This document shows positions 1 through 64,000 of a DNA stretch of 64,000 bases, piece by piece. The stretch comes from Scenedesmus sp. PABB004. Taxonomy: Eukaryota. Positions within the stretch are counted from its first letter, which is position 1, and each line of letters starts with the position of its first letter. The notes beneath the pieces are model-generated. The model ran no database searches and had not been told where the DNA came from. It worked only from the letters and a program-made list of their open reading frames with translations. Location of the stretch: contig JABVCE010000047.1 of the NCBI GenBank assembly GCA_014905635.1, forward strand, positions 1 to 64,000, given 5' to 3'. A program made the position numbers and the translations under genes.

Positions 1-145
1 GCGGTCAGTTGGCGCCGCGCCGCCGCGACGCCGCGACGCCGTGGCACGGCGCCGGCCCCGATCACGCCGCCGCGGCACGCGCTCGCTGTCCCCCCGCGCG
101 CGCGGGCGGGCGGCGCGGAGGGGCGGCGCCCGGGCGCGCGCCCAC

Positions 146-243
146 CTGATGGCGAACGACATCGTCGCGATCAGCAGCAGCAGCAGCGTGCGCGACCCCC
201 AGCTCCACGCCTGGCTGCTCCCGGTGGCCACCATCGCCACCAT
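146..243 (-). CDS. STT3: First exon of a probable STT3 oligosaccharyltransferase catalytic subunit; gene continues off the left edge
   Basis: Minus-strand translation MVAMVATGSSQAWSWGSRTLLLLLIATMSFAIR, then AG|GTGGG donor at 145. Resembles the STT3 TM1 (..LLI.xLSFxIR) that precedes LFSVIKYESVIHEFDP. In-frame upstream ATG at 435 is an alternative start. Only about 30 aa are visible. Confidence 0.5.
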
Positions 244-628
244 CGTGGCGCCGCGAGCTGCCGGGCCCGCGCCTGCAGCGCTGGTGCCCCTGCTGCTGCT
301 CCTGATGAGCGACGCGCCGTGTGCTGCTGGCGCCGCTGCAGCGGCCGGGGCGAGCGGTGGGGCGCTGGCGCGGCAGGCGGGGACGATTTGGTGCCTGGAG
401 CACCGCGGCGTCACATCAAAACCGCGCCACGGCATGGCGCCGGCGCCGCGCGCGCGCGCCCGCCGCCGCACGCCCGACGCTAACCGCCCGGGCGCCCTCC
501 CTGGCCCGGATGCGGGAAGTGCATTGATTTCCATGCATTTGAGCCCCCGCCGGGCGACGGCGGGCGCGGGCCCGCGCTCGGACGCGGTCCGCGCGCCGCC
601 GCGTTCGCGCGCCCGCGCCCGCCTTGGC

Positions 629-1326
629 TCAGTACCGCGTCGGCCCGCTCGCGCCCTGCACGCGCCGGGTAGCCCGCCGGCGCGCCGGGGTAGGCCTGCT
701 GGTGGGGCGCCGCGGGGGCGGCGCCATACCCGGGGGTAGTAGGCCTGCTGCGCCTGTGGCACGCCCGGCTGCGCGCCGTACGGCGCGGCGGTCGGGTACT
801 GCTGCTGGCCGTACTGCGGCTGCTGCTGCTGGTGCACCGGCGCGCCCACGGGGGCCATCGCGACGCCGTAGCCGCCGGGCGGGACCTGCGCAGTGCGCGC
901 GGCGCGGGCGCGCGTGCGCCGGGGGTGAGCGGGTGAGTGAGCGGGCTGCGCGCAGCGCGGCGCCGCGCCCGCCGGCGGCCGCGGCGCGGGGCCACCGGCC
1001 GCGCCGCCGCGCGCGCGCGCCTTCTGCGCGGGCGGCCGTCCGCAGCAGCACATGCAGCAGAGCAGGCCGAGTGCGGTGAGGGCGCAGATCGCGCCCACGC
1101 CGGCGATGACGATGTGTGAGCGCGCGCAGTTGCGGTAGGGCACCGCGCAGACCGCGCGGTCGCGGAGGTACAGGGGGTTGTTGCGGCTGCAGGACACCAG
1201 CGCGCGGGAGCAGGGCACCGTCTTGGCGAGCCCCACCGCGATGAGCACGCCGGCCAGCACCAGCAGCACCGCGACCACGCCCCAGGTTATCTTGTTGCGC
1301 GCCGTGCCGCACCCGAGGTAGCCCAT
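629..1326 (-). CDS. Small 2-TM membrane protein with Cys-rich loop, CMCCC motif and Pro/Gly/Tyr/Gln-rich tail
   Basis: Exon 1 (1326-1021): MGYLGCGTARNKITWGVVAVLLVLAGVLIAVGLAK...HIVIAGVGAICALTALGLLCMCCCGRPPAQK. GC-AG intron 1020 to ~887. Exon 2: VPPGGYGVAMAPVGAPVHQQQQPQYGQQQYP. The 3' end is uncertain because of an apparent frameshift near 735. Confidence 0.6.
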
Positions 1327-1952
1327 GGCTGCCGGCGCTGCGGTGGTAAAAAAACGCTGCCGCCGCTGCCGGTGCTGCACCCGGCGGCGGCCGGCGCGGC
1401 AGCAGCGTCGGCGGGCCGCGCGCTGCCCCGCCGGCGCCGCCGCTGCTGCCGCCGCGACTAGAGAACGTTCGGCAGCCCCACAGCACGCGCCGCGCAGCCT
1501 GCGGGCTGCTCACCAGGGAGAGCTCGGGCAGCCTGCGACTGCTGCTGCTGCCGCGGCAACAACGCGCGTTGTCGGCGAGCGCACCGTGCCGACAGCGTGC
1601 ACGACACCGCGACCGAGCTGTGCGGACAGCGATGCGCGGCACGGGAGCCTGCGGGCGGCGCGGCAGGCGACCGGCCGAGCCCTGCACCCCGCGGCACCTG
1701 GCGGGCGCCGACGCGCCCTTTTGAGCAGGCACTGCCTTCCCGGGAGCAGGCGCCTGACCGACGAGCTCTGCCCACGCGCGCCTGGGCTCACGCGGCGCGG
1801 CGCGGCGCGGCGCGGCGCGGCAGCAGCGGCGGCACCCGGCGCGGCATCGCCTGCGCCGGCGGCCGCCCCTGTCCGACCTGCAGCTCGGCGGGGCTGCTCC
1901 GACATCGAGGCTTACGTGCCCAGCGCGCGCGGGCCCAGATCGGCGCCGCGCG

Positions 1953-4900
1953 ATGGCCGCGCACGCCGACCTGTCGGCGCTGCTCGGCGACCAGCAGCCG
2001 CCCAGCCTGGCGGCGCTGGAGGCGCTGCAGGCCCAGCTCCACGGCCTGATCGTGCAGCACCACGGCGCCGCCGCGGCGGCGGGCGTGCTCGGCCGGGCAC
2101 TCGCTGGCCTGCTCCCAGGCCAGGCGACGGCGCCCGCCGCCGCCGCGAAGCCGGTGCCGCCGCCGGGGCAGGCGGCGCCGCCGGCCAAGTCGGTGTCGTT
2201 TGGCGACGTGACGGTCGCCCAGTTTGAGGCGCCGCCCGAGGCGCCGCTCGGCGCGGCCTCGCGCGCGCGATCAGCGAGGGCAGCAGCCTCGGGCGCAGCT
2301 CCTCGGCGGCGAGCGAGCTGAGCGACTCTGGCAGCCAGGCGGCGTCCGACGCGAGCAGCAGGAGCCGCCAGCGCTGGCAGCGCGCCGTCGCGCACGTGCT
2401 GGCCCGCACCACGGCCGACCCCTGGGCCTCGCGCCGGCTGCACGCGCTGCCGATGGAGGTCGCGGTGCGGCACCGCTACACCGCCGCGGGGCGGCACTGG
2501 GTCAAGGACACCGGTGCGCGCCCCTGCCCCTGCCCCTGCCTGCCGGCGCCGGCGGCGCCACGCAGCGCGCGCCCCGCGCCCCGCCCTGCCGCCCCGCCGG
2601 CCGCGCCCCGCCGGCCGCGCCCCGCCCCGCGCCGCCCCCGCGCCGCCGCCCCCACGTCGCCCCCCCCCCCCCATCACCCCCGCCACCCCCGCCCGCAGTG
2701 CTGGTGCGCATGGAGGGGCGGCCCTTTGCCGCGGGCGCGATGCGGGAGTGCTACGCCCTGAAGAAGCTCTCCACCTTTTCGTCATCCGTCGCCAGGCGCG
2801 TTACGCGCGTGTGGACAGAGGGACAGGGGGAGAGGGATGGGGAGGGGGGGGGGGGGGGCGCGGCGCCCGGCAGAACGCGCGGGCACGGCGCGACACGCTG
2901 CGCGCCGAGGCGCCGCCGCGGCGCGCGCAGGGACTGGCGTCAGGCGCACAACTTTGTGGCCAAGCGCTACAAGCGCCCCGTGAGGCTACACAGAGCGCGG
3001 GGGGGCGGGGGGGGGGGGGGGTCGCTGCTCTGCGCGCGCTCACGCCAGCACACGCCACAGCACACGCACGCACGCGCCCACGTGGCCCCCGCCCCCGCCA
3101 CGCCCGCCAGGTCGACCGTGGCGTGTACTTTGCGGACGTGGTGCTGCAGATGGATGCAAAGTACCTGGGTGCGTGTGGGTGACGTGTGCGTGTGACATGG
3201 GTGTGTGACGTGTGCGCGTGACATGGGTGTGTGCGTGGGACATGTGCGCGTGAATGTGCGTGGCACATGTGTGTGCGTGCCTCCGCCGTGCGCCCCCCCC
3301 CCCCCCCCCCCCCACACACACACACTGCCCCCCCCCCACACACACTGCTCCCCTAAACCCTAAAACCTAAAACCTAAACCCTCCCCCCCCCCCAGGTGAC
3401 GCCTACTCCAAGATCCCCGGCGTCCCCAAGAAGGTCGACTTTGTGCAGGCGGCGCTGCTCGAGTGAGCCAGGCCGCGCCGCCGGCCGCGCGGCACAGCCC
3501 CAGCAGCAGCTGGGCTGCCCCGATCGGAGGAGGAGGGGGGAAGGGGCATGGGGCAGCGCCGACGCGGGGGCCCTGCGCGCGGCGGCGGCGCGGCCGCGCG
3601 CTGAGCGGGCCCCTCGCCGCCGCGGCCACGCCGCGCGCAGGATGCGCGACCGCCCCGGCCGGCCCGTGCTCGCGGTGGAGCGGCTGATCGAGGGTGCGCG
3701 GCACGCGCGGCGCGCGGCGGCCGCGCCGCGGCCGCCGGCTGCGCCGCCCGGCCCCGCCGCGCCCCGCTCCACAGCAGCCAAGCCCGCCCGCCCGCCTCCT
3801 ATACACACCACCCCCCCCCCACCCCCGCAGGCGCGTACGTCAAGTACAACAGCAACAGCGGCTACGTCGCAGCGCCGCCGCTGCCGGGGCCCGACGCCGC
3901 CGCCGACGCGGCAGCAGGCGCCGCCGCCGCCGCCGGCGCGGAGGGCGGCGGCGGCGGCGGCGGCGGCGCGCTGCTGCACAGCCCGAGCACCGTCGCGGCG
4001 GAGCTCGCGCTGCGGCACACGCCGCAGACGTTCTCGCACTTTACGTTTGAGTTCACCAAGGCGCGCGACCGCGACGCGCGGCGCCCGCCTGCTGGGCGGC
4101 CCGCGCGCCGCGCCCCGCGCCCCGTGGCCCGCGCCCCACCCTCGCGCCTGAACCCCGCCCCTCAAAACGCGCCGCGCACCCCCCGCAGGGCGCCGCGCTG
4201 TGCGTCGACATCCAGGGCGTCGGCGACCTGTGAGCCCCGGCGGGGGGCGGCGGCGCGCGCGCGGCGCCAGCCCGCGACGCGCCCGTGGGGTGCTGGCGTG
4301 CCCGCCGCCTCAGCCCTTGCATTCAAACCAACCCGCCGCATCCCCCCGCCCCCCTACTCTCCCTCCTCCCCCCTGCAGGTACACGGACCCTCAGATCCAC
4401 ACCCTCGATGGCACCGGCTACGGCGACGGCAACCTCGCGCTGCGCGGTGCGCGCGCGCCCGCGCCGGCGCCCCGGCCCGGCGGGCCCGGGCGGCCGCCGC
4501 GGTTGCTGCAGCCTCGGCGCGCCGCGCTAGCTCTCTGCCCCCCCCCCCTCCCTCCCTGACCCCTGCTGCCACACCCAAAATCCACACGCGCCCGCGCCCG
4601 CCCCCTGCCCTGCGTGGCCCGCCCCGCCGCACCCGCCAGGCATGGCGCTGTTTTTCCGGACCCACGAGTGCAACCCGCTCTGCGGCGAGCTCGGGCTGCG
4701 CCCGTTTGCGCGCTGCGCGCAGGACGTCGCCGCGCAGGGCTACGCGAGCGCGGGCAGCAGCTCGGACGCGAGTGGCACGCTCTTCCGCAGCTTCGGACGC
4801 CACACCAGGTGCGCGCGCCGCGCGGTGGCGGCGCGAGCGACGCCGCGCGCTGCGCGCTGCGCGCCGCCCGCTGCGGCGCCGGCCGGGCCCGCCGGACGCG

Positions 4901-5417
4901 GCGCCACGTTGCCGCCGCCGCCGCCGCCGCAGCGTGGCGGACCGCCTGCTCGCGCAGCGCGCCGCGGCGGCGACGCGCGGCCCGGTGCACGGCACGGACG
5001 CGCTGCTGGCGGCGCTGGAGCGCGTGCCTGCGGCGCCCGAGCCGGACGCGCTGGTGCACTGGGAGGTTGCGCGGCTCTACGCTGAGACGGTCACGCTGCC
5101 GGAGCTGCGGCCCAACGAGGCGCGGCGCCGGCGGCCCTGGGGCGCCGCGCGGTTCAGGGGGCGCGCGCACGCGTGCCCTCACGCCGCGCGGCGGCGGGCG
5201 CACCGCGGCCTCACGCCCCCCGCCCCTTCCCCGGCGCCCGCCGCACGCCTGCAGGACCCCGACGACGCGCGGGTGGGCGGGCTGTTCCACCTGCTCACAG
5301 CTGCGGCGCGCGGCGTGGCGCTGGCGCAGCTCGTGCTCGCGTGGTGAGGCGCCGGCCCGCCGGCCCGCAGCGCCGCCCGCCGCGACGCGACGCGCTGGGC
5401 GCACGCCGACACGCGCA

Positions 5418-5450
<33 letters not shown>

Positions 5451-6527
5451 TGCCTGCAGCGGGCACATGGGCCTGCAGCCAAACTCCACGCAGCTCGCGC
5501 ACCTGCTCACGGAGGCGCGGCGCAGCGGCGACTTCACGCCCGCGCCGCGCCTGGCGCTGCGCTACACGCAGCTCGCGGCCGAGCGCGGCGTGCTCGGCGC
5601 GGCGGCGGCGCTGGGGCACGCGTACGCGACCGGTGCGTGCGTGGCCGGGGCGGCGCACGCCAGCCGCCACGCGCCCTGGCGCCGCTCCCCCCCCCCCCCT
5701 GCCCCTCACACACGCGCACCACCCCCCCCTCCCCCCCCTCACACACACACACACACACACGCGCACGCGCAGGCGGCGGCGTGGGCGAGGGCCTGCTGAC
5801 GCGGCCGTACCCCGCCCACGCGGCGCGCTGGCTGCGCGTCGCGCTCGGCCAGCCGCCCGACGGCGGCGGCGGCGGCGACGGCGAGGACGAGTTTGGCGCG
5901 CTGCCCGACGGCCTCAACCCGCGCAGCGGTGGCGGCGCGCGCCGCGGCGGCACGGCGACGCCGCCGCGCGGCGGCACGGCCACGCCGCCGCGCGGCGGCG
6001 GCGGCGCGCCGAGCCCCGCCCCGGCGTTGCGCCGCGGCGGCGCGGGGTGCGTGAGCTTCCGCGCCGCGCCCGCGGGCTCGCCGTGCGCGCTCGGCGACGA
6101 CGGCGTCGCGGTGGGCAGCCTCTTCACGCTGGCCGACCAGCTCTCGGCCGCTGCGACCGCCGCGCTCGCGGCGGCGCGGGGCGTCTTTGACGACGCGGCC
6201 GCCGAGGAGGCGCGCCTGCTGCCGGGCGGCGGCCGCGCGCGGCACGAGCTGCTCGCGGAGCTCGCCGAGCTCCTGCTCGCGGGCGGCGCCGGCCCGGAGC
6301 CGGCCGACCCCGGCGCGGCAGAGGCGGGCGGCGGCGGGAGCGAGGGCGGCGGCGCGCCTGACAGCGGCACTGCGCCGGCGCTGCTGCCGGGCCTCGCGCC
6401 CGACGCCGCCGCGGCCGCGGCGCTCTTCACCGAGGCCGCCGAGGCCGCGGCCGCCGCGGGCAGGGGCAAGGCCAGCGCGGCGCTCTGGGAGCGCGCCGCC
6501 GCGGCCGAGGCCGCCGCCGACGAGTGA
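1953..6527 (+). CDS. EEF2K: Alpha-kinase of the eukaryotic elongation factor 2 kinase type with C-terminal SEL1-like helical repeats (about 15 exons)
   Basis: Spliced motifs: DPWASRRLHALPMEVAVRHRY; PFAAGAMRECYALKK; NFVAKRY; YFADVVLQMDAK; VERLIEG-YVKYNSNSG; TPQTFSHFTFE; VDIQGVGDL-YTDPQIHT..GDGNL; MALFFRTHECNPLC (Zn site). Tail [27 protein letters not shown]. Start uncertain; apparent frameshift near 2250. Confidence 0.92.
3351..3382 (+). repeat. Interstitial telomere-like repeat (CCCTAAA/CCTAAAA, about 4 copies) at an intron 3' end
   Basis: ccctaaaccctaaaacctaaaacctaaaccct, followed by poly-C and the CAG acceptor. Confidence 0.65.
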
Positions 6528-6857
6528 GCCGGGGCGGGGTTCAGGCCCCGCGGGCGACGAGTGAGCCCTGCGAGGCGCTTTGCGAGTGACGCTCGTCGCC
6601 GCCGCCCGGCCGCTGCCCCGGCCGCTGCACACACACGCTGCGCCCCGACCGCTGCGCGCCAGGCGCCCCTGCCCGCCGCCGCAACGGCAGCGCCGAGCGC
6701 CCGCGAGCCACCGGCGGCATTCCAGCTCCCAGCGGGCGCGCCAGTGCGCGAGCGCGCTTCCGTCCGTAGCGCTGCTTATTGGTGCCGTCGGCGGGGTCAG
6801 GGGGCACCAAGGGGAGCAGAGAGGCGAGGCTGGTCGGTTTTGCCCGTTGCGCCCGCC

Positions 6858-7351
6858 ATGAGCAATCGGGCGATGTGCGCGGTGGCGCTGCTGCTTCTTC
6901 TAGCCCTCACCAGGTCGGGCGCGCTGCGGCGGAGCCAGCAGCGGCGGCGCCAGGCGGCGGCGGCAGCTGCGCGCGCCTGCCAGGCTCACCCCGCACGCCC
7001 GCCGCCCCTGACCGCCGCAGCGCCCACGCCGCGGCGGTGCTGGCGCGCGAGCCCAAGGCGGTCACGCCGCACGGCGAGCTGCCACTCTGCTCGGCGCAGC
7101 GCACGGCCGACGGCACGTGGCGCTGGGGCGACGAGGCGGCGCTGCTGGCCTGGGAGCGCAGCCAGGGCGCGGCGGCGGCGGCGGGCGTGGAGCGCTGCAC
7201 GGGGCTGGAGAGCTCGGCCGCGGCGCCGCGCTGCTGGGCGGGCGACGGCAGCGTGTACAGCGGGCGGGTCTTCGCCGAGCTGAGCTGTTTCTCCGAGGCG
7301 CCCAACTGCTGGACCAACCCCGACGGCACCGAGGCGTGCGTGGGGCGGTGA
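6858..7351 (+). CDS. Small secreted Cys/Trp-rich protein of unknown function (2 exons)
   Basis: Exon 1 (6858-6913) is a signal peptide, MSNRAMCAVALLLLLALTS. GT-AG intron 6914-7020. Exon 2 has 6 Cys (LPLC, ERC, PRCW, LSCF, PNCW, EACV). TGTAA at 7366. Confidence 0.75.
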
Positions 7352-7890
7352 CGGCGGCGGGGGCATGTAACCACACGTAACCCGGCGACCAGCCCGCGCA
7401 GCCGCTCTCATGCACACTACCCCGAGGTGGCGCGCGCCTCGACCGCCGCGCGCCCGCTGACCGCCACCAGGGATTGTGCTGCTGCGCCCGCCAGCGCTCG
7501 CGCCTCGCGCGACAGCGCTCCTCCCCTCCTCACGCAGGAGGCCTGCAGCAGCCTAACGCGCGGCCAGCCCACCAGCCCTCCAATAACGCGCGTCGGCAGT
7601 CCGGACGGATCCACACCAGGCCGGCAAAACGCATGCGATGTTGCAGCACGCGTGCTGCTGCGCGCGGCGCGCTGCCCACGTGGGTGGCGGCCGGCACTCA
7701 CACCGCCGCTGCCGGCGGCGGCGCGCAATCGACAGGCATGCAGGCAGGCAGTCAAGACAAGGACACCGCGGTGGCGGCGGCCGGCGCGCGCCGCCACGCG
7801 ACAAGCCCCGCCCGCGACTGAAGTGCTGTCCCACGCCCGCCGCCCCGGGCCGGCGGCCCCTCGCACCGACCCCGCCCCGCGCCCTGCCCC

Positions 7891-10748
7891 TCAGCGCGCG
7901 CGCGCCGGCGTCTCGGCGCCCGCCGCGGGTGCGGGCGCGGCCGCCGCCGCCGCCGCGCTGCGGCGCCGCACGGTGGTCGGCAGCCCGTTCTTGGGCACGC
8001 GGCCGATCTGCGGCGCGCGCGCGCGCGGGCAGAGTGGGGCGCCCGCGCCGTGCCCGCGCCCGCGCCGTCCGCCCTCGCCGCATCGTGCCCCACTGCCCCC
8101 CCCCCCCCCCGCCTCTCCGCCTCCCGCGCACCTCCTGGCGCCAGGCGGTGTTTGTGTCGGCGTCAAAGTCGTAGTCCCGCGCCAGCAGCGCCAGGAAGGT
8201 CTTCATCTCAGCCATCGCCTGCGCCGGCGGCGGGGCAGCCGGGGAGAGGGAAGAGGTGCGGCGGGCCGGCGCCGGGCGGGCGGGCGCGCCCGGCCGCCGC
8301 CGCGCCGCGCGCCGCACCAGGGCGTAGCCGGCGCAGAAGCGCGGGCCGTGGCCGAACGCTGCGGCGGCGGCGGCGGCAAGGCGGCAAGGCGGCGGCGTGG
8401 GCGCCGCGCGGGCGGCCGGCGGGCGGCCGCGGCGCGGCGCGGCGCCGCACGGCGGCGCGCGCTCACGCATGAGCGCGCCGGGGCGCTGCCCCTCCGGGGT
8501 GAGCATGCGGGCGGGCCGGAAGGCGGCGGGGTCGTCGTCGGCCCAGCGCGCGTCGCGCAGCGCCACGTCGCTCAGCGCCAGATAGAGCGTCGACCCCGCC
8601 GGCACGCTGCGCGGCGCGGCACGGCGCGGCGCGGGGGCTGGGCGCGGGCGCGCCGGGCGCCGGCGGGACGGCGGCGCGAGCGCGGCGGCGCGCGGCGGCG
8701 CGGCGAGGCGGCGAGCAGCGTGGCGGCGCGGCGCACCGGTAGCCGCCGAGCTCAAAGTCCTTGGCCGCGCTGCGCATGAGCCCCACGACCACGTTGTTCA
8801 GGCGCAGCGTCTCGCTGCGCGCGGCCGGGGGCGGGGCCGCGCGGCCGCGGGGCGCGCGCGGTCAGCGGGCGCGGCCGCCGCGCGGAGGGCCGAGGCCGCG
8901 CGCGGCGCGGGCCCGCGCGCGCGCCGCGCCCCGGGGCCCGTCGCGGCGCCGCCCCGCACCGGATGACCGCCTCTGCGTAGTGCATCTCCCGCAGCGCCGC
9001 GCCGTCGATGGCCGCGCCGCGCCGCGCGACGAGCGCGGCCTGCTCCGCGCGCAGCTGCGCCATCGCCTCGGGGTGGTCCTGCGACGCGACGCGGCGGGGG
9101 CACGCGCGTGGGCGTGGGCGCGCGGGCGCGGGGCGCCCAGCACGCACGCACGCACGCACGTGCGCAAGCGCGCGCCGCCGCCGCGCGCCGCCGCCGGCGC
9201 CGTGCCTGCAGGTTGACGAGGACGTTTGTGAGGGTGGTGCTGCTGGTGTCGTGCCTGCGCGCGGCGGGCCCGGCGCGGGGGCGCAGGGCGCGTGGGCGCG
9301 GGGCGCGTCGGCGGCGGCCGGCGCGCGCAGGCGCGCGGCGCGCGGGCGTCCGTGCCGCGCCCGCCGCGCCCGCGCGCACCCGGCGAGCAGCACCAGCAGC
9401 AGGTTGTCCCCGAGCTCGACGTCGCTCAGGGTGCGGCCCTCGTCGTCGACCGCGCCCACGAGCGCGCCGAGCACGCCCGGCACGGCCCGCCCCGCGGCGA
9501 GGTCGGCGCGCGCGCGCTCGACGGCGCCGGCGAAGAAGGCCAGCAGCTCGCGCCGCGCCGCCATCGCGCGGCCAAAGGGCGTGAAGGGCAGGTCGAGGAA
9601 GGGCCACGCGAGCAGGCCGCCCGTCCAGGCGCTAAAGAGGTTGCTGAGGCGGTCAATCGTGGACGCGTCGTAGTCGGCGCCCATGACGATCGCGACGATG
9701 AACTCAAACGTCATGCGCCGCAGCTCCTCGTGCGCCAGCACGCGCGGCGCGCCTGCTCGGCCGGCGGGCGACGCGGCGGGCGACGCGGCGGCGGGGGCGG
9801 CGGCGGGGGCTCAGCGGGCACCAGCGGGCACAAGCGGGCCGCCCGGGCGCCGCCGCCGTGCCCCCTAGGCCGCGTCGCCGCCGCACCCGCCCACTTGTCG
9901 AGGTAGGTGCGCAGCACGCGCTCCATGCGCGGCACCTGGGGCGGGCGCGCGGAGGAGGAGGAGGAGCAAGGGCGGGCGGGGGCGCCGTGAGCACGCTCGC
10001 GCGCCCGGCCGCGCCGCGCCGCGCCGGCCAAGCGCGGCCGGGGGCCAGCGCCGCGCGCCGCGCGCCGCGCGCCTGGGCCTCAATCGCCTCGGGCGCAAAC
10101 GCGGGCATGATGAGCGCGCGCAGGTACTTGTGCCGCGGCTCGGGGGACATGAGCAGGTTGGACCCGCCGACGAGCTTGCCTGCGCGCGGGCGCGGGGGGC
10201 GCGGGCGGCGCGCGCGTGCGCGGCGGCGACGGCGGCGGCGGCGGCGGCGGCGGCAGCGCCGCGCGCGCGGGGCAGCCACGGGGTGCCGCGCGGCGCGCGC
10301 TTTGCTCACGGCTGCCGAGCAGGGACGCCGCCGACACGGTGACGCTGCCGTCGGCCTCGCCGTTGAAGACCTTGCGCACGAGCTCCGGGTCGCCCACGAC
10401 CAGCTGGTCGGGCAGGCCCAGCCCTGCCTGGTCGGCGACGACGCTGTGGGGGCCGAGCGCCCCGCGTTGGTAGTCGAGGGGCGCAAAGAGCTGCCGCACG
10501 CGCTCGTGCCAGCGCGTGCCCGCCGGCGGTGGCGCGGGCAGCGCGGCGAGGAAGGGGCAGGCGCCGCCCGCCGCCTCCTGCTCCCCGACCGGCGCGCTGC
10601 TGGGGGCGGCAGCAGCGGTCCGCAGGCCGGCTGCGTGGCGGCGGTGGCGCGGCCGCCGCGCAGCAGCGCCGCCGGCGGCCAGCCTGGCGCCGCCGCTGCG
10701 GGGGGCCAGGCCGCCGGGCCGCGCGGCGACCACGCGGTCCGCCAGCAT
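7891..10748 (-). CDS. Cytochrome P450 (CYP85-clan/CYP120-like), about 11 exons
   Basis: I-helix LLAG-HDTS, K-helix ETLR, PERF-like FRPAR, heme motif FGHGPRFCAG, and HKYLRALIMPAF. N-terminus is transit-peptide-like. Confidence 0.93.
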
Positions 10749-11155
10749 CTTGCCCGCGTGCAGCGCCGCTGGGCCTGGCGTGTGGCGCGCGCGGCGGGGA
10801 GCTGCGAGAGCCCGCTGCAGGCGAGGCTGCTGCTCCTGTCGCTGCGCGACGTCGCCTCCCGGTACGCGTCAGAGTGACGGGCGTGCGGGCGAGGTGCTGT
10901 GGGCGCGGGCGGGGAGCGCGGGGCGGGCTACGTGCGCGCGGCGAGACCGCGTCTAGCAGTGTCTCGCATACACTGTCATCATCATCGCGCGTGTGCGTGT
11001 TCTCAGTCCCGGCGTGTTCACCGTTGCAGACCGAGCGACTGGACACACGCCCACACAGCCACACGCGGCGAGCTGCGGCGCCACGCCGCACGCCCGCCGC
11101 GGCGCCGCACGGCGCCGCACGGCGCCGCACGGCGCCGCGCCTCGCCGGCTCGGGC

Positions 11156-11988
11156 TCAGGCCTTGCCGCCGCTCTTCTTCCAGGGCTTGTTCTTCCACAG
11201 CCACACGCCGCCGGCGACGACCAGCACGACGATGGGCACCGCGATCGCGGCGTCCTTCGCGGTCACGCGGTCGTCCTTGCCGAGGTGGTCGTTGATCGCC
11301 TTGTTCACGCCCTTGCTCGTCTTGTCGACGGTGTTGTTGGTCTTGTCCACCGCCTGGCCGGGCAGGCGCGGGCGGCGAGAGGGGCCGGCGTGAGCGGGCA
11401 CCGCGGGCCGCGAGGTGCGCGGGCGCGCCGCCGCTGCTCGCGGCCGGTGACGCCGCCGCGCTGTGCCGGGGCGGCTGCGCCAGAGGCCCCCGTGCGTGGA
11501 CTGGGGCCCGTGGCGCCGTCGGCGCGCCGGCAGCGCCGGGCGCGAGCGGCGGCAGGGTGGAGTACGCGCACCTGGTTGACGGTCTTCTTGACCTCCTTGG
11601 AGCTCTTCTTGATGTCGCCGCTCACGTTCTTCAGCACCTGCGAGCGGGGGGCCGCGTGAGCAGCATCTTCAGTGCGTGCGTTGGCTTTGGCGGCCGGGGC
11701 GGCGTGCCCTGCAGGCGGCGTGCAGGCGGCGCCTGCGCCGCCGCCCGCCGGCGCCCCGCCAGACCGGCAGCCGGGCTCATTGACTCGCACAGCTCTGGGG
11801 CGTCCGCCAAGCGCGTCACGGTGCCGCGGCGGGCGCCGATCGCGCGGGGCGGGCACCCAGATGCCGGGGCAGTCCCGTGCATGCATGCCCTGGGAGCGCT
11901 GGCCCGCGCGAGCACCACCCCGTACCTTCTCGGCCTTCCCGGCGACCTTGTCCACCTTCGCCTCCACCTTGCTGCTGCCCTGGCCCAT
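11156..11988 (-). CDS. Small Lys/Val-rich protein with N-myristoylation motif and C-terminal TM anchor (3 exons)
   Basis: MGQGSSKVEAKVDKVAGKAEK | VLKNVSGDIKKSSKEVKKTVNQ | AVDKTNNTVDKTSKGVNKAINDHLGKDDRVTAKDAAIAVPIVVLVVAGGVWLWKNKPWKKSGGKA. Clean GT-AG introns and strong coding bias. Confidence 0.8.
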
Positions 11989-12342
11989 GGTGCTCTGCGA
12001 CTGGAGGTGCTGCGGAGCGGGTGGGCTCGCGCGAGCGGCGCGGCGGTGCGTGGCGTGGAGATCGGGGCAGAGGGCGAGCGTTCAGCGGAGCGCTGAGCGC
12101 GTTGCTGTCTCCAGGAGCACAGTCACCCGGCCGTCACCCGCCTGCTCTGCTGCTCCGCCTCCTCCAGGAGCACACCGCGCGCCGCAGCGCCCGCCGAACG
12201 CCTCCCCGGCCGCCGAGACCGCGATCTCTGCGCGGGACCGCCCCGCGCTGCGCACTCGTTACCCGCGCTCACCGCGCGCGGGCCGCGCTGCGCCGGACGG
12301 CGCCGCCGCCGCTGCGGCCGCGCGCAGGCGCGGGCCCCTCAC

Positions 12343-14668
12343 TCACACCAGGGCGAGCATGGACTGCCACATCATGTCCTTGATCACCCACCGCGGCGGC
12401 AGCACGCGGCCGTCGGGCAGCACCGTCGGCGACGCCTCCTGCTGCAGCCCCCAGAAGTAGAAGACCTTTTGGATGGTGTTGGTGTCGCCCTCGAGCACGT
12501 TGCCAAACTTGTCCCGCGTGCACTTGAGCTGCTGGCACGCAAACTGCACCACCACGAGCGGCTCCTCCTCCACCATCTTGAGCTCCACCAGCTCCGGCTC
12601 GCCCGTGAAGAGGATGGTCGGGTCCTCGTACAGGCCCTGCACGCGTGCCCCCAGGGCGGCGGCGGCGCGCGGCTCAGCAGCGCGCGGTGAGCGCTGGCCG
12701 TGAGCGCGGGCGGCGAGCACACACGCGCGGCGCGGCGGCGGGGCCCGGGCAAGCTGCGCGGCGGGCCGCGGCCCGGGCCGCGGCGGCGGGACGCATGCGG
12801 TCACCTCTGCCTCAAAGTGCTTGAAGATGCCCTCCAGGCGCTCGAGCAGCTCGGGGCCGCAGTGCTTGCGCAGTGTGGGCAGGTCGTGAGTGAGGAAGGC
12901 CTTGACCACGCGCGGCGCGTCGTACCTGGCACCAGGCGCACGGCGGCGGCGGCGGCGCGCGTCAGCGGCGCGGCGCCCGCTGCGATGCTCGCGCGGCCCC
13001 ACCGGCCGCGCGGTGGCTGCGCGCGCGTGGGGGCCGCACCGCACGCCCTCGAGCAGGCGGCTCATGTCGAAGCGCGGGTCGCGGCCGCGGATGAGGGCCA
13101 TGGCGGCGGCGGTCTCGCTCATGCCAAAGAGCTTCTCCTTCACGTCCTGCACGGCGCCACGGCAGCGGCGGCGGCGCGGCGCGCGTGGGCCCGCGCGCGC
13201 AGCGCAGCGCGGCGGCCGCCCTGCCACGCCCCGCCACACAACATGCGCGAGCGCGTCCGCCCCCCGCCCGCCCCTCCTCCGTTCTCACCTCGACCTTGTG
13301 CACCGCGGGGTGGTCGCTCGTCTCGTAGCGGTCCCGCAGGTCGTCCGCCAGCTCGGCGCCCTTCTTGTACACCTGACGTGGCGCCACCACACCCACCACG
13401 CGCGCGGCGGCGACGCGTGAGCGCGCGCCCGCGCGCCGCCCGGCACGCGCGCCGCCGCTGCTGGCGCCGCCGCAGCCGCCGCTGCCGCTGCCGCCCGTTG
13501 CGCGGGGCGCTGGCGCTGGCGCGGGCGCGGGCGTCGCACCGTGCTGTCCTTGATGTCGACGCGGCGCAGCTTGGCAAAGATGGGGTGGTGCCCGAAGCGG
13601 TCGTACAGGTCGGCCAGCAGGCGGTCAAACGCGCCCTGCGGCGCCTTGACCGCCGCGAGCGCGGTCGGGCCCTCGTACGCGGCGTCGGGCGCCTGCGGAC
13701 GCGGCGGACGCGACGGCGGACGCGGCGGCGCGCGTCGGCAAGGGCGCGGGCGCGCGTGCGCCGCACTGCCGGGCAGCGCGGGGCGCGGCGCGCCCTCTAC
13801 GCCAAGAACACAACACCGACGTCAACAAAGCAACGCCCCGCACGGCGCGGCGGCGCGGCGGCGCGCTCACGCACCTGATAGACGGGCCCCTCGTAGGCGC
13901 GCGTGAGGCTCGCGCCCTCCTCCTTGGGCAGCACCGCCTCGGACACCTCGTGCCGCACGCGCGCCCACGCCGCCGCCGCGCGCGCGCCCAGCGGCTGCGG
14001 CGGCTCGTCGCCGCCGCCGCCGCCGCCGCCGGCGCCCAGGCGCGAGGCGAAGGAAGCAAAGTGCTGCCTGAAGCCGCCAAAGCCTGCGCCGGCGTCGCCC
14101 GCGCTGCTGCTCGCGCCGCCGGCCGCCTCCTCAGCCGCTGCTGAGGAGGCACCGCCGGCGCTGCTGCTGCTGCTCGCCTCCGGCTGCTCGGGGGCCTGCT
14201 CCGGCTGCGACCGCGGGCGGCGGCGGGGCGGGGTCGGCGCGCGCGCGCCAGCGGGCGGGCACGCGCCGGCGCGCAGCCGCCGCCGCACCTGCTGCTGGTC
14301 CTTGGCGGACGACGACAGCTGCGCGGCATGCGGCCAGCTGCACGCAGTAGGGCAGGGGCGGCGTGGGCGGGGGGCGCGGCTCGTGAGCCGCCGCGGCCGG
14401 CGCGAGGGCCTGCGCGGCCGCACGCGCGGGCAGCAGCGCGGCGCGCATGCGGCCGCCGCCGCCCGGTCCCCACCTGGCTCCCCCCAGGCGGCTGGCCAGC
14501 ACGCCGGACAGGCGCAGCAGCGCGGGCGCGGCCGCCGCGCCGGCCTGCGCGCCCACCGCCTGCGGCAGCAGCAGCGGCCGGAGATGAGCGCCCGCGGCGC
14601 GCGGCCGCCCCCTTGCCAGGCGCTGCGGACCACCGCACCGATCGCATGAGCGCGCCAGCCGTCTGCAT
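12343..14668 (-). CDS. TIM44: Mitochondrial import inner membrane translocase subunit TIM44
   Basis: LRDRYETSDHPAVHK; SETAAAMALIRGRDPRFD; VVVQFACQQLKCTRDKFGNVLEGDTNTIQKVFYFWGL; RWVIKDM. Arg-rich presequence from ATG 14668. Confidence 0.9.
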
Positions 14669-15008
14669 GCTGACCACCAGCGCGCGCAGCGCGCGGGAGG
14701 GTGCGCGGGTGCGCGGTGCGTGGGAGAGCGCGCCGGCGCGCGATGCGGGGGCGTGGTGGCAGCGCGGCGCCACCTCTCGACTTTCCGTCGCACTGACTGC
14801 TCAGGGGCGGCGCAGGCCCGGGGGCATCCCACAGGTCGACAGGGCGGGTGGTGCGCTGCTGCGCCCTCGCACACGCGGCTGCTGCGGCCCCTCCACGGCG
14901 CATCCGCGCGCCAGTGCTGTCCCACGTCCGCGGCTGCCCACGCGCCGCAGCCCGCGCGCCGCCGCGCCGGCAGCCCGCCCGTCGCAGCAGCGCGGCGCGC
15001 CGCTTGCG

Positions 15009-17924
15009 ATGCTCGCCGCCGCCCGATCGCGCGCCGGCGCGGGCGCCGCGCGCGGCCCCGCCAGGCTGCCGCAGCAGCGTGGCAGACCGACGGGCGCGGC
15101 GGCGCCGAGGAGGCCCCGCGCGGCCGCGCCGCCGGCGCCGGCGTGGTCGGCGCTGCTGCCGCGGAGCGCGGCGCCGGCAGTCGAGCAGCAGCCCGCCGGC
15201 GCGCCTGGGGGGCAGGCGGCGCCCGAGGGCACTGGGGACGAGGAGGCCTCGTTCAACTGGCTGCAGGCGTGGTACCCCGTTGGCATCGTCAGCCAGCTCG
15301 ACGACGCGCGGCCGGTCGCGACGATGCTGCTCGGCCGCCCCATGGTCATCTGGCGCGCCGGCAGCGAGTGCGCGCGGCGGCCGCGGCGGCGGCCATGGCC
15401 GCGGCGCCCCTGGCCAGAGCGCACGCGGCGCGCGCGGCGGGCTGCGCCTCACACCGCCCGCCCCGCCCGTGCCGCAGATGGGTCGTGATGGCGGACCGCG
15501 TGAGCCGCGCCGCCGCGGCGAGGCGGCCGCTGCGGCGCGCCGGCGCCCGACGCCGCTGACGGGCCCGCCGCCCGCCGCCCGCCGCCCGCCGCCCGCCGCC
15601 CGCCGCCCGCCGCCCGCCGCCCGCCGCCCGCCGCCCGCCGCCCGCCGCCCGCCGCCCGCCGCCCGCCGCCCGCCGCCCGCCGCCCGCCGCCCGCCGCCCG
15701 CCGCCCGCCGCCCGCCGCCCGCCGCCCGCCGCCCGCCGCCCGCCGCCCGCCGCCCGCCCGCCGCCCGCCGCCCGCCGCCCGCCGCCCGCCGCCCGCCGCC
15801 CGCCGCCCGTCAGTGCCCCCACCGCCTGGCGCCGCTGAGCGAGGGTCGCATCGACGCCGCCACCGGCAACCTGATGTGCTCGTACCACGGGTGGGAGTTT
15901 GACGCGACGGGGCGCTGCACGAGCATCCCCCAGGTGCGGCGCACGCGCCTGCCGCCGCGCCTGCCAGAGCCCGGGGCGGGCGCGGCGCCGTTGCCGCGCG
16001 GCGCCGACGCCGCCGCCCGCCGCCGCCCGACGCGTCCCCCAGATTGGCGACGCCAAGGCGGCGGCGACCGCGTGCGCCAGCGGGCGCACCTGCGCCGTCA
16101 CCTACCCGACGCAGGTCGCGCAGGGCCTGCTGTGGGTGTGGCCCGACGCGGCCAGCCCCGAGCTCGCGCGCGCGACCCCGCCCGCGCTGTGCGAGCAGTG
16201 GGGCGCGCCCGGCTGGACGCTGCTCGGCGGCGAGTGGTTTGCGCGTGACCTGGAGTACGGCGTGGACACGGCGTTTGAAAACCTGTGAGCGCGGCGGGCT
16301 AAAGGAACCCGGGCGCGCGGCCGCGCCCGCTGGCGCACGGCGCCGCGACGCGCGGCACCTCACCAGTCACGCGCCGCGCCGCCTCCCGGGGCCCCTCTCA
16401 GGTTTGATCCCTCCCACATCCCCTACGCCCACCACGGCATCATGGGCGACGCCACGCGCGACAAGGCGCAGCCGCTGGCGATCGACACGCTCGCCGACGT
16501 CACGCCGCGCGGTGCGTGCGCGTGCGCGGCCGCGGGCGGGCACGCGCCGCCGCCGCCGCCGCCGTCCACCGCCCGCGCGCCCTCTGCTGACCGCACGCCG
16601 CGCGCCCGCCGCCGCCGGCCGCTGACCGCACGCCGCGCGCCCGCCGCGGCGCAGGCGGCTTCCAGCTGTTCCGGGACAGCGCACCGTACCGCACCGCGTC
16701 GCGCGCCGACAGCGTCAACACCTTTGTCCCCCCCGTGCTCAACCAGTCGGTGCAGACCAACAAGGAGAAGGGCACCGCCCTCGCGCTCACCTTCTTCTGT
16801 GCGGGCGGGCCCCCGCTGCCGCCGCCGCCGCGGCCCCCGCGCCGCCGCCCGGCCCCGTGCATGCCCCGCGCGCCCCGGGCTCCCTGCCGCGCTCACGCGC
16901 CACGCCGCGCCGCGCCGCGCCGCCCGCGCGCAGGCGTGCCCGTCGCGCCGGGGCGCAGCCGCGTGACGACCGCGTTTTTCACCACGTCGCGGCTCCCGCC
17001 GCTCGCGCTGGCCATCGCGGCACGCATGCAGTGGGTGTTCCACCTCGGGCAGCAGCAGGTGCTGGACAGCGACGCGATGCTGCTGCATGTGCAGGTGCGG
17101 CGCCGCGCGCGCCGCCGCTGGTACGGGCAGTTCGCGCGTTGCGTTGAGCCGCGGCCGACCGCTGCCGGCGGCTGCTGTCGCGCGCCGCAGGAGCGGCTGC
17201 TGCACGAGGGCCGCGACCCCAACTGGCGCTCCGCCTTTTTCCTGCCTGCGGGCGCCGACACGGGTGACCGCCCCGCGCCGCGCCGCGCCGACACTGCGCC
17301 CGCCGGCCGCGGCCCGCCGCCCCCTCCTGACTGCGCTGCCTGCCCCGCGCCCCTCCCGCCCGCCGCCAGGCATCATCAAGTTCCGGCAGTGGTTTGACGC
17401 GGCCGGGCCCATCCCGTGGCCGCCGGGGCTCGCGGGCACGGGCCTGGGCCCGCCCAAGGCGCGGGAGGTGGTCATGGATCGCTACGCCCAGCACACAGCG
17501 CACTGCAAGGACTGCAGCGCAGCGCTGCGCGCGGCGCAGCGCCTGCAGGTGGGCCCGCGCGGCGCGGGCGGCGGGTGGGCGCGGGCGCAGCACGGGCCTC
17601 GGGCGCCGGCGCGCCGGCCGACGGTCGCCGCCCTCTGCCGGCCTCCCCCGCGCGCGCCCGCAGGCGCTCGCGCTGGGCCTGGCCGCAGTTGCGGGCGCGG
17701 CCTGCGTTGCGGTGCTCACGGCCGCGGCCTCCGGCGCGGCGGCGGCGGCAGCGGTAGCGACGGCTGGCCCGGCGGCGGGCGCGCTCGGCGCGCTCGCGGC
17801 GGCGCCGGCCTGGGCGGGCGGCGCGCTCGGCGCGTTCGCGGCGCTCTCGCTCGCGGCGCACGTGGCCCTGCGGCGGCTGGCGGCCCGCTTCGTCTACGTT
17901 GACTACGTGCATGCCGACCGCTGA
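15009..17924 (+). CDS. Chloroplast Rieske non-heme iron oxygenase, PAO/PTC52/TIC55 family
   Basis: [10 protein letters not shown]; Rieske [13 protein letters not shown]...CSYHGWEFD; mononuclear Fe site [15 protein letters not shown]-terminal [13 protein letters not shown] followed by TM helices. Confidence 0.92.
15563..15809 (+). repeat. (GCCGCCC)n heptamer tandem array, about 35 copies, inside a Rieske-gene intron
   Basis: Near-perfect 7-bp periodicity (translates as PPAARR-type repeats in the ORF track). Confidence 0.95.
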
Positions 17925-17938
17925 GCGTCGTCGTACGG

Positions 17939-18477
17939 TGGCCTGCGGGCACCCGCGTGCACCGCTGCGTGCGCGCCCTGCAACCGCCGCGCCGCGCTGT
18001 GCTCTGCGCCCGCGCCCGCCGCCGCCCGCCGCCGCCCGCCGGCGCCAGCCCGCGGCGCGCGCTCAAACGGGCGTGGCGGTCGCAGCGCCTCGCCCTCGTC
18101 GCCGGCAGCTGGCGCTGGACTCTCGTGCGCGGGCAGCTAGTGTAGGAGAGTGCGCGTGTTCGACGCAGCGGCCGCCCTCGCGCGCGCCCGCCCGTGCCGC
18201 CCGCTGCCCGACGCCGCACACACACACGCCGCCGCCACCATGAGGCTGCAGCCCCGCACCGCCCCGCGCGCCGCGCCCGCGCCGCGCCACGCTGCAGCGT
18301 CGCGCCTCGCGCCGCGCGCTGCGCCCGCCGCCCCGCCCGCCGCCCGCCGCCTCGCCGTGGCCGCGAGCGCCGCGCCCAGCGACGACCGCGCGGCCAGCCG
18401 CAAGGGCAAGCAGTATGAGAGCAAGTCGCGCCGGAGGGGCCGCCCCGCCTGGTGCGGCGCGGCCGTGGGCCGCAGCG
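17939..18477 (+). repeat. Left arm of a ~540-bp inverted repeat (upstream region + exon 1 + donor of the RbcX-like gene)
   Basis: Reverse complement matches 21616-22155 with a few substitutions and short indels. Confidence 0.92.
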
Positions 18478-20615
18478 GCGCCGGGGACGTGCGGGCGGGG
18501 CAGATCTTCCGCCCGCGTGGCGCGCCGGGGCGGCAGGGGCGCGGGCGCCGGCGGCAGCGCCCGCCGATGGCCCTCAACCCCCGCACCCGCGCCGCGGCGC
18601 GGCCACGCCTCGCCGCCAGGATGCGGAGCCCCTACGACACGCCCCTGCGCGACGGCAACCGGGACAGGCTGATCGGGCTGCTCACGGAGCGGTGCGCGAC
18701 GACGCCGCGCGGAGGCCGCCGCGCCGCCGTGCCGGCCGCCGTGGCATGGCACACCCGCGCCCGAGGCCCCCTTCCCGGCAGCCCCCGTGGCGGCAGCGGT
18801 TGACGGGCGCGAGGCGCGCACCCCGCGCGCCCGCGCCCGTGCGACAACCCCGCGCCTGCGCGCGCGCGCAGGGCGGCCAAGACGCTGATGGTGTACCTCA
18901 TGGAGACCAACGCCAACGTGTACAGCTGGTTCGTGAGCTTCTACAAGGACAACCCCATCCCGCGGGTGCGGCCCGGGCCGGCGCAGGCCGGCGCAGAACG
19001 CAGGCCGGCGCGGCCGTGCCAGCGCGGCGCGCCCACGCCCGCCGCCGCGCCCGCCCGTCGGCGCCCGCAGAACGGCAACTGGGACGAGGTCAGCGGCGAG
19101 GCGTTCCTGCGCAAGCTGCTGTCGATGCCGATCGAGGAGGCCAAGTACAACACGGTCAGCCGCCGCAGCAGCGCAGCCGCCGCAGCAGCGCGGCGGCGGC
19201 GGCGGCGGCGGCGGCGCACCCCCTGCTGCACCCCCCCCTTCCCTGCGCGCGCCTGCCCGCCCTGCCCGCCCAGCCCTCACCCCCGTCCCCGCCCTCACCC
19301 TCGCCCCCGCCCCTCCCCTCTTCCGTCCCCGCGCCGGCTGCGGCGCCAGGGGCGCGACGAGCTGTTCGACAACGTGCCCTCCTGCGGCGTCGACCCGCGC
19401 AGCATCGCGCAGCGCGTGATGGACATCCGCTCCCAGCTCGCGACGGAGTTCATCCAGGAGCTGCAGGCCGTGGCCGAGGAGAACAGCGACCTCCTGCGGT
19501 GCGGCCCCCGCCGGCGGCGCGGCGGCCGCGGCGGCGGGGCCCAGCGCGTGGCGGGGGGCGAGCGCGCACCGGGCGCGCCGCGGCGGGCGACGCGCGTGGC
19601 GGCAGCCGGCTGACGGCCGCGCGCCGCCGCCCCGCCGCCCCGCGCGGCGGCGCAGGGAGACGCTGCAGACGTCGCTCACGACGACCGTGGAGGGCGCAGC
19701 GCTGCCGCCCAACGCCGCGCACCCGGAGCTCGCGCCCGGCGACGGCAGCGGCGGCGCGCCGCCGGCCGCGCAGGGCGCCGCGCCGGGCGCGGCGGCGCCG
19801 GGCAAGCCGGGCGGCGCGGCGCCGGACAAGGCGGCGCCGAGCCCCGGCGCCGACCGGCCGACGAGCAACCCGCGCAAGCTGGCGGGGCGCATGCGCAACC
19901 TGGCCACGCCCAGCAGGCAGGGCTACCACAGCAGCTGGCGCACGACGGCCCAGCCCGGCGCGGCGCCCGCGGGCGACAGCGCCGACAACGCCGCCGCGGT
20001 GGCGGCGCTCAACGCCGCGCTCAACGCGCCGCTCGCGCGCCACCCGGGCGACGGCGCGGCTGCCGGCGGCGGCGGCGCTGCTGCCGGCGGCGGCGGCGGC
20101 GCGGCCGCCGGCGGCGACGGGCTGGACCTGGCGCAAGTCATCGCGTCGCTGCAGCGCTCGCTGGAGGCGGACATTGTTCAGCTCACGAGCTGGGCGCCGG
20201 GGGACGCGCCCGCGGCGGCGGCGCCCGAGCAGCCGGCCGGCGAGGGCGCGCCGGCGGAGGCGCCCGGCGCCGCCGCCGCGCCTGCGGAGCCTGCGCCGGC
20301 GCCGGGCGCCGCGTCTGCGGCGGCGCAGCTGCAGCAGCAGGACGCGCAGCAGCCGGCCGCGGCGGGCGAGGGCCCGCGGCCGCCGGCGGGCGCCGCGGCG
20401 GGGGCGGCGCAGCCGCCGCCGCGCCCGCGGCGTGCGAGGCGTCGCCGCACGGCGGCGCGGCGCCCGCGGCGTCGCTGCCCAAGGGCTGGGGCCCGCGCCT
20501 GGGCACGGGCTACAGCTTGCTGGCGGCCACCAACAACATCGTCGCGCTCGGCGGCCCGGGCCTCACCGCGGCGACCGCGGGCGGCGGCGGCGGCGGCGCC
20601 GCGGCGCAGCAGTGA
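18240..20615 (+). CDS. Chloroplast RbcX-like (Rubisco assembly chaperone fold) protein with internal insertions and long Ala/Gly/Pro tail
   Basis: Transit peptide, then LLTERAAKTLMVYLMETNANVYSWFVSF...SGEAFLRKLL...PRSIAQRVMDIRSQLATEF...EENSDLLRETL. This parallels RbcX (T..AVRTVL..L.ETNP..a.WL..F; DGE.fl..L; LA.RIM.VR..LA). Frameshift near 20420; inferred stop 20613-20615. Confidence 0.75.
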
Positions 20616-21615
20616 GCGCGGCCGCGCCGCAGCGGTGAGCGCGGCCGCGCCGCGTGAGCAGCGCAGCGGCGGGCGTTGGGGCGGCCGGCCCTGGTCGCCG
20701 GCGGTTGTTGGGAGCGCGTGGTCGTGGAGCGTCGCGGGGCCCTGCTGGGCCGGGTCTTGGGGGCCTGCGGGCCGCGCCGCGCGGGGGGCCTGCGCCCCCT
20801 GCGGCGGCGCGCGTGCGCGCCCTGGGCAGCTGCAACGCTGCTACATGCACTGTTGGGTCGGGCTGGGCGGCGCTGTCGCTGCCGCTGCTGCTGTTGCTGC
20901 TGCACGTGCACACGCACCGCCGGGCGGCTGCTGCATCGGCACGCGGCCGCGCGGCCCGCCCACGCCCGCGCGCACTGCGGGCGGGGTGGTTTGATGGAGA
21001 GCGCGGCGCATGCCGCCCATCGTCGGCGGCGGCGAGGTTTCGTGGTCGTGCTTTGGGCTGCGCGCGGCCCCGCCTAGCAGCCGGGACTCGGAACCCCTCC
21101 CTCTGTCAGGCCAGGTCAGGCGGGCGGCACTTGGTGGGCGGCGCCCCCACGCAGCCCCAGCTGCGGCCGCCCACCCTATTATGGGTATTGGTAGAGGGGC
21201 GGAGCTGCGGCGCGGAGCTGCGGGCCCGCGGGCGCTGCTGCTGCTACTGCTGCTGCTGCTGCTGCTGCGAGCATGAGCGCGCGAGGGGGCAGCGCGGCCG
21301 CGCCGGGGCGCCGCCGCCGTTGCGCGCGCGGGCCCCGCGCGCCGCCGCCCCCCGCTGGAGCGACACCCCAGCAGCACCATTGCCAGAGGCGAGGGCGCGA
21401 GGGCGGGGCGGGCGACGCCGCTTGCTTGCTGCCGACGACACGCTGACGCGCCGACTGATTGCTTCACCGTGTACCAACACCAACACCACCGCAGCATCGC
21501 GGGCCCCTTGTACACTACACTCACAAGGCGGCGCGGCCGCGTGCCGTTGCAACTGACTTCTTCTGCTCCGCCGACCGCCGCTCGCTCGCTCGCCGCCTCC
21601 TTGTGCCCCGCTCCT

Positions 21616-22155
21616 CGCTGCGGCCCCGGGCCCACGGCCGCGCCGCACCAGGCGGGGCGGCCCTTCCGGCGCGACTTGCTCTCATACTGCTTGCCCTTGC
21701 GGCTGGCCGCGCGGTCGTCGCTGGGCGCGGCGCTCGCGGCCACGGCGAGGCGGCGGGCGGCGGGCGGGGCGGCGGGCGCAGCGCGCGGCGCGAGGCGCGA
21801 CGCTGCAGCGTGGCGCGGCGCGGGCGCGGCGCGCGGGGCGGTGCGGGGCTGCAGCCTCATGGTGGCGGCGGCGTGTGTGTGTGCGCCGTCGGGCAGCGGG
21901 CGGCACGGGCGGGCGCGCGCGAGGGCGGCCGCTGCGTCGAACACGCGCACTCTCCTACACTAGCTGCCCGCGCACGAGAGTCCAGCGCCAGCTGCCGGCG
22001 ACGAGGGCGACGCCCGTTTGAGCGCGCGCCGCGGGCTGGCGCCGGCAGGCGCCGGCGGGCGGCGGCGGGCGGCGGCGGGCGCGGGCGCAGAGCACAGCGC
22101 GGCGCGGCGGTTGCAGGGCGCGCACGCAGCGGTGCACGCGGGCGCCCGCAGGCCA
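21616..22155 (-). pseudogene. Inverted partial duplicate of the RbcX-like 5' region (upstream region, ATG, transit-peptide exon, GT donor)
   Basis: Minus-strand MRLQPRTAPRAAPAPRHAAASRLAP...KGKQYESKSRRKGRPAW is identical to exon 1 except for one R>K. No downstream RbcX exons follow. Confidence 0.85.
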
Positions 22156-22458
22156 GGCGCACATGTGAAGCAGACCGCCGCATCCGCGCCAGCAACGCGG
22201 AGCCGACAACAACAGCCGACAACAACTCAACAGCGCAATTGGTTCATGAGTGCAATGTGCAGAGTATTGGTTTGCACGCGGCCCCGCAGGCGCGGAGGCT
22301 GGTCCCACGTTGCCCTCTCCCCGCCCGCTGCTGCAGCTCCGCCCTCGCCGCCGCCCGCGCGGGCGCCGCCGTCAAGCCGGCGCCAGCACACGCGCAGCGG
22401 GCGCGTCGCCGCCGTCGTGCAGCCGCCCGCGCTGCAGGACCGCCGCCTCTGCGGCGGC

Positions 22459-25400
22459 CTACGGCGCCGAGGGGCGACCGAGCGAGGTGCGGCCGAGCGG
22501 CGACGAAGGGCGGCCGAGCGAGGTGCGGCCGAGCAACGGCGAGGGGCGGCCGAGCGAGGCGCGGTCGAGCGGCGCCGAGGGGCGGCCGAGCGGGGCTTGG
22601 CCGGGCGCCGGCGGCGCGCCGCCCGTGGACGTGACCTGCGCCGCGCGGCGCTGCTGCTGCGCGAGCTGCGACGCGAGCAGCAGGCGGCGCAGCGCGGGCG
22701 GCAGGCTGCCCGCGAGCACGCGCGCGTTGACTGCGCAGGTCTTCTCATTGTCAACGTACGCGTCCGTCTCGTCCACTGTGTGTGTGCGCGCATGTGTGCG
22801 TGGGTGGGCGTGCGCGCGTGTGTGTGGGTGGGTGCGTGCGGGCGGGCGGGGGCGGCGGTCAGGCAGAGGGGGCGGCCGGGCGCACGGCGCGCGGGGCAGG
22901 AGCGCGGCACGCCGCCGCCCTAAAACCCTGAACCCTGAACCCTAGCCCGGCACGTCCTCCCGTGCCCCCCGTGCACGCACCGATCTCCTCCTGCATCAGC
23001 TCCTCCAGCACGTCCTCGAGCGTGATGATGCCCAGCGGCACGCTGCGACCCACAACGGCCGCGCCCGCGCCGCCCGCCTCCGCGCCGCCCGCCGCCGGCT
23101 GCTCCTGCTGCTGCTGCCCCTGCTGCTCCTGCTGCTGCTGCTCCTGCTGCTGCTCCTGCTGCGCCGCCTGCTGCGCCAGCTGCACCTGCAGCTGCTCCGC
23201 CGGGCCGCCCGCGGCGGGCTTGCCGCCCCACGCGGCCGCGCCGTGCACGGGCGGCAGGGTGATGACCACCTCGTCACCCCCGGCCACGCGTCGCCGCACC
23301 CGCCGCCGCTGCCGCACCCGCCGGCGCCGCCGGCGCCGCCCGACGCGTCGCTGGAGCGCGCCGCGCGGCGGCTGCTGCTGCGCTCGCGCTTGGTCGTGCT
23401 GAGGCAGCGGATGAGCGCCGCCACGCCGCCGCGCGGGCTGGCGCCGCCGCCGTCGCTGCCAGCGCTGCCGGCGCCGTCGCTGCTGGCGCCGTCGAGGCTG
23501 CTGCGGCTGCTCGCGCTGTGGTACGTCGACGCGCGCGTGTGCGGCGGCCGCGGCACCTGCACCAGCAGCGCCATGTGGCTGTGCCCCGTCTGCGGCGGCG
23601 GGTGCGGCGGCGTCAGCCGCGGTGGCGGCGGGGCGTGCTTGGCGTTGATCAAAGCGCCCAGGACGGGGGTCGAGGCCCCCCACACACACACGCCCTGCTT
23701 CTACCCCCCCCCCCCCCTGCTCCCCCCCCCCCCCCCCCCCGCGCACACAAAGCCCTGCCTAAACCCCACCGCCCCCCCCTGCTCTAAACCCCAACCCCCC
23801 ACGCCAAAGCCCTGCCTAAACCCCGCCGCCCACCTGGAAGAGGTTGAGCAGGTCGGTCATGGGCGTGTCGACCGGCAGCGCGGGCAGGTCGCGCATGCGC
23901 AGCGCCTTGACGCGCACGGGCGCCTCCCCCGGCGCCGCGAGGCCCACCACCGCGAGCAGCTCCTTCACCAGGATCAGGCCCAGGATGTCGCTCCGGTCGC
24001 TCCCCCGGAACACGGGCACGCGCGAGTGCCCCGACGCCAGGATGCGCACGAGCGTCGGCCTGCGCCGGCGGCGGTCGAGCGGCGGCGGCGCGTGTGAGGG
24101 CGGCGGCCACGGCGGCGGCGCCGTGAGGGCGCGGGCGCGGCGCCGCCGGGGCCTGCCGCCGCGCGCCGCGCCCGGGCCGCTGTGTGCCGCTGTGTGGCGC
24201 TGTGTGGCGCTGTGTGCGCGCGCCTGTCTATGACGTCGTTGCTGCTGAGCATGAAGACCTTGTCCAGCGGCGTCATCGCGCGCCCCGCCCGGCTTCTGAC
24301 TGCGGTCAGGAAAAGACACGCGGCGGCGCGCGCGCGGGCGCGTGGGCGCGTGCGCGGCGCGCGCGGGCCGGCAGGCGCCCCGCGGCGGCGCAGCCGCCCG
24401 TGCGTGCGCCGCGTGCGCCGCGTGCTGCGCTCCGCGCAGCGCGCGTGCGGCTGGTGCGGGTGTGGGCCGCCCGCGCTCACCCCAGGTCGAGGACGCCCTG
24501 TATGACGTGGAACTCCTCCTCGTTCAGCGGCCCGCCCATGCCAGCAGACGTCCTGCGCGGGGCGAGGGGGGTTTGGAGAGGCGGGGCGCGGGAGGGTGTG
24601 GGGTGCAAGTCGGGGCCGGGGCCGGGGCCGGGGCCGGGCCGGCGCGCCGGGGGCCAGCGGCCAGCAGCGCGCCCAGCCGCGCGCCCAGCCGCGCGCCTGT
24701 GCAGGTCGACGAGCGCCCGAATCTGGCGCTTGCCGAGCGTCACGTCCTCGTGGCCCAGCAGCCAGTCCAGCGCGCGCGCGATGGGCCAGCTCACCGGCGC
24801 GGTCGCCCTGCGGCGGCGTGGGCGTGGGCGCGCGCGTGGGCGTGGGCGCGCGCGCCGCGGCGCCGCCGCGCCCGGCGCCTGGCGCCCCGCGGCGGCCGGG
24901 CGGCGCGCGCGCGGTGGGTGGGCGCACCACATGAGCACGCGCACGACTGGCGCGGCGTGGCCGCCGATGCTGAGGCCGTAGCGGCTGCAGAGCGCCTGGG
25001 GAAAGATCTCGCCAAAGAGCACGATCGCGGTCGTGGACTGTGCGTGGGGGGCGGCGTGCGGCGGCGTGCGGATGAGGAGAGGGGGGGGGGGGGGGGCGAC
25101 GCGCGCCCGCCGCTCTGCTGGGTGAGCTGGCGGCGCGCCCGCTCCTCTGCTGCTCCCCGCTGCGCCCCGCTGCCCCGCTGCTGCTCCCTGCTGCTCTCCC
25201 TGCCGGGCGCGCGCCCGTGGCTGCGCCCCGCGGCGGCGCGCACCAGCACGAGGGCGACCGCGACGTTGACGAGTCGGTCGAGGCAGAGCGGCAGCGCCAT
25301 GCTGGCGGCGGTGTTGCAGATGACGAGCGTGCTCAGCGTCCAGTGCGGCGACGCGACCATCGGCATCAGCCGCCGCGCAAACTTGCTCTGCTGCGGCGTG

Positions 25401-25845
25401 CCCGTGCGCAGCATGACCTGGCGCGCGGCGGCGCGGCGGCGCGGCGGGCCGGGGTGAGCGGGGCTCGGTGCCGAGCGCAGCGCCGCGCGCGCCGCGCCCG
25501 CGACCGACCTCCAGGTCCAGCCGGTCCAGCGTGAGCTGCGGCGCGCGGGCGGCGGCGGCGGCACCGTGGGCGCATAGGCGCAGGGTCAGCGGCGGCATGC
25601 GCGCACGCAAGGGCGGCGGCGCATGGGCGCATGGCCCGCGCAAGCAGCGGCGGCGCCCGCCGCTGCTGCTTGCGGCGGCGCCCGCCGCTGCCGCCCGCCG
25701 CTGCCCAGCGCCGCACCAGGCCCAGGGTCAGGCCGCTCATCACGCCCGCCACCGCGACGACGACGACCACGGCCACCGCGAAGGCAGCGGTCGCCGCGGG
25801 GCCCAGGGCGGCTGCATGTTCGGCGGGCGACTGCTCCAGCGGCAT
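22459..25845 (-). CDS. CNNM/DUF21-CBS domain metal (Mg2+) transporter-like protein, about 11 exons
   Basis: AGVMSGLTLGL-LTLDRLDLE; PHWTLSTLVICN; VLFGEIFPQALCSRYGL; AMTPLDKVFML; SGHSRVPVF; TGHSHMALLV; GIITLEDVLEELMQEEI-VDETD. Confidence 0.93.
22462..22595 (-). repeat. Coding minisatellite (about 33-36 bp, 3-4 copies) encoding LGR(T/A)SLGRPS(S/A)P in the CNNM C-terminus
   Basis: Repeated unit gggcggccgagcgaggtgcggccgagc. Confidence 0.75.
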
Positions 25846-26118
25846 GCGCGGGGCGCTGCTGGTGCGCGCAGGGGAGGAGGGCGCGGTGGTGGTGGGGAAC
25901 TGCGGCGCGGCAGGCGGTGGTTGCTGGCAGGCGCCGACCCGGTTGGGAACGCGGAGAGGCCCCGCGCCCCTACCACTGCCCGGACGGTGCGTACGCCGCG
26001 TCGCCTTCTCCGTGGCTCACCCCACCACCCGGCCACGCATGCGCGCAGCTCCCGGCAGCCTCAGCCGCCGCGGCGCGTGACCGGCAGCAGCGGCGGCAGC
26101 GGCGGCCGCCGCGCGCGC

Positions 26119-27107
26119 ATGGCGAGCGGCGCGGCGGCCCAGGGGCCGGCCGGGCAGGAGGAGGCCGACCCCCTGGAGGTGGTGCCGTCCGGCGCGGCGC
26201 TGGCGCAGGTGCGCCGGCGCGGGCCGCGCCGCTGCGGCTGGGCGCCGCCCCCCCCCCCCCCCCCCGAGCGCGCGCGGCCGCCGGCGCAGGTCGCGGCGTG
26301 GCTGGGCGTCTCGTCGGAGGAGGTTCTGGGCGGCAGCGCGGGCGGCGAGGAGGAGGAGGACGACAGGCCACGGCCCGCGCTGTGAGCGCGCACGAGCCGC
26401 CGCGGCAGCGGCCGGCGCGGCTGCGGCCGGCGCACGCGGGCGCGGCGCGCCGCCCGCCCACGCTGCTGCCCCCGCGCGCTGCCGCCGCGCAGGCTGGGGC
26501 TGGGGGCCAAGTATGTGTCGCACAAGGTGGGGCGCGCGCACGGGCAGGGGGGGCGCGCCCGGACGCGCCGGCGCTGGCGCGCCAGCACGGCCGCAGCTGC
26601 GCGCCACGGGCTCACAGCCACACGCTCACAGCCAGCGCCGCACGCGCGCGCGCAGTCGATGGAGGAGTCGGGCCTGGAGCTGCGGCTGAAGCACCGGCTC
26701 AAGAAGAGCGCCGACGCGGGGCCGCCCGGCTACGAGCCGGCCACGCTGGACCGGCACGGGCAGCAGCAGCAACGAAAGCGCCCGCGCGGCGGCGAGGTCC
26801 GTGCTGCGGCCGCGCGCCACGTGCGGTGCCACGCACACGCGCGCGCTGACCGCCCCGCCGCCCCGCCCCTGCGCTGATGCTGCAGGAGCGGCAACAGCAG
26901 CCGGCGGGCAGCAGCAGCAGCGACGACGATGACGACGATGACGGCGGCGGCCGCGGGGGCGGCAAGCTGCGGGCGCTCGGCAGGGGCGGCGCCGGCGGCG
27001 GCGGCGGCGCCAAGCCCAAGTTGCTGGGCCGCTCGGCGTTGCTGGCGGTGCCGGTCGAGTCGCTGAGCAAGTGGCAGCGCAAGCGGTTGCGGCAAAAGGA
27101 AAAGGCG

Positions 27108-27154
<47 letters not shown>

Positions 27155-27176
27155 GCAGCGGCAGCAGGACAGCTGA
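26119..27176 (+). CDS. Hypothetical basic/acidic, probably nuclear protein (5 exons; LGLGAK motif, poly-Q end)
   Basis: MASGAAAQG... | VAAWLG...EEEEDDRPRPA | LGLGAKYVSHK | SMEESGLELRLKHRLKK... | SSSSDDDDDDD...LSKWQRKRLRQKEK(Q)n. Confidence 0.7.
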
Positions 27177-27569
27177 GCACGGCGGGGCGGCACTGCGACA
27201 CGTGCCGGCTGGGCGGGCGCACGGTCAACGGGCGTTGACCGCGTGCCCCGAGTGCCACAGCCCGCGAGCTTCTGCGCCCCGCGCCCGCGCGAGCCCACCC
27301 GCTCCGCACCCAGCGAGCCGTGGACAGCAAACGCTGCTCGCGCGCAGCCGGAGAGCGCGAGAGCAGCAGCAGAGCGCCAGCGGCGCCGCACGTCGTCTGG
27401 GACGCCGCGGCCCCATGAAACGCGCTTAAAACGCTACGCCGCCTCCCTCTAGCGCGAACACAGCTCGACAGGGGCAGCCGCCGCCGCGGCGCAGGCGCCG
27501 CCGCAGTTTCGCCCATTCATGCGCGGGCCGCTGGCAACCACAGCGAGCCCCACCCGCTCCCGGGCCGCC

Positions 27570-30224
27570 ATGCCGGGCGGGCCGGGCGACGCGGCGCCCC
27601 TGGCGAGCAGCGGCGCCGCCGTTGCGGCGCAGGCGGCCGCCGCGGCGTTGCCGTTTGCCGAGCCGCGCTGTGCGCGCGAGGTGGCAGACTGGCTGGCCCG
27701 CGCCGACCGAGACGAGGCGGCGCGCGTCGGCAGGTGCGACGCAGCTCGGAAGACTGCGGCCGCCGCCGCGGCTGGTTGCCGGCTCGGTCGCCGGCAGCCA
27801 GGGCTGGCAGCTGACCGCCGCTCATGCCGCGCGCCCGGCGCTGCCGAGCTCCCGCAGGCACATGGACCTGATCGCGCGGGCGGCCGGCGGGCTCGGCGTG
27901 CCCGACGCTGCCGCGGAGCACGCGGCCGGGGCTGGCGCCCACGCGCGCCCCGGTCCCGCCGCGGCCGGCGGCTCGCCGTGGCAGCACAGCGCCACCAAGC
28001 GCGCGGCGGCGGCTGCGGCGGCTGCGACGGCTGCAGTGGGCGCAGCCGCGTCGGTCGGCGCCGCCAGCGCGCAGCCCCGCGCCGCCGCGCTGGCGGGGGA
28101 CGAGTTGGCCGCGGCGTCCGCGGCGGCGCCCGCGGCGCCCGCGGCGCCCGCGGCGCCGGGCGGTCGCGTGGGTGCGCTGCACCTCACCACCTCGCAGGCC
28201 TTCCACGGCCTCAAGGATCTCTGCCCCGACCTCTGGGCCGCCACGGCGCCGATCTGCCGGCCGGCGCCCGCGGCCAACAAGAACTTTGTGAGCGACTGGG
28301 GCGACGCGCTGCGCGAGGGCGCGGCCGAGGCGTGGCGGCCCTTCCTGTCCAGCAGCTACGCGGCCGCCAACCTGCAGGTCGCCGCGCCGGTGAGAGGAGG
28401 GTTGGGGGTGCGCCGCGCCGCGCGCACTGGCGGCAAGCTCTCACGCCTGCCGCGGCGCGGTGGGCCGCACAGACTGGGGAGCACGCGGTGCGCGCGGACG
28501 AGGCGCTGGTCGGCTGGGCGGCGGCGCAGCGGCTCTACCTGGGCGACCTGCTCACGCCGGCCGCGGCCGGCGCGGCCGCGGCGCTGCTGGCGGGCGCGCC
28601 GGCGCCCGCCGAGGGCGGCGAGGGCGCCGGACCCGGCGCGCCGCTGAGCCTGGAGGAGCGCAAGAGCCTGGTGGAGACGCTGCGCCAGCTGGCGGCGGTC
28701 GTGGCGCCCGATCGGTGCGGCGGGGCTGCGCGGGCGGAGGAGGAGGGCGCGCGCGGCGCGGCGCGCGCCGGCATGTGCGCCGCCCGCCCCACCGCCCGCC
28801 GCGCCCCGCCGCGCAGCACGCGCTCCGCCAGCCACGCGGCGCACAAGCCTCAGTTCAGCGTGGAGAGCAGGGAGATGACCGCGCTGCTCAAGGAGCAGAC
28901 GCGGCTCAGGACCATGGGCGCGCCGCGCAAGTGCGTGCGTGCCGCCACGCAGGGCGGCGCGGCACGGGCTCGCCGCCGCCTCGCGTCGCGCGGCGTCGCA
29001 GCTGCAGCTGCAGGCGGCCGACGCCGCGGCCGCGCGCGGGCCGCGCCGCAGGGTGGCGGTCAAGGGCTTTGCGCGCGCCGCGGCCGGGGCTGGCGCGGGC
29101 GGCAACCCGGCACCGGCTGCCGCGGCACCCGCCGCCGGCCGGGCGCCCGCGGGGGCGGGCAAGGCCACGACGGCGCGGCAGCAGGTCGACACGCTGTCCA
29201 GCAAGCACATGCCCCTCAAGTGGTCGGCCGCGCCGCTGGCCACGCCGGGCAGCAGCTACTCTGCCGCGTTCGGCGCGCACCCCGGTCGCTCGCCGCAGGT
29301 GCCAGCGGGGGAGCGCGGGCGGCGCGCGCGGCAGGTTGCGCGCGCGTTGCTGCGGGCGCCCGCTGACACCGAGCACGCGCGCCGCGGCCGCCGCCTCCCC
29401 GCGCGCTCCAGATGGTGCGCACTCAGTTCAAGGAGGTCAACGTCGGCTTTGGCGCCGTCAACGCCGCCCTGCACCCCAGCGCCTCGGCGCTCTTCCCCGT
29501 GGAGCAGCTCTACCTCACCCCGGCGCACCACCACACGCATGGCGTCGGCGCCGGCGCCGCGGCGGACGAGGCCGGCGGCGGGGGCGCCAAGACCACGCAG
29601 CGCATGGCGTTCCGCCCGCGGTGTGTGCGCGCGTGCGTGCGGCGGCGCCGCCGGGCCGAGGCACCGACGCTGAGCTCTGGGCGCGCCCCGCCCCGCGCCG
29701 CCGCGCGCGCAGGGACGCGGCGAGCGTGGCAGCGAGCGTCGCGGCGGCGCGCGAGCAGATCGGCGCGAGCCAGGCGGCGTGCAACGTCAGCACCATCCCC
29801 CTGAGCGCGGCGGGCATCCAGCTCGGCAGCAGCGCGCAGGTGCGGCGGGCGGGCGCGTCGGGGCGCGCGCGGGCGCCCGCGCGGGCGCGCGCGCGCTGGG
29901 CTGCTGGGCCAGCCCCCACAATCAGTTGACCGCCGCCGCCGCCGCCCAAACCGCCAGTGGGCGTCGAGCTACGCGGCCGAGTACGGCGCGCCGCGCGCGC
30001 CCGACCTCGCGGCGAACGCGCCGGCCGCGCGCGCGGTGTCGCTCATGTTCAGCGGGCCGACCATCGCGTACGGCGCCATCGCGGGCGTGCGCCCCGCCGA
30101 CGCGGCGGGCATCGCCAAGTTCAAGGCGGCCGCCGAAGCGCGCGCGGCGGCGGCGGCGGCGGCCGAGGCCGCGCTCGACGCGCGCGCCGCGGCGGGCGGC
30201 GGCGGCAGGCGGGGCTGCCGCTGA
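27570..30224 (+). CDS. Hypothetical multi-exon protein with repeated [ST][ST]xxxx[FYH]-like motifs
   Basis: Coding-biased exons bounded by GT/AG, e.g. HLTTSQAFHGLKDLCP, LSLEERKSLVETLRQL, MVRTQFKEVNVGFG, WASSYAAEYG. Confidence 0.7.
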
Positions 30225-30513
30225 CCACCGGGGCGGGGTGCGGGAGCAACTCGCTTCTCGTCCCCTGCTGAACGCTACTGGCTGTCGCCGCATTCAAACA
30301 TCAGTAACAATGGTGGTTGGGTGGCCACCACAACGCGACGCCAACGCCACCGGCCGGCATGCGACGCACACGCCGCGCCGCCTCCGCACCAGGATCGAGC
30401 CCCGCCGCGATGCGGCAGCGGGCGTGCGCCGCGCTCTAGGCAGGCCGCTCGCGCCTGGGCGCCCGCCACCCCCCGCCGGCCGCGCGCGCCGCCCGCGCGG
30501 CCGGGACGACACC

Positions 30514-33500
30514 ATGAACGCGGACCAGAGCAGCCGGAGCCAGCGGCAGCTGCTGCAGATGGTCCTGAGCAGCAAGCTGGCGGGCGACAGCGGCAGCGAT
30601 GTGGCGTCGGCCCCGAACATCCGCGCCGTGCGCACGCAGTCCCCGAGCCTGCAGCTGGACCAGGCGCCGCACGGTGGCGGCTTTGACGCCCTGCTGGGCG
30701 GCCCTGGCGGCGGGCCGCTGGCGGGCATGCCGGACGCCGCGGGCGACGTCCAGGACAGGTGCGCCGCGGCCGCACGGGCCCCGACGCGTGTTGCGGGGCG
30801 CCTGCGGCGGCAGCGCGCGCCCGCGGGCGCCGCGCGGCGGCCGGGCGGGGGCGGGGGGGCCCCAACCACCTTCGTGTTGACCGGCCTGGCGGCCCCGGCA
30901 ACCGCAGGAAAGCGATGCCCGACCGCGCGCACTGGGCGATGATCGGGCCCGGGAACGCCCAGGGCAGCCTTTCCGGCGACGCCCTGGCGTCCTGGGGGCA
31001 GCCGTCGCAGCTGGAGGGCTCGCCGGGGCTGCTCAGCCAGCAGGTGCGGCGGCGGCGCGCCGCGGCGCGGCCCGCTCGCCGGCGCGTCGCGCCCGTGGGT
31101 GGCAGCCGCCAGCAGGGGCCGGCCGCGCCTGACGCCGGGGGCCGCGCGCCGCGCCGCAGTACGACGAGCACCACGTGCGCGACACGGAGGTCGACGCGCC
31201 GATGGCCGGCCTCTCGTTGCAGGTGCGCCCATGGCCAGCCGCGCGCCCGCCTGGCCGCGCCGCCGCCGCCGCAGCCGGCTCGCCAGCGGGCGGCAGGCCG
31301 GCCCGAGCCCGGCAGCCAGCCTGGCAACCAGCCTGGCAGCAGCGCAGCCAGCGGGCGCCGCGGCGGCGCGCTCACGCGCGCCGCCGTCCGCCGCGCGCCG
31401 GCACACAGGGCAACGAGAGCCTCGTGGGCAGCTGGCCCGGCGCGGCGCGGTCGCACGCGGCGGACGCGGCGCTGCCCTTTTTCCGGGGCGGCCCCATCCG
31501 CACCAACAGCAACCTGTCGTCCATGTCGGCCGGTGTGCCGCGCGCGTCCAGCTTCAACGGGGGCCACCCCGGCTCGGCGCGCGCCTCGCTCGGCGGCGTG
31601 AGCCACAGCGACGGCGGCTTCACGCCGGAGCAGCTCTGCTTTGCCGCCAACAGCTGCAACAGCGCGCCCATCACGCCGCGCAGCCCCGCGGGCTACGCGT
31701 TCGGCGAGCAGGAGGTGCGGCGGCGCACGAGGGGCGGGGCGGCGGCCCCCAGCGGCGGCGGCCCCCAGCGGCGGCGGCCAGAGATCGCGGCGGCCCGTCG
31801 CCGCTCCGGGCGCGCGCGCGCGCGGGCACGCGCCGACCTCGCCGCCGCCGCCGCCCGTGCGCGCAGGACGCGGCGATGGCGCTGCCGAGCGTGAGCGGCG
31901 GCGGCGGCCGGCACGGCCCCTCCAAGCTGCGCATGTCGTCGTCGGACGTGCCCGCCGGCCCGCACCTGCCGGGCGCGCCGTCGAGCGGCGGCGGCCTGCC
32001 GCCGGGCATGGGCGGGCTGGACGCCTTCCCGCTGCCCTGCGGCACGCCCGACCACGTCGCGGCGAGCAGCCTGCAGATGGCGCTGCAGCAGCAGCAGCAG
32101 CAGGCCGCGGCGCTGCACATGGCGGCCGCGGCGGCGGCGGTGCAGCCGGGCCTGCTGCCGGGCGGCGCGCTGCAGCAGCAGCAGCAGGCCGCCGCGATGG
32201 CGCACGCGGCCGCCTACATGGCGGGCATGGCGCCGGACGCCGGCCTGCCGCCCGGCGGCGTGCCGGGCTACGCGCCGCTGCTGCCGGGCGGCGGCATGCT
32301 GCCGCCGGACGCGGGCACGGGTGCGGCGCCGCGCTGCGCCGCGCCGCGCGCACTGCCGCGCCCCGCCCCGCCGCGCTGCGCCGCCCGCGGCCGCGGCTCA
32401 CCGCCGCGCCGCCGCGCCGCCGCCCGCCAGGCGTGCCGGGCATGGGCAGCCTGATGTACTGGGCCCAGATTGGCATGATGGCCCAGATGGGCGGCGCCCC
32501 GGCCCCGCATGGGCACCACCACCCCGGGCACCCGCTCGCCGCGCTCGCGGGCGTGCCGCCGGGCGGGCTGCCGGGCATGATGTACGCGCCGCGGCCGCCC
32601 TTCCCGGGCGTGGCGCCGCAGCACATGGCCGGCCTGTGCGCGGCGCAGGGCACCGCGTGGCAGGCGGGCATGCCGGCGAGCGCGATCGCCAACATCGCCG
32701 CCGCGGCGGCCGTCGCCGCGACGGCCGCGACCGGCGGCGGCGACGAGTGCGGCCTCGGCGGCCGCGGCCGGCCGGGCGGGCGCGGCGGGCCGGCCGACAA
32801 GCCCGACCGCCGGCTGCGCGTCGACGCCAAGCCCGGCCGCGGGCCGGGCGGCCGCCTGGACGAGTGCGGCGGCGCGCTGGGCAGCCCGGTCGTGGCGCGG
32901 TGCGACCCGCTGCTGGAGGAGTACAAGTCAAACCGCACGCGCCGCTGGGAGATGCGGGTGCGCCGCCGGGACGCGCCGCGGGGTGCTGCTGCACGCGGGG
33001 CGCCGCGCCGCCGCCGCAGGCGCCGCTGGGCTGCCGCCGCGCCGCCGCTGCCGGCCTGCCGCGTGCGCGCCCAGACCCGCCGCCGCTGGCGCCGCCGCAG
33101 GACATCCTGGGCCACATGCTCGAGTTCAGCCTCGACCAGCTCGGCAGTCGCTTCATCCAGCAGAAGCTGGACAGCCTCACGCCCGAGGAGCTGGAGGCCG
33201 CGTTTGCGGAGGTCGCGCCAAAGGGCCTCATGCTTATGAACGTGCGTGCGCCTGCCCGGCGCGGGGATGCAGGGCGGCGGCTGCGCACGGGCTGCGCCTG
33301 GCTGGCGCGCGGGCCCCGGGCGCCCTGAGCCCTGAACGCACGCGCGCGCGTGCGCACACGTCACGCGTCACGCGTCGCGCGTCACCACACACGTCACAAG
33401 TCAAACACACACACACTCTTTTCCTCCCTCGCGCAGGACGTGTTTGGCAACTACGTCATCCAAAAGTTCCTCGACATGGACGTCCCCGCGCACCGCGCGG

Positions 33501-33968
33501 AGCTCGCGGGCCAGATGAAGGGCCAGGTCCTGTCGCTGAGCCTGCAGCTCTACAGCTGCCGCGTCATCCAAAAGGCCCTCGAGGTGCTGCCGCTCGAGAC
33601 CAAGATCAGCATGGTCGCGGAGCTCGACGGCGCGCTCATGCGCTGCGTGCGCGACCAGGTGCGCCGCGGCCTGCGGCCCGCCGCCGCGCACCAGCGCAGG
33701 CGCGCACCAGCGTAGGCGCGCAGCCCTGCCCGACGCCGCTGCCGGCTGAGCTTGCGCGTCGCGGCGCCCGCTGCAGAACGGCAACCACGTCATCCAGAAG
33801 GTCATTGAGTGCGTGCCGACGGAGCACATCGGCAGCCTGCTCGACACGTTCAGCGGGCAGCTCGTGAGCCTGAGCCAGCACCCGTTTGGCTGCCGCGTGA
33901 TGCAGCGCATCCTCGAGCACTGCACCGACCCCGCGCGCTACGGCGCGTTCATGGAGGAGATACTCAAG

Positions 33969-34027
<59 letters not shown>

Positions 34028-34088
34028 CGCGCGCGCGCGTGGTGGGCTGGGCGTGGGTGGGCGCGCAGCCGGGGCGCGCCGGCGGGCT

Positions 34089-34124
<36 letters not shown>

Positions 34125-35004
34125 CCTGGCTGACACGCGGCGGCGGCCCCCGCGTCCCCGCGCCGCCGCGCCGCCGCGCAGGCGACGGTGCAGCTGGCGC
34201 AGGACCAGTACGGCAACTACGTCATTCAGCACGTCGTCGAGCGCGGCGCGCCGCACGAGCGCGACGCGGTGCACGACCGCCTCTTCCCACACATCGTGGT
34301 GCTCAGCCAGAACAAGTGCGCGCCGGCGCGCGCGCCGCGGCCACGACCGCCCGCGCACGCAGCCACGACCGCAGCCACGCAGCCGCGGCCACCCACCAGC
34401 GACCACGCTGCCGCCGGCCCCAGCGCCGCGCGCCGCACTGACCGCCCGCTGACGCCGCGCCGGCACCACGCCGCGCCGCGCAGGTTTGCGTCCAACGTGG
34501 CCGAGAAGATGCTGCTGCACTGCAGCCCCGCGCAGCGCGGCGCGATCGTGGAGGCGTTCCTCGCCCTCTCCGGCAGCGGCGGCGCGCCCGACGGCGGCGG
34601 GCGCGAGAGCGGGCCGCTGGAGCAGATGATGCAGGTGCGGCGCCGCGCGCCGCCCGCCGCGCGCGAGGCCGTGCCCACGTGCCACCCACCTTGCTGCCAC
34701 CCACCCACCCTGCTCCTGCTCCTGCTGCTGCTGCCGCGCGTGCGCTCTGCAGGACCAGTACGGCAACTACGTGGTGCAGAAGAGCCTCGAGGTGTGCGAC
34801 GAGGGCCAGCGCGAGCGGCTGCTGTGCCGCGTGCGCGCGTTCTACGAGACGCTGCGGGCGAGCCAGTTTGGCAAGCACATCGTCAACCGCCTGGAGAAGC
34901 TGCTCAGCGCGGGGATGCGGATCCAGGTCAGCCAGGTCGGCGCCGCCGGCGGCGCGCACCCGCCCCAGGCGCAGGCGCAGCCCGCCGCGCCGGCGGGGTG
35001 CTGA
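30514..35004 (+). CDS. PUM: Pumilio (PUF) RNA-binding protein with 8 canonical repeats
   Basis: [72 protein letters not shown], then the FGKHIV cap. Long low-complexity N-terminus. Confidence 0.96.
33973..34038 (+). repeat. (TG)n followed by (CG)n microsatellite in a Pumilio intron
   Basis: Directly visible alternating purine-pyrimidine tract. Confidence 0.9.
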
Positions 35005-35398
35005 GGCGCGGCCGCGCCGCCGCCACGCGGCAGGCGGCGGCCCTGCCGCCGTGCGCGCGGCGCGCCGCTGGCTTGGGGTAGGCAGGCAGGCAGGCAGGCA
35101 TTTGATGCAGCGCCGGGGCCGCGGCGGGCGCCCAGCACGGGGCCGCGCACGCGCGCCGCGGGGCGGCGGCGCGCGCCCGGCCCGCGCGCGGCGCCGGGCG
35201 CGGTGCCGCCCCGCGGGCGCGCGCTTTTTGGAGGCGCGGGGGCGCGGTGGGGCTGCCCCGCGCGCCCCTGCCGCGCCGCCGGGCCGGCCGCGCCGCACCA
35301 CCGCGCGTGCCGCGCGCGGAGCGAGGCGCGCGCTGCCCGCGCTGGCGGCGCGCGGCCCTGCCCGCGACGGCGCTGCCTGCTAGCGCTCGTTGTTTCGC

Positions 35399-35406
35399 TG
35401 TACATA
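35399..35406 (+). promoter_or_regulatory. Pumilio response element UGUACAUA in the putative Pumilio 3' UTR
   Basis: TGTACATA about 395 nt after the stop; near-match TGTATATG at 35470-35477. Confidence 0.55.
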
Positions 35407-36312
35407 CAGCCTGCTCCTGCGCGACGCTCTGCTGCTGCCCGGCTGAGACACGCCGGCGCCACCTTTGAATGTATATGGGCGAGGAGGCGGAGGAGGAGCC
35501 CGCGGGTGGGGAGGCGGCGGGCGGCGGAGGTGTGGCGCGGGCGGGAGGCCTGCCGCTGTCTGGTGGTGCTCTGACTGCGCCGCGTCTGCTGAGTTGGTGG
35601 TTGCGGCGGCGGCCTCGCCGGCGCGCCGGGGCGCTGCGGCTGGCGGTGGCGGCGGCGCGGCGCCGCCACCCGCGGCAGCGCGCCCGGCGGCGGCCTGCGG
35701 CAGCGCCTGACCTTGTGGAGGCTGGACAGCCGTGTGTGCAACGAGCGGGCGCGCGCATGCATTCCACCAGCAGCACGCACAGGGGCTGGCAGACACACGG
35801 CACGTGCGGAGAGAGGCGCCCAGCGTGCGTGCGGGGCTGCGGCCGCGACCGCGGCTGGCGGCGGCGCCGCCGGCCGGCTGGCCGGCGGGGCGGGGTCGGG
35901 CCGGGCGGGGCTGCAGCGGGCAATGCATGCCTCGGCTAGGAGGCGGTCTCGGGCCTGTAGCTGCTGCGCTAGTACGCGCGGACGCGCCGCGCGGCACTTC
36001 CAGCTGGGTAGGACAGGCAGGGGATGGGCGGGCGGGGCGGGGCGGCGGATCAGGGAGGGCGGGCGCGTGACGCGGTGCAGACAGGCAGGCAGCCAGACCC
36101 AGCGGCGGCGACAGACAGACAGTGACCCTGACGGCTGGCCGGCACTTGCTGCTGGCCCACCACCAAGTGCGGCGGCGACCGCCGCCGACCAAGTGCGGCG
36201 ACTGCCGCCGACCCAGCATATTCTTGCTGATGCCCTTTGCCGCCGCCAAGCGCGCGAGTTTTTTTGAATGCCGGCGGCGGCCACGCTGGCGGCGGCTGGC
36301 GGCCATCATGAT

Positions 36313-36371
36313 TGTAAAACCCAAAGCGCGGCGAGCGGGCGGCCGGCGTGGCAGCAAAAGGGAGAGTTACA
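36313..36371. terminator. Convergent chlorophyte poly(A) signals: TGTAA on + (36313) and on - (36367-36371)
   Basis: They lie between the convergent Pumilio and AGP-like genes. UGUAA is the known chlorophyte polyadenylation signal. Confidence 0.55.
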
Positions 36372-36869
36372 CAGACAGCTCACGCCCCCCGCACAGGGTT
36401 TGCAGGCCAGCGGGGGCCCCCACGCTCGCGCGCAGCCTCCCCACACGCACATGCGGGCGCCGCCGGCAAACGCCGGCAGGCGCCGCCCACACGCGCGCGC
36501 GCGGCAGCGCCTTTCTTTCCTCCCCAAGCAGCAGCAGCGCCGGCGCGCCGCCTTTATTCGCGAGCGGGCGGTGCGGCCGCCCGGCCCCGCACAGATGGCG
36601 CGCGGGCGGGCGGCCGCCCCGCGGCCCAGGCGCTGGCGCGCAGGCGGGCCCGGGCGGCGGCGCGCGCGCGTCTCAGCGGCGCGCCGCCAGCCCCCTCCCG
36701 CCCCCGCCAAGAATCCAGTGCAGGGAGGCGCCGGCGGCCGGCGGCGGCGGGCGCCGCAGCCGGGGCCGGGCACGGGGCACGCACGCAGCGGGGGCGGCGC
36801 CGGCGCGCGGCCGGCGCTGCGCCGGCGCGCGCCCCAGCTGAAAGGCTCGTCGGCCGGTGGGCGGCGCGC

Positions 36870-37564
36870 CTACAAGAGCAGCGCCGAGACCGCCACCGCC
36901 GCGCCGGCCAGCATCAGGGCCGCGCTCTTGGTGGCGGGCGCGGCCGCGGAGGTCTTGGGCGCCGGGGCGGCGGCGGCGGCGGCGGGCGCCGCGGGCGCGG
37001 CAATCGCGGGCGCCGGCGCGGGCGCGCTCTCGAGGCCCAGGTCGGTGCCGTCCTCGGTGAAGAGGCCGCCGTAGCTGCCCATGGGCGAGTTGCCGTAGGT
37101 GCCGGACGCCAGCAGCATCTGCTCCTCGGCGGTCAGGGCGGTGCTCGACTCGAGCAGCATCGCCGTCTGCGCCAGCAGCTCCTCCTCAGCTGCGGGCGGC
37201 GCGGCGGAGAGGTGTGTCGGGGCGGCGTGAGCCTCGGGGCGGGGCGCGGGGCCGCGCGGCGCCCTGGCGGCCGGGCTGGCGCGGGGCATTGCCCCGCATC
37301 CCGCGACCGCCGCCCCGGCGGCGCCGGGCCCGCGCCGCGCAGACGGGGGCGCATTGACGCGTTTCCAGCGGCGTGGGCGCGCCGCCGCGGCGCTCCGGTG
37401 CGTGGACGAGCCAACCGGGGCGCCCTGTACTTGCAGCTGCGCACCCCCCGCCCCGCCCCGCCGCGCCCCCGCGGCGCGGCGCGGCGTCACTCACTCAGGC
37501 TGCGGGCCTGCATGGCGGGCAGGGCGCAGAGGCAGAGCGCGAGCAGGATGAACACGCGCGCCAT
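36870..37564 (-). CDS. Secreted, probably GPI-anchored arabinogalactan-protein-like surface protein (2 exons)
   Basis: Signal peptide MARVFILLALCLCALPAMQA, AP/PA dipeptide run (SAPAPAPAIAAPAAPA), hydrophobic C-terminus KSAALMLAGAAVAVSALLL. TATA-like CATATATG near 37689-37696. Confidence 0.8.
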
Positions 37565-37952
37565 TTTGCCGCGAAGAGGCGGGACGGGCTGCGCGGGCGC
37601 TGGGGTCGACGGCGCAGGTGCTCGGGGAGCTCGGGGAGGCTCTGCGCGCGAGTGTGTGTGGGTGGCCCGACTCGGCGGCGGCGCCCTGCATATATGGGCC
37701 GCGCCATGTTAGCTGGCGCGACTCCAACCGGTGCGTCACAGGGTTGAATGCGCCCCACATTATGTGATAGGGGTGTGATGGGGCCCTTCAACTCGCCCAG
37801 CGTCGGCGCGGGGCCGTCCGCGCGCCGGCGCGGCCGGGGCGGGCAGCGGAGCGCTCCCGGCGGCGCCGCGCTCGCGCGCTGCGCCCGCGCCACGGCCGCC
37901 CGCGCCCCTCGCTGCCGCGGACGGGGCGCGCGGGACACAGGCGACACAGGCG

Positions 37953-39321
37953 TCACACTCGCGACGCGGCCTCGCCGCCGGGCGGCAGGCGCCCGAGCGC
38001 GCGCAGGCGGTCGAGCAGCGGCGGCAGGCCCTCGCTCAGCGCAAACATGAGGATCGCCCCCGCCACGCCCACGTTGAGCGACTCCATGCGCCCCACCATC
38101 GGCACTGCCAGCGGCGTCGCCGCGCGCAGCACGTCGGCCGACAGCCCCGCGCCCTCCGTGCCGAGCACCAGGCACACGCCCGGCGCGGCCGCGCCGGCGC
38201 CAGCGGCGGCGCCCTCCGGCCCCGGCCCCGGCGCCGGCGCCGGCCCCTGCTCCGGCGTCGCCGCGAGCAGCAGCAGCCCCCGGCGCCGCGACACCTCGAG
38301 CAGCTCCGGCAGGCCGCCCGCGGCGAGCGGCCAGCGCAGCGCCGCGCCGCGGCCCGCGCGGAGGGCCTTTGCGTTGAACGGGTCGCAGCAGCCCGGCAGC
38401 AGCCACACCGCGTCCCAGCCAAACGCCGCGGCGCAGCGCAGGAGCGTGCCGAGATTGCCGGGGTCCTGCACGCCCTCCAGCGCGAGCAGGCGCGGCGCCG
38501 CGCCGGCCGGCCGCGCCGCGTGCGCAGGCCAGGCGGCGAGCAGGTCGACGTAGCGCGGCAGCGCCAGCTCAGCTGCCACGCCCACGCCGGCGGCCTCCTC
38601 GAGGCCCGTGAGCTTGCGCATGACGCTCTCGCTCACGACCACGAGCCGGCCCGCCGACACGCCGCGCGGCGGGCGCGCGCCGGGCCGCACAAAGACCACG
38701 AGCGCCTCCAGCGGGCCGCCCGCCTCCTCTGCGGCGGCGTGCGCGCGGCGCGTGAGCGTGAGCGGCGCGGCGCGAGCGCGCAGGCGCCGCGCAGCCGCGG
38801 CGTGCCGGCCGGCGCCGCGCGCCTGCCAGCTCCTCGAGCAGCGGGCCGCCAGCCAGCAGCAGCCGGCCCTGCTGCTGCCGGTAGCGGGCGCTCTCGCGCA
38901 GCCGCACGCAGTGCTTCACGTACGGGTTGGCCGCGCTGCTCAGCTCCGCGCCGTCTGGCGGCAGCGGCGGGGGCGCGCGGCGGCCGCCGCCGCCGCCGTC
39001 GTCGCCGTCGGCGCTGCCGCCGCCCCGCGCGTCGCCGGCGCCGCTGCTCAGCGCCCGCGCGGCCTGCGGCCCCGGGCGCCGGCCGCGCGGCGGCGGCGCG
39101 GCTGCGCCGCCGCCCGCGCCGCTCGGCGCGCAGCAGCCGCCGCGCCGCCGCGCCGCAAGCAGCAGCGGCGCCAGGCTGGCGCTGCCGGCAGCGGCGGCCG
39201 CCGGCGGCCGCGCCTGCGCCCGCGGCGGCGCCCAGGCGCCGCCCGGCGGCGTTGGCGCCGCGCCGCCGGCCAGCTGCGCCGCGCCGCGCAGCGCGCGCCG
39301 CGCGAGCCGCGCCGCGCGCAT
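37953..39321 (-). CDS. SpoU/TrmH-family RNA 2'-O-methyltransferase, organelle-targeted
   Basis: SSAANPYVK; LEGVQDPGNLGTLLRCAAAFG; DPFNAKALRA; LVLGTEGAGL; VPMVGRMESLNVGVAG. Confidence 0.93.
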
Positions 39322-39646
39322 GCCGGCGGCCGCTGCCGCCGCTGCCGTCGCTGCCGCCGGGGAGCAGGCGCGTGCGGTCGGGCGGCGCGCGGCCTGCAGC
39401 TGGCTGGCCGCTCCCTGGTGGTGCGCGGGCGGCGGAGGCAGGGAGTGAGCGCCGCCCGCGTCGCCGCGTGGCCGCGAGCCATGCTTCGCTATCCGCTGTG
39501 GCGCGGGTTCAGCGGCGGAGCGCGGCGCGCGCACGCGGTCGCCGCCGCCCGCCCCACGCGCTGCCAGTCCGGCGCGCGCGCTGTCCGTCAGCAGGAGGCG
39601 CACCCAGCGGCCCCCCACGCGCCCCGCAGGCAGCAGGCCGTGCCGG

Positions 39647-40387
39647 ATGCTGCTGCGGGCCCCCGCCGCGCCTGCGGCGCCCGGGAGCGCGCCACGGCGC
39701 TCGGGAACGCTGAATTCGCGGTGCTGCGGAGCCAATGAGGCCGGCTGGAGGGCTCGGCGCGGCGTGTGCGCCGCGGCGTCGCCTGCCGCGGGCGCGCCCG
39801 GGCCAGACGCGGCACAGGTGGGCCCGCCGGCGGGCGCCGCGGCTGCCCTGACCCGCGCGTGACGCATGCCGCCGGCGTGGCGCAGCGCCGGCCGCGGCGG
39901 CGGCGGCAGCAGCGGGCGGCGCCGCCGCGCCCACCCGCGCTCCCCGCTCCCCCCGTCGCAGGCCGTGCTGGATCGCTACCGTGCGATGCTGTCCGACTAC
40001 CGCCAGCACAAGGCGGCGCTGGGCGGCTGGCTGGCCGCGGTCGCGGCCGCGCAGCGCCGGCCGCCGTGCCTGCTGGACGCGGAGGCGACGGGCGACGCCG
40101 CGCTGCTGCGCCGCTTCCAGGCGTACGTCATGGCGCGGCGGCGCCTGCTCGCGGAGGTCCCGCTGCTGCGCGAGGAGCTCGCCGCGGCGGAGGCCGGCGC
40201 GCACGGCCACGCCGGGCCGCACGGGGGCCCGCGCGCCGGCCTGAGCGCCAACGGCGCGCCCCCCGGCAGCCGCGCGCAGGCGGTGGGCCAGTTTTACGCG
40301 GCGCTGAACTACAGGCAGCAGCACCGCCCCGGCGCGCCCGCCGCGGCCGGGGACGGCGCGGCCGCGAGCGGCGCGGCCGCAAGCGGC

Positions 40388-40424
<37 letters not shown>

Positions 40425-41347
40425 GCGGCGGCAGCAGCAGCGGCGCGCCGCGCGCGGCGGCAGCGGCGGCCGGCGCAGGCGCGCCGGCGGCGGGCGCCGG
40501 TGATGCGGGCCACCTGCTGTCGGCCGCTACGAGCGGCGCCGGCGGCGGCCCGGGCGCGAGCCGCGCCGCGAGCGCGGCCCTGGCGGCGCTGGCGTACAAG
40601 CGGCGCGCGGCCGGCGGGAGCGGCGATGGCAGCGGCAGCGGCGGCGGTGCGGAGCAGGCGCGCGGCAGGCCGCTGGCGGTGCTGCAGGCGGAGTCGCCGC
40701 CGCCGCCGCCCGGCTACGCGCCCGGCGGCGGCGTGGTGGTGGGCGCGGTCGAGGCGGCGCGCGGCGACGTCAACGCGCTGCGCCGCAACACTCGGCCGCT
40801 CGACGCGGACGTCTCGCTCGCGGCGACGCTGCAGGGCGTGCCGGGCGGGCTCGGCGCCGCCGAGCAAGCGCCCGCGCCCGCCGCACCGCCACAGGCGGCC
40901 GCGCCCGGCGGCGAGGCGGAGCTCGCAGCGCGACGCCTGGCGGCGGCGCGCGCGGCGGCCGAGGCCGCGGCCGCGCCCGTGGGCGAGGTCATGACGGCGC
41001 GGTTCAACCCCAGCGCGGGCCGCGCGCGGCGGCTCGCGCCGGGCGCGCAGCTCGACGATTACTTTGCCGGCGTGGCGGCGGCGCACGCCCAGCAGCTCGC
41101 GGCGGGCGCGGCGGCACCGGGCGCGGCGGCGGGCGTGGCGCAGCAGGGGTGGCAGCAGGCGCCCGCGCAGCAGCAGCAGCAGCAGGGGCAGCAGCAGCTG
41201 CAGCAGGCGGGGCAGCAGGCGGCGGTCGGGGCGAGCGGCGCCCCTACCGCCAGCGGCAGCGGCAGCAGCCAGGCACAGCAGCGGCAGGGCCACGGCGCTG
41301 AGGAGGAGCTGCTGCTGCCGGGCGACATTCTTCCGTTGCCGACGTAG
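39647..41347 (+). CDS. Hypothetical protein, possibly plastid-targeted (2 exons)
   Basis: Transit-like exon 1 to 39817. Exon 2 from 39962 has a helical domain (AVLDRYRAMLSDYRQHKAALGGWL...RRPPCLLD...FQAYVMARRRLL) and a low-complexity tail. Confidence 0.65.
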
Positions 41348-41583
41348 GTAGCTGGCAGGCACGTGGTGCAGGCATGGCGGCAGGCTTCTGTGCGGGGGTG
41401 TACATCGCGGCTGTACAGCAGGGCGGCGGCGTGGGGTCGTGGTGTGCCTGGTGGTGTGCCTGGTGGTGGACCGGCCTCGTCGGGCGGCGCTCGTTGCATT
41501 GCACGCGGGCAAAAGCCAAAACACAACGCTGCGCCGTCGCTGCAACGCTCCGCTCGCGCCACACCGCGCCGCTCGCGCTCGCT

Positions 41584-41615
<32 letters not shown>

Positions 41616-41628
41616 TCGGCGCCGCCGC

Positions 41629-43704
41629 TCACGGCGGCGCGCCCGCCCAGCGGCTGAAGCGGTCCTGCCCCAGCGTCCAGAGCACGGTGAACATCATGTT
41701 CTGCAGCCCGTTGGCAGCGATGCGCGTGGACAGGCCCCGCGTCCACAGCCCCGCCACGCCGTCCGACGCGACGACCGACTGCGCGCGGCGGCGCGCGGCG
41801 CGGCGGCGTGGCGGCACACGTCGCGCCGCGCTGCGCGCCGGCCGCCGCCGGGCGCGCGCTGCAGCGCGCCTGGCGTGCCCCCCCCCCCCCCCCCTGCCGC
41901 CGCAGCGCGCTCGGCGCACCGCGACTGCGTCGCGGTAGCTCATCGTCTCGCGCGCGGTCTGCCGCGTCGTCTTGACCACGCGCACGCCGTTGCTGCACAC
42001 GTCGGCGGCCACGCCCGCGGCAAAGCCGATGCCCGCGCTGCGCAGCAGGCGGCCGCCGAGGCTGTCGGGCAGCGGCAGCGCGCCGTTGAGGTAGTTGTAC
42101 TGCGGCCGTGTGCGTGTGGTGCGTGTGTGGGTGTGGGTGTGTGCGTGTGTGTGGGGGGGGGTGTTGCGTGTGAGAGGACGGTGCGGAGGAGCGAGGGGCG
42201 AGCGGCGCACGCTGCCCGCGCACGCCCCGCGGCGCGGCGCGGCGGGCGGGGCTCGCACCGTCGAGAACCAGGGCCAGTGGCCCACGACCGTGGCCGCCGC
42301 GGACGCGCCGGCGCCGTGGTAGAGCACCGACGGCCCGTGCGCGCGCACCTTGGCGCCCAGGTGGCGCAGCCCCGCCGCGCCCTCGACCTGACCAGGTCGC
42401 GCGCGGGCGGCCGCCGCGCGGCGCCGGCGGGACGCGGCGGGCGTGAGCGGCCGCCGAGCAGCCGCGCGCCGCCCAAAGCGCGGCCGGGCGCCCCCGCGGG
42501 CGGCGCCCACCTGCATCATGGTCTTGGCCGCGTCCAGGGGCAGCAGCAGCATGCGCCACGCGCCCGCCGCGAGGCTCGCCGCCGCGGTCTGCACGCCGAG
42601 CGGCAGCCGCCGCGTCGCCTCGAGCTCGCCCAGCACCGACAGCACGCCCGCGTTGGCGGCGGTGTCGCCGAAGCGGCAGAGCGGGCCCTGCCACGGCGCG
42701 GCGCGGCGCGGTGCGGCGCGGCGGCTCGCGCCCGCGCCCGCGGCTGCAGCCGCGCCTGCCTCGGCCGCCAACTGCACCCGACCACACGCACCCGCCCGCC
42801 CCACGCCCCCCACCTGCAGCAGCGCGGGCCCCACGCCCCGATAGAAGCGGCGCAGCCCGCCGTCGGCGTAGAGCGCGGCCAGCGCGGCGCGCGGCGAGGC
42901 GCCGGTGCGGTACTGGTAGTTGACCTGTGGGCGCACCCGGGGAGGGGAGGGACGGGGAGGGGACGGGGCCGCGCCGCGGGGGCGGGCGGGGGTGGGGTGG
43001 GCGGGCGGCCAGGCGTGCGCGGGCAGGGCGGGGCAGCGCTGCGCTGCGCGGCGCGGCACGGCACCGCCGCACCGTCGTGCGCAGCCACATGAGCGCCAGC
43101 ACTTGCACCACCATCGCCGATGCGCCCGGCAGCCCGCCGCCGAGCGCGCGCGCACCGGCGCTGCGCAGGATCTCGCGCGCCGAGCGCGGCGCCCGCCGCT
43201 CGGGCGCGCCGCCGCCGCCGCCGCCGGGGTCGCGCGGCGCCGCGCTCGGCGCTGCTGCCGCGGCGCCGCTGCTGCGCTCGGCGGCGCTGTGCGCCACGAC
43301 CGGGGCCAGCAGCTCGCGCCGCACGCGCGCGCCGCCGCCGGCGGCAGCAGGGACCAGGGCGGCGCCGCCTGCGCCGCCTGCGCCGCCGGCCACGCGCCCC
43401 GACGGCGGCGCGCGCCGCGCCGCTGCCGGCCGGCGCTGCGAGCCGCGGCGGCCACGCGTCGCCGCGCCGCCGCGGCCCCGGCGGCTCCGCCATGCGGGGC
43501 CCGGGCTGCGGCGCTCTGCCGGCTTGCTGGCCGCCGCGGCGGCCCGGCGCGGCCGCGCTGCTGGCGCGCTGGCGGCGGCGTCGACGTGGCGGGCCCGCAG
43601 CGAGCGGCGGCGCGTGGCGGCGGCGGGGCTCGCGACTTCGCAGCGATCGGAGTGAGGGCGAGGGCCGGCGCGTTGGCGGCGCGCACGCGGCCCTGCTGCG
43701 TCAT
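41629..43704 (-). CDS. Mitochondrial carrier family (SLC25) protein
   Basis: LMWLRTTVNYQYR; GGLRRFYRG; LPLDAAKTMMQ; SVLYHG; SNGVRVVKTTRQ; DGVAGLWTRGL. Start position uncertain. Confidence 0.88.
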   Translation of the reverse strand: MTQQGRVRAANAPALALTPIAAKSRAPPPPRAAARCGPATSTPPPARQQRGRAGPPRRPASRQSAAARAPHGGAAGAAAARRRVAAAARSAGRQRRGARRRRGAWPAAQAAQAAPPWSLLPPAAARACGASCWPRSWRTAPPSAAAAPRQQRRARRRATPAAAAAARPSGGRRARRARSCAAPVRARSAAGCRAHRRWWCKCWRSCGCARRCGGAVPRRAAQRCPALPAHAWPPAHPTPARPRGAAPSPPRPSPPRVRPQVNYQYRTGASPRAALAALYADGGLRRFYRGVGPALLQVGGVGRAGACGRVQLAAEAGAAAAAGAGASRRAAPRRAAPWQGPLCRFGDTAANAGVLSVLGELEATRRLPLGVQTAAASLAAGAWRMLLLPLDAAKTMMQVGAARGGARPRFGRRAAARRPLTPAASRRRRAAAARARPGQVEGAAGLRHLGAKVRAHGPSVLYHGAGASAAATVVGHWPWFSTVRAPPAAPRRGACAGSVRRSPLAPPHRPLTRNTPPHTHAHTHTHTRTTRTRPQYNYLNGALPLPDSLGGRLLRSAGIGFAAGVAADVCSNGVRVVKTTRQTARETMSYRDAVAVRRARCGGRGGGGGHARRAAARARRRPARSAARRVPPRRRAARRRAQSVVASDGVAGLWTRGLSTRIAANGLQNMMFTVLWTLGQDRFSRWAGAPP

Positions 43705-43893
43705 GACAGCAGAGGCGCGGGCTTGGGGCGCTGCTGCGCCGCGTGGGGCTCGGCGTGGCGGTCCCGCTCGCAGGGCGTCGCGGCGGATTTGCAGCCGCCC
43801 TCCACGCATCGGAGCCGCCCGCCAGCGCCCGCCTGTGCGCCCGCAGCAGGCTCGGAAGCGCCCCCCGCGGCCCCGGCACGCGCGGCGGGCGCG

Positions 43894-44877
43894 ATGCAGC
43901 TCGCACGGGCGCCCTGCGGGGCGTGCGTGCGATCTCCCCTCAAATGCGCCGCGCAGCCGCGCCCCTCGCTGCGCCTGCGCGCCAGCAGCGCGGGTGCGCG
44001 CTGCTGCTGCTGCCCCGGGCGCATGCATGGCCGCGCGGCTTGCCCTCACCGCCCGGACCTCGCAGGAGCTCGCTGTGCCCCGCAGCGCCCGCCGCAGCGC
44101 CCGGCGCGGCAGCGGCGCGGCGCCGCGGCGGCGGCCTCGGCGGGCGCGGGCGCCGCCGTGCCGGAGCCCGGCGGCCAGCAGCAGTGAGCGGCCGCGCCTG
44201 GGCGGCGGGGGGGGGGGGGGGGGGGGGGCGGCTGCGCCTGTCGTGCCGGCAGCGCGCGCACGGCGCCGCCGAGCGCGCCGCCGCCGCCGCCGCCCCGCCG
44301 CGCAGGCCGTCGGCGCCCGGCGGCGGCGCGCGGGGCAACCGCGCGGTCGTGCTGGGCCTGCTGGGCGCCGCCGCGGCGGGCGCGGGGGCGACCGCGCTGT
44401 ACGTGAGCGGGCACGCGAGCAGCCTGCAGGCCGCGCTCATGGCGGGCCCCGCGGGGCGCAGCGGGCTGCTCGCCAGCTTCTGCCTCATCTTCCTCAGCGA
44501 GCTCGGCGACAAGACCTTTTTCATCGCCGCGCTGCTCGCGATGCGCCTGGGGCGCTGGGTGAGCTTTGCGGGCAGCCTCGCCGCGCTGGCGGTGATGACG
44601 CTCATCAGCGTGGGCATCGGCGCCGCGTGCAGCCGCGTGCCCGACGCGCTGCGCAGCAGCCTGCCCGTCGGCGAGATCGCGGGCGTCGCGCTGCTGGTGT
44701 TCTTCGGGCTCAAGGCGCTCAAGGTGCGTGCGGGTGGGTGGATGGGTGGGTGGGTGGGTGGGTGGGTGGGTGGTGGGTGGGCGGGCGGGCGGGCGGGTGG
44801 GTGGGTGGGTGGGTGGGTGGGTGGGTGGGTGGGTGGGTGGGTGGGTGGGTGGGTGGGTGACGGTCGGGTGACGGGCG

Positions 44878-44951
<74 letters not shown>

Positions 44952-45539
44952 GGTGCGACGGGCGGCGCACGGCACGCCCCACACGCGCGCCCCTCGCGCT
45001 GCCCCGCGGCGCGCCGCCGCAGGCCGCGCGCGACGTCGGCGCGCCGGGCGGGTCGAGCGCGAGCGACGAGGAGCTGGCGGACGCGCAGGAGGCGGTCGAA
45101 GAGTTCACAGCCAAGGCCCAGGCCGGCGGCGGGCGCGGCGGCGCCGGCGCGGCGCCGCTCGCGAGCGTGCTGGAGGTGGCGGGGCTCATCTTCCTGGCAG
45201 AGTGGGGCGACCGCAGCATGCTGGCGACCATCGCGCTCGGCGCGGCGCAGGCGCGGCGCGGCGCGCGGCGCGCGGCGCGGGTGGCGCGGCCCCGCGCGCC
45301 CCGCAGCGGCGCTCGCCCGCCCGCCCGCCCACCTCGCCCGCGCGCCGCGCCGCGCCCGCGCCGCGCAGAACCCCGTGGGCGTCGCGGTCGGCGCGACCGC
45401 GGGCCACGCGCTCGCGACCGCGCTCGCCGTCGCGGGCGGCGCGCTCGCCGGCAAGTATGTGAGCGAGCGCACGGTCAATCTGGTCAGCGGCGTGCTCTTC
45501 CTGCTCTTTGCCGCGGCGACCGTCTTCACCATGGTCTGA
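43894..45539 (+). CDS. CMT1: UPF0016/GDT1-family Mn2+/Ca2+ transporter, chloroplast envelope CMT1/PAM71-HL type
   Basis: Twin motifs IFLSELGDKTFFIAALLAM and FLAEWGDRSMLATIAL. The SRVPDALRSSLPVGE segment resembles the CMT1 subgroup. Confidence 0.88.
44732..44951 (+). repeat. (GGGT)n followed by (GGC)n microsatellites in a GDT1-gene intron; G-quadruplex-prone
   Basis: Directly visible, about 30 and about 24 units. Confidence 0.9.
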
Positions 45540-46140
45540 GGCCTCGCGCGGCTGTGTGCGTGTGCGTGTGCACACGCCGCCGCCGGCGGCCAGGGCGCGG
45601 CGAGGGAGCGGCGGGGAGGGACGGCGCGCGGCTCTGACGGCCGCGGGGGCACTCGGCCCGCAGCCGCGTGCCCCGCTGGTTGGTCGGGGCTCGCAGCTGC
45701 CCGGCGGCACCACTCTGTCCCGCCCGCGCAGCTGTGCGGGCGATTTTGGCGCGGGGCGCGGCGGCTGACGCGCGAGGGCGGCGGCTGCGCGCGCGCTGCC
45801 CGGCGTTGGTCGACGGGCGCGCCTCGCATTGGGGCTGCTGGCGGCGAGTGCTGCTGGCGGCATGTGCGTGCGGCGAGGGCGGCTCGCGCCGTGCGCTGCC
45901 GCAAGTAATCATCGCTGCTGCGTTGCCGCTGCTGCTGCCACCGCCCGCCGTCGCAGCGCGGATCACGGCCGGCCGCCAATCAAGAGGTTTCCACCCCGCC
46001 CGCGGCCGCGCCAGCGAGCGGCAGCACGCCTGCAGCCGCGCGCCGCGGCTGGTCGCTGGGAGCCCGCGCCGCGGCGCCGCCGGCTGCGGCCGCCGCCGCT
46101 GGCGCGGCCGCGCGCGCTGTGTGTGCGCGTGCCGCGCCCT

Positions 46141-47319
46141 CTACTTGCTCCTCTCCTTGGCCTTCTGCAGCTTCAGCACCTGCACGCGCGCGCGGCAGCG
46201 GCAGCAGCGGCAGGGCGGGCGGCGGGGGAGGGTCGGGGGCGGCCGCGGCGCGCGCGGCGCGCGGCGCTGCTGTGCGCGGGCCCGGAATCCTGCGCTGCCG
46301 CAGCGGGGTGCGGCGCAGCGCAGCCGAACACAGGCCCGCGGCCGCTCTGGCACTGTCTCTTCAGCGATCGGCCAGTGGGCGAGGCCGGCACTGCTTTTAT
46401 CAGTGCCGCGCCGCCGGCCGCGCGGGGGGCGCGCGCGCGCGCGCCCCCCCCCCCCCCTCCCGCCCGCCCCTGCCGGCCCAAGGGGCTTTGTCCCGCCGGC
46501 CACGCGGGCGCGGCGCGGCACTGTGTGCTGTGTGTGCTGTGTTGTGTGCTGTGTGCTGTGCCGTGCGGGGCGCACCTTCTTGACGATCTTCTGCTCCTCG
46601 ATGAGGAACGCGCGGATGATGCGCTCGCGCACGACGGCGTGGCTGAGGCAGCCGCCGTAGATGCGGTTCACGGTCTTGTGGCGCTTGGCGAGGCGCTTCG
46701 CGCTCGTCTCGCTCGGGCGGCGCTGGGGCAGCTGCGGGCGCGCGGGGGGAGGGCGCGCGCCGGGCGCGGCGGCGGCGCGTGGGCGGCGCGCCCGGCGGCG
46801 CGGCAGCAGGCGCGGCGGCAGCAGCAACGGCACCAGGGGTCGCTGCCGCCAGGTGCGCGGCCGCCGATGGGCGCTGCTGCCGGCCGCTGCCGCCGGCGCC
46901 GCCGCCGCTGCTGCTGCTGTCGGCGGCCGGCGCCGGCCCTGGCGCTGCCGCCGCCGCTGCAGCCGCCCGCCCGCCAGGCCCGGGCCAGGCCACTCACCCC
47001 GTGGAGGATCACGCCGGTCGCCCCGCAGCGCGCGTGCTTCGTGGGCTTCTTCTGGGTCTGCACGACCAGCTTGCCGCCTGGGGGGCGCGCCGGCGACCGC
47101 CGCGCGCGCGTCAGCTGGCCGCCCGCGCCCCCGCCGCCCGGGGCCGCGCCCCCGGGCGCGCTGGGGCCGGCGCCCGCGCCCGCGCCGCCCATCATCGCGC
47201 CCCGATGCCGCCCGGCGGCCCCCCCCGCTGGCGCCCGCACCCGGCGTCTTCAGCACGCGCGTCCGGTTGGACGCGGTGTTGTAGCAGTGCCGCCGCCGGT
47301 AGGTGAGGCGCTGCACCAT
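46141..47319 (-). CDS. RPL34: 60S ribosomal protein L34 (4 exons)
   Basis: [33 protein letters not shown]...[38 protein letters not shown]. Confidence 0.98.
46268..46407 (-). ncRNA. Intronic box H/ACA snoRNA (140 nt) in the last RPL34 intron
   Basis: Hairpin 1: GGCACUG/CAGUGCC stem with pocket AUAAAAG / AAGAGA. Hinge AGAGCG (H-box variant). Hairpin 2: GCGGGCC/GGCCCGC and CUGCGCUGC/GCAGCGCAG stems with pocket UGUGUUCGG / GAUUCC. ACA lies 16 nt after the upper stem. Same strand as the host gene. Confidence 0.8.
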
Positions 47320-47742
47320 GGTGGCGGGCTGCGGCGCGGGGCGCGCCTGCTGCCGCTGGGGTCGGGCGGGTGACGCCCGGGCTGTTGCGACGGGAAGAGG
47401 GCGTCCCTGGCGGCGAGCGCAGGCCTGGGCGGCAGCAGCAGCAGCAGAGGCCTTGAACCCCGCTGGCTCAGGGCAAAACAGCGCCCAGGCGCGCTGGGAC
47501 CGGTGCCAGCGCACAGCCACGACCCCCCGCCCCGCTCCCAGGCCGGTCCGGGCGGCCCGCGCGTGACGAGCGCCCGCGCGCCCCGCTGCGCCTCGGCGCG
47601 GCCCCCGCACGGCCCCGCAGCCCGCCCCGACATGTGCTGAGGCCTGGGAGACCGCCCGCGCGCCGCTCGGGCGCGCCCGGCAGCGCGCCGCGCCCGGGCC
47701 GCGGGCGCGCAGGCTGGGCGCCGCGCCGCGTCGCCTGGCGCC

Positions 47743-50307
47743 ATGAACAGGCGCGCCGGGACGCGCCGGGCGCACCCTGCCGGCCGCACCGACGCGCAGC
47801 CGGCGGCGCGGCGCCGCGGGACGGGCGCGGGGGCCGCGGCGGCCGTTCCCGCCGCGCGCGCTGCTGCTGCGCTGGCGCGCGCGCCCGCCGACCGTGCGTG
47901 CGTGCCGCCCGCCCGTCTGTCGGCGCCAGGTACAAGGTGGTCAAGCAGCTGGGGGACGGCACGTATGGCAACGTGTGGAAGGCCATCAACCGGCAGACCA
48001 ACGAGGTGGTGAGCTTGCACGCTCACTCTGGAACGACCGCGCCCGCGCAGCGAGGGCCGCCGCGCGCCGCGACGCGGCAGCAGCGCCCGCTGGCGGCGCG
48101 CGGCACCGCCCCCGCAGCGCGGGCGGGCGCCCCCGGGAAGGAATGCGCGCGCGGGGCGGCGCGCCGCCATGCTGCTGCCGCGCCGCGCCCGCCCCGCGCC
48201 CGCTCACACCTCGCTCCCACACACCCCTGTGTCCTCCCCTGTCCCCAACAATCGCCTCCCCCCTCCCGCACCCACCCACCCACGCACCCATCCACCCCCC
48301 CTGCTGCCAGGTGGCGATCAAGAAGATGAAGCGCAAGTTCTTCAGCTGGGAGGAGTGCATGGCGCTGCGCGAGGTGCGCAGCCTGCGCAAGCTGAGCCAC
48401 CCGGGCGTGGTGAAGCTCAAGGAGGTCATCCGGGAGAACGACGAGCTCTTCTTCGTCTTCGAGTACCTCGTGAGAGCGGGGGCGGGGGGGGGGCAGGGGG
48501 GCAGGGGGGCAGGGGGGCAGGGGGGCAGCCGCGTGCTGGCCCGCGCGCTCGGGCTGCGCCGTCTCCCTCTCTCTCTCTCACCGCACCCCCCCCCCCCCCC
48601 CACACACACACTCACACCACCACCACCACCACCACCACGCCTCAACCCCGACCCCCCCCCCCCCCCCCCCCCCTAAACCCCAGGACTGCAACCTCTACCA
48701 GCTCATGAAGGACCGCGACCGCCTCTTCCCCGACGACCGCGTGCGGCGCTGGATGTACGCGGTGCTCGCGGGCCTCGCGTACGTCCACCGCCACGGCTAC
48801 TTCCACAGGGACATGAAGCCAGGTGACCGCCTCGCACCCGCGGCAGCAGCAGCACGCGCGCCCGCGCCGCTGCTGGCGGCGCTGCGCGGTTCCGTGACAG
48901 CCGGCGCCGCGCCGCCGCCGCGCCAACCCCCGCGCGCCCGCGGCCCCCCCCCCCCCCCTGGTCCCCCCAGAGAACCTGCTGGTGAGCAAGGAGGCGATCA
49001 AGATCGCCGACTTTGGGCTCGCGCGCGAGATACGCTCCCGCCCGCCCTACACAGACTACGTGTCCACGCGCTGGTGACCGCGCAGCGCCGCCACCGCCGC
49101 CGCTCCCGCCGCCGCCGCGCTGCCGGCCGCGCGCCGACCCCTCTGTCTGCCCCCCGACCCCCCCCCCCTTCTCTCCATCGCCGGCGCGCCGCGCCGCCGG
49201 CGCAGGTACCGCGCGCCCGAGGTGCTGCTGCGCAGCCCGGTGTACGGCGCGCCGGTGGACCTGTTTGCGCTCGGCGCGATCATGGGCGAGCTGCTGAGCC
49301 TGCGCCCCATGTTCCCCGGCGCGAGCGAGGCGGACGAGCTGGTCAAGATCGCGCAGGTGCTCGGCAGCCCCACGGCCGAGACCTGGCCCGAGGGGCTGCG
49401 CCTCGCAGCGGCCATGGGGTTCAAGTGAGCCCGCCGGCGCCGGCGCGGCACGCCGCGTGCCGCGGCGCGCCGCCCGCGGGGGCCTGCGCTGGCCGGCGCG
49501 CGCGCCTGCCGCGGCCCCCAGCCCCCCTGCGGGCGGCGCCCTCCCCCGCCCACCACGCCCCTCCTCCTCTCCCCGCGCCCCTCGCGCCCCCCCCCTTTGC
49601 GCCCCCAGGTTTCCCTCTTACCCGCCCGCGCCGCTGTCCAAGGTGCTGCCGTCGGCGTCGCCCGAGGCGCTCGACCTGGTGTCCCGCCTCGTCGCGTGGG
49701 ACCCGGAGCGGCGCCTCACCAGCGAGCAGGCGCTGCGGCACCCCTACTTTGCGGTGCGGCGCCGCAGACGCGGCAGCGGCGCGGCGCGGCGCGGCACCGC
49801 GCCGGCGCGCGTCAGCCCGCCCGGCGCCGCAGCCGCTGCACGACCAGGCCGCAGGCAGGGCCTGGCGCCGCCCCCGTGCCGCGCTGGCTGACGCTCCCCG
49901 CCCCGCCCGCCCCGCCCGCCCGGCCGCCCGGCGCCGCAGCCGCTGCACAACAAGCCCCAGGCGGGCCTGCCGCCGCCGCCGCTGGCGGACCGCGCCAACA
50001 GCTACAACAGCGCCGGCACGCCCGCGGCGGCGCCCGCGGCGGCGCCTGCGGGTGCGGCCGCGGCGGCGCAAGCCGCGGCGCACGGGCGCGACGCCGGCGG
50101 CAGGCGGCTGTCGGGTGGGTGGCGCCGCGCTGCGCGTCGCGTCCTTGTTCCGCCCCTCCCGCCGCGCTGCGCCCGGCCCTCGTCCCCCGCCCGCCCGCCA
50201 ACGCCCCCCCCCTCTCCCCCTGCCTGCCCGCCCCGCCCCGCCTGCCCGCCCAGGCGACTTCCGCTTCAGCTGGAGCGATGAGAACCGCCGGGGCAGCCGC
50301 GGCGAGC

Positions 50308-50340
<33 letters not shown>

Positions 50341-51342
50341 GCGCGCCCGCCGCGTTCCCGCCGCCCGGCTCGGGCCTGCTGGGCAGCCTGCTGGCCGCGG
50401 GGCAGCGCCTGCAGAGCGGCGGCGCGCCGCCAGCGGGCGTGGGCGGCATCGTGCCGCGCCTCATGGCGCTGGGCTCGCTGCGCGCCAGCGGCGGCGGCAG
50501 CGGCGGCGGCGCCAGCGGCGGCGGCAGCGGCAGCAGCGGCGGCGGCGGCGCCCAGCCGCAGCGGCAGGCACAGGCGCAGGCGCAGGTGCAGCAGACGCAG
50601 CAGCAGCAGCTGCCGCCCGGCGGCGGCCTGCTGGGGCGGCGGCAGTCGGGCAATCCACCGCTGCAGGCGCCGCCGGCGTGGGTGGGCGGCGCGCACGCGG
50701 CGGGCGCCGGCGTGAGGGCGGCCGGCGGGTACGGCGGCGCCGCCTCCAGCAGCAGCGCGGCCGCCAGCGCGCTGGCGCCGCCCCTGCAGGCCCAGTCGCC
50801 ATACCTCGCCGGCGCGGGCCAGGCGGGCCTGGCGGCGCTCGGGGGCGCGCGGCGGGGCGGCGCCGGTGGGGCGGCGCCTGGGAGCTACCACCACACGCAG
50901 CAGGTGCAGGCGCAGCAGGCGTCGGCGCCGCTCGCGCCGCCGCCACAGCAGCTCCAGCAGCCGCAGCTGCTGCGGGGTGGCGGCGCGCCGGGCGCCAAGC
51001 TCGGCGGCAGCGGCTACACGCCGTCGTTCCTTGGCGCCGGCGGCGGCCGCGGCGTGGGCGGCTGGCAGGGCGGCGCGAGCGGGCCGCAGCAGCGCAGTGC
51101 GCAGCTGGCGCCGCTGCAGCCGCCGCCGGCCGCGGCCGCGGCCCACCACGGCCTGCAGCAGCTGCAGCAGCAGCACCAGCAGCAGCCGCAGCACCAGCAG
51201 CAGCGCCTGCCGCCGGGCGTGACCAGCCTGCAGCCCCCCGCCGCCAGCGCAGCCGCGGGGCCAGGCGGCGTCGGCGCGCTCGCGCCGCTGAGCTACCGGG
51301 GGAGCGGCGGCGGCTACGGCGGCCTGGGCGCCGCGCCGCCGC

Positions 51343-51379
<37 letters not shown>

Positions 51380-51620
51380 GCTCGCCAAGCCCGCTGGCTG
51401 GGGCGCCGGCGGCGGCGGCGACGCGGCGCTGAGCGGCGGCGGCGCGGGCGCCGCGCTGGGGCGCCGGGGGCTGCCCGCCGAGCTGCTGGCGCGCGCGGCG
51501 CCGGCGGGGGACGGCGGCCACGCGGCGGCCACGCACCCACAGGGGCAGCAGGCACACGTGTCGGTGCCGCCAGCGGGCGGCGCGGCGCGGCTACACAACA
51601 GCTACGGCCGGCGCGCCTGA
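47743..51620 (+). CDS. MAK/ICK (RCK family; plant MHK/CDKF-4-like) Ser/Thr kinase with long Gly/Gln-rich tail
   Basis: [72 protein letters not shown] (TDY activation loop). Confidence 0.95.
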
Positions 51621-52410
51621 GCGCCGGGCTGCGTGCCGCGGCGGCGCGCGCCTTGTCGGACGGAGTTGCGCAGGCCCCCACGGCGCTCGGTCGCCGTCGT
51701 TGCTTTCTCTCGCGCATGCAGGGCGGTTGCTTACCGGCAACAAGCGCTTGCGCCGCGGCGCGCGCGCGCGGAGGGGGCTGGGCCGGCCGCGCACAGCAGC
51801 AGCGCGCGCGGCTCGCGCGGCGCAGCGCGGCGCGGCCGGCGGCGATCGCCATGCCAGGCGCCAGCGATCACGCCGGCAGCCGACGGCGACGGCAGCAGAC
51901 GCGCCTGGGCCTCCCGCGCCCGGCACGCGCCACCGCGCGCACCTGCGCGCGGCAGCAGCGACAGCGCGCCGCCGCGCGGCGGCCCCGCCGCGGCCTGCCC
52001 GCGGCCGCGTGCTGCGCTGCGCTCACGACACAGCCGTGGCGGCACATCCGCCGGACGCGATGGGGCTGCGCTTGCCGGGCGCGAGCGCGTGCCCGCTGCT
52101 GTGCCCCGCGTGCTGCCCGCTCCGTGCTGCGCGCTCCCGCCCCGCCGCCCCGCTCGCCCTGCACACACGCGCAGCCCCCGCGGTCGCACCGCCAGCGAGC
52201 CACAGCGCGTGCTGCGCAGCGCCCACACCGCGCCGAGGCCGGCAGCGCCCTGCGCCTGCCTGCTCCGGAGCCGGAGCAGCGCGCCACCGCCGCGCCCCGG
52301 GCGCGCCAGACCATCACCGCCGCCGCGGCGCGTCGCGGCGCGGGCTCGCTGTTGTGAGGGCGGCCGCGCATCCCCGTGCTGAGCCGGCGCCGCAGCGCGG
52401 CGAGGGCGCC

Positions 52411-54850
52411 ATGCCCGAGGAGGACCACGCCATGGCCTCCGGCGACGCGGTGGACGCCCCGGACGTCGCCCCTGAGGCCAAGCCGGGCGGCGCGCTGCTC
52501 GCAAAGCCGGCGGGCGACGCGCCGGCGCCGCCGCTGTCCGCGGCCGCGGCGGCGCGGCAGCACGCGCCGGGCGTGTTCGCGGACGCCACGCTCGTGACGC
52601 CCTCCCAGGAGGCCTTCAGTGCGTGCCGCCGCGCGGCGCGCGGCGCGGCGCGGCGCGCGCCGGCGGCGCGCAGCGCAGTCGGCACGCAGCACGGCGCGCG
52701 AGCGCCGCGCTGCGCGCCGCGCCCGCGCCGCGCTGCTGCGCGCCGCGACCGCCTGACGCGCCCCTGCCGCCCCCGCCGCGCCGCGCGCAGCGGGCAGCCA
52801 GCTGGAGCAGATGCTCAACCCCGCGGCCCCCAGCCTGCCGCTCTCGCAGGATCTGCTGGGGATGATGGGCACGCAGACGCAGGGCAGCCAGTCCCTGGAG
52901 CGCCTCATGGCGGCCGAGGCCGCGGCGGCGGCCGCGCGGCCGCACGGCAGCGGCGACCTGGCGCCGCGCGGCGACGCGGCGCCGCCGCCGCCGGCGCCGG
53001 CGCCGCCGACCGAGCCCAAGGCGGAGGCCGACGCGGGCGGGGCGGCGGTCGCGGCGTACGGCGGCGACGACGACGAGGACGAGGGCGAGGACGGCGGCAG
53101 CGACGGCGGCAGCGATGGCGGCAGCGACGGCGGCGCGACGCCGGGCGGCGCGCGCGCGTCGCGCGGGCCCGACGGCGGCGCGGTCGACACGCCGGCCGCG
53201 GCGCTGCTGCAGCTGCAGCAGAGCATGGCCTCGCCCGGGGCCTCGCCCGGGGCGGTGGCCAACCTGCTGGGCGCGCTGCAGGGCGCGGGGCTGGCGCCCG
53301 CCGCGCTGAGCGCGGCGGCGGCCGCCGCGGCGGCCGCCGCGGCGGCGTCGGGCGGCCGCCACGCGGCGGCCGCGGCCGACGCGGCCGCGGCGGCGCAGCT
53401 GAGCTACATGGCGGCCGGCTACGGCGCGCAGGTCTACGACCTCGCCGCGCCGCCGTACGGCGGCGGCGGCGGCGGGCGCGCGCGCGCGTCGCTCACGACG
53501 CGCTGCCCGCGGCTGTCCAAGCCGGAGCACGCCGGCAGCGTCGCGAAGCGGCGCGGCCCGATGGACGAGATGCGCCAGCTGCAGCGCATCCTCACCAAGC
53601 TCCTGCCCGCGAGCGCGGCGTTCATGCCCGCGAGCGCCGAGGGCGGCGGCAACAAGGTGCAGGCGGACCAGATCAAGATCTACCTCGCCGCGACGCTGGG
53701 CGAGGCGCCGATGCCCGAGTGGGGCCTGCCCGACGGCTGGGGGCAGTACCTGGCCGACCTCTTCAACTGGGCGACGGGGCGCCGCGACGTGACCAACTTT
53801 ATGGCCATGGCGACCGCGCAGCGCCAGGCGGGGCGCAGCTGGGAGATCAACCACGCGCGCCTCATCGAGCTCGGCGTGTACGCGTGGAACTGGGAGGTCC
53901 CCCTGCGCGCGTCGCAGGTGCGCGGCTGCAGCCACGCGCCGCCGCCGGAGCTGCAGCGCCACCAGGCCGCGCTCGCGGCCGCGACGGCCGCGGCGGCCGG
54001 CTCCAAGCGCGGCGCCGACGGCGACGCCGACAGCGAGCCCGCCGCGGAGCGCCCGCCCAAGCCGCGGCGCCCGCGCAGCTCGGGCGCGGCCGCGGCCGCG
54101 GCGGCCGCGGCGGCGGCGCTCCCGCCGCCGGGCGCCGCCGGGGGCTGGGAGGTCGCGCCGCTCGCGGAGCTCGTGGCCGCGCCGTGCGGGCAGGTGCTGG
54201 ACTACGTGACGCGCGTGCTGCAGTCGTCGGTCGCGGCGCTCGCGGCGCGGCCCGAGTGCGCGACGCCGGCGGAGTGCGGGATGCAGGCCACCCTCGCGGC
54301 CGCGGCGCAGGGCGCGGGCGACCTGTGCGCGCAGCTGAGCGCCGCCGCGAGCCGCCTGCACCCGCCGTCCGCGGAGCAGCCGCGGCTGGACGGCGCGGCG
54401 CAGCTGAGCCAGATGAGCCAGGCCTGGGCGGCGGGCCTGCCCATGGCGGCGGGCGGCGGCTCGTCGCTGCGCGGCGCGCACGCCGCGCTGCACCTCGCTG
54501 CGGCGCTCGCGGCCGCGGGCGCGGGCCAGGACGGCGGCGCCGAGGCGCCCGTCCGCAAGAAGCGCGCGAGCGGCACCCGGCGCAGCGGCACGCGCAAGCC
54601 CGCGGCCAACGGCGCCGCGGCGGCGGCCGCCGCCGCGGCCGCCGCGGCCGCCGCTGCCGCGGCCGCGGCCGCCGCCGGCGGGTGCGGCGAGCAGGGTGAG
54701 GAGGGGTCTGAGGACGAGGAGGTCGCGGCGGTGCTGACGCACATGAGCCAGGGCGCCACCACGCCCGCCGCCAGCGGCGCGAGCGGCGGCGCGCCCAGCC
54801 CAGGCAAGCGCAAGCGCAAGTCGGACGCGCCGTCGGCGGCGGAGCCGTGA
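52411..54850 (+). CDS. Hypothetical nuclear protein with a central Trp-rich globular domain (2 exons)
   Basis: Long coding-biased exon. Domain KRRGPMDEMRQLQRILTKLLP...PEWGLPDGWGQYLADLFNW...RSWE...YAWNW. NLS-like RKKR and KRKRK. TGTAA at 54955. Confidence 0.8.
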
Positions 54851-55478
54851 CCGACGGGGCGTTCGCGGCGGCGGCACTTGCTTGCTGGCGAGGAGTGCCA
54901 CGGCGCGGCCACGGCGAGGCGGGATCACCCGAGCAGTCGGTCGGCGCGCTTGCATGTAATGCTGTTTCTGCCGCGGCCGCCGCCACAGGGAGCCAGGTCT
55001 GCCTCTAGCTCGCAGACAACAGAGTTACACATTAGTGTGTGGCAAGCCCAGCGCTGCTTTCGTACAGACAGTCTCTGGCGCGCAGTGAGTCAGCAGCAGC
55101 AGCCAGACGCAGAGGCAGGCGCCGACGGGCAATAAAACACAAGCCTGCAAATAACAGTGCGCCCGCCGTCGGCTGATAACTGAAGCTGAACAGCTTTTGG
55201 GAAAGGAATGACGAATGACAGCAGCACCCCCCCCCCCCCGCCCCCCGGGCCACGGCGCTCACATGCCAGGCCGTGCCACGCTGCAGATCCCCGTCGCCGC
55301 CACATGCCACGAGCTGCCCACCGCATACGGCCGCACACAACACGCGGCCGCGGCTGCCGGCACTGGCGTTTGCTTGGACGAGGTGGGCGGCGGCCCAGCC
55401 GCCGGGGGCGGGGCCCCCTTCATGCCCCGCCGCACGGGCTCCGCGCTCGCCAGGGCGCGACGGTGCTGGCGGCGCGCC

Positions 55479-56620
55479 TCACAGCTCGGCCGCCATCGCC
55501 GACGCCATCTCCGCGGCGAGCAGGGCCTCCATGTCTGCCTCGCCCAGCTCCATGCTGCCCCCGCTGCGCGCCTCGGCCAGCGCCAGCCCGCCGAGCTGGA
55601 CCTCGCACGCCGCCGTCGACAGCGCCGCCTCGACGGCGGCGGCGGCGTCGCGGATGGCTGGCGCCGACGGCGGCGCGGGCGCGGGCGGCGGTGCCGCCGC
55701 CGCCGCCGCCGTGAGCTCCAGCTGCGCCTCGCCGCACACGCCCCGCACCGCGGCGCGCAGCGCCGGCAGCGCGCCGTGCAGCGCCGCCGCCACGCTGGCG
55801 GGCTGCCCCGCGCCGCGCGCGGCCGCGGTCGCGGCCTTGACCTGCACCAGCAGCTGGTCGCGCAGCTGCGCCGCCACCGCGGGCGAGCCGTGCTCCGCCG
55901 CGAGCTGCAGCAGCGCGCGCACGACCACCGACAGCGCCGGCAGCGACGGCTGCGCGGCGCCGCCGGCCGTCGGCAGCTCGCGCGAGCGCTGGGGGTCGTG
56001 CGGCGCGCCGCCGCGCTTGGCGTCGAGCAGCGCCGCGGCGCGCTTTTGCGCGCCCGCCCGCGCCTGCGCGAGGCGCTGGCGCAGCGCGCGCTGCTGCCGG
56101 CTCGCCGCGTAGGCTGCGACCGCCTCTGCGTACGCGGCCGCCGCGGCCTCGCGCGCCGCGCCGGGCGACGCCTCGCCCGGCGCCGCCGCCCACGCGCGCT
56201 GCAGGTCGTCCGGCTCCGGCGTGGCCGCGCGGCTCGACGGCGTGCGCGCGGCGGAGCTGCTCGCGGAGGTCAGCCGGCGGCGGGCGCCGCTGCCGCTGCC
56301 GTCGCGCCGCCAGTCGCCCGGCGTCGCCCAGGTCACGCTGCGCTGCGGCGGGCGCCGCCCCCCGCGCAGGGCGGCGCCCCGGGGCGCGCTGAGCACCTCC
56401 GGGTCATCAGAGCCGGCTGCGCGCGGCGGCGGCGGACGGCGGCGGCGGCAGCAGCGGCAGCGGGTGAGCTCGGCCCGCCGCCGGCGCGCGCCGCCCCCCG
56501 GGTGCGAGCGAGCCGGCCCCTGACACTGAGCGTGCTCGCACCTTCAAACGGCGAACGCACGGCGCTGCTCTCGCTGCTTTCGCTTTCGCTGCTGTCGCCG
56601 CCTGGGGCGCGGCGGACCAT
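55479..56620 (-). CDS. Hypothetical protein, paralog of 62673-63692 (shared C-terminal domain); 5' part uncertain or frameshifted
   Basis: PSLPALSVVVRALLQLAAEHGSPAVAAQLRDQLL...CEVQLGGLALAEAR...EADMEALLAAEMASAMAAEL. Minus-strand TGTAA at 55025-55029. Confidence 0.6.
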
Positions 56621-57023
56621 GTCCGCCCCTTCTCCAGGGGTCACTGTAATCACAGGACGCACATCAGACGACCGCCTGCCGCCCGGCGCGGCTGGCTGGC
56701 CCGGGGGAGGCACCGATGCTGGCGCGGCCTGCACGCGGCGAGCCGCCGTGCTGCGAGTCCGGGAGGTGTACGAGGCGGCCGTGCGGCGCGTTCGGTGACG
56801 AATGCCGGGCGCGGGGGCGGCCCGGCGACGACGCGCGGCCGGGAGGCGGTCGCCGTGCCTCACTCGCGGTCACTCGCGGCGACCGGGCCGCCGGCGTCAG
56901 CGCCTGCGAGCGTGAGCCGAGGCGTGCCGGTCGCGGCCACCGCCGGCGGCGGCGGCCGCGCGGTGGACGCGCCGCCGCGTCACCCGCGGCGCCGCCGTCA
57001 GCCGCCGCGTGCGCTGCACGGGC

Positions 57024-57084
57024 CTACTTGCTGGCCGCCAGGCAGCCCATCAGCCCGAACCCGATCTCATAGTGCACGGCGTGC
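57024..57084 (-). pseudogene. Inverted fragment of the MenG 3' end
   Basis: HAVHYEIGFGLMGCLAASK* versus HAVHYEIGFGLMGCLVATK* at 61793-61852. Confidence 0.85.
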
Positions 57085-57111
57085 TGGCCTGCGCGCCAGC
57101 GGCCGCCGCTC

Positions 57112-57627
57112 GGCGTGCGTCCCCGGCGCGCCTCCCACGCCGCGCGGCGGGCGTGCGGCGCCTGCGCCCGCCCGGGCGCTGCCGCGCGCGAGACGCTTGT
57201 GGCGGGAGCGCGTCTGCGGCGTCCCTGGGTGCTGCGCGCGTGGGGGCTGCAGGGGCTGTGTGGTGCAGCGCCGGCCGGGCGCGCCGCGCGGCGCGCACGA
57301 TGCGCAACTGCGCCAGACCTCCGGTGAGGTTCACAATCCTTGCTGGAGCGCGGTGCAGCCCGCTGGCCAGCGCGCGTGCAGGTGCCGCCGTGGACGCTCA
57401 CCAGGCGCACGGCGCCAGCGCCTGGCCGCACGCCGCCTGGCGCGCCCGCACGCGCTCGGCGGCGGCCGTCGACGGTGCTCCCGCGGCGCCCCGGTGGTGC
57501 GGCAGGCTCAGCGCCGGCCAGGCCAGGCGGCTCGCAGCCGGGGCGGGCGCGTGCCTGGCGCCAGCGGAGAGCGGTGGCCGCGCGTAGCCGCGGGCAGCCG
57601 CGCGGTCGGGGCTCGCGGCCGCCGCGC
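57112..57627 (+). repeat. ~515-bp non-coding repeat, copy 1 (inverted relative to copy 2)
   Basis: Reverse complement aligns with 62030-62546 with few differences; shared core CGCCAGACCTCCGGTGAGGTTCACAATCCT. Confidence 0.9.
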
Positions 57628-57892
57628 CTCAAGGCAGGGCTTGGGCCGCCGCGCGGCGCGTCCAGCGCGGCCGCGACCCGGCCCGCTCTGGCAGAGCGTG
57701 ATCCACGTCTCGGCGTTCCGCGGGCCAGGCCCTTGCATCAACCACGCGCCACGCGCCGCCGCTGCCGTTCCCGCTGCTGCCGTTCCCGCTGCTGCCGCGC
57801 CGCCGATCTCCCCTCCAGCGCTGCGTGCGGCGCCGCATGCGGTTCCGGGGAGGCATCACGGTCCTGGGAGCGAGCGCGGGCGGCGCTGCAGC

Positions 57893-60394
57893 ATGCAGGC
57901 GCTCGCAGCGGACCGCTGGCCCGCGTGCCTCTGGTGGACTGCGGCGGCGAGCCTCGTGGGAGCCTTCCAGTTTGGTGAGCTAATGCAGCGAACTCGCGGC
58001 GGCCGCCGCACGCCCGCCGCGCGCCGCGACGCGGTTGCCGCCGCCCGCGCCGCCGCCAGGCTACGCCGCCGCGCTGCTCAACACGTGCCTGCCGGCGGTG
58101 AGCAAGGACCTGCGGTTCAGGCATGACGACCTGCTGTCATCGGCCGTGGTCGTCGGCGCCGCGCTCGGGGCTCTCGCAGCGGGCGGGCTCGCCGACCGGC
58201 TGGGCCCGCGCAACGCGCAGGTGCGCGCCTGCTGGCGGCGCACGGCGCCGAGCTCGGCACACGCTCCGGCGCCGACGCGGCCCGCGCTGCGCCTGGCGCC
58301 ACGTGCGCAGGCGGTCACCTGCCTCGCGTTTGTTTGCGGTGCGCTGACCACCGCCGCCGCGACGGGCCACCGCGCGTTTCTCTTCGGCCGCGCCGTGAGC
58401 GGCATCGGTGAGCGCCGCGCCGCGCCGCGCCCGGCCGCCGCGCGCGCGCGCCGCGCCGACGCCCGCGCCGCCGCCCGCGCCGCGCCCGCGCCAGGCGCGG
58501 GCGCGGCGAGCCTGCTCGTGCCTCGCACCCTGTGCGAGGTGTCGCCGCCCGGCCTGCGCGGCTGGCTGGGCAGCCTGAACCAGGTGCTCATAAATGCCGG
58601 CATCCTCGCCGCCCTCGCCGCGGGGCTCCCCCTCGAGGCGGGCGTGACGCGCATCGCCCTGGGCGGCGGCGCCGTCGCGTGGTGGCGCGCCATGGCGGCG
58701 GCCGCGGTGCTGCCGGCGGTGCTGCAGGTGCGCACTGCGGCGCCGCGGCGGCGGCCCCAGCCGCGCGCGCGCCGCGGCCGCCGCCGCCGCGCCCAGCGCG
58801 CCCGCCCCGGCGCCCGCAGGTCTTCCTGCTGGCGTCCTGCCCCGAGAGCCCGGTGTGGCTCGAGGGCGCGGGCATGCGCGACGCGGCGGACGAGGCGTGC
58901 ATGCGGCTGTGGGGCGCGGCCGCGCTGCTGGCGGAGCCAGACTACGACTACGACGCCGCTCGGGCGGCCAGCCTGGTCAGCGCGGCCGCGCAGCGCGCGC
59001 CCGACCCGCCCGGCGAGCGCGCCCTGCGCGGCGCCCCGCGCGGCGCCGGCGGCCTCGCCGCGCCGCTGCTGCGCAGCTCGAGCGGCCCCAGCGGCGCCGG
59101 CAGCAGCGGCGGCGGCGCGCGCGAGCCCCCGCCGGGCGGCCGGCCGCGCGGCTGGGGCGGCCTGGGCGCGCGCCGGTACCGCCGCATCGTGGCGCTGTGC
59201 CTCGCGCTGCCCCTGCTGCAGCAGGCGAGCGGCATCAACGTCGTCGTCTACTACTCCAGCAAGGCGCGACCCCAGCACGCACAGCGCGCGCACAGCACAC
59301 ACAGCGCGCGCCGCCAGCACGCCCAGCGCGCCCGCAGCATGCCCAGCGCGCGGCGCCCGGCGGCGGCGGCCCACCTGCGCGCCGAGCCGGCCCCCGCGCC
59401 GCGTCGCAGGTGTTTGCGGGCGCGGGCCTGGCCTCGCCCATCGCCGGGTCGATCGTGGTGGGCGGCGTCAACCTGTCCGTCACGCTCGGCGCGGCGCGCC
59501 TGCTGGACCGCGCGGGGCGGCGGCCGCTGCTGCTGGCGAGCTATGGCGCCATGGCGCTCGCGCTCGGGGGCGTGGCGGCGCTGGGCGCGGCGCGCCTGCC
59601 GCCCGCCGCCGCAGCGCGGGGGGTCGTGGGGCTGCTGCTGCTGTACGTCGCGGCCTTTGCGGTGGGCGCGGGCCCCGTCACGTGGGTGCTCCTGGGAGAG
59701 ATCCTCCCGCCTGAGATCAAGGGCGCCGCGGGGTCGCTCGCGACGGCCGGGGCGTGGGCAGGTGCGCGCAGCGCCCGGCGCGGGGCTGCGGAGGCGCCGC
59801 GCCGCGCCGCGCGGCCGGCCGCCCAGCCCTCCCGCCCAGCGCTCCCGCCCAGCACTCCCACCCCGCTCCCCGCCCCCGGCGCGCCAGGCAACCTGGCCGT
59901 GACCCTGAGCTTTGGCGGCCTCGTCGCGCGGCTGGGGCTGGGCGGCACGTTTGGGCTCTATGCCGCCGCCAACGCCGGCGCCGCGGCGCTGCTCGCCTGG
60001 CTGCTGGTGGAGACGCGGTGCCGGTGCGCCCGCGCCCCCGCGCGCGGGGCCAGGGGCGGGGCGAGGGCGAGGCGGCCACGCAGCCGGCCCGCGGCGCGCG
60101 CCGAGACGCCGCCGCGCGCCCCTGGCCCGCAGGACGCTGGCCGAGATTGAGCAGCTGCTGCTGCTCCCCGATCGGCCGCCCTGCCTGCGCGACCCGCTGC
60201 GGCAGCGCGGCGGCGGCGGCAGCAGCGGCGGCGACGGCGCCGGCGCGCTGCGCGGCAGCGCGCAGGGCGTGCCGGACCACGCGCGCCTGGGCGCCGTCGG
60301 GCTGTGCGCACCGCGGCAGCCGCCACCGCGGCCGCGCGGGCTGTCCAGCCCCGCCAGCCAGGCCGTGACGGCGCGGCTGCCGGGCGGCGGGTGA
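57893..60394 (+). CDS. MFS sugar porter (plastidic glucose transporter-like)
   Basis: GAFQFGY; LADRLGPR; EVSPPGLRG; PESPVWL; QQASGINVVVYYS; LLDRAGRRPLL; GAGPVTWVLLGEI; VETR..TLAEIE. Confidence 0.93.
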
Positions 60395-60534
60395 CGGCGG
60401 GAGCACGGCGCCGCCCGACGCCGCGCAGCGCTCGACGGCCCCGCCGTGAGGGCGCGGCGGCGCCGGCGCAGGGCCCGGGGTTCGGCGGCGCACGCGCGCC
60501 GCCGCCGGCGCCGCTCGAGCGGTCGCGCGATGCA

Positions 60535-61852
60535 ATGCTCTCCGTACACCGCGCCCAGCAGCCGCGACCCGCTCGGCACGCGCTCCGCCCTGAAGCAGCC
60601 GGCGCCCGCGCCGGCGGCGATCTCGCCGCCATGCACGCGTGCCCCACCACCAGCCGCGCCTGCAGCACACGCAGCTCCAACGCACGCCCATGCCCACAAC
60701 GGGCCGCGCCGTGCGCGCGCCGGCGCGCCGCGGCGGCGGCAGCGGCCAGCGACGCGAGCAGCAGCAGCGGCGCGGATCTGCCGGGCCCGCGCAACGCGTT
60801 CGTGCCGGGGCAGGAGTCGGAAAGTCGGCGGGAGCTGTTCAACCGCATCTCGCCGGTGTATGACGAGGTGCGGCCGCACGCGCGCGGCGGCGGCGCGCCC
60901 GCGACCGCAGCGCTCCGACGCGCGCCGCCGCGCTCGGCGCAGCTCAACGACCGGCTGAGCCTGGGGCAGCACCGCGTGTGGAAGCGCATGGCGGTGCGCT
61001 GGGCGCGGCCCAAGCCCGGCGGCCGCGCGCTCGACGTGTGCTGCGGCAGCGGCGACCTCGCGCAGCTGCTCGCCGCCGCGGTCGGCCCCAGCGGCGCGGT
61101 GACGGGGCTCGACTTTGCGCCCGAGATGCTGCAGGTGAGGCGGATCTCCCCGCCTCCCGCGGCGCGCGGCCGGCGCTGCGCCGCGGCGCGCGGCCGGCGC
61201 CCGCAGCCGCCCCGGCGTGCGCGCCCCGCGGCCGCCCCCCGCCAGCGCGCCCGCCGCGCCCGCGCGCTCAAACCAGGACGCCGCGCGGCGCGAGGCGGCG
61301 GCGGCGGCCGACGCGCCGTGGCGGCGCGCGGCGGCGGTCGAGTGGGTGCAGGGCGACGCGCTGGAGCTGCCGTTCAGCGGCGCCGCGTTTGACGCGGCGA
61401 CGATGGGCTACGGCCTGCGCAACGTGTCCGACATCCCGCGCGCGCTGGCGGAGCTCGCGCGCGTGCTGGCGCCGGGCGGGCGCGCGGCGGTGCTGGACTT
61501 CAACCGCAGCACCAGCCCGCTCGTCGACGGCCTGCAGGCGTGCGCGCAGGCGGCCGGCGCGAGCAGCCGGCGGCGCGGCGGCGCGGCGCGACGGCGCGGC
61601 GCGCGCTCACGCCCGCGCCGCCGCTCCGCGGCCCCGCCGCCGCGGCGCCAGGGCCTGCTGCTGGAGGGCCTGGTGGTGCCCGCGGCGGAGGCCTACGGCC
61701 TGGGCGACGAGTACCGCTACCTGCGGCCCAGCATACAGCGCTTCCCCACCGGCGCGGAGCAGGAGGCGCTCGCGCGCGCCGCCGGCTTCCGGCACGCCGT
61801 GCACTACGAGATCGGGTTCGGGCTCATGGGCTGCCTGGTCGCCACCAAGTAG
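60535..61852 (+). CDS. MENG: 2-phytyl-1,4-naphthoquinone methyltransferase (phylloquinone synthesis, UbiE/MenG family), chloroplast
   Basis: ELFNRISPVYDE-LNDRLSLGQHRVWKRM; LDVCCGSGDL; GDALELPF; TMGYGLRNV; EYRYLRPSI; HYEIGFGLMG. Confidence 0.93.
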
Positions 61853-62029
61853 GCCCGCGGGGCGCGCGCACACGGCGGCGGCGACCGACGTGGCGGACGC
61901 GGGACGACGCGCGCACTTGGCCGGCGGCGGCGTCCCACCTGCCCGGTGCTGCGTGGTGCGCACCAGTCGTGCCTGAACCGCCCCCGTCGTGCCCTGCTCG
62001 GCCGCGTGCGGGCCGCCGCCCTGCTCGCC

Positions 62030-62546
62030 GCGCGGCGGCCGCGAGCCCCGACCGCGCGCGGCTGCCCGCGGCTACGCGCGGCCACCGCTCTCCGCTGGCG
62101 CCAGGCACGCGCCCGCCCCGGCTGCGGGCCTGCCTGGCCTGGCCGGCGCTGAGCCTGCCGCACCACCGGGGCGCCGCGGGAGCACCGTCGACGGCCGCCG
62201 CCGAGCGCGTGCGGGCGCGCCAGGCGGCGTGCGGCCAGGCGCTGGCGCCGTGCGCCTGGTGAGCGTCCACGGCGGCACCTGCACGCGCGCTGGCCAGCGG
62301 GCTGCACCGCGCTCCAGCGAGGATTGTGAACCTCACCGGAGGTCTGGCGCAGTCGCGCATCGCGCGCGCCGCGCGGCGCGCCCGGCCGGCGCTGCACCAC
62401 ACAGCCCCTGCAGCCCCCACGCGCGCAGCACCCAGGGACGCCGCGAACGCGCTCCCGCCACACGTCTCGCGCGCGGTAGCGGCCGGGCGGGCGCAAGCGC
62501 CGCGCGCCCGCCGCGCGGCGTGGGAGGCGCGCCGGGGACGCACGCC
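62030..62546 (-). repeat. ~515-bp non-coding repeat, copy 2
   Basis: Inverted match to 57112-57627. Confidence 0.9.
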
Positions 62547-62672
62547 AAGGCGGCCGGTGGCGTGGGTGGCGCGCGGGGCGCCATGTGCGCGGCAGGCCAG
62601 CACGGCGCTCAAGATGCTCGGGGTGCGCGCCGCGCGGGCACGCCAAGGGCGGCCACGAGCGCTTCACGCCGC

Positions 62673-63692
62673 ATGCCCGTCGCTCACCGACCGCCCGCGG
62701 CGCGCGCAGGCGAGCCCAAGCCGGCCAGGCTGGAGGCGCCGTCCCGCGCCGCCGCCGGGGCGAGCCTGCTGGCCCGGCTGCGGCGCCAGGTGACGGGTGC
62801 GGCCAGGCAGAGCAATGACCAGCTGCTGCCTCCCGTCACGCACTCTGGCGGCGAGGACGAGAGTGCCGCTGCCGCGGGCGACGCCGGCAGCCCAGCGCGC
62901 GCGCAGCGCAGCGCCCTCGCGGCGGCCCGGCTGCAGCGCCTGTCGCAGCGGGTGCCGTCGCCCACCACCAGCACCAGCAGCGGCAGCAGTGTGGAACCGC
63001 TGCGCAAGCGCCCCGCCGAGGGGGGCGGCGCGGCGGAGCTGGTTCAGCGCCACAAGCTGGCCAAGGCGGCCTACGACACCCTCACGCGTCCGCAGCGGCA
63101 GCGCGACGACGACGAGCACCGCAGCCAGCAGCCGCAGCGCCCAGGCGACCTGGCGCCGGCGCCGTCGCTGCCGGCGCTGTCGGTGGTGGTGCGCGCGCTG
63201 CTGCAGCTCGCGGCGGAGCACGGCTCGCCCGCGGTGGCGGCGCAGCTGCGCGACCAGCTGCTGGCGCAGGTCAAGGCCGCGACCGCGGCCGCGCGCGGCG
63301 CGGGGCAGCCCGCCAGCGTGGCGGCGGCGCTGCACGGCGCGCTGCCGGCGCTGCGCGCCGCGGTGCGGGGCGTGTGCGGCGAGGCGCAGCTGGAGCTCGC
63401 GGCGGCGGCGCTTGCTGGCGAGGACGCGGCGGCGGTGGTCATCCTGCCCGAGGCGGCGCCGCGCCCAGGTCGCGGCGGCGACGCCGGGCCGGCGGCCTGC
63501 CCGGCCCGCGGCATCGCCGGCGGGGCGGCGAGCGCCCTGGAGACGGCCCTGCTGCAGGCGGAGTGCGAGGTCCAGCTCGGCGGGCTGGCGCTGGCCGAGG
63601 CGCGCGGCGGGGGCGGCCTGAAGCTGGGCGAGGCAGACATGGAGGCCCTGCTCGCCGCGGAGATGGCGTCGGCGATGGCGGCCGAGCTGTGA
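62673..63692 (+). CDS. Hypothetical protein, apparently intronless, paralog of the 55479 gene
   Basis: Open frame from ATG 62673. The C-terminal part contains two blocks nearly identical to the minus-strand copy. Confidence 0.65.
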   Translation: MPVAHRPPAARAGEPKPARLEAPSRAAAGASLLARLRRQVTGAARQSNDQLLPPVTHSGGEDESAAAAGDAGSPARAQRSALAAARLQRLSQRVPSPTTSTSSGSSVEPLRKRPAEGGGAAELVQRHKLAKAAYDTLTRPQRQRDDDEHRSQQPQRPGDLAPAPSLPALSVVVRALLQLAAEHGSPAVAAQLRDQLLAQVKAATAAARGAGQPASVAAALHGALPALRAAVRGVCGEAQLELAAAALAGEDAAAVVILPEAAPRPGRGGDAGPAACPARGIAGGAASALETALLQAECEVQLGGLALAEARGGGGLKLGEADMEALLAAEMASAMAAEL

Positions 63693-64000
63693 GGCGCGCC
63701 GCCAGCACGGCGGCGCCCTGGCGAGCACGGCCGCGCTGGCTTGATCTGACCTGCCCCTTGCACACTGCATAGTGGCGGCATGTTTGCGCTCGCCGCCCGC
63801 ACCCCCCTTTCGGCTATTGCAACGCTGCGTGTGCGGATGCCCCCCTTCCTTTGGTGAGCACTGCAGGGCAACAGCCCTACGCCGGGCCTCGATGCCCCTT
63901 GACACCACCTAGAAAAGCCTGCCGCGCCTGCATGCCTTTATTCTCGGTGCCAACCAACTGCGACGTGCATATCTTGCTGGTGGGCATCTCTTCATAACAC

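Follow-up and report, generated by a model that had tools for sequence, protein, structure and literature searches.

Human eEF2 kinase (eEF2K; PDB 7SHQ, 8FNY, 8FO6, 9OCW; PMC9258954) is laid out as a calmodulin-targeting motif (CTM), a regulatory element (RE), a kinase domain, a loop and a helical tail. In the available portions of PMC9258954, W85 and I89 are assigned their roles in the CTM, and changes to the spine at F138 and R148 are held possibly to yield non-functional enzymes. Higher plants are without eEF2-kinase activity (PMC7324750). In the chlorophyte Chlamydomonas reinhardtii, EEF2K has been named as Cre17.g721850 (bioRxiv 10.1101/310102; PMC6463030), and eEF2 phosphorylated at Thr57/59 rises on TOR inhibition, by 4.75-fold on AZD8055; in the available portions of bioRxiv 10.1101/310102 the phosphosite is not localised to Thr57 or Thr59, nor tied experimentally to EEF2K. 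Calmodulin receives no mention in the main text of the Chlamydomonas EEF2K paper, our literature search turned up no description of an algal eEF2K's calmodulin elements, and the available portions of PMC12303099 and PMC8807479 contain nothing on an algal or plant enzyme.

Kinases of the eEF2K type, with kinase domain and tail, are also found in protists, either in print (Phaeodactylum, Thalassiosira) or by protein name (Cyanophora, Leptophrys, Pycnococcus, Salpingoeca). Most carry a D-P-W/Y element, and one large clade has leucine or phenylalanine at the W85 position. The dictyostelid MHCKs (MHCK-A in the PDB; P0246 of Tieghemostelium) resemble the algal protein considered here in their alpha-kinase fold and in having the K/R/T phosphate pocket, but they have WD40 domains, sit on a separate branch, give no match to the SEL1-like tail, and lack any W-x13-15-W motif that an animal profile can find.

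The DNA analysed here, referred to as the window, is a stretch of 64,000 nucleotides from Scenedesmus sp. PABB004. It had been predicted to encode an animal-type eEF2K with an intact calmodulin switch, presented as a novelty for a green alga. That novelty does not hold: the protein is already deposited as ‘Eef2k [Scenedesmus sp. PABB004]’ (NCBI KAF8055109.1), Chlamydomonas EEF2K and eEF2 pThr57/59 were published in 2018, and diatom eEF2K is published as well. A green-algal eEF2K is thus in print and adds little as a headline. What is new, at the level of sequence, is the combination of retained putative calmodulin-binding residues with neighbouring control elements that differ in a manner typical of green algae.

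Results and discussion

The eEF2K gene at 1953-6527 (plus strand, as are all features below) is a real gene, made up of 14 exons. Spliced from 2273 onwards, these give one uninterrupted reading frame encoding 758 residues. The 13 introns measure 116-227 nt, every donor reads G[TC]G[AC]G (three introns are GC-AG) and every acceptor CAG. The kinase domain begins at the end of exon 1. Exon 2 (2699-2795) holds the P-loop, F168 (=F138), R174 (=R144) and, at 2755, A178 in place of the spine arginine R148. Exons 3-6 (2931-2979, 3111-3168, 3396-3462, 3641-3693) supply K202 (=K170), K224 (=K192), K238 (=K205), D241 (=D208) and L264 (=Y231). Exons 7-9 (3831-4060, 4189-4229, 4379-4446) include a 42-residue Ala/Gly insert and the N/D loop, with R328/T330 (=R252/T254), H336 (=H260), the catalytic base D350 (=D274) and L357 (=L281), and exon 10 (4640-4808) encodes the Zn ligands H388, C390 and C394 and the end of the kinase. 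All catalytic and Zn residues are kept, as seen in the equivalents of R144, K170, E229, K238, D274, Q276, D284, H260, H312, C314 and C318.

The deposited protein (P0001) scores 155.6 bits with the alpha-kinase family PF02816 (cut-off 21.3) and, among PDB sequences, matches human eEF2K at E 1e-75 and MHCK-A at E 3.5e-32. In a kinase-only tree (LG+G4), 50 eEF2K-type rows separate from nine other alpha-kinases at 100/99, although the bootstraps of this tree had not settled. Pfam finds neither a WD40 nor a vWA domain in P0001, and it does not group with dictyostelid MHCK; no vWA match was shown among 143 representatives scanned, and the tree is therefore without vWA alpha-kinases. Judged from its sequence, the protein is an eEF2K orthologue: the MHCK-type reading, which the original prediction had named as the alternative, is rejected by the E-values, the tree, the topology test (greens with named MHCKs, p-AU 0.0013) and the presence of the helical tail.

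The expected substrate site and the putative activator occur in the same genome. The eEF2 of Scenedesmus retains Thr56 (Thr57 counting Met), as the prediction had asked to be checked. Its calmodulin is canonical, with the coding of the C-lobe split over exons; the W85 pocket is kept, as are 20 of the 21 eEF2K-contact residues given in the available part of PMC9258954, with lysine at Arg90.

The CTM (2375-2398) comprises W113 (=W85), V117 (=I89) and V120, the likely third anchor, and is followed by the RE (2417-2434), D127-P128-W129 (=D97-P98-W99), with R132 replacing F102. The Trp codons lie at 2375 and 2423, where they had been placed in the original prediction. The pair does align with W85/W99, but its spacing is 16 rather than 14. 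A 52-residue piece (2357-2512) searched against 177,635 PDB sequences, with E up to 10, matched only two human eEF2K sequences (E 0.003), both tryptophans being aligned; an animal-only CTM profile gives P0001 just 8.3 bits. Across green algae, the W85 equivalent is tryptophan in 24/24 sequences (16/16 in animals), D97, W99, A164, K192 and D208 are likewise kept in 24/24, and L281 is leucine or isoleucine in 23 of 24 (21/21 in another alignment), with leucine in one of nine outgroup kinases. K192 and D208 also occur in non-eEF2K kinases (5/9 and 4/9), so they are not diagnostic. Human eEF2K and the alga have F155 in common too.

The pocket that receives W99 is altered. Of its residues P98, F138 and V168 are kept, whilst F102R, R148A and Y231L are changed. 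At the 148 position alanine is found in 23/23 greens versus arginine in 63/63 others (protist eEF2K-type kinases, unlike the greens, keep R148 in 92 of 96 rows), and position 102 is arginine in 22/23 greens versus phenylalanine or tyrosine in 55/63 others. These changes mark a variant of eEF2K and do not exclude the protein from the family, the pocket being a feature of the human structure. R132 may stand in for the R148 of other lineages in the W99 pocket, as a compensatory swap.

The regulatory loop differs in a similar way. T426 (=T348; ACG at 4777) and R429, both on exon 10, form the T-L-F-R motif 24 residues past the kinase-terminal phenylalanine (4705), a spacing that is 22 in mammals; the position predicted for this motif is borne out, and the motif goes beyond chance. 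A T-hydrophobic-x-[RK] pattern, written after the sequences had been seen, occurs 20-36 residues past the terminal phenylalanine in 18/23 green homologues (7/11 in a thinned set), and shuffled sequences give a mean of 1.4 and a maximum of 7 in 5000. T426 is aligned to T348 in one alignment and not in another. The K205/R252/T254 phosphate pocket is kept, but it is also present in 9/9 non-eEF2K kinases and hence not diagnostic; both this pocket and eEF2 Thr56 were rejected as marks of eEF2K. The greens have no aligned equivalent of the segment with the secondary site S500, and the long animal regulatory loop is likewise missing, with 52 residues from T348 to H527 in the alga and 179 in a mammal. 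Ten residues past the T348 equivalent lies S436 (4807), in an R-x-x-S-hydrophobic site; R-x-x-[ST]-hydrophobic stands exactly at T+10 in 13/23 greens (shuffle mean 0.7, maximum 5). S436 may be where TOR/S6K-type kinases exert an inhibitory effect, in place of the longer loop of animals.

The switch can therefore be called intact only in part. W85, D97, W99 and K192/D208/L281 are kept, and so are the pT348 pocket and a T-x-x-R like that at T348; R148A, F102R, Y231L, the missing S500 segment and L/W at Y712/Y713 depart from the human enzyme.

A further difference from human eEF2K, besides Ala/Gly inserts, is a two-helix hairpin near the N terminus (2007-2108; P0001 residues 19-52). A profile from eight other greens matches P0001 at E 4e-11, and AlphaFold places helices at 19-37 and 39-52 (pLDDT 80-88). 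Among 323 proteins searched, the profile matches 19 greens (eight of them the seed), six other relatives and no named animal. The hairpin has no Pfam match, an atlas search with that of P0004 gave no usable match, and a complex prediction of residues 12-56 against 100-612 gave no answer (score 0.00).

To the observed orthology, residue conservation, substrate site and calmodulin we can add mechanistic steps modelled on the human enzyme. The C-lobe of algal calmodulin would grip W113 together with a face of the kinase N-lobe (K224, D241, L357), and D-P-W129 would pass the signal to the ATP site. T426, once autophosphorylated, would dock in the pocket of K238, R328 and T330, and eEF2 would be presented by the helical tail for phosphorylation on Thr56, which would slow elongation. 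The protein is probably an eEF2 kinase of a green-algal subfamily, present in one copy and inherited vertically; it would work broadly as the human enzyme does, and its dependence on Ca2+/calmodulin is likely. Alternatively, eEF2 could be phosphorylated by a kinase partly or wholly independent of calmodulin, or one that binds calmodulin yet is set by other inputs, the remodelled W99 pocket and the hairpin fixing or gating the spine. The near-universal R148A and F102R of the greens, the restriction of the hairpin to greens and six other relatives, and the short loop all fit such rewiring. We nevertheless think it unlikely, since the calmodulin-facing residues (W85, K192, D208, A164, L281) are invariant or nearly so and the W85 pocket of calmodulin is kept; if calmodulin did not bind, this near-invariance would be difficult to account for.

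Whether the kinase is ‘animal-type’ depends on the tree. The kinase-only LG+G4 analysis joins 14 greens to 17 holozoan-like rows at 100/97, and greens with the Cyanophora group are rejected (p-AU 0.024; 0.0012 with Pycnococcus added), as would be expected if the gene had been transferred between the holozoan and chlorophyte lineages early in their history, an origin that would make ‘animal-type’ literally true. However, with kinase and tail under LG+C20 and no outgroup, the greens join two other proteins (97/93) and not holozoans; those two also carry the hairpin, and a test on the kinase domain by itself does not reject their union with the greens (p-AU 0.083). Nor does the topology test reject greens as the deepest eEF2K branch (p-AU 0.18). 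The groups were defined after a first tree had been seen, from thin and mostly unnamed sampling, and with bootstraps unsettled we reject green-plus-animal sisterhood as established. Since that grouping vanishes under the better model, and eEF2K-type proteins are named in a glaucophyte, a rhizarian, prasinophytes and a choanoflagellate, across several eukaryote supergroups, ‘animal-type’ does not stand, and transfer appears distinctly improbable. A tail-region search for further green-type proteins gave 14 matches with no named streptophyte, and none is named among the best 120 of 1452 homologue matches listed, neither of which amounts to absence from streptophytes.

The frameshift foreseen near 2250 is present in the assembly. 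The first part of exon 1 (1953-2253) encodes the start, the hairpin and a low-complexity linker in the frame of ATG 1953, and the coding score in that frame holds up to about 2250; the second part (2254-2513) continues with a Ser-rich linker, the CTM, the RE and the start of the kinase N-lobe. A switch of frame fits best at 2250-2258, where either one base is missing or two are extra. The deposited model is identical over 835/835 residues to a splice of the window (1953-6523) in which 2189-2274 is cut as an intron. These 86 nt have a coding score of 34, compared with a maximum of 10 in 48 real-intron pieces, and the donor, GTCGGT, is unlike the other 13. We reject this intron as the favoured fix, and it seems an unlikely explanation. 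An assembly indel is most likely, and a real lesion more doubtful than either. No RNA dataset is listed as carrying this sequence, and the one freshwater DNA sequencing run contained short or repeat-driven pieces only, none bridging 2250. The deposited protein also continues past position 6527, where the stop ends, into a distinct frame further downstream, an extension we reject; the deposited model thus seems wrong at both ends.

Were the break real in the strain, the gene would be damaged, or read from ATG 2453, the next in-frame start, which lies 3′ of both Trp codons, to give a kinase without its calmodulin switch. In keeping with this, the break is in the assembly, coding scores on both sides argue against a rescuing intron, and no in-frame ATG occurs between 2228 and 2453. 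But neither the other 13 exons nor any of the splice sites show a defect, the hairpin upstream is conserved, and the gene is the sole good match in its own genome, so we hold this to be highly improbable. (A PF02816 search of that genome returned no match, but controls were equally silent and the gene consists of short exons.)

Exons 11-14 (4933-5119, 5255-5343, 5460-5632, 5773-6527; stop 6525-6527) encode a C-terminal domain of the SEL1-like type, wholly helical and interrupted by inserts of low complexity. The predicted helices are present in eEF2K order (VHWEV 5054, FHLL 5285, RHEL 6240, ALFTE 6420, GRGK 6459). An animal-only profile of this domain matches P0001 at E 5.8e-9 and none of nine outgroup proteins, and the best Foldseek match is human eEF2K (737 columns spanning kinase and tail, TM 0.74 by target), although the tail does not reach the Pfam Sel1 threshold. 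H527 and H554 are kept as H478 and H510, whereas Y712/Y713 are L823/W824, at positions that hold aromatic pairs in most greens. As eEF2 docks on the last helices of human eEF2K (PMC9258954, available portions), L823/W824, the long inserts and the missing Sel1 match might suggest an eEF2K-derived kinase with a drifted tail and another main substrate, but we consider this very improbable given the conserved tail order, H527, H554 and fold, the retention of eEF2 Thr56, and the phosphorylation of eEF2 reported for Chlamydomonas in the portions cited above.

Conclusions

We infer that Cre17.g721850 is orthologous to the Scenedesmus gene, by way of C. schloesseri and others, and volvocine homologues carry all the green-specific marks. 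It is possible, though we advance the idea only tentatively, that green algae hold a distinct eEF2K subfamily with a rebuilt calmodulin relay (arginine moved from 148 to 102, plus Y231L), one basophilic T+10 site and a hairpin of its own, giving a different Ca2+/TOR control of elongation that was lost toward land plants. The green eEF2Ks offer naturally occurring variants of the activation spine (R148A with F102R) and a minimal regulatory loop, and would allow a test of the human spine model. For Chlamydomonas, they raise the question of whether Ca2+ and TOR both govern elongation in a cell that photosynthesises; such control is reported to be missing in higher plants.

Identity and structure of the gene

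The alpha-kinase gene at 1953–6527 (+) encodes a true eEF2 kinase (eEF2K), and is already annotated as Eef2k in the deposited record (KAF8055109.1, hereafter P0001), a protein identical to this gene's product across exon 10. A PDB search with P0001 returned human eEF2K at E 1e-75 and myosin heavy chain kinase (MHCK) A at 3.5e-32, followed by other alpha-kinases (11 sequences with E ≤1). In a kinase tree of 59 rows, hand-picked from a 141-row set that contained no vWA kinases and drew on 105 of the 143 representatives, those covering 203 or more kinase columns, 50 eEF2K-type rows stood apart from nine others, a named MHCK included, at 100/99, and the green algae formed a clade of 14 at 98/94 with Tetradesmus nearest, bootstraps here being not fully settled. 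A grouping of greens with MHCK was rejected (p-AU 0.0013), which upholds the orthology originally proposed; the greens as deepest eEF2K branch are compatible with the data (p-AU 0.18). The C-terminal helices had been read as the SEL1-like tail of eEF2K, and this also holds: a profile made solely from 16 animal proteins matched P0001 (E 5.8e-9) but not one of nine outgroup kinases, and the AlphaFold model, based on an 86-row alignment and of mean pLDDT 72, matched human eEF2K over 737 columns with a TM of 0.74 by target and rmsd of 7.6–10.3. The P0001 tail did not reach the Pfam Sel1 threshold.

G+C is 77–84% along the whole window. Splicing of the window gives 14 exons that join, from 2273 to 6527, into a single open frame of 758 residues, in which each motif quoted in the original prediction was found in its place. 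The 13 introns span 116–227 nt and all donors fit G[TC]G[AC]G. GC–AG introns are frequent, with three in the kinase gene (2796–2930, 4061–4188 and 5120–5254) and another as the fourth intron of the eEF2 gene, after exon 4. Intron 4 of the kinase gene carries about four degenerate CCCTAAA units at an internal site (3351–3385, +), which we take to resemble the plant-type telomere repeat. With the first intron of P0001 itself, our splice equals P0001 at 835/835 residues, a comparison of prediction with prediction, not RNA. Six matches at its own locus and two weak ones elsewhere make the gene the sole strong match in its genome.

The deposited model seems to be in error at its two ends. The ATG at 1953 is out of frame with the remainder of exon 1, a break of consequence, since both Trp residues (W85 and W99) lie upstream of the next in-frame ATG (2453). 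We favour, with fair confidence, a small assembly indel at 2250–2258. The stretch 2189–2274 reads as coding with a frame switch there at a log-odds of 34, which none of 48 pieces of real introns reached (maximum 10), and L-A-R-A-I-S-E-G in the second frame resembles, by eye, the L-H-R-S-R-S-E-G that the Tetradesmus homologue has in this position. The deposited model instead removes 2189–2274 as an intron; this seems unlikely, as it would be the shortest of the gene, with an atypical donor (GTCGGT). A true lesion is less probable still; the sequence upstream of the break is real, because its N-terminal two-helix hairpin (P0001 residues 19–52, window 2007–2108) is conserved. K-S-V-S-F then V-T-V, within the stretch removed by the deposited model (2187–2225, +), resembles a PP1-docking RVxF motif; such motifs precede the calmodulin motif in just two of 22 other greens (Tetradesmus and Pyramimonas), so the likeness could be a coincidence.

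At the 3′ side of P0001, a splice from 6523 joins the kinase to a separate small frame (6858–7351, +) with its own ATG and signal-peptide-like start at 6858 and a likely intron; homologues end at the position of the stop at 6527, the end given in the original prediction. The Cys-containing exon of this frame (7022–7348) had no Pfam match. Upstream, a divergent frame (943–1326, −) would encode a small protein that has clusters of Cys and two hydrophobic segments; its Pfam matches are all weak (E 0.14 or worse).

The predicted calmodulin switch

Residues are numbered on the 725-residue mammalian protein P0100, whose letters agree with published labels (PMC9258954). All 24 greens (15 named chlorophytes or prasinophytes, and nine proteins without a name grouping with them) retain W85, D97, W99, F138, R144, A164, V168, K170, K192, K205, D208, R252, T254, D274, H527 and H554. 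Outgroup kinases also have K205, R252 and T254 (9/9), K192 (5/9) and D208 (4/9), so these are weaker signs; position 281 is L or I in 21/21 greens and L in one of nine outgroup kinases. The proposed T348-like site is supported by alignment A2, where T426 falls on T348 (T in 23/23 greens, T-x-x-[RK] in 18), and by an alignment-free count (18/23 against a shuffle mean of 1.4), although a second alignment does not pair them. Thr56 of eEF2, to which the original prediction had pointed, is retained as Thr57 counting Met, in A-R-L-T-D-T-R (locus L007, contig C24). The alga's own calmodulin (locus L017, contig C46; 149 residues) keeps 20 of 21 named contact residues, with Arg90 replaced by Lys. Human eEF2K is reported to be activated by the calmodulin C-lobe alone (bioRxiv 10.1101/2025.05.13.653565). 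The algal kinase is quite likely Ca2+/calmodulin-activated and probably acts on eEF2 Thr56.

The switch had been called intact, which holds for W85, D97 and W99 but not for all of their surroundings. The W99 pocket is described as P98, F102, F138, R148, V168 and Y231 (PMC9258954). Position 148 is A in 23/23 greens and R in 63/63 others (R is kept in 92/96 other eEF2K-side rows of a wider kinase alignment), position 102 is R in 22/23 greens and F/Y in 55/63 others, and Y231 is L in 23/24 greens. The arginine may have shifted from 148 to 102 as compensation. All these changes come from one clade and so count as one event, not many. P0136 has the same R102/A148 pair, yet falls elsewhere in a FastTree analysis and has no tail match, possibly a second origin of the swap.

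The T348-to-H527 loop is 52 residues in this kinase against 179 in a mammal, and the S500 segment was not found in it in the alignment of greens. R-x-x-[ST]-hydrophobic lies exactly at Thr+10 in 13/23 greens (shuffle mean 0.7, maximum 5), a pattern set after viewing; S436 of P0001, in such a site, is a candidate S6K-type input. Among 323 proteins searched, the hairpin was matched in 19 greens (eight being the seed) and six proteins without a name, with no named animal; it had no Pfam match. Y712/Y713, which have a role in eEF2 recognition, are L/W in P0001. eEF2 is reported to dock on the last helices of the tail (PMC9258954).

Relatives and origin

The label 'animal-type' does not stand. Among 20 proteins looked up, eEF2K-type kinases with the tail occur in Cyanophora, Leptophrys, an Ancyromonas-containing cluster, Pycnococcus, Pyramimonas, Pterosperma and Salpingoeca. 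Kinase-only trees group greens with holozoans at 100/97 (bootstraps not fully settled) and reject greens with the Cyanophora group (p-AU 0.024; 0.0012 after adding Pycnococcus). Once the tail and LG+C20 are used (34 rows, 472 columns, no outgroup), the greens instead join two proteins without a name (97/93), which have the hairpin in common with them, so a special animal tie is not established. The simpler view is of an ancient gene of eukaryotes, lost in a patchy way and perhaps accompanied by old paralogues.

The prasinophyte eEF2K P0173 (Pycnococcus) lies apart from the main green clade in every tree and gave no hairpin match, hinting at a second paralogue or transfer. The transcript P0183 encodes an eEF2K-type kinase with an EF-hand pair (residues 7–69) fused N-terminal to the W...DPW motif, a natural analogue of C-LiNK, an engineered calmodulin-lobe fusion reported to be constitutively active (bioRxiv 10.1101/2025.05.13.653565). 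P0199, from a cluster with a Tisochrysis member, is an alpha-kinase in which ankyrin repeats follow DPW; the tree places it on the eEF2K side. An eEF2K-type clade of P0212, P0223, P0226, P0232, P0234 and kin keeps DPW/DVW and the tail, has L/F at the W85 position, and offers candidate calmodulin-independent eEF2Ks; some members have weak Tudor/Agenet matches.

To our knowledge yeasts lack eEF2K. That plants lack the pathway agrees with the reported absence of endogenous eEF2-kinase activity in higher plants, although wheat eEF2 is a substrate of mammalian eEF2K (PMC7324750), but not with green algae: Chlamydomonas EEF2K (Cre17.g721850), the published counterpart of our gene, was named by Werth et al., who report that AZD8055 raises eEF2 Thr57/59 phosphorylation 4.75-fold (bioRxiv 10.1101/310102; restated in PMC6463030). 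Their main text does not mention calmodulin; the supplements may list kinase sites. Diatom eEF2K is also in print (PMC7408324, PMC2827801). A search that took in little of the subscription literature turned up no publication dealing with the calmodulin elements or the activation spine of an algal eEF2K.

In conclusion, the observation behind the original prediction is confirmed and its interpretation partly supported. What is new is that the greens share specific changes around the switch, which might, rather tentatively, mark a rewired green eEF2K subfamily.
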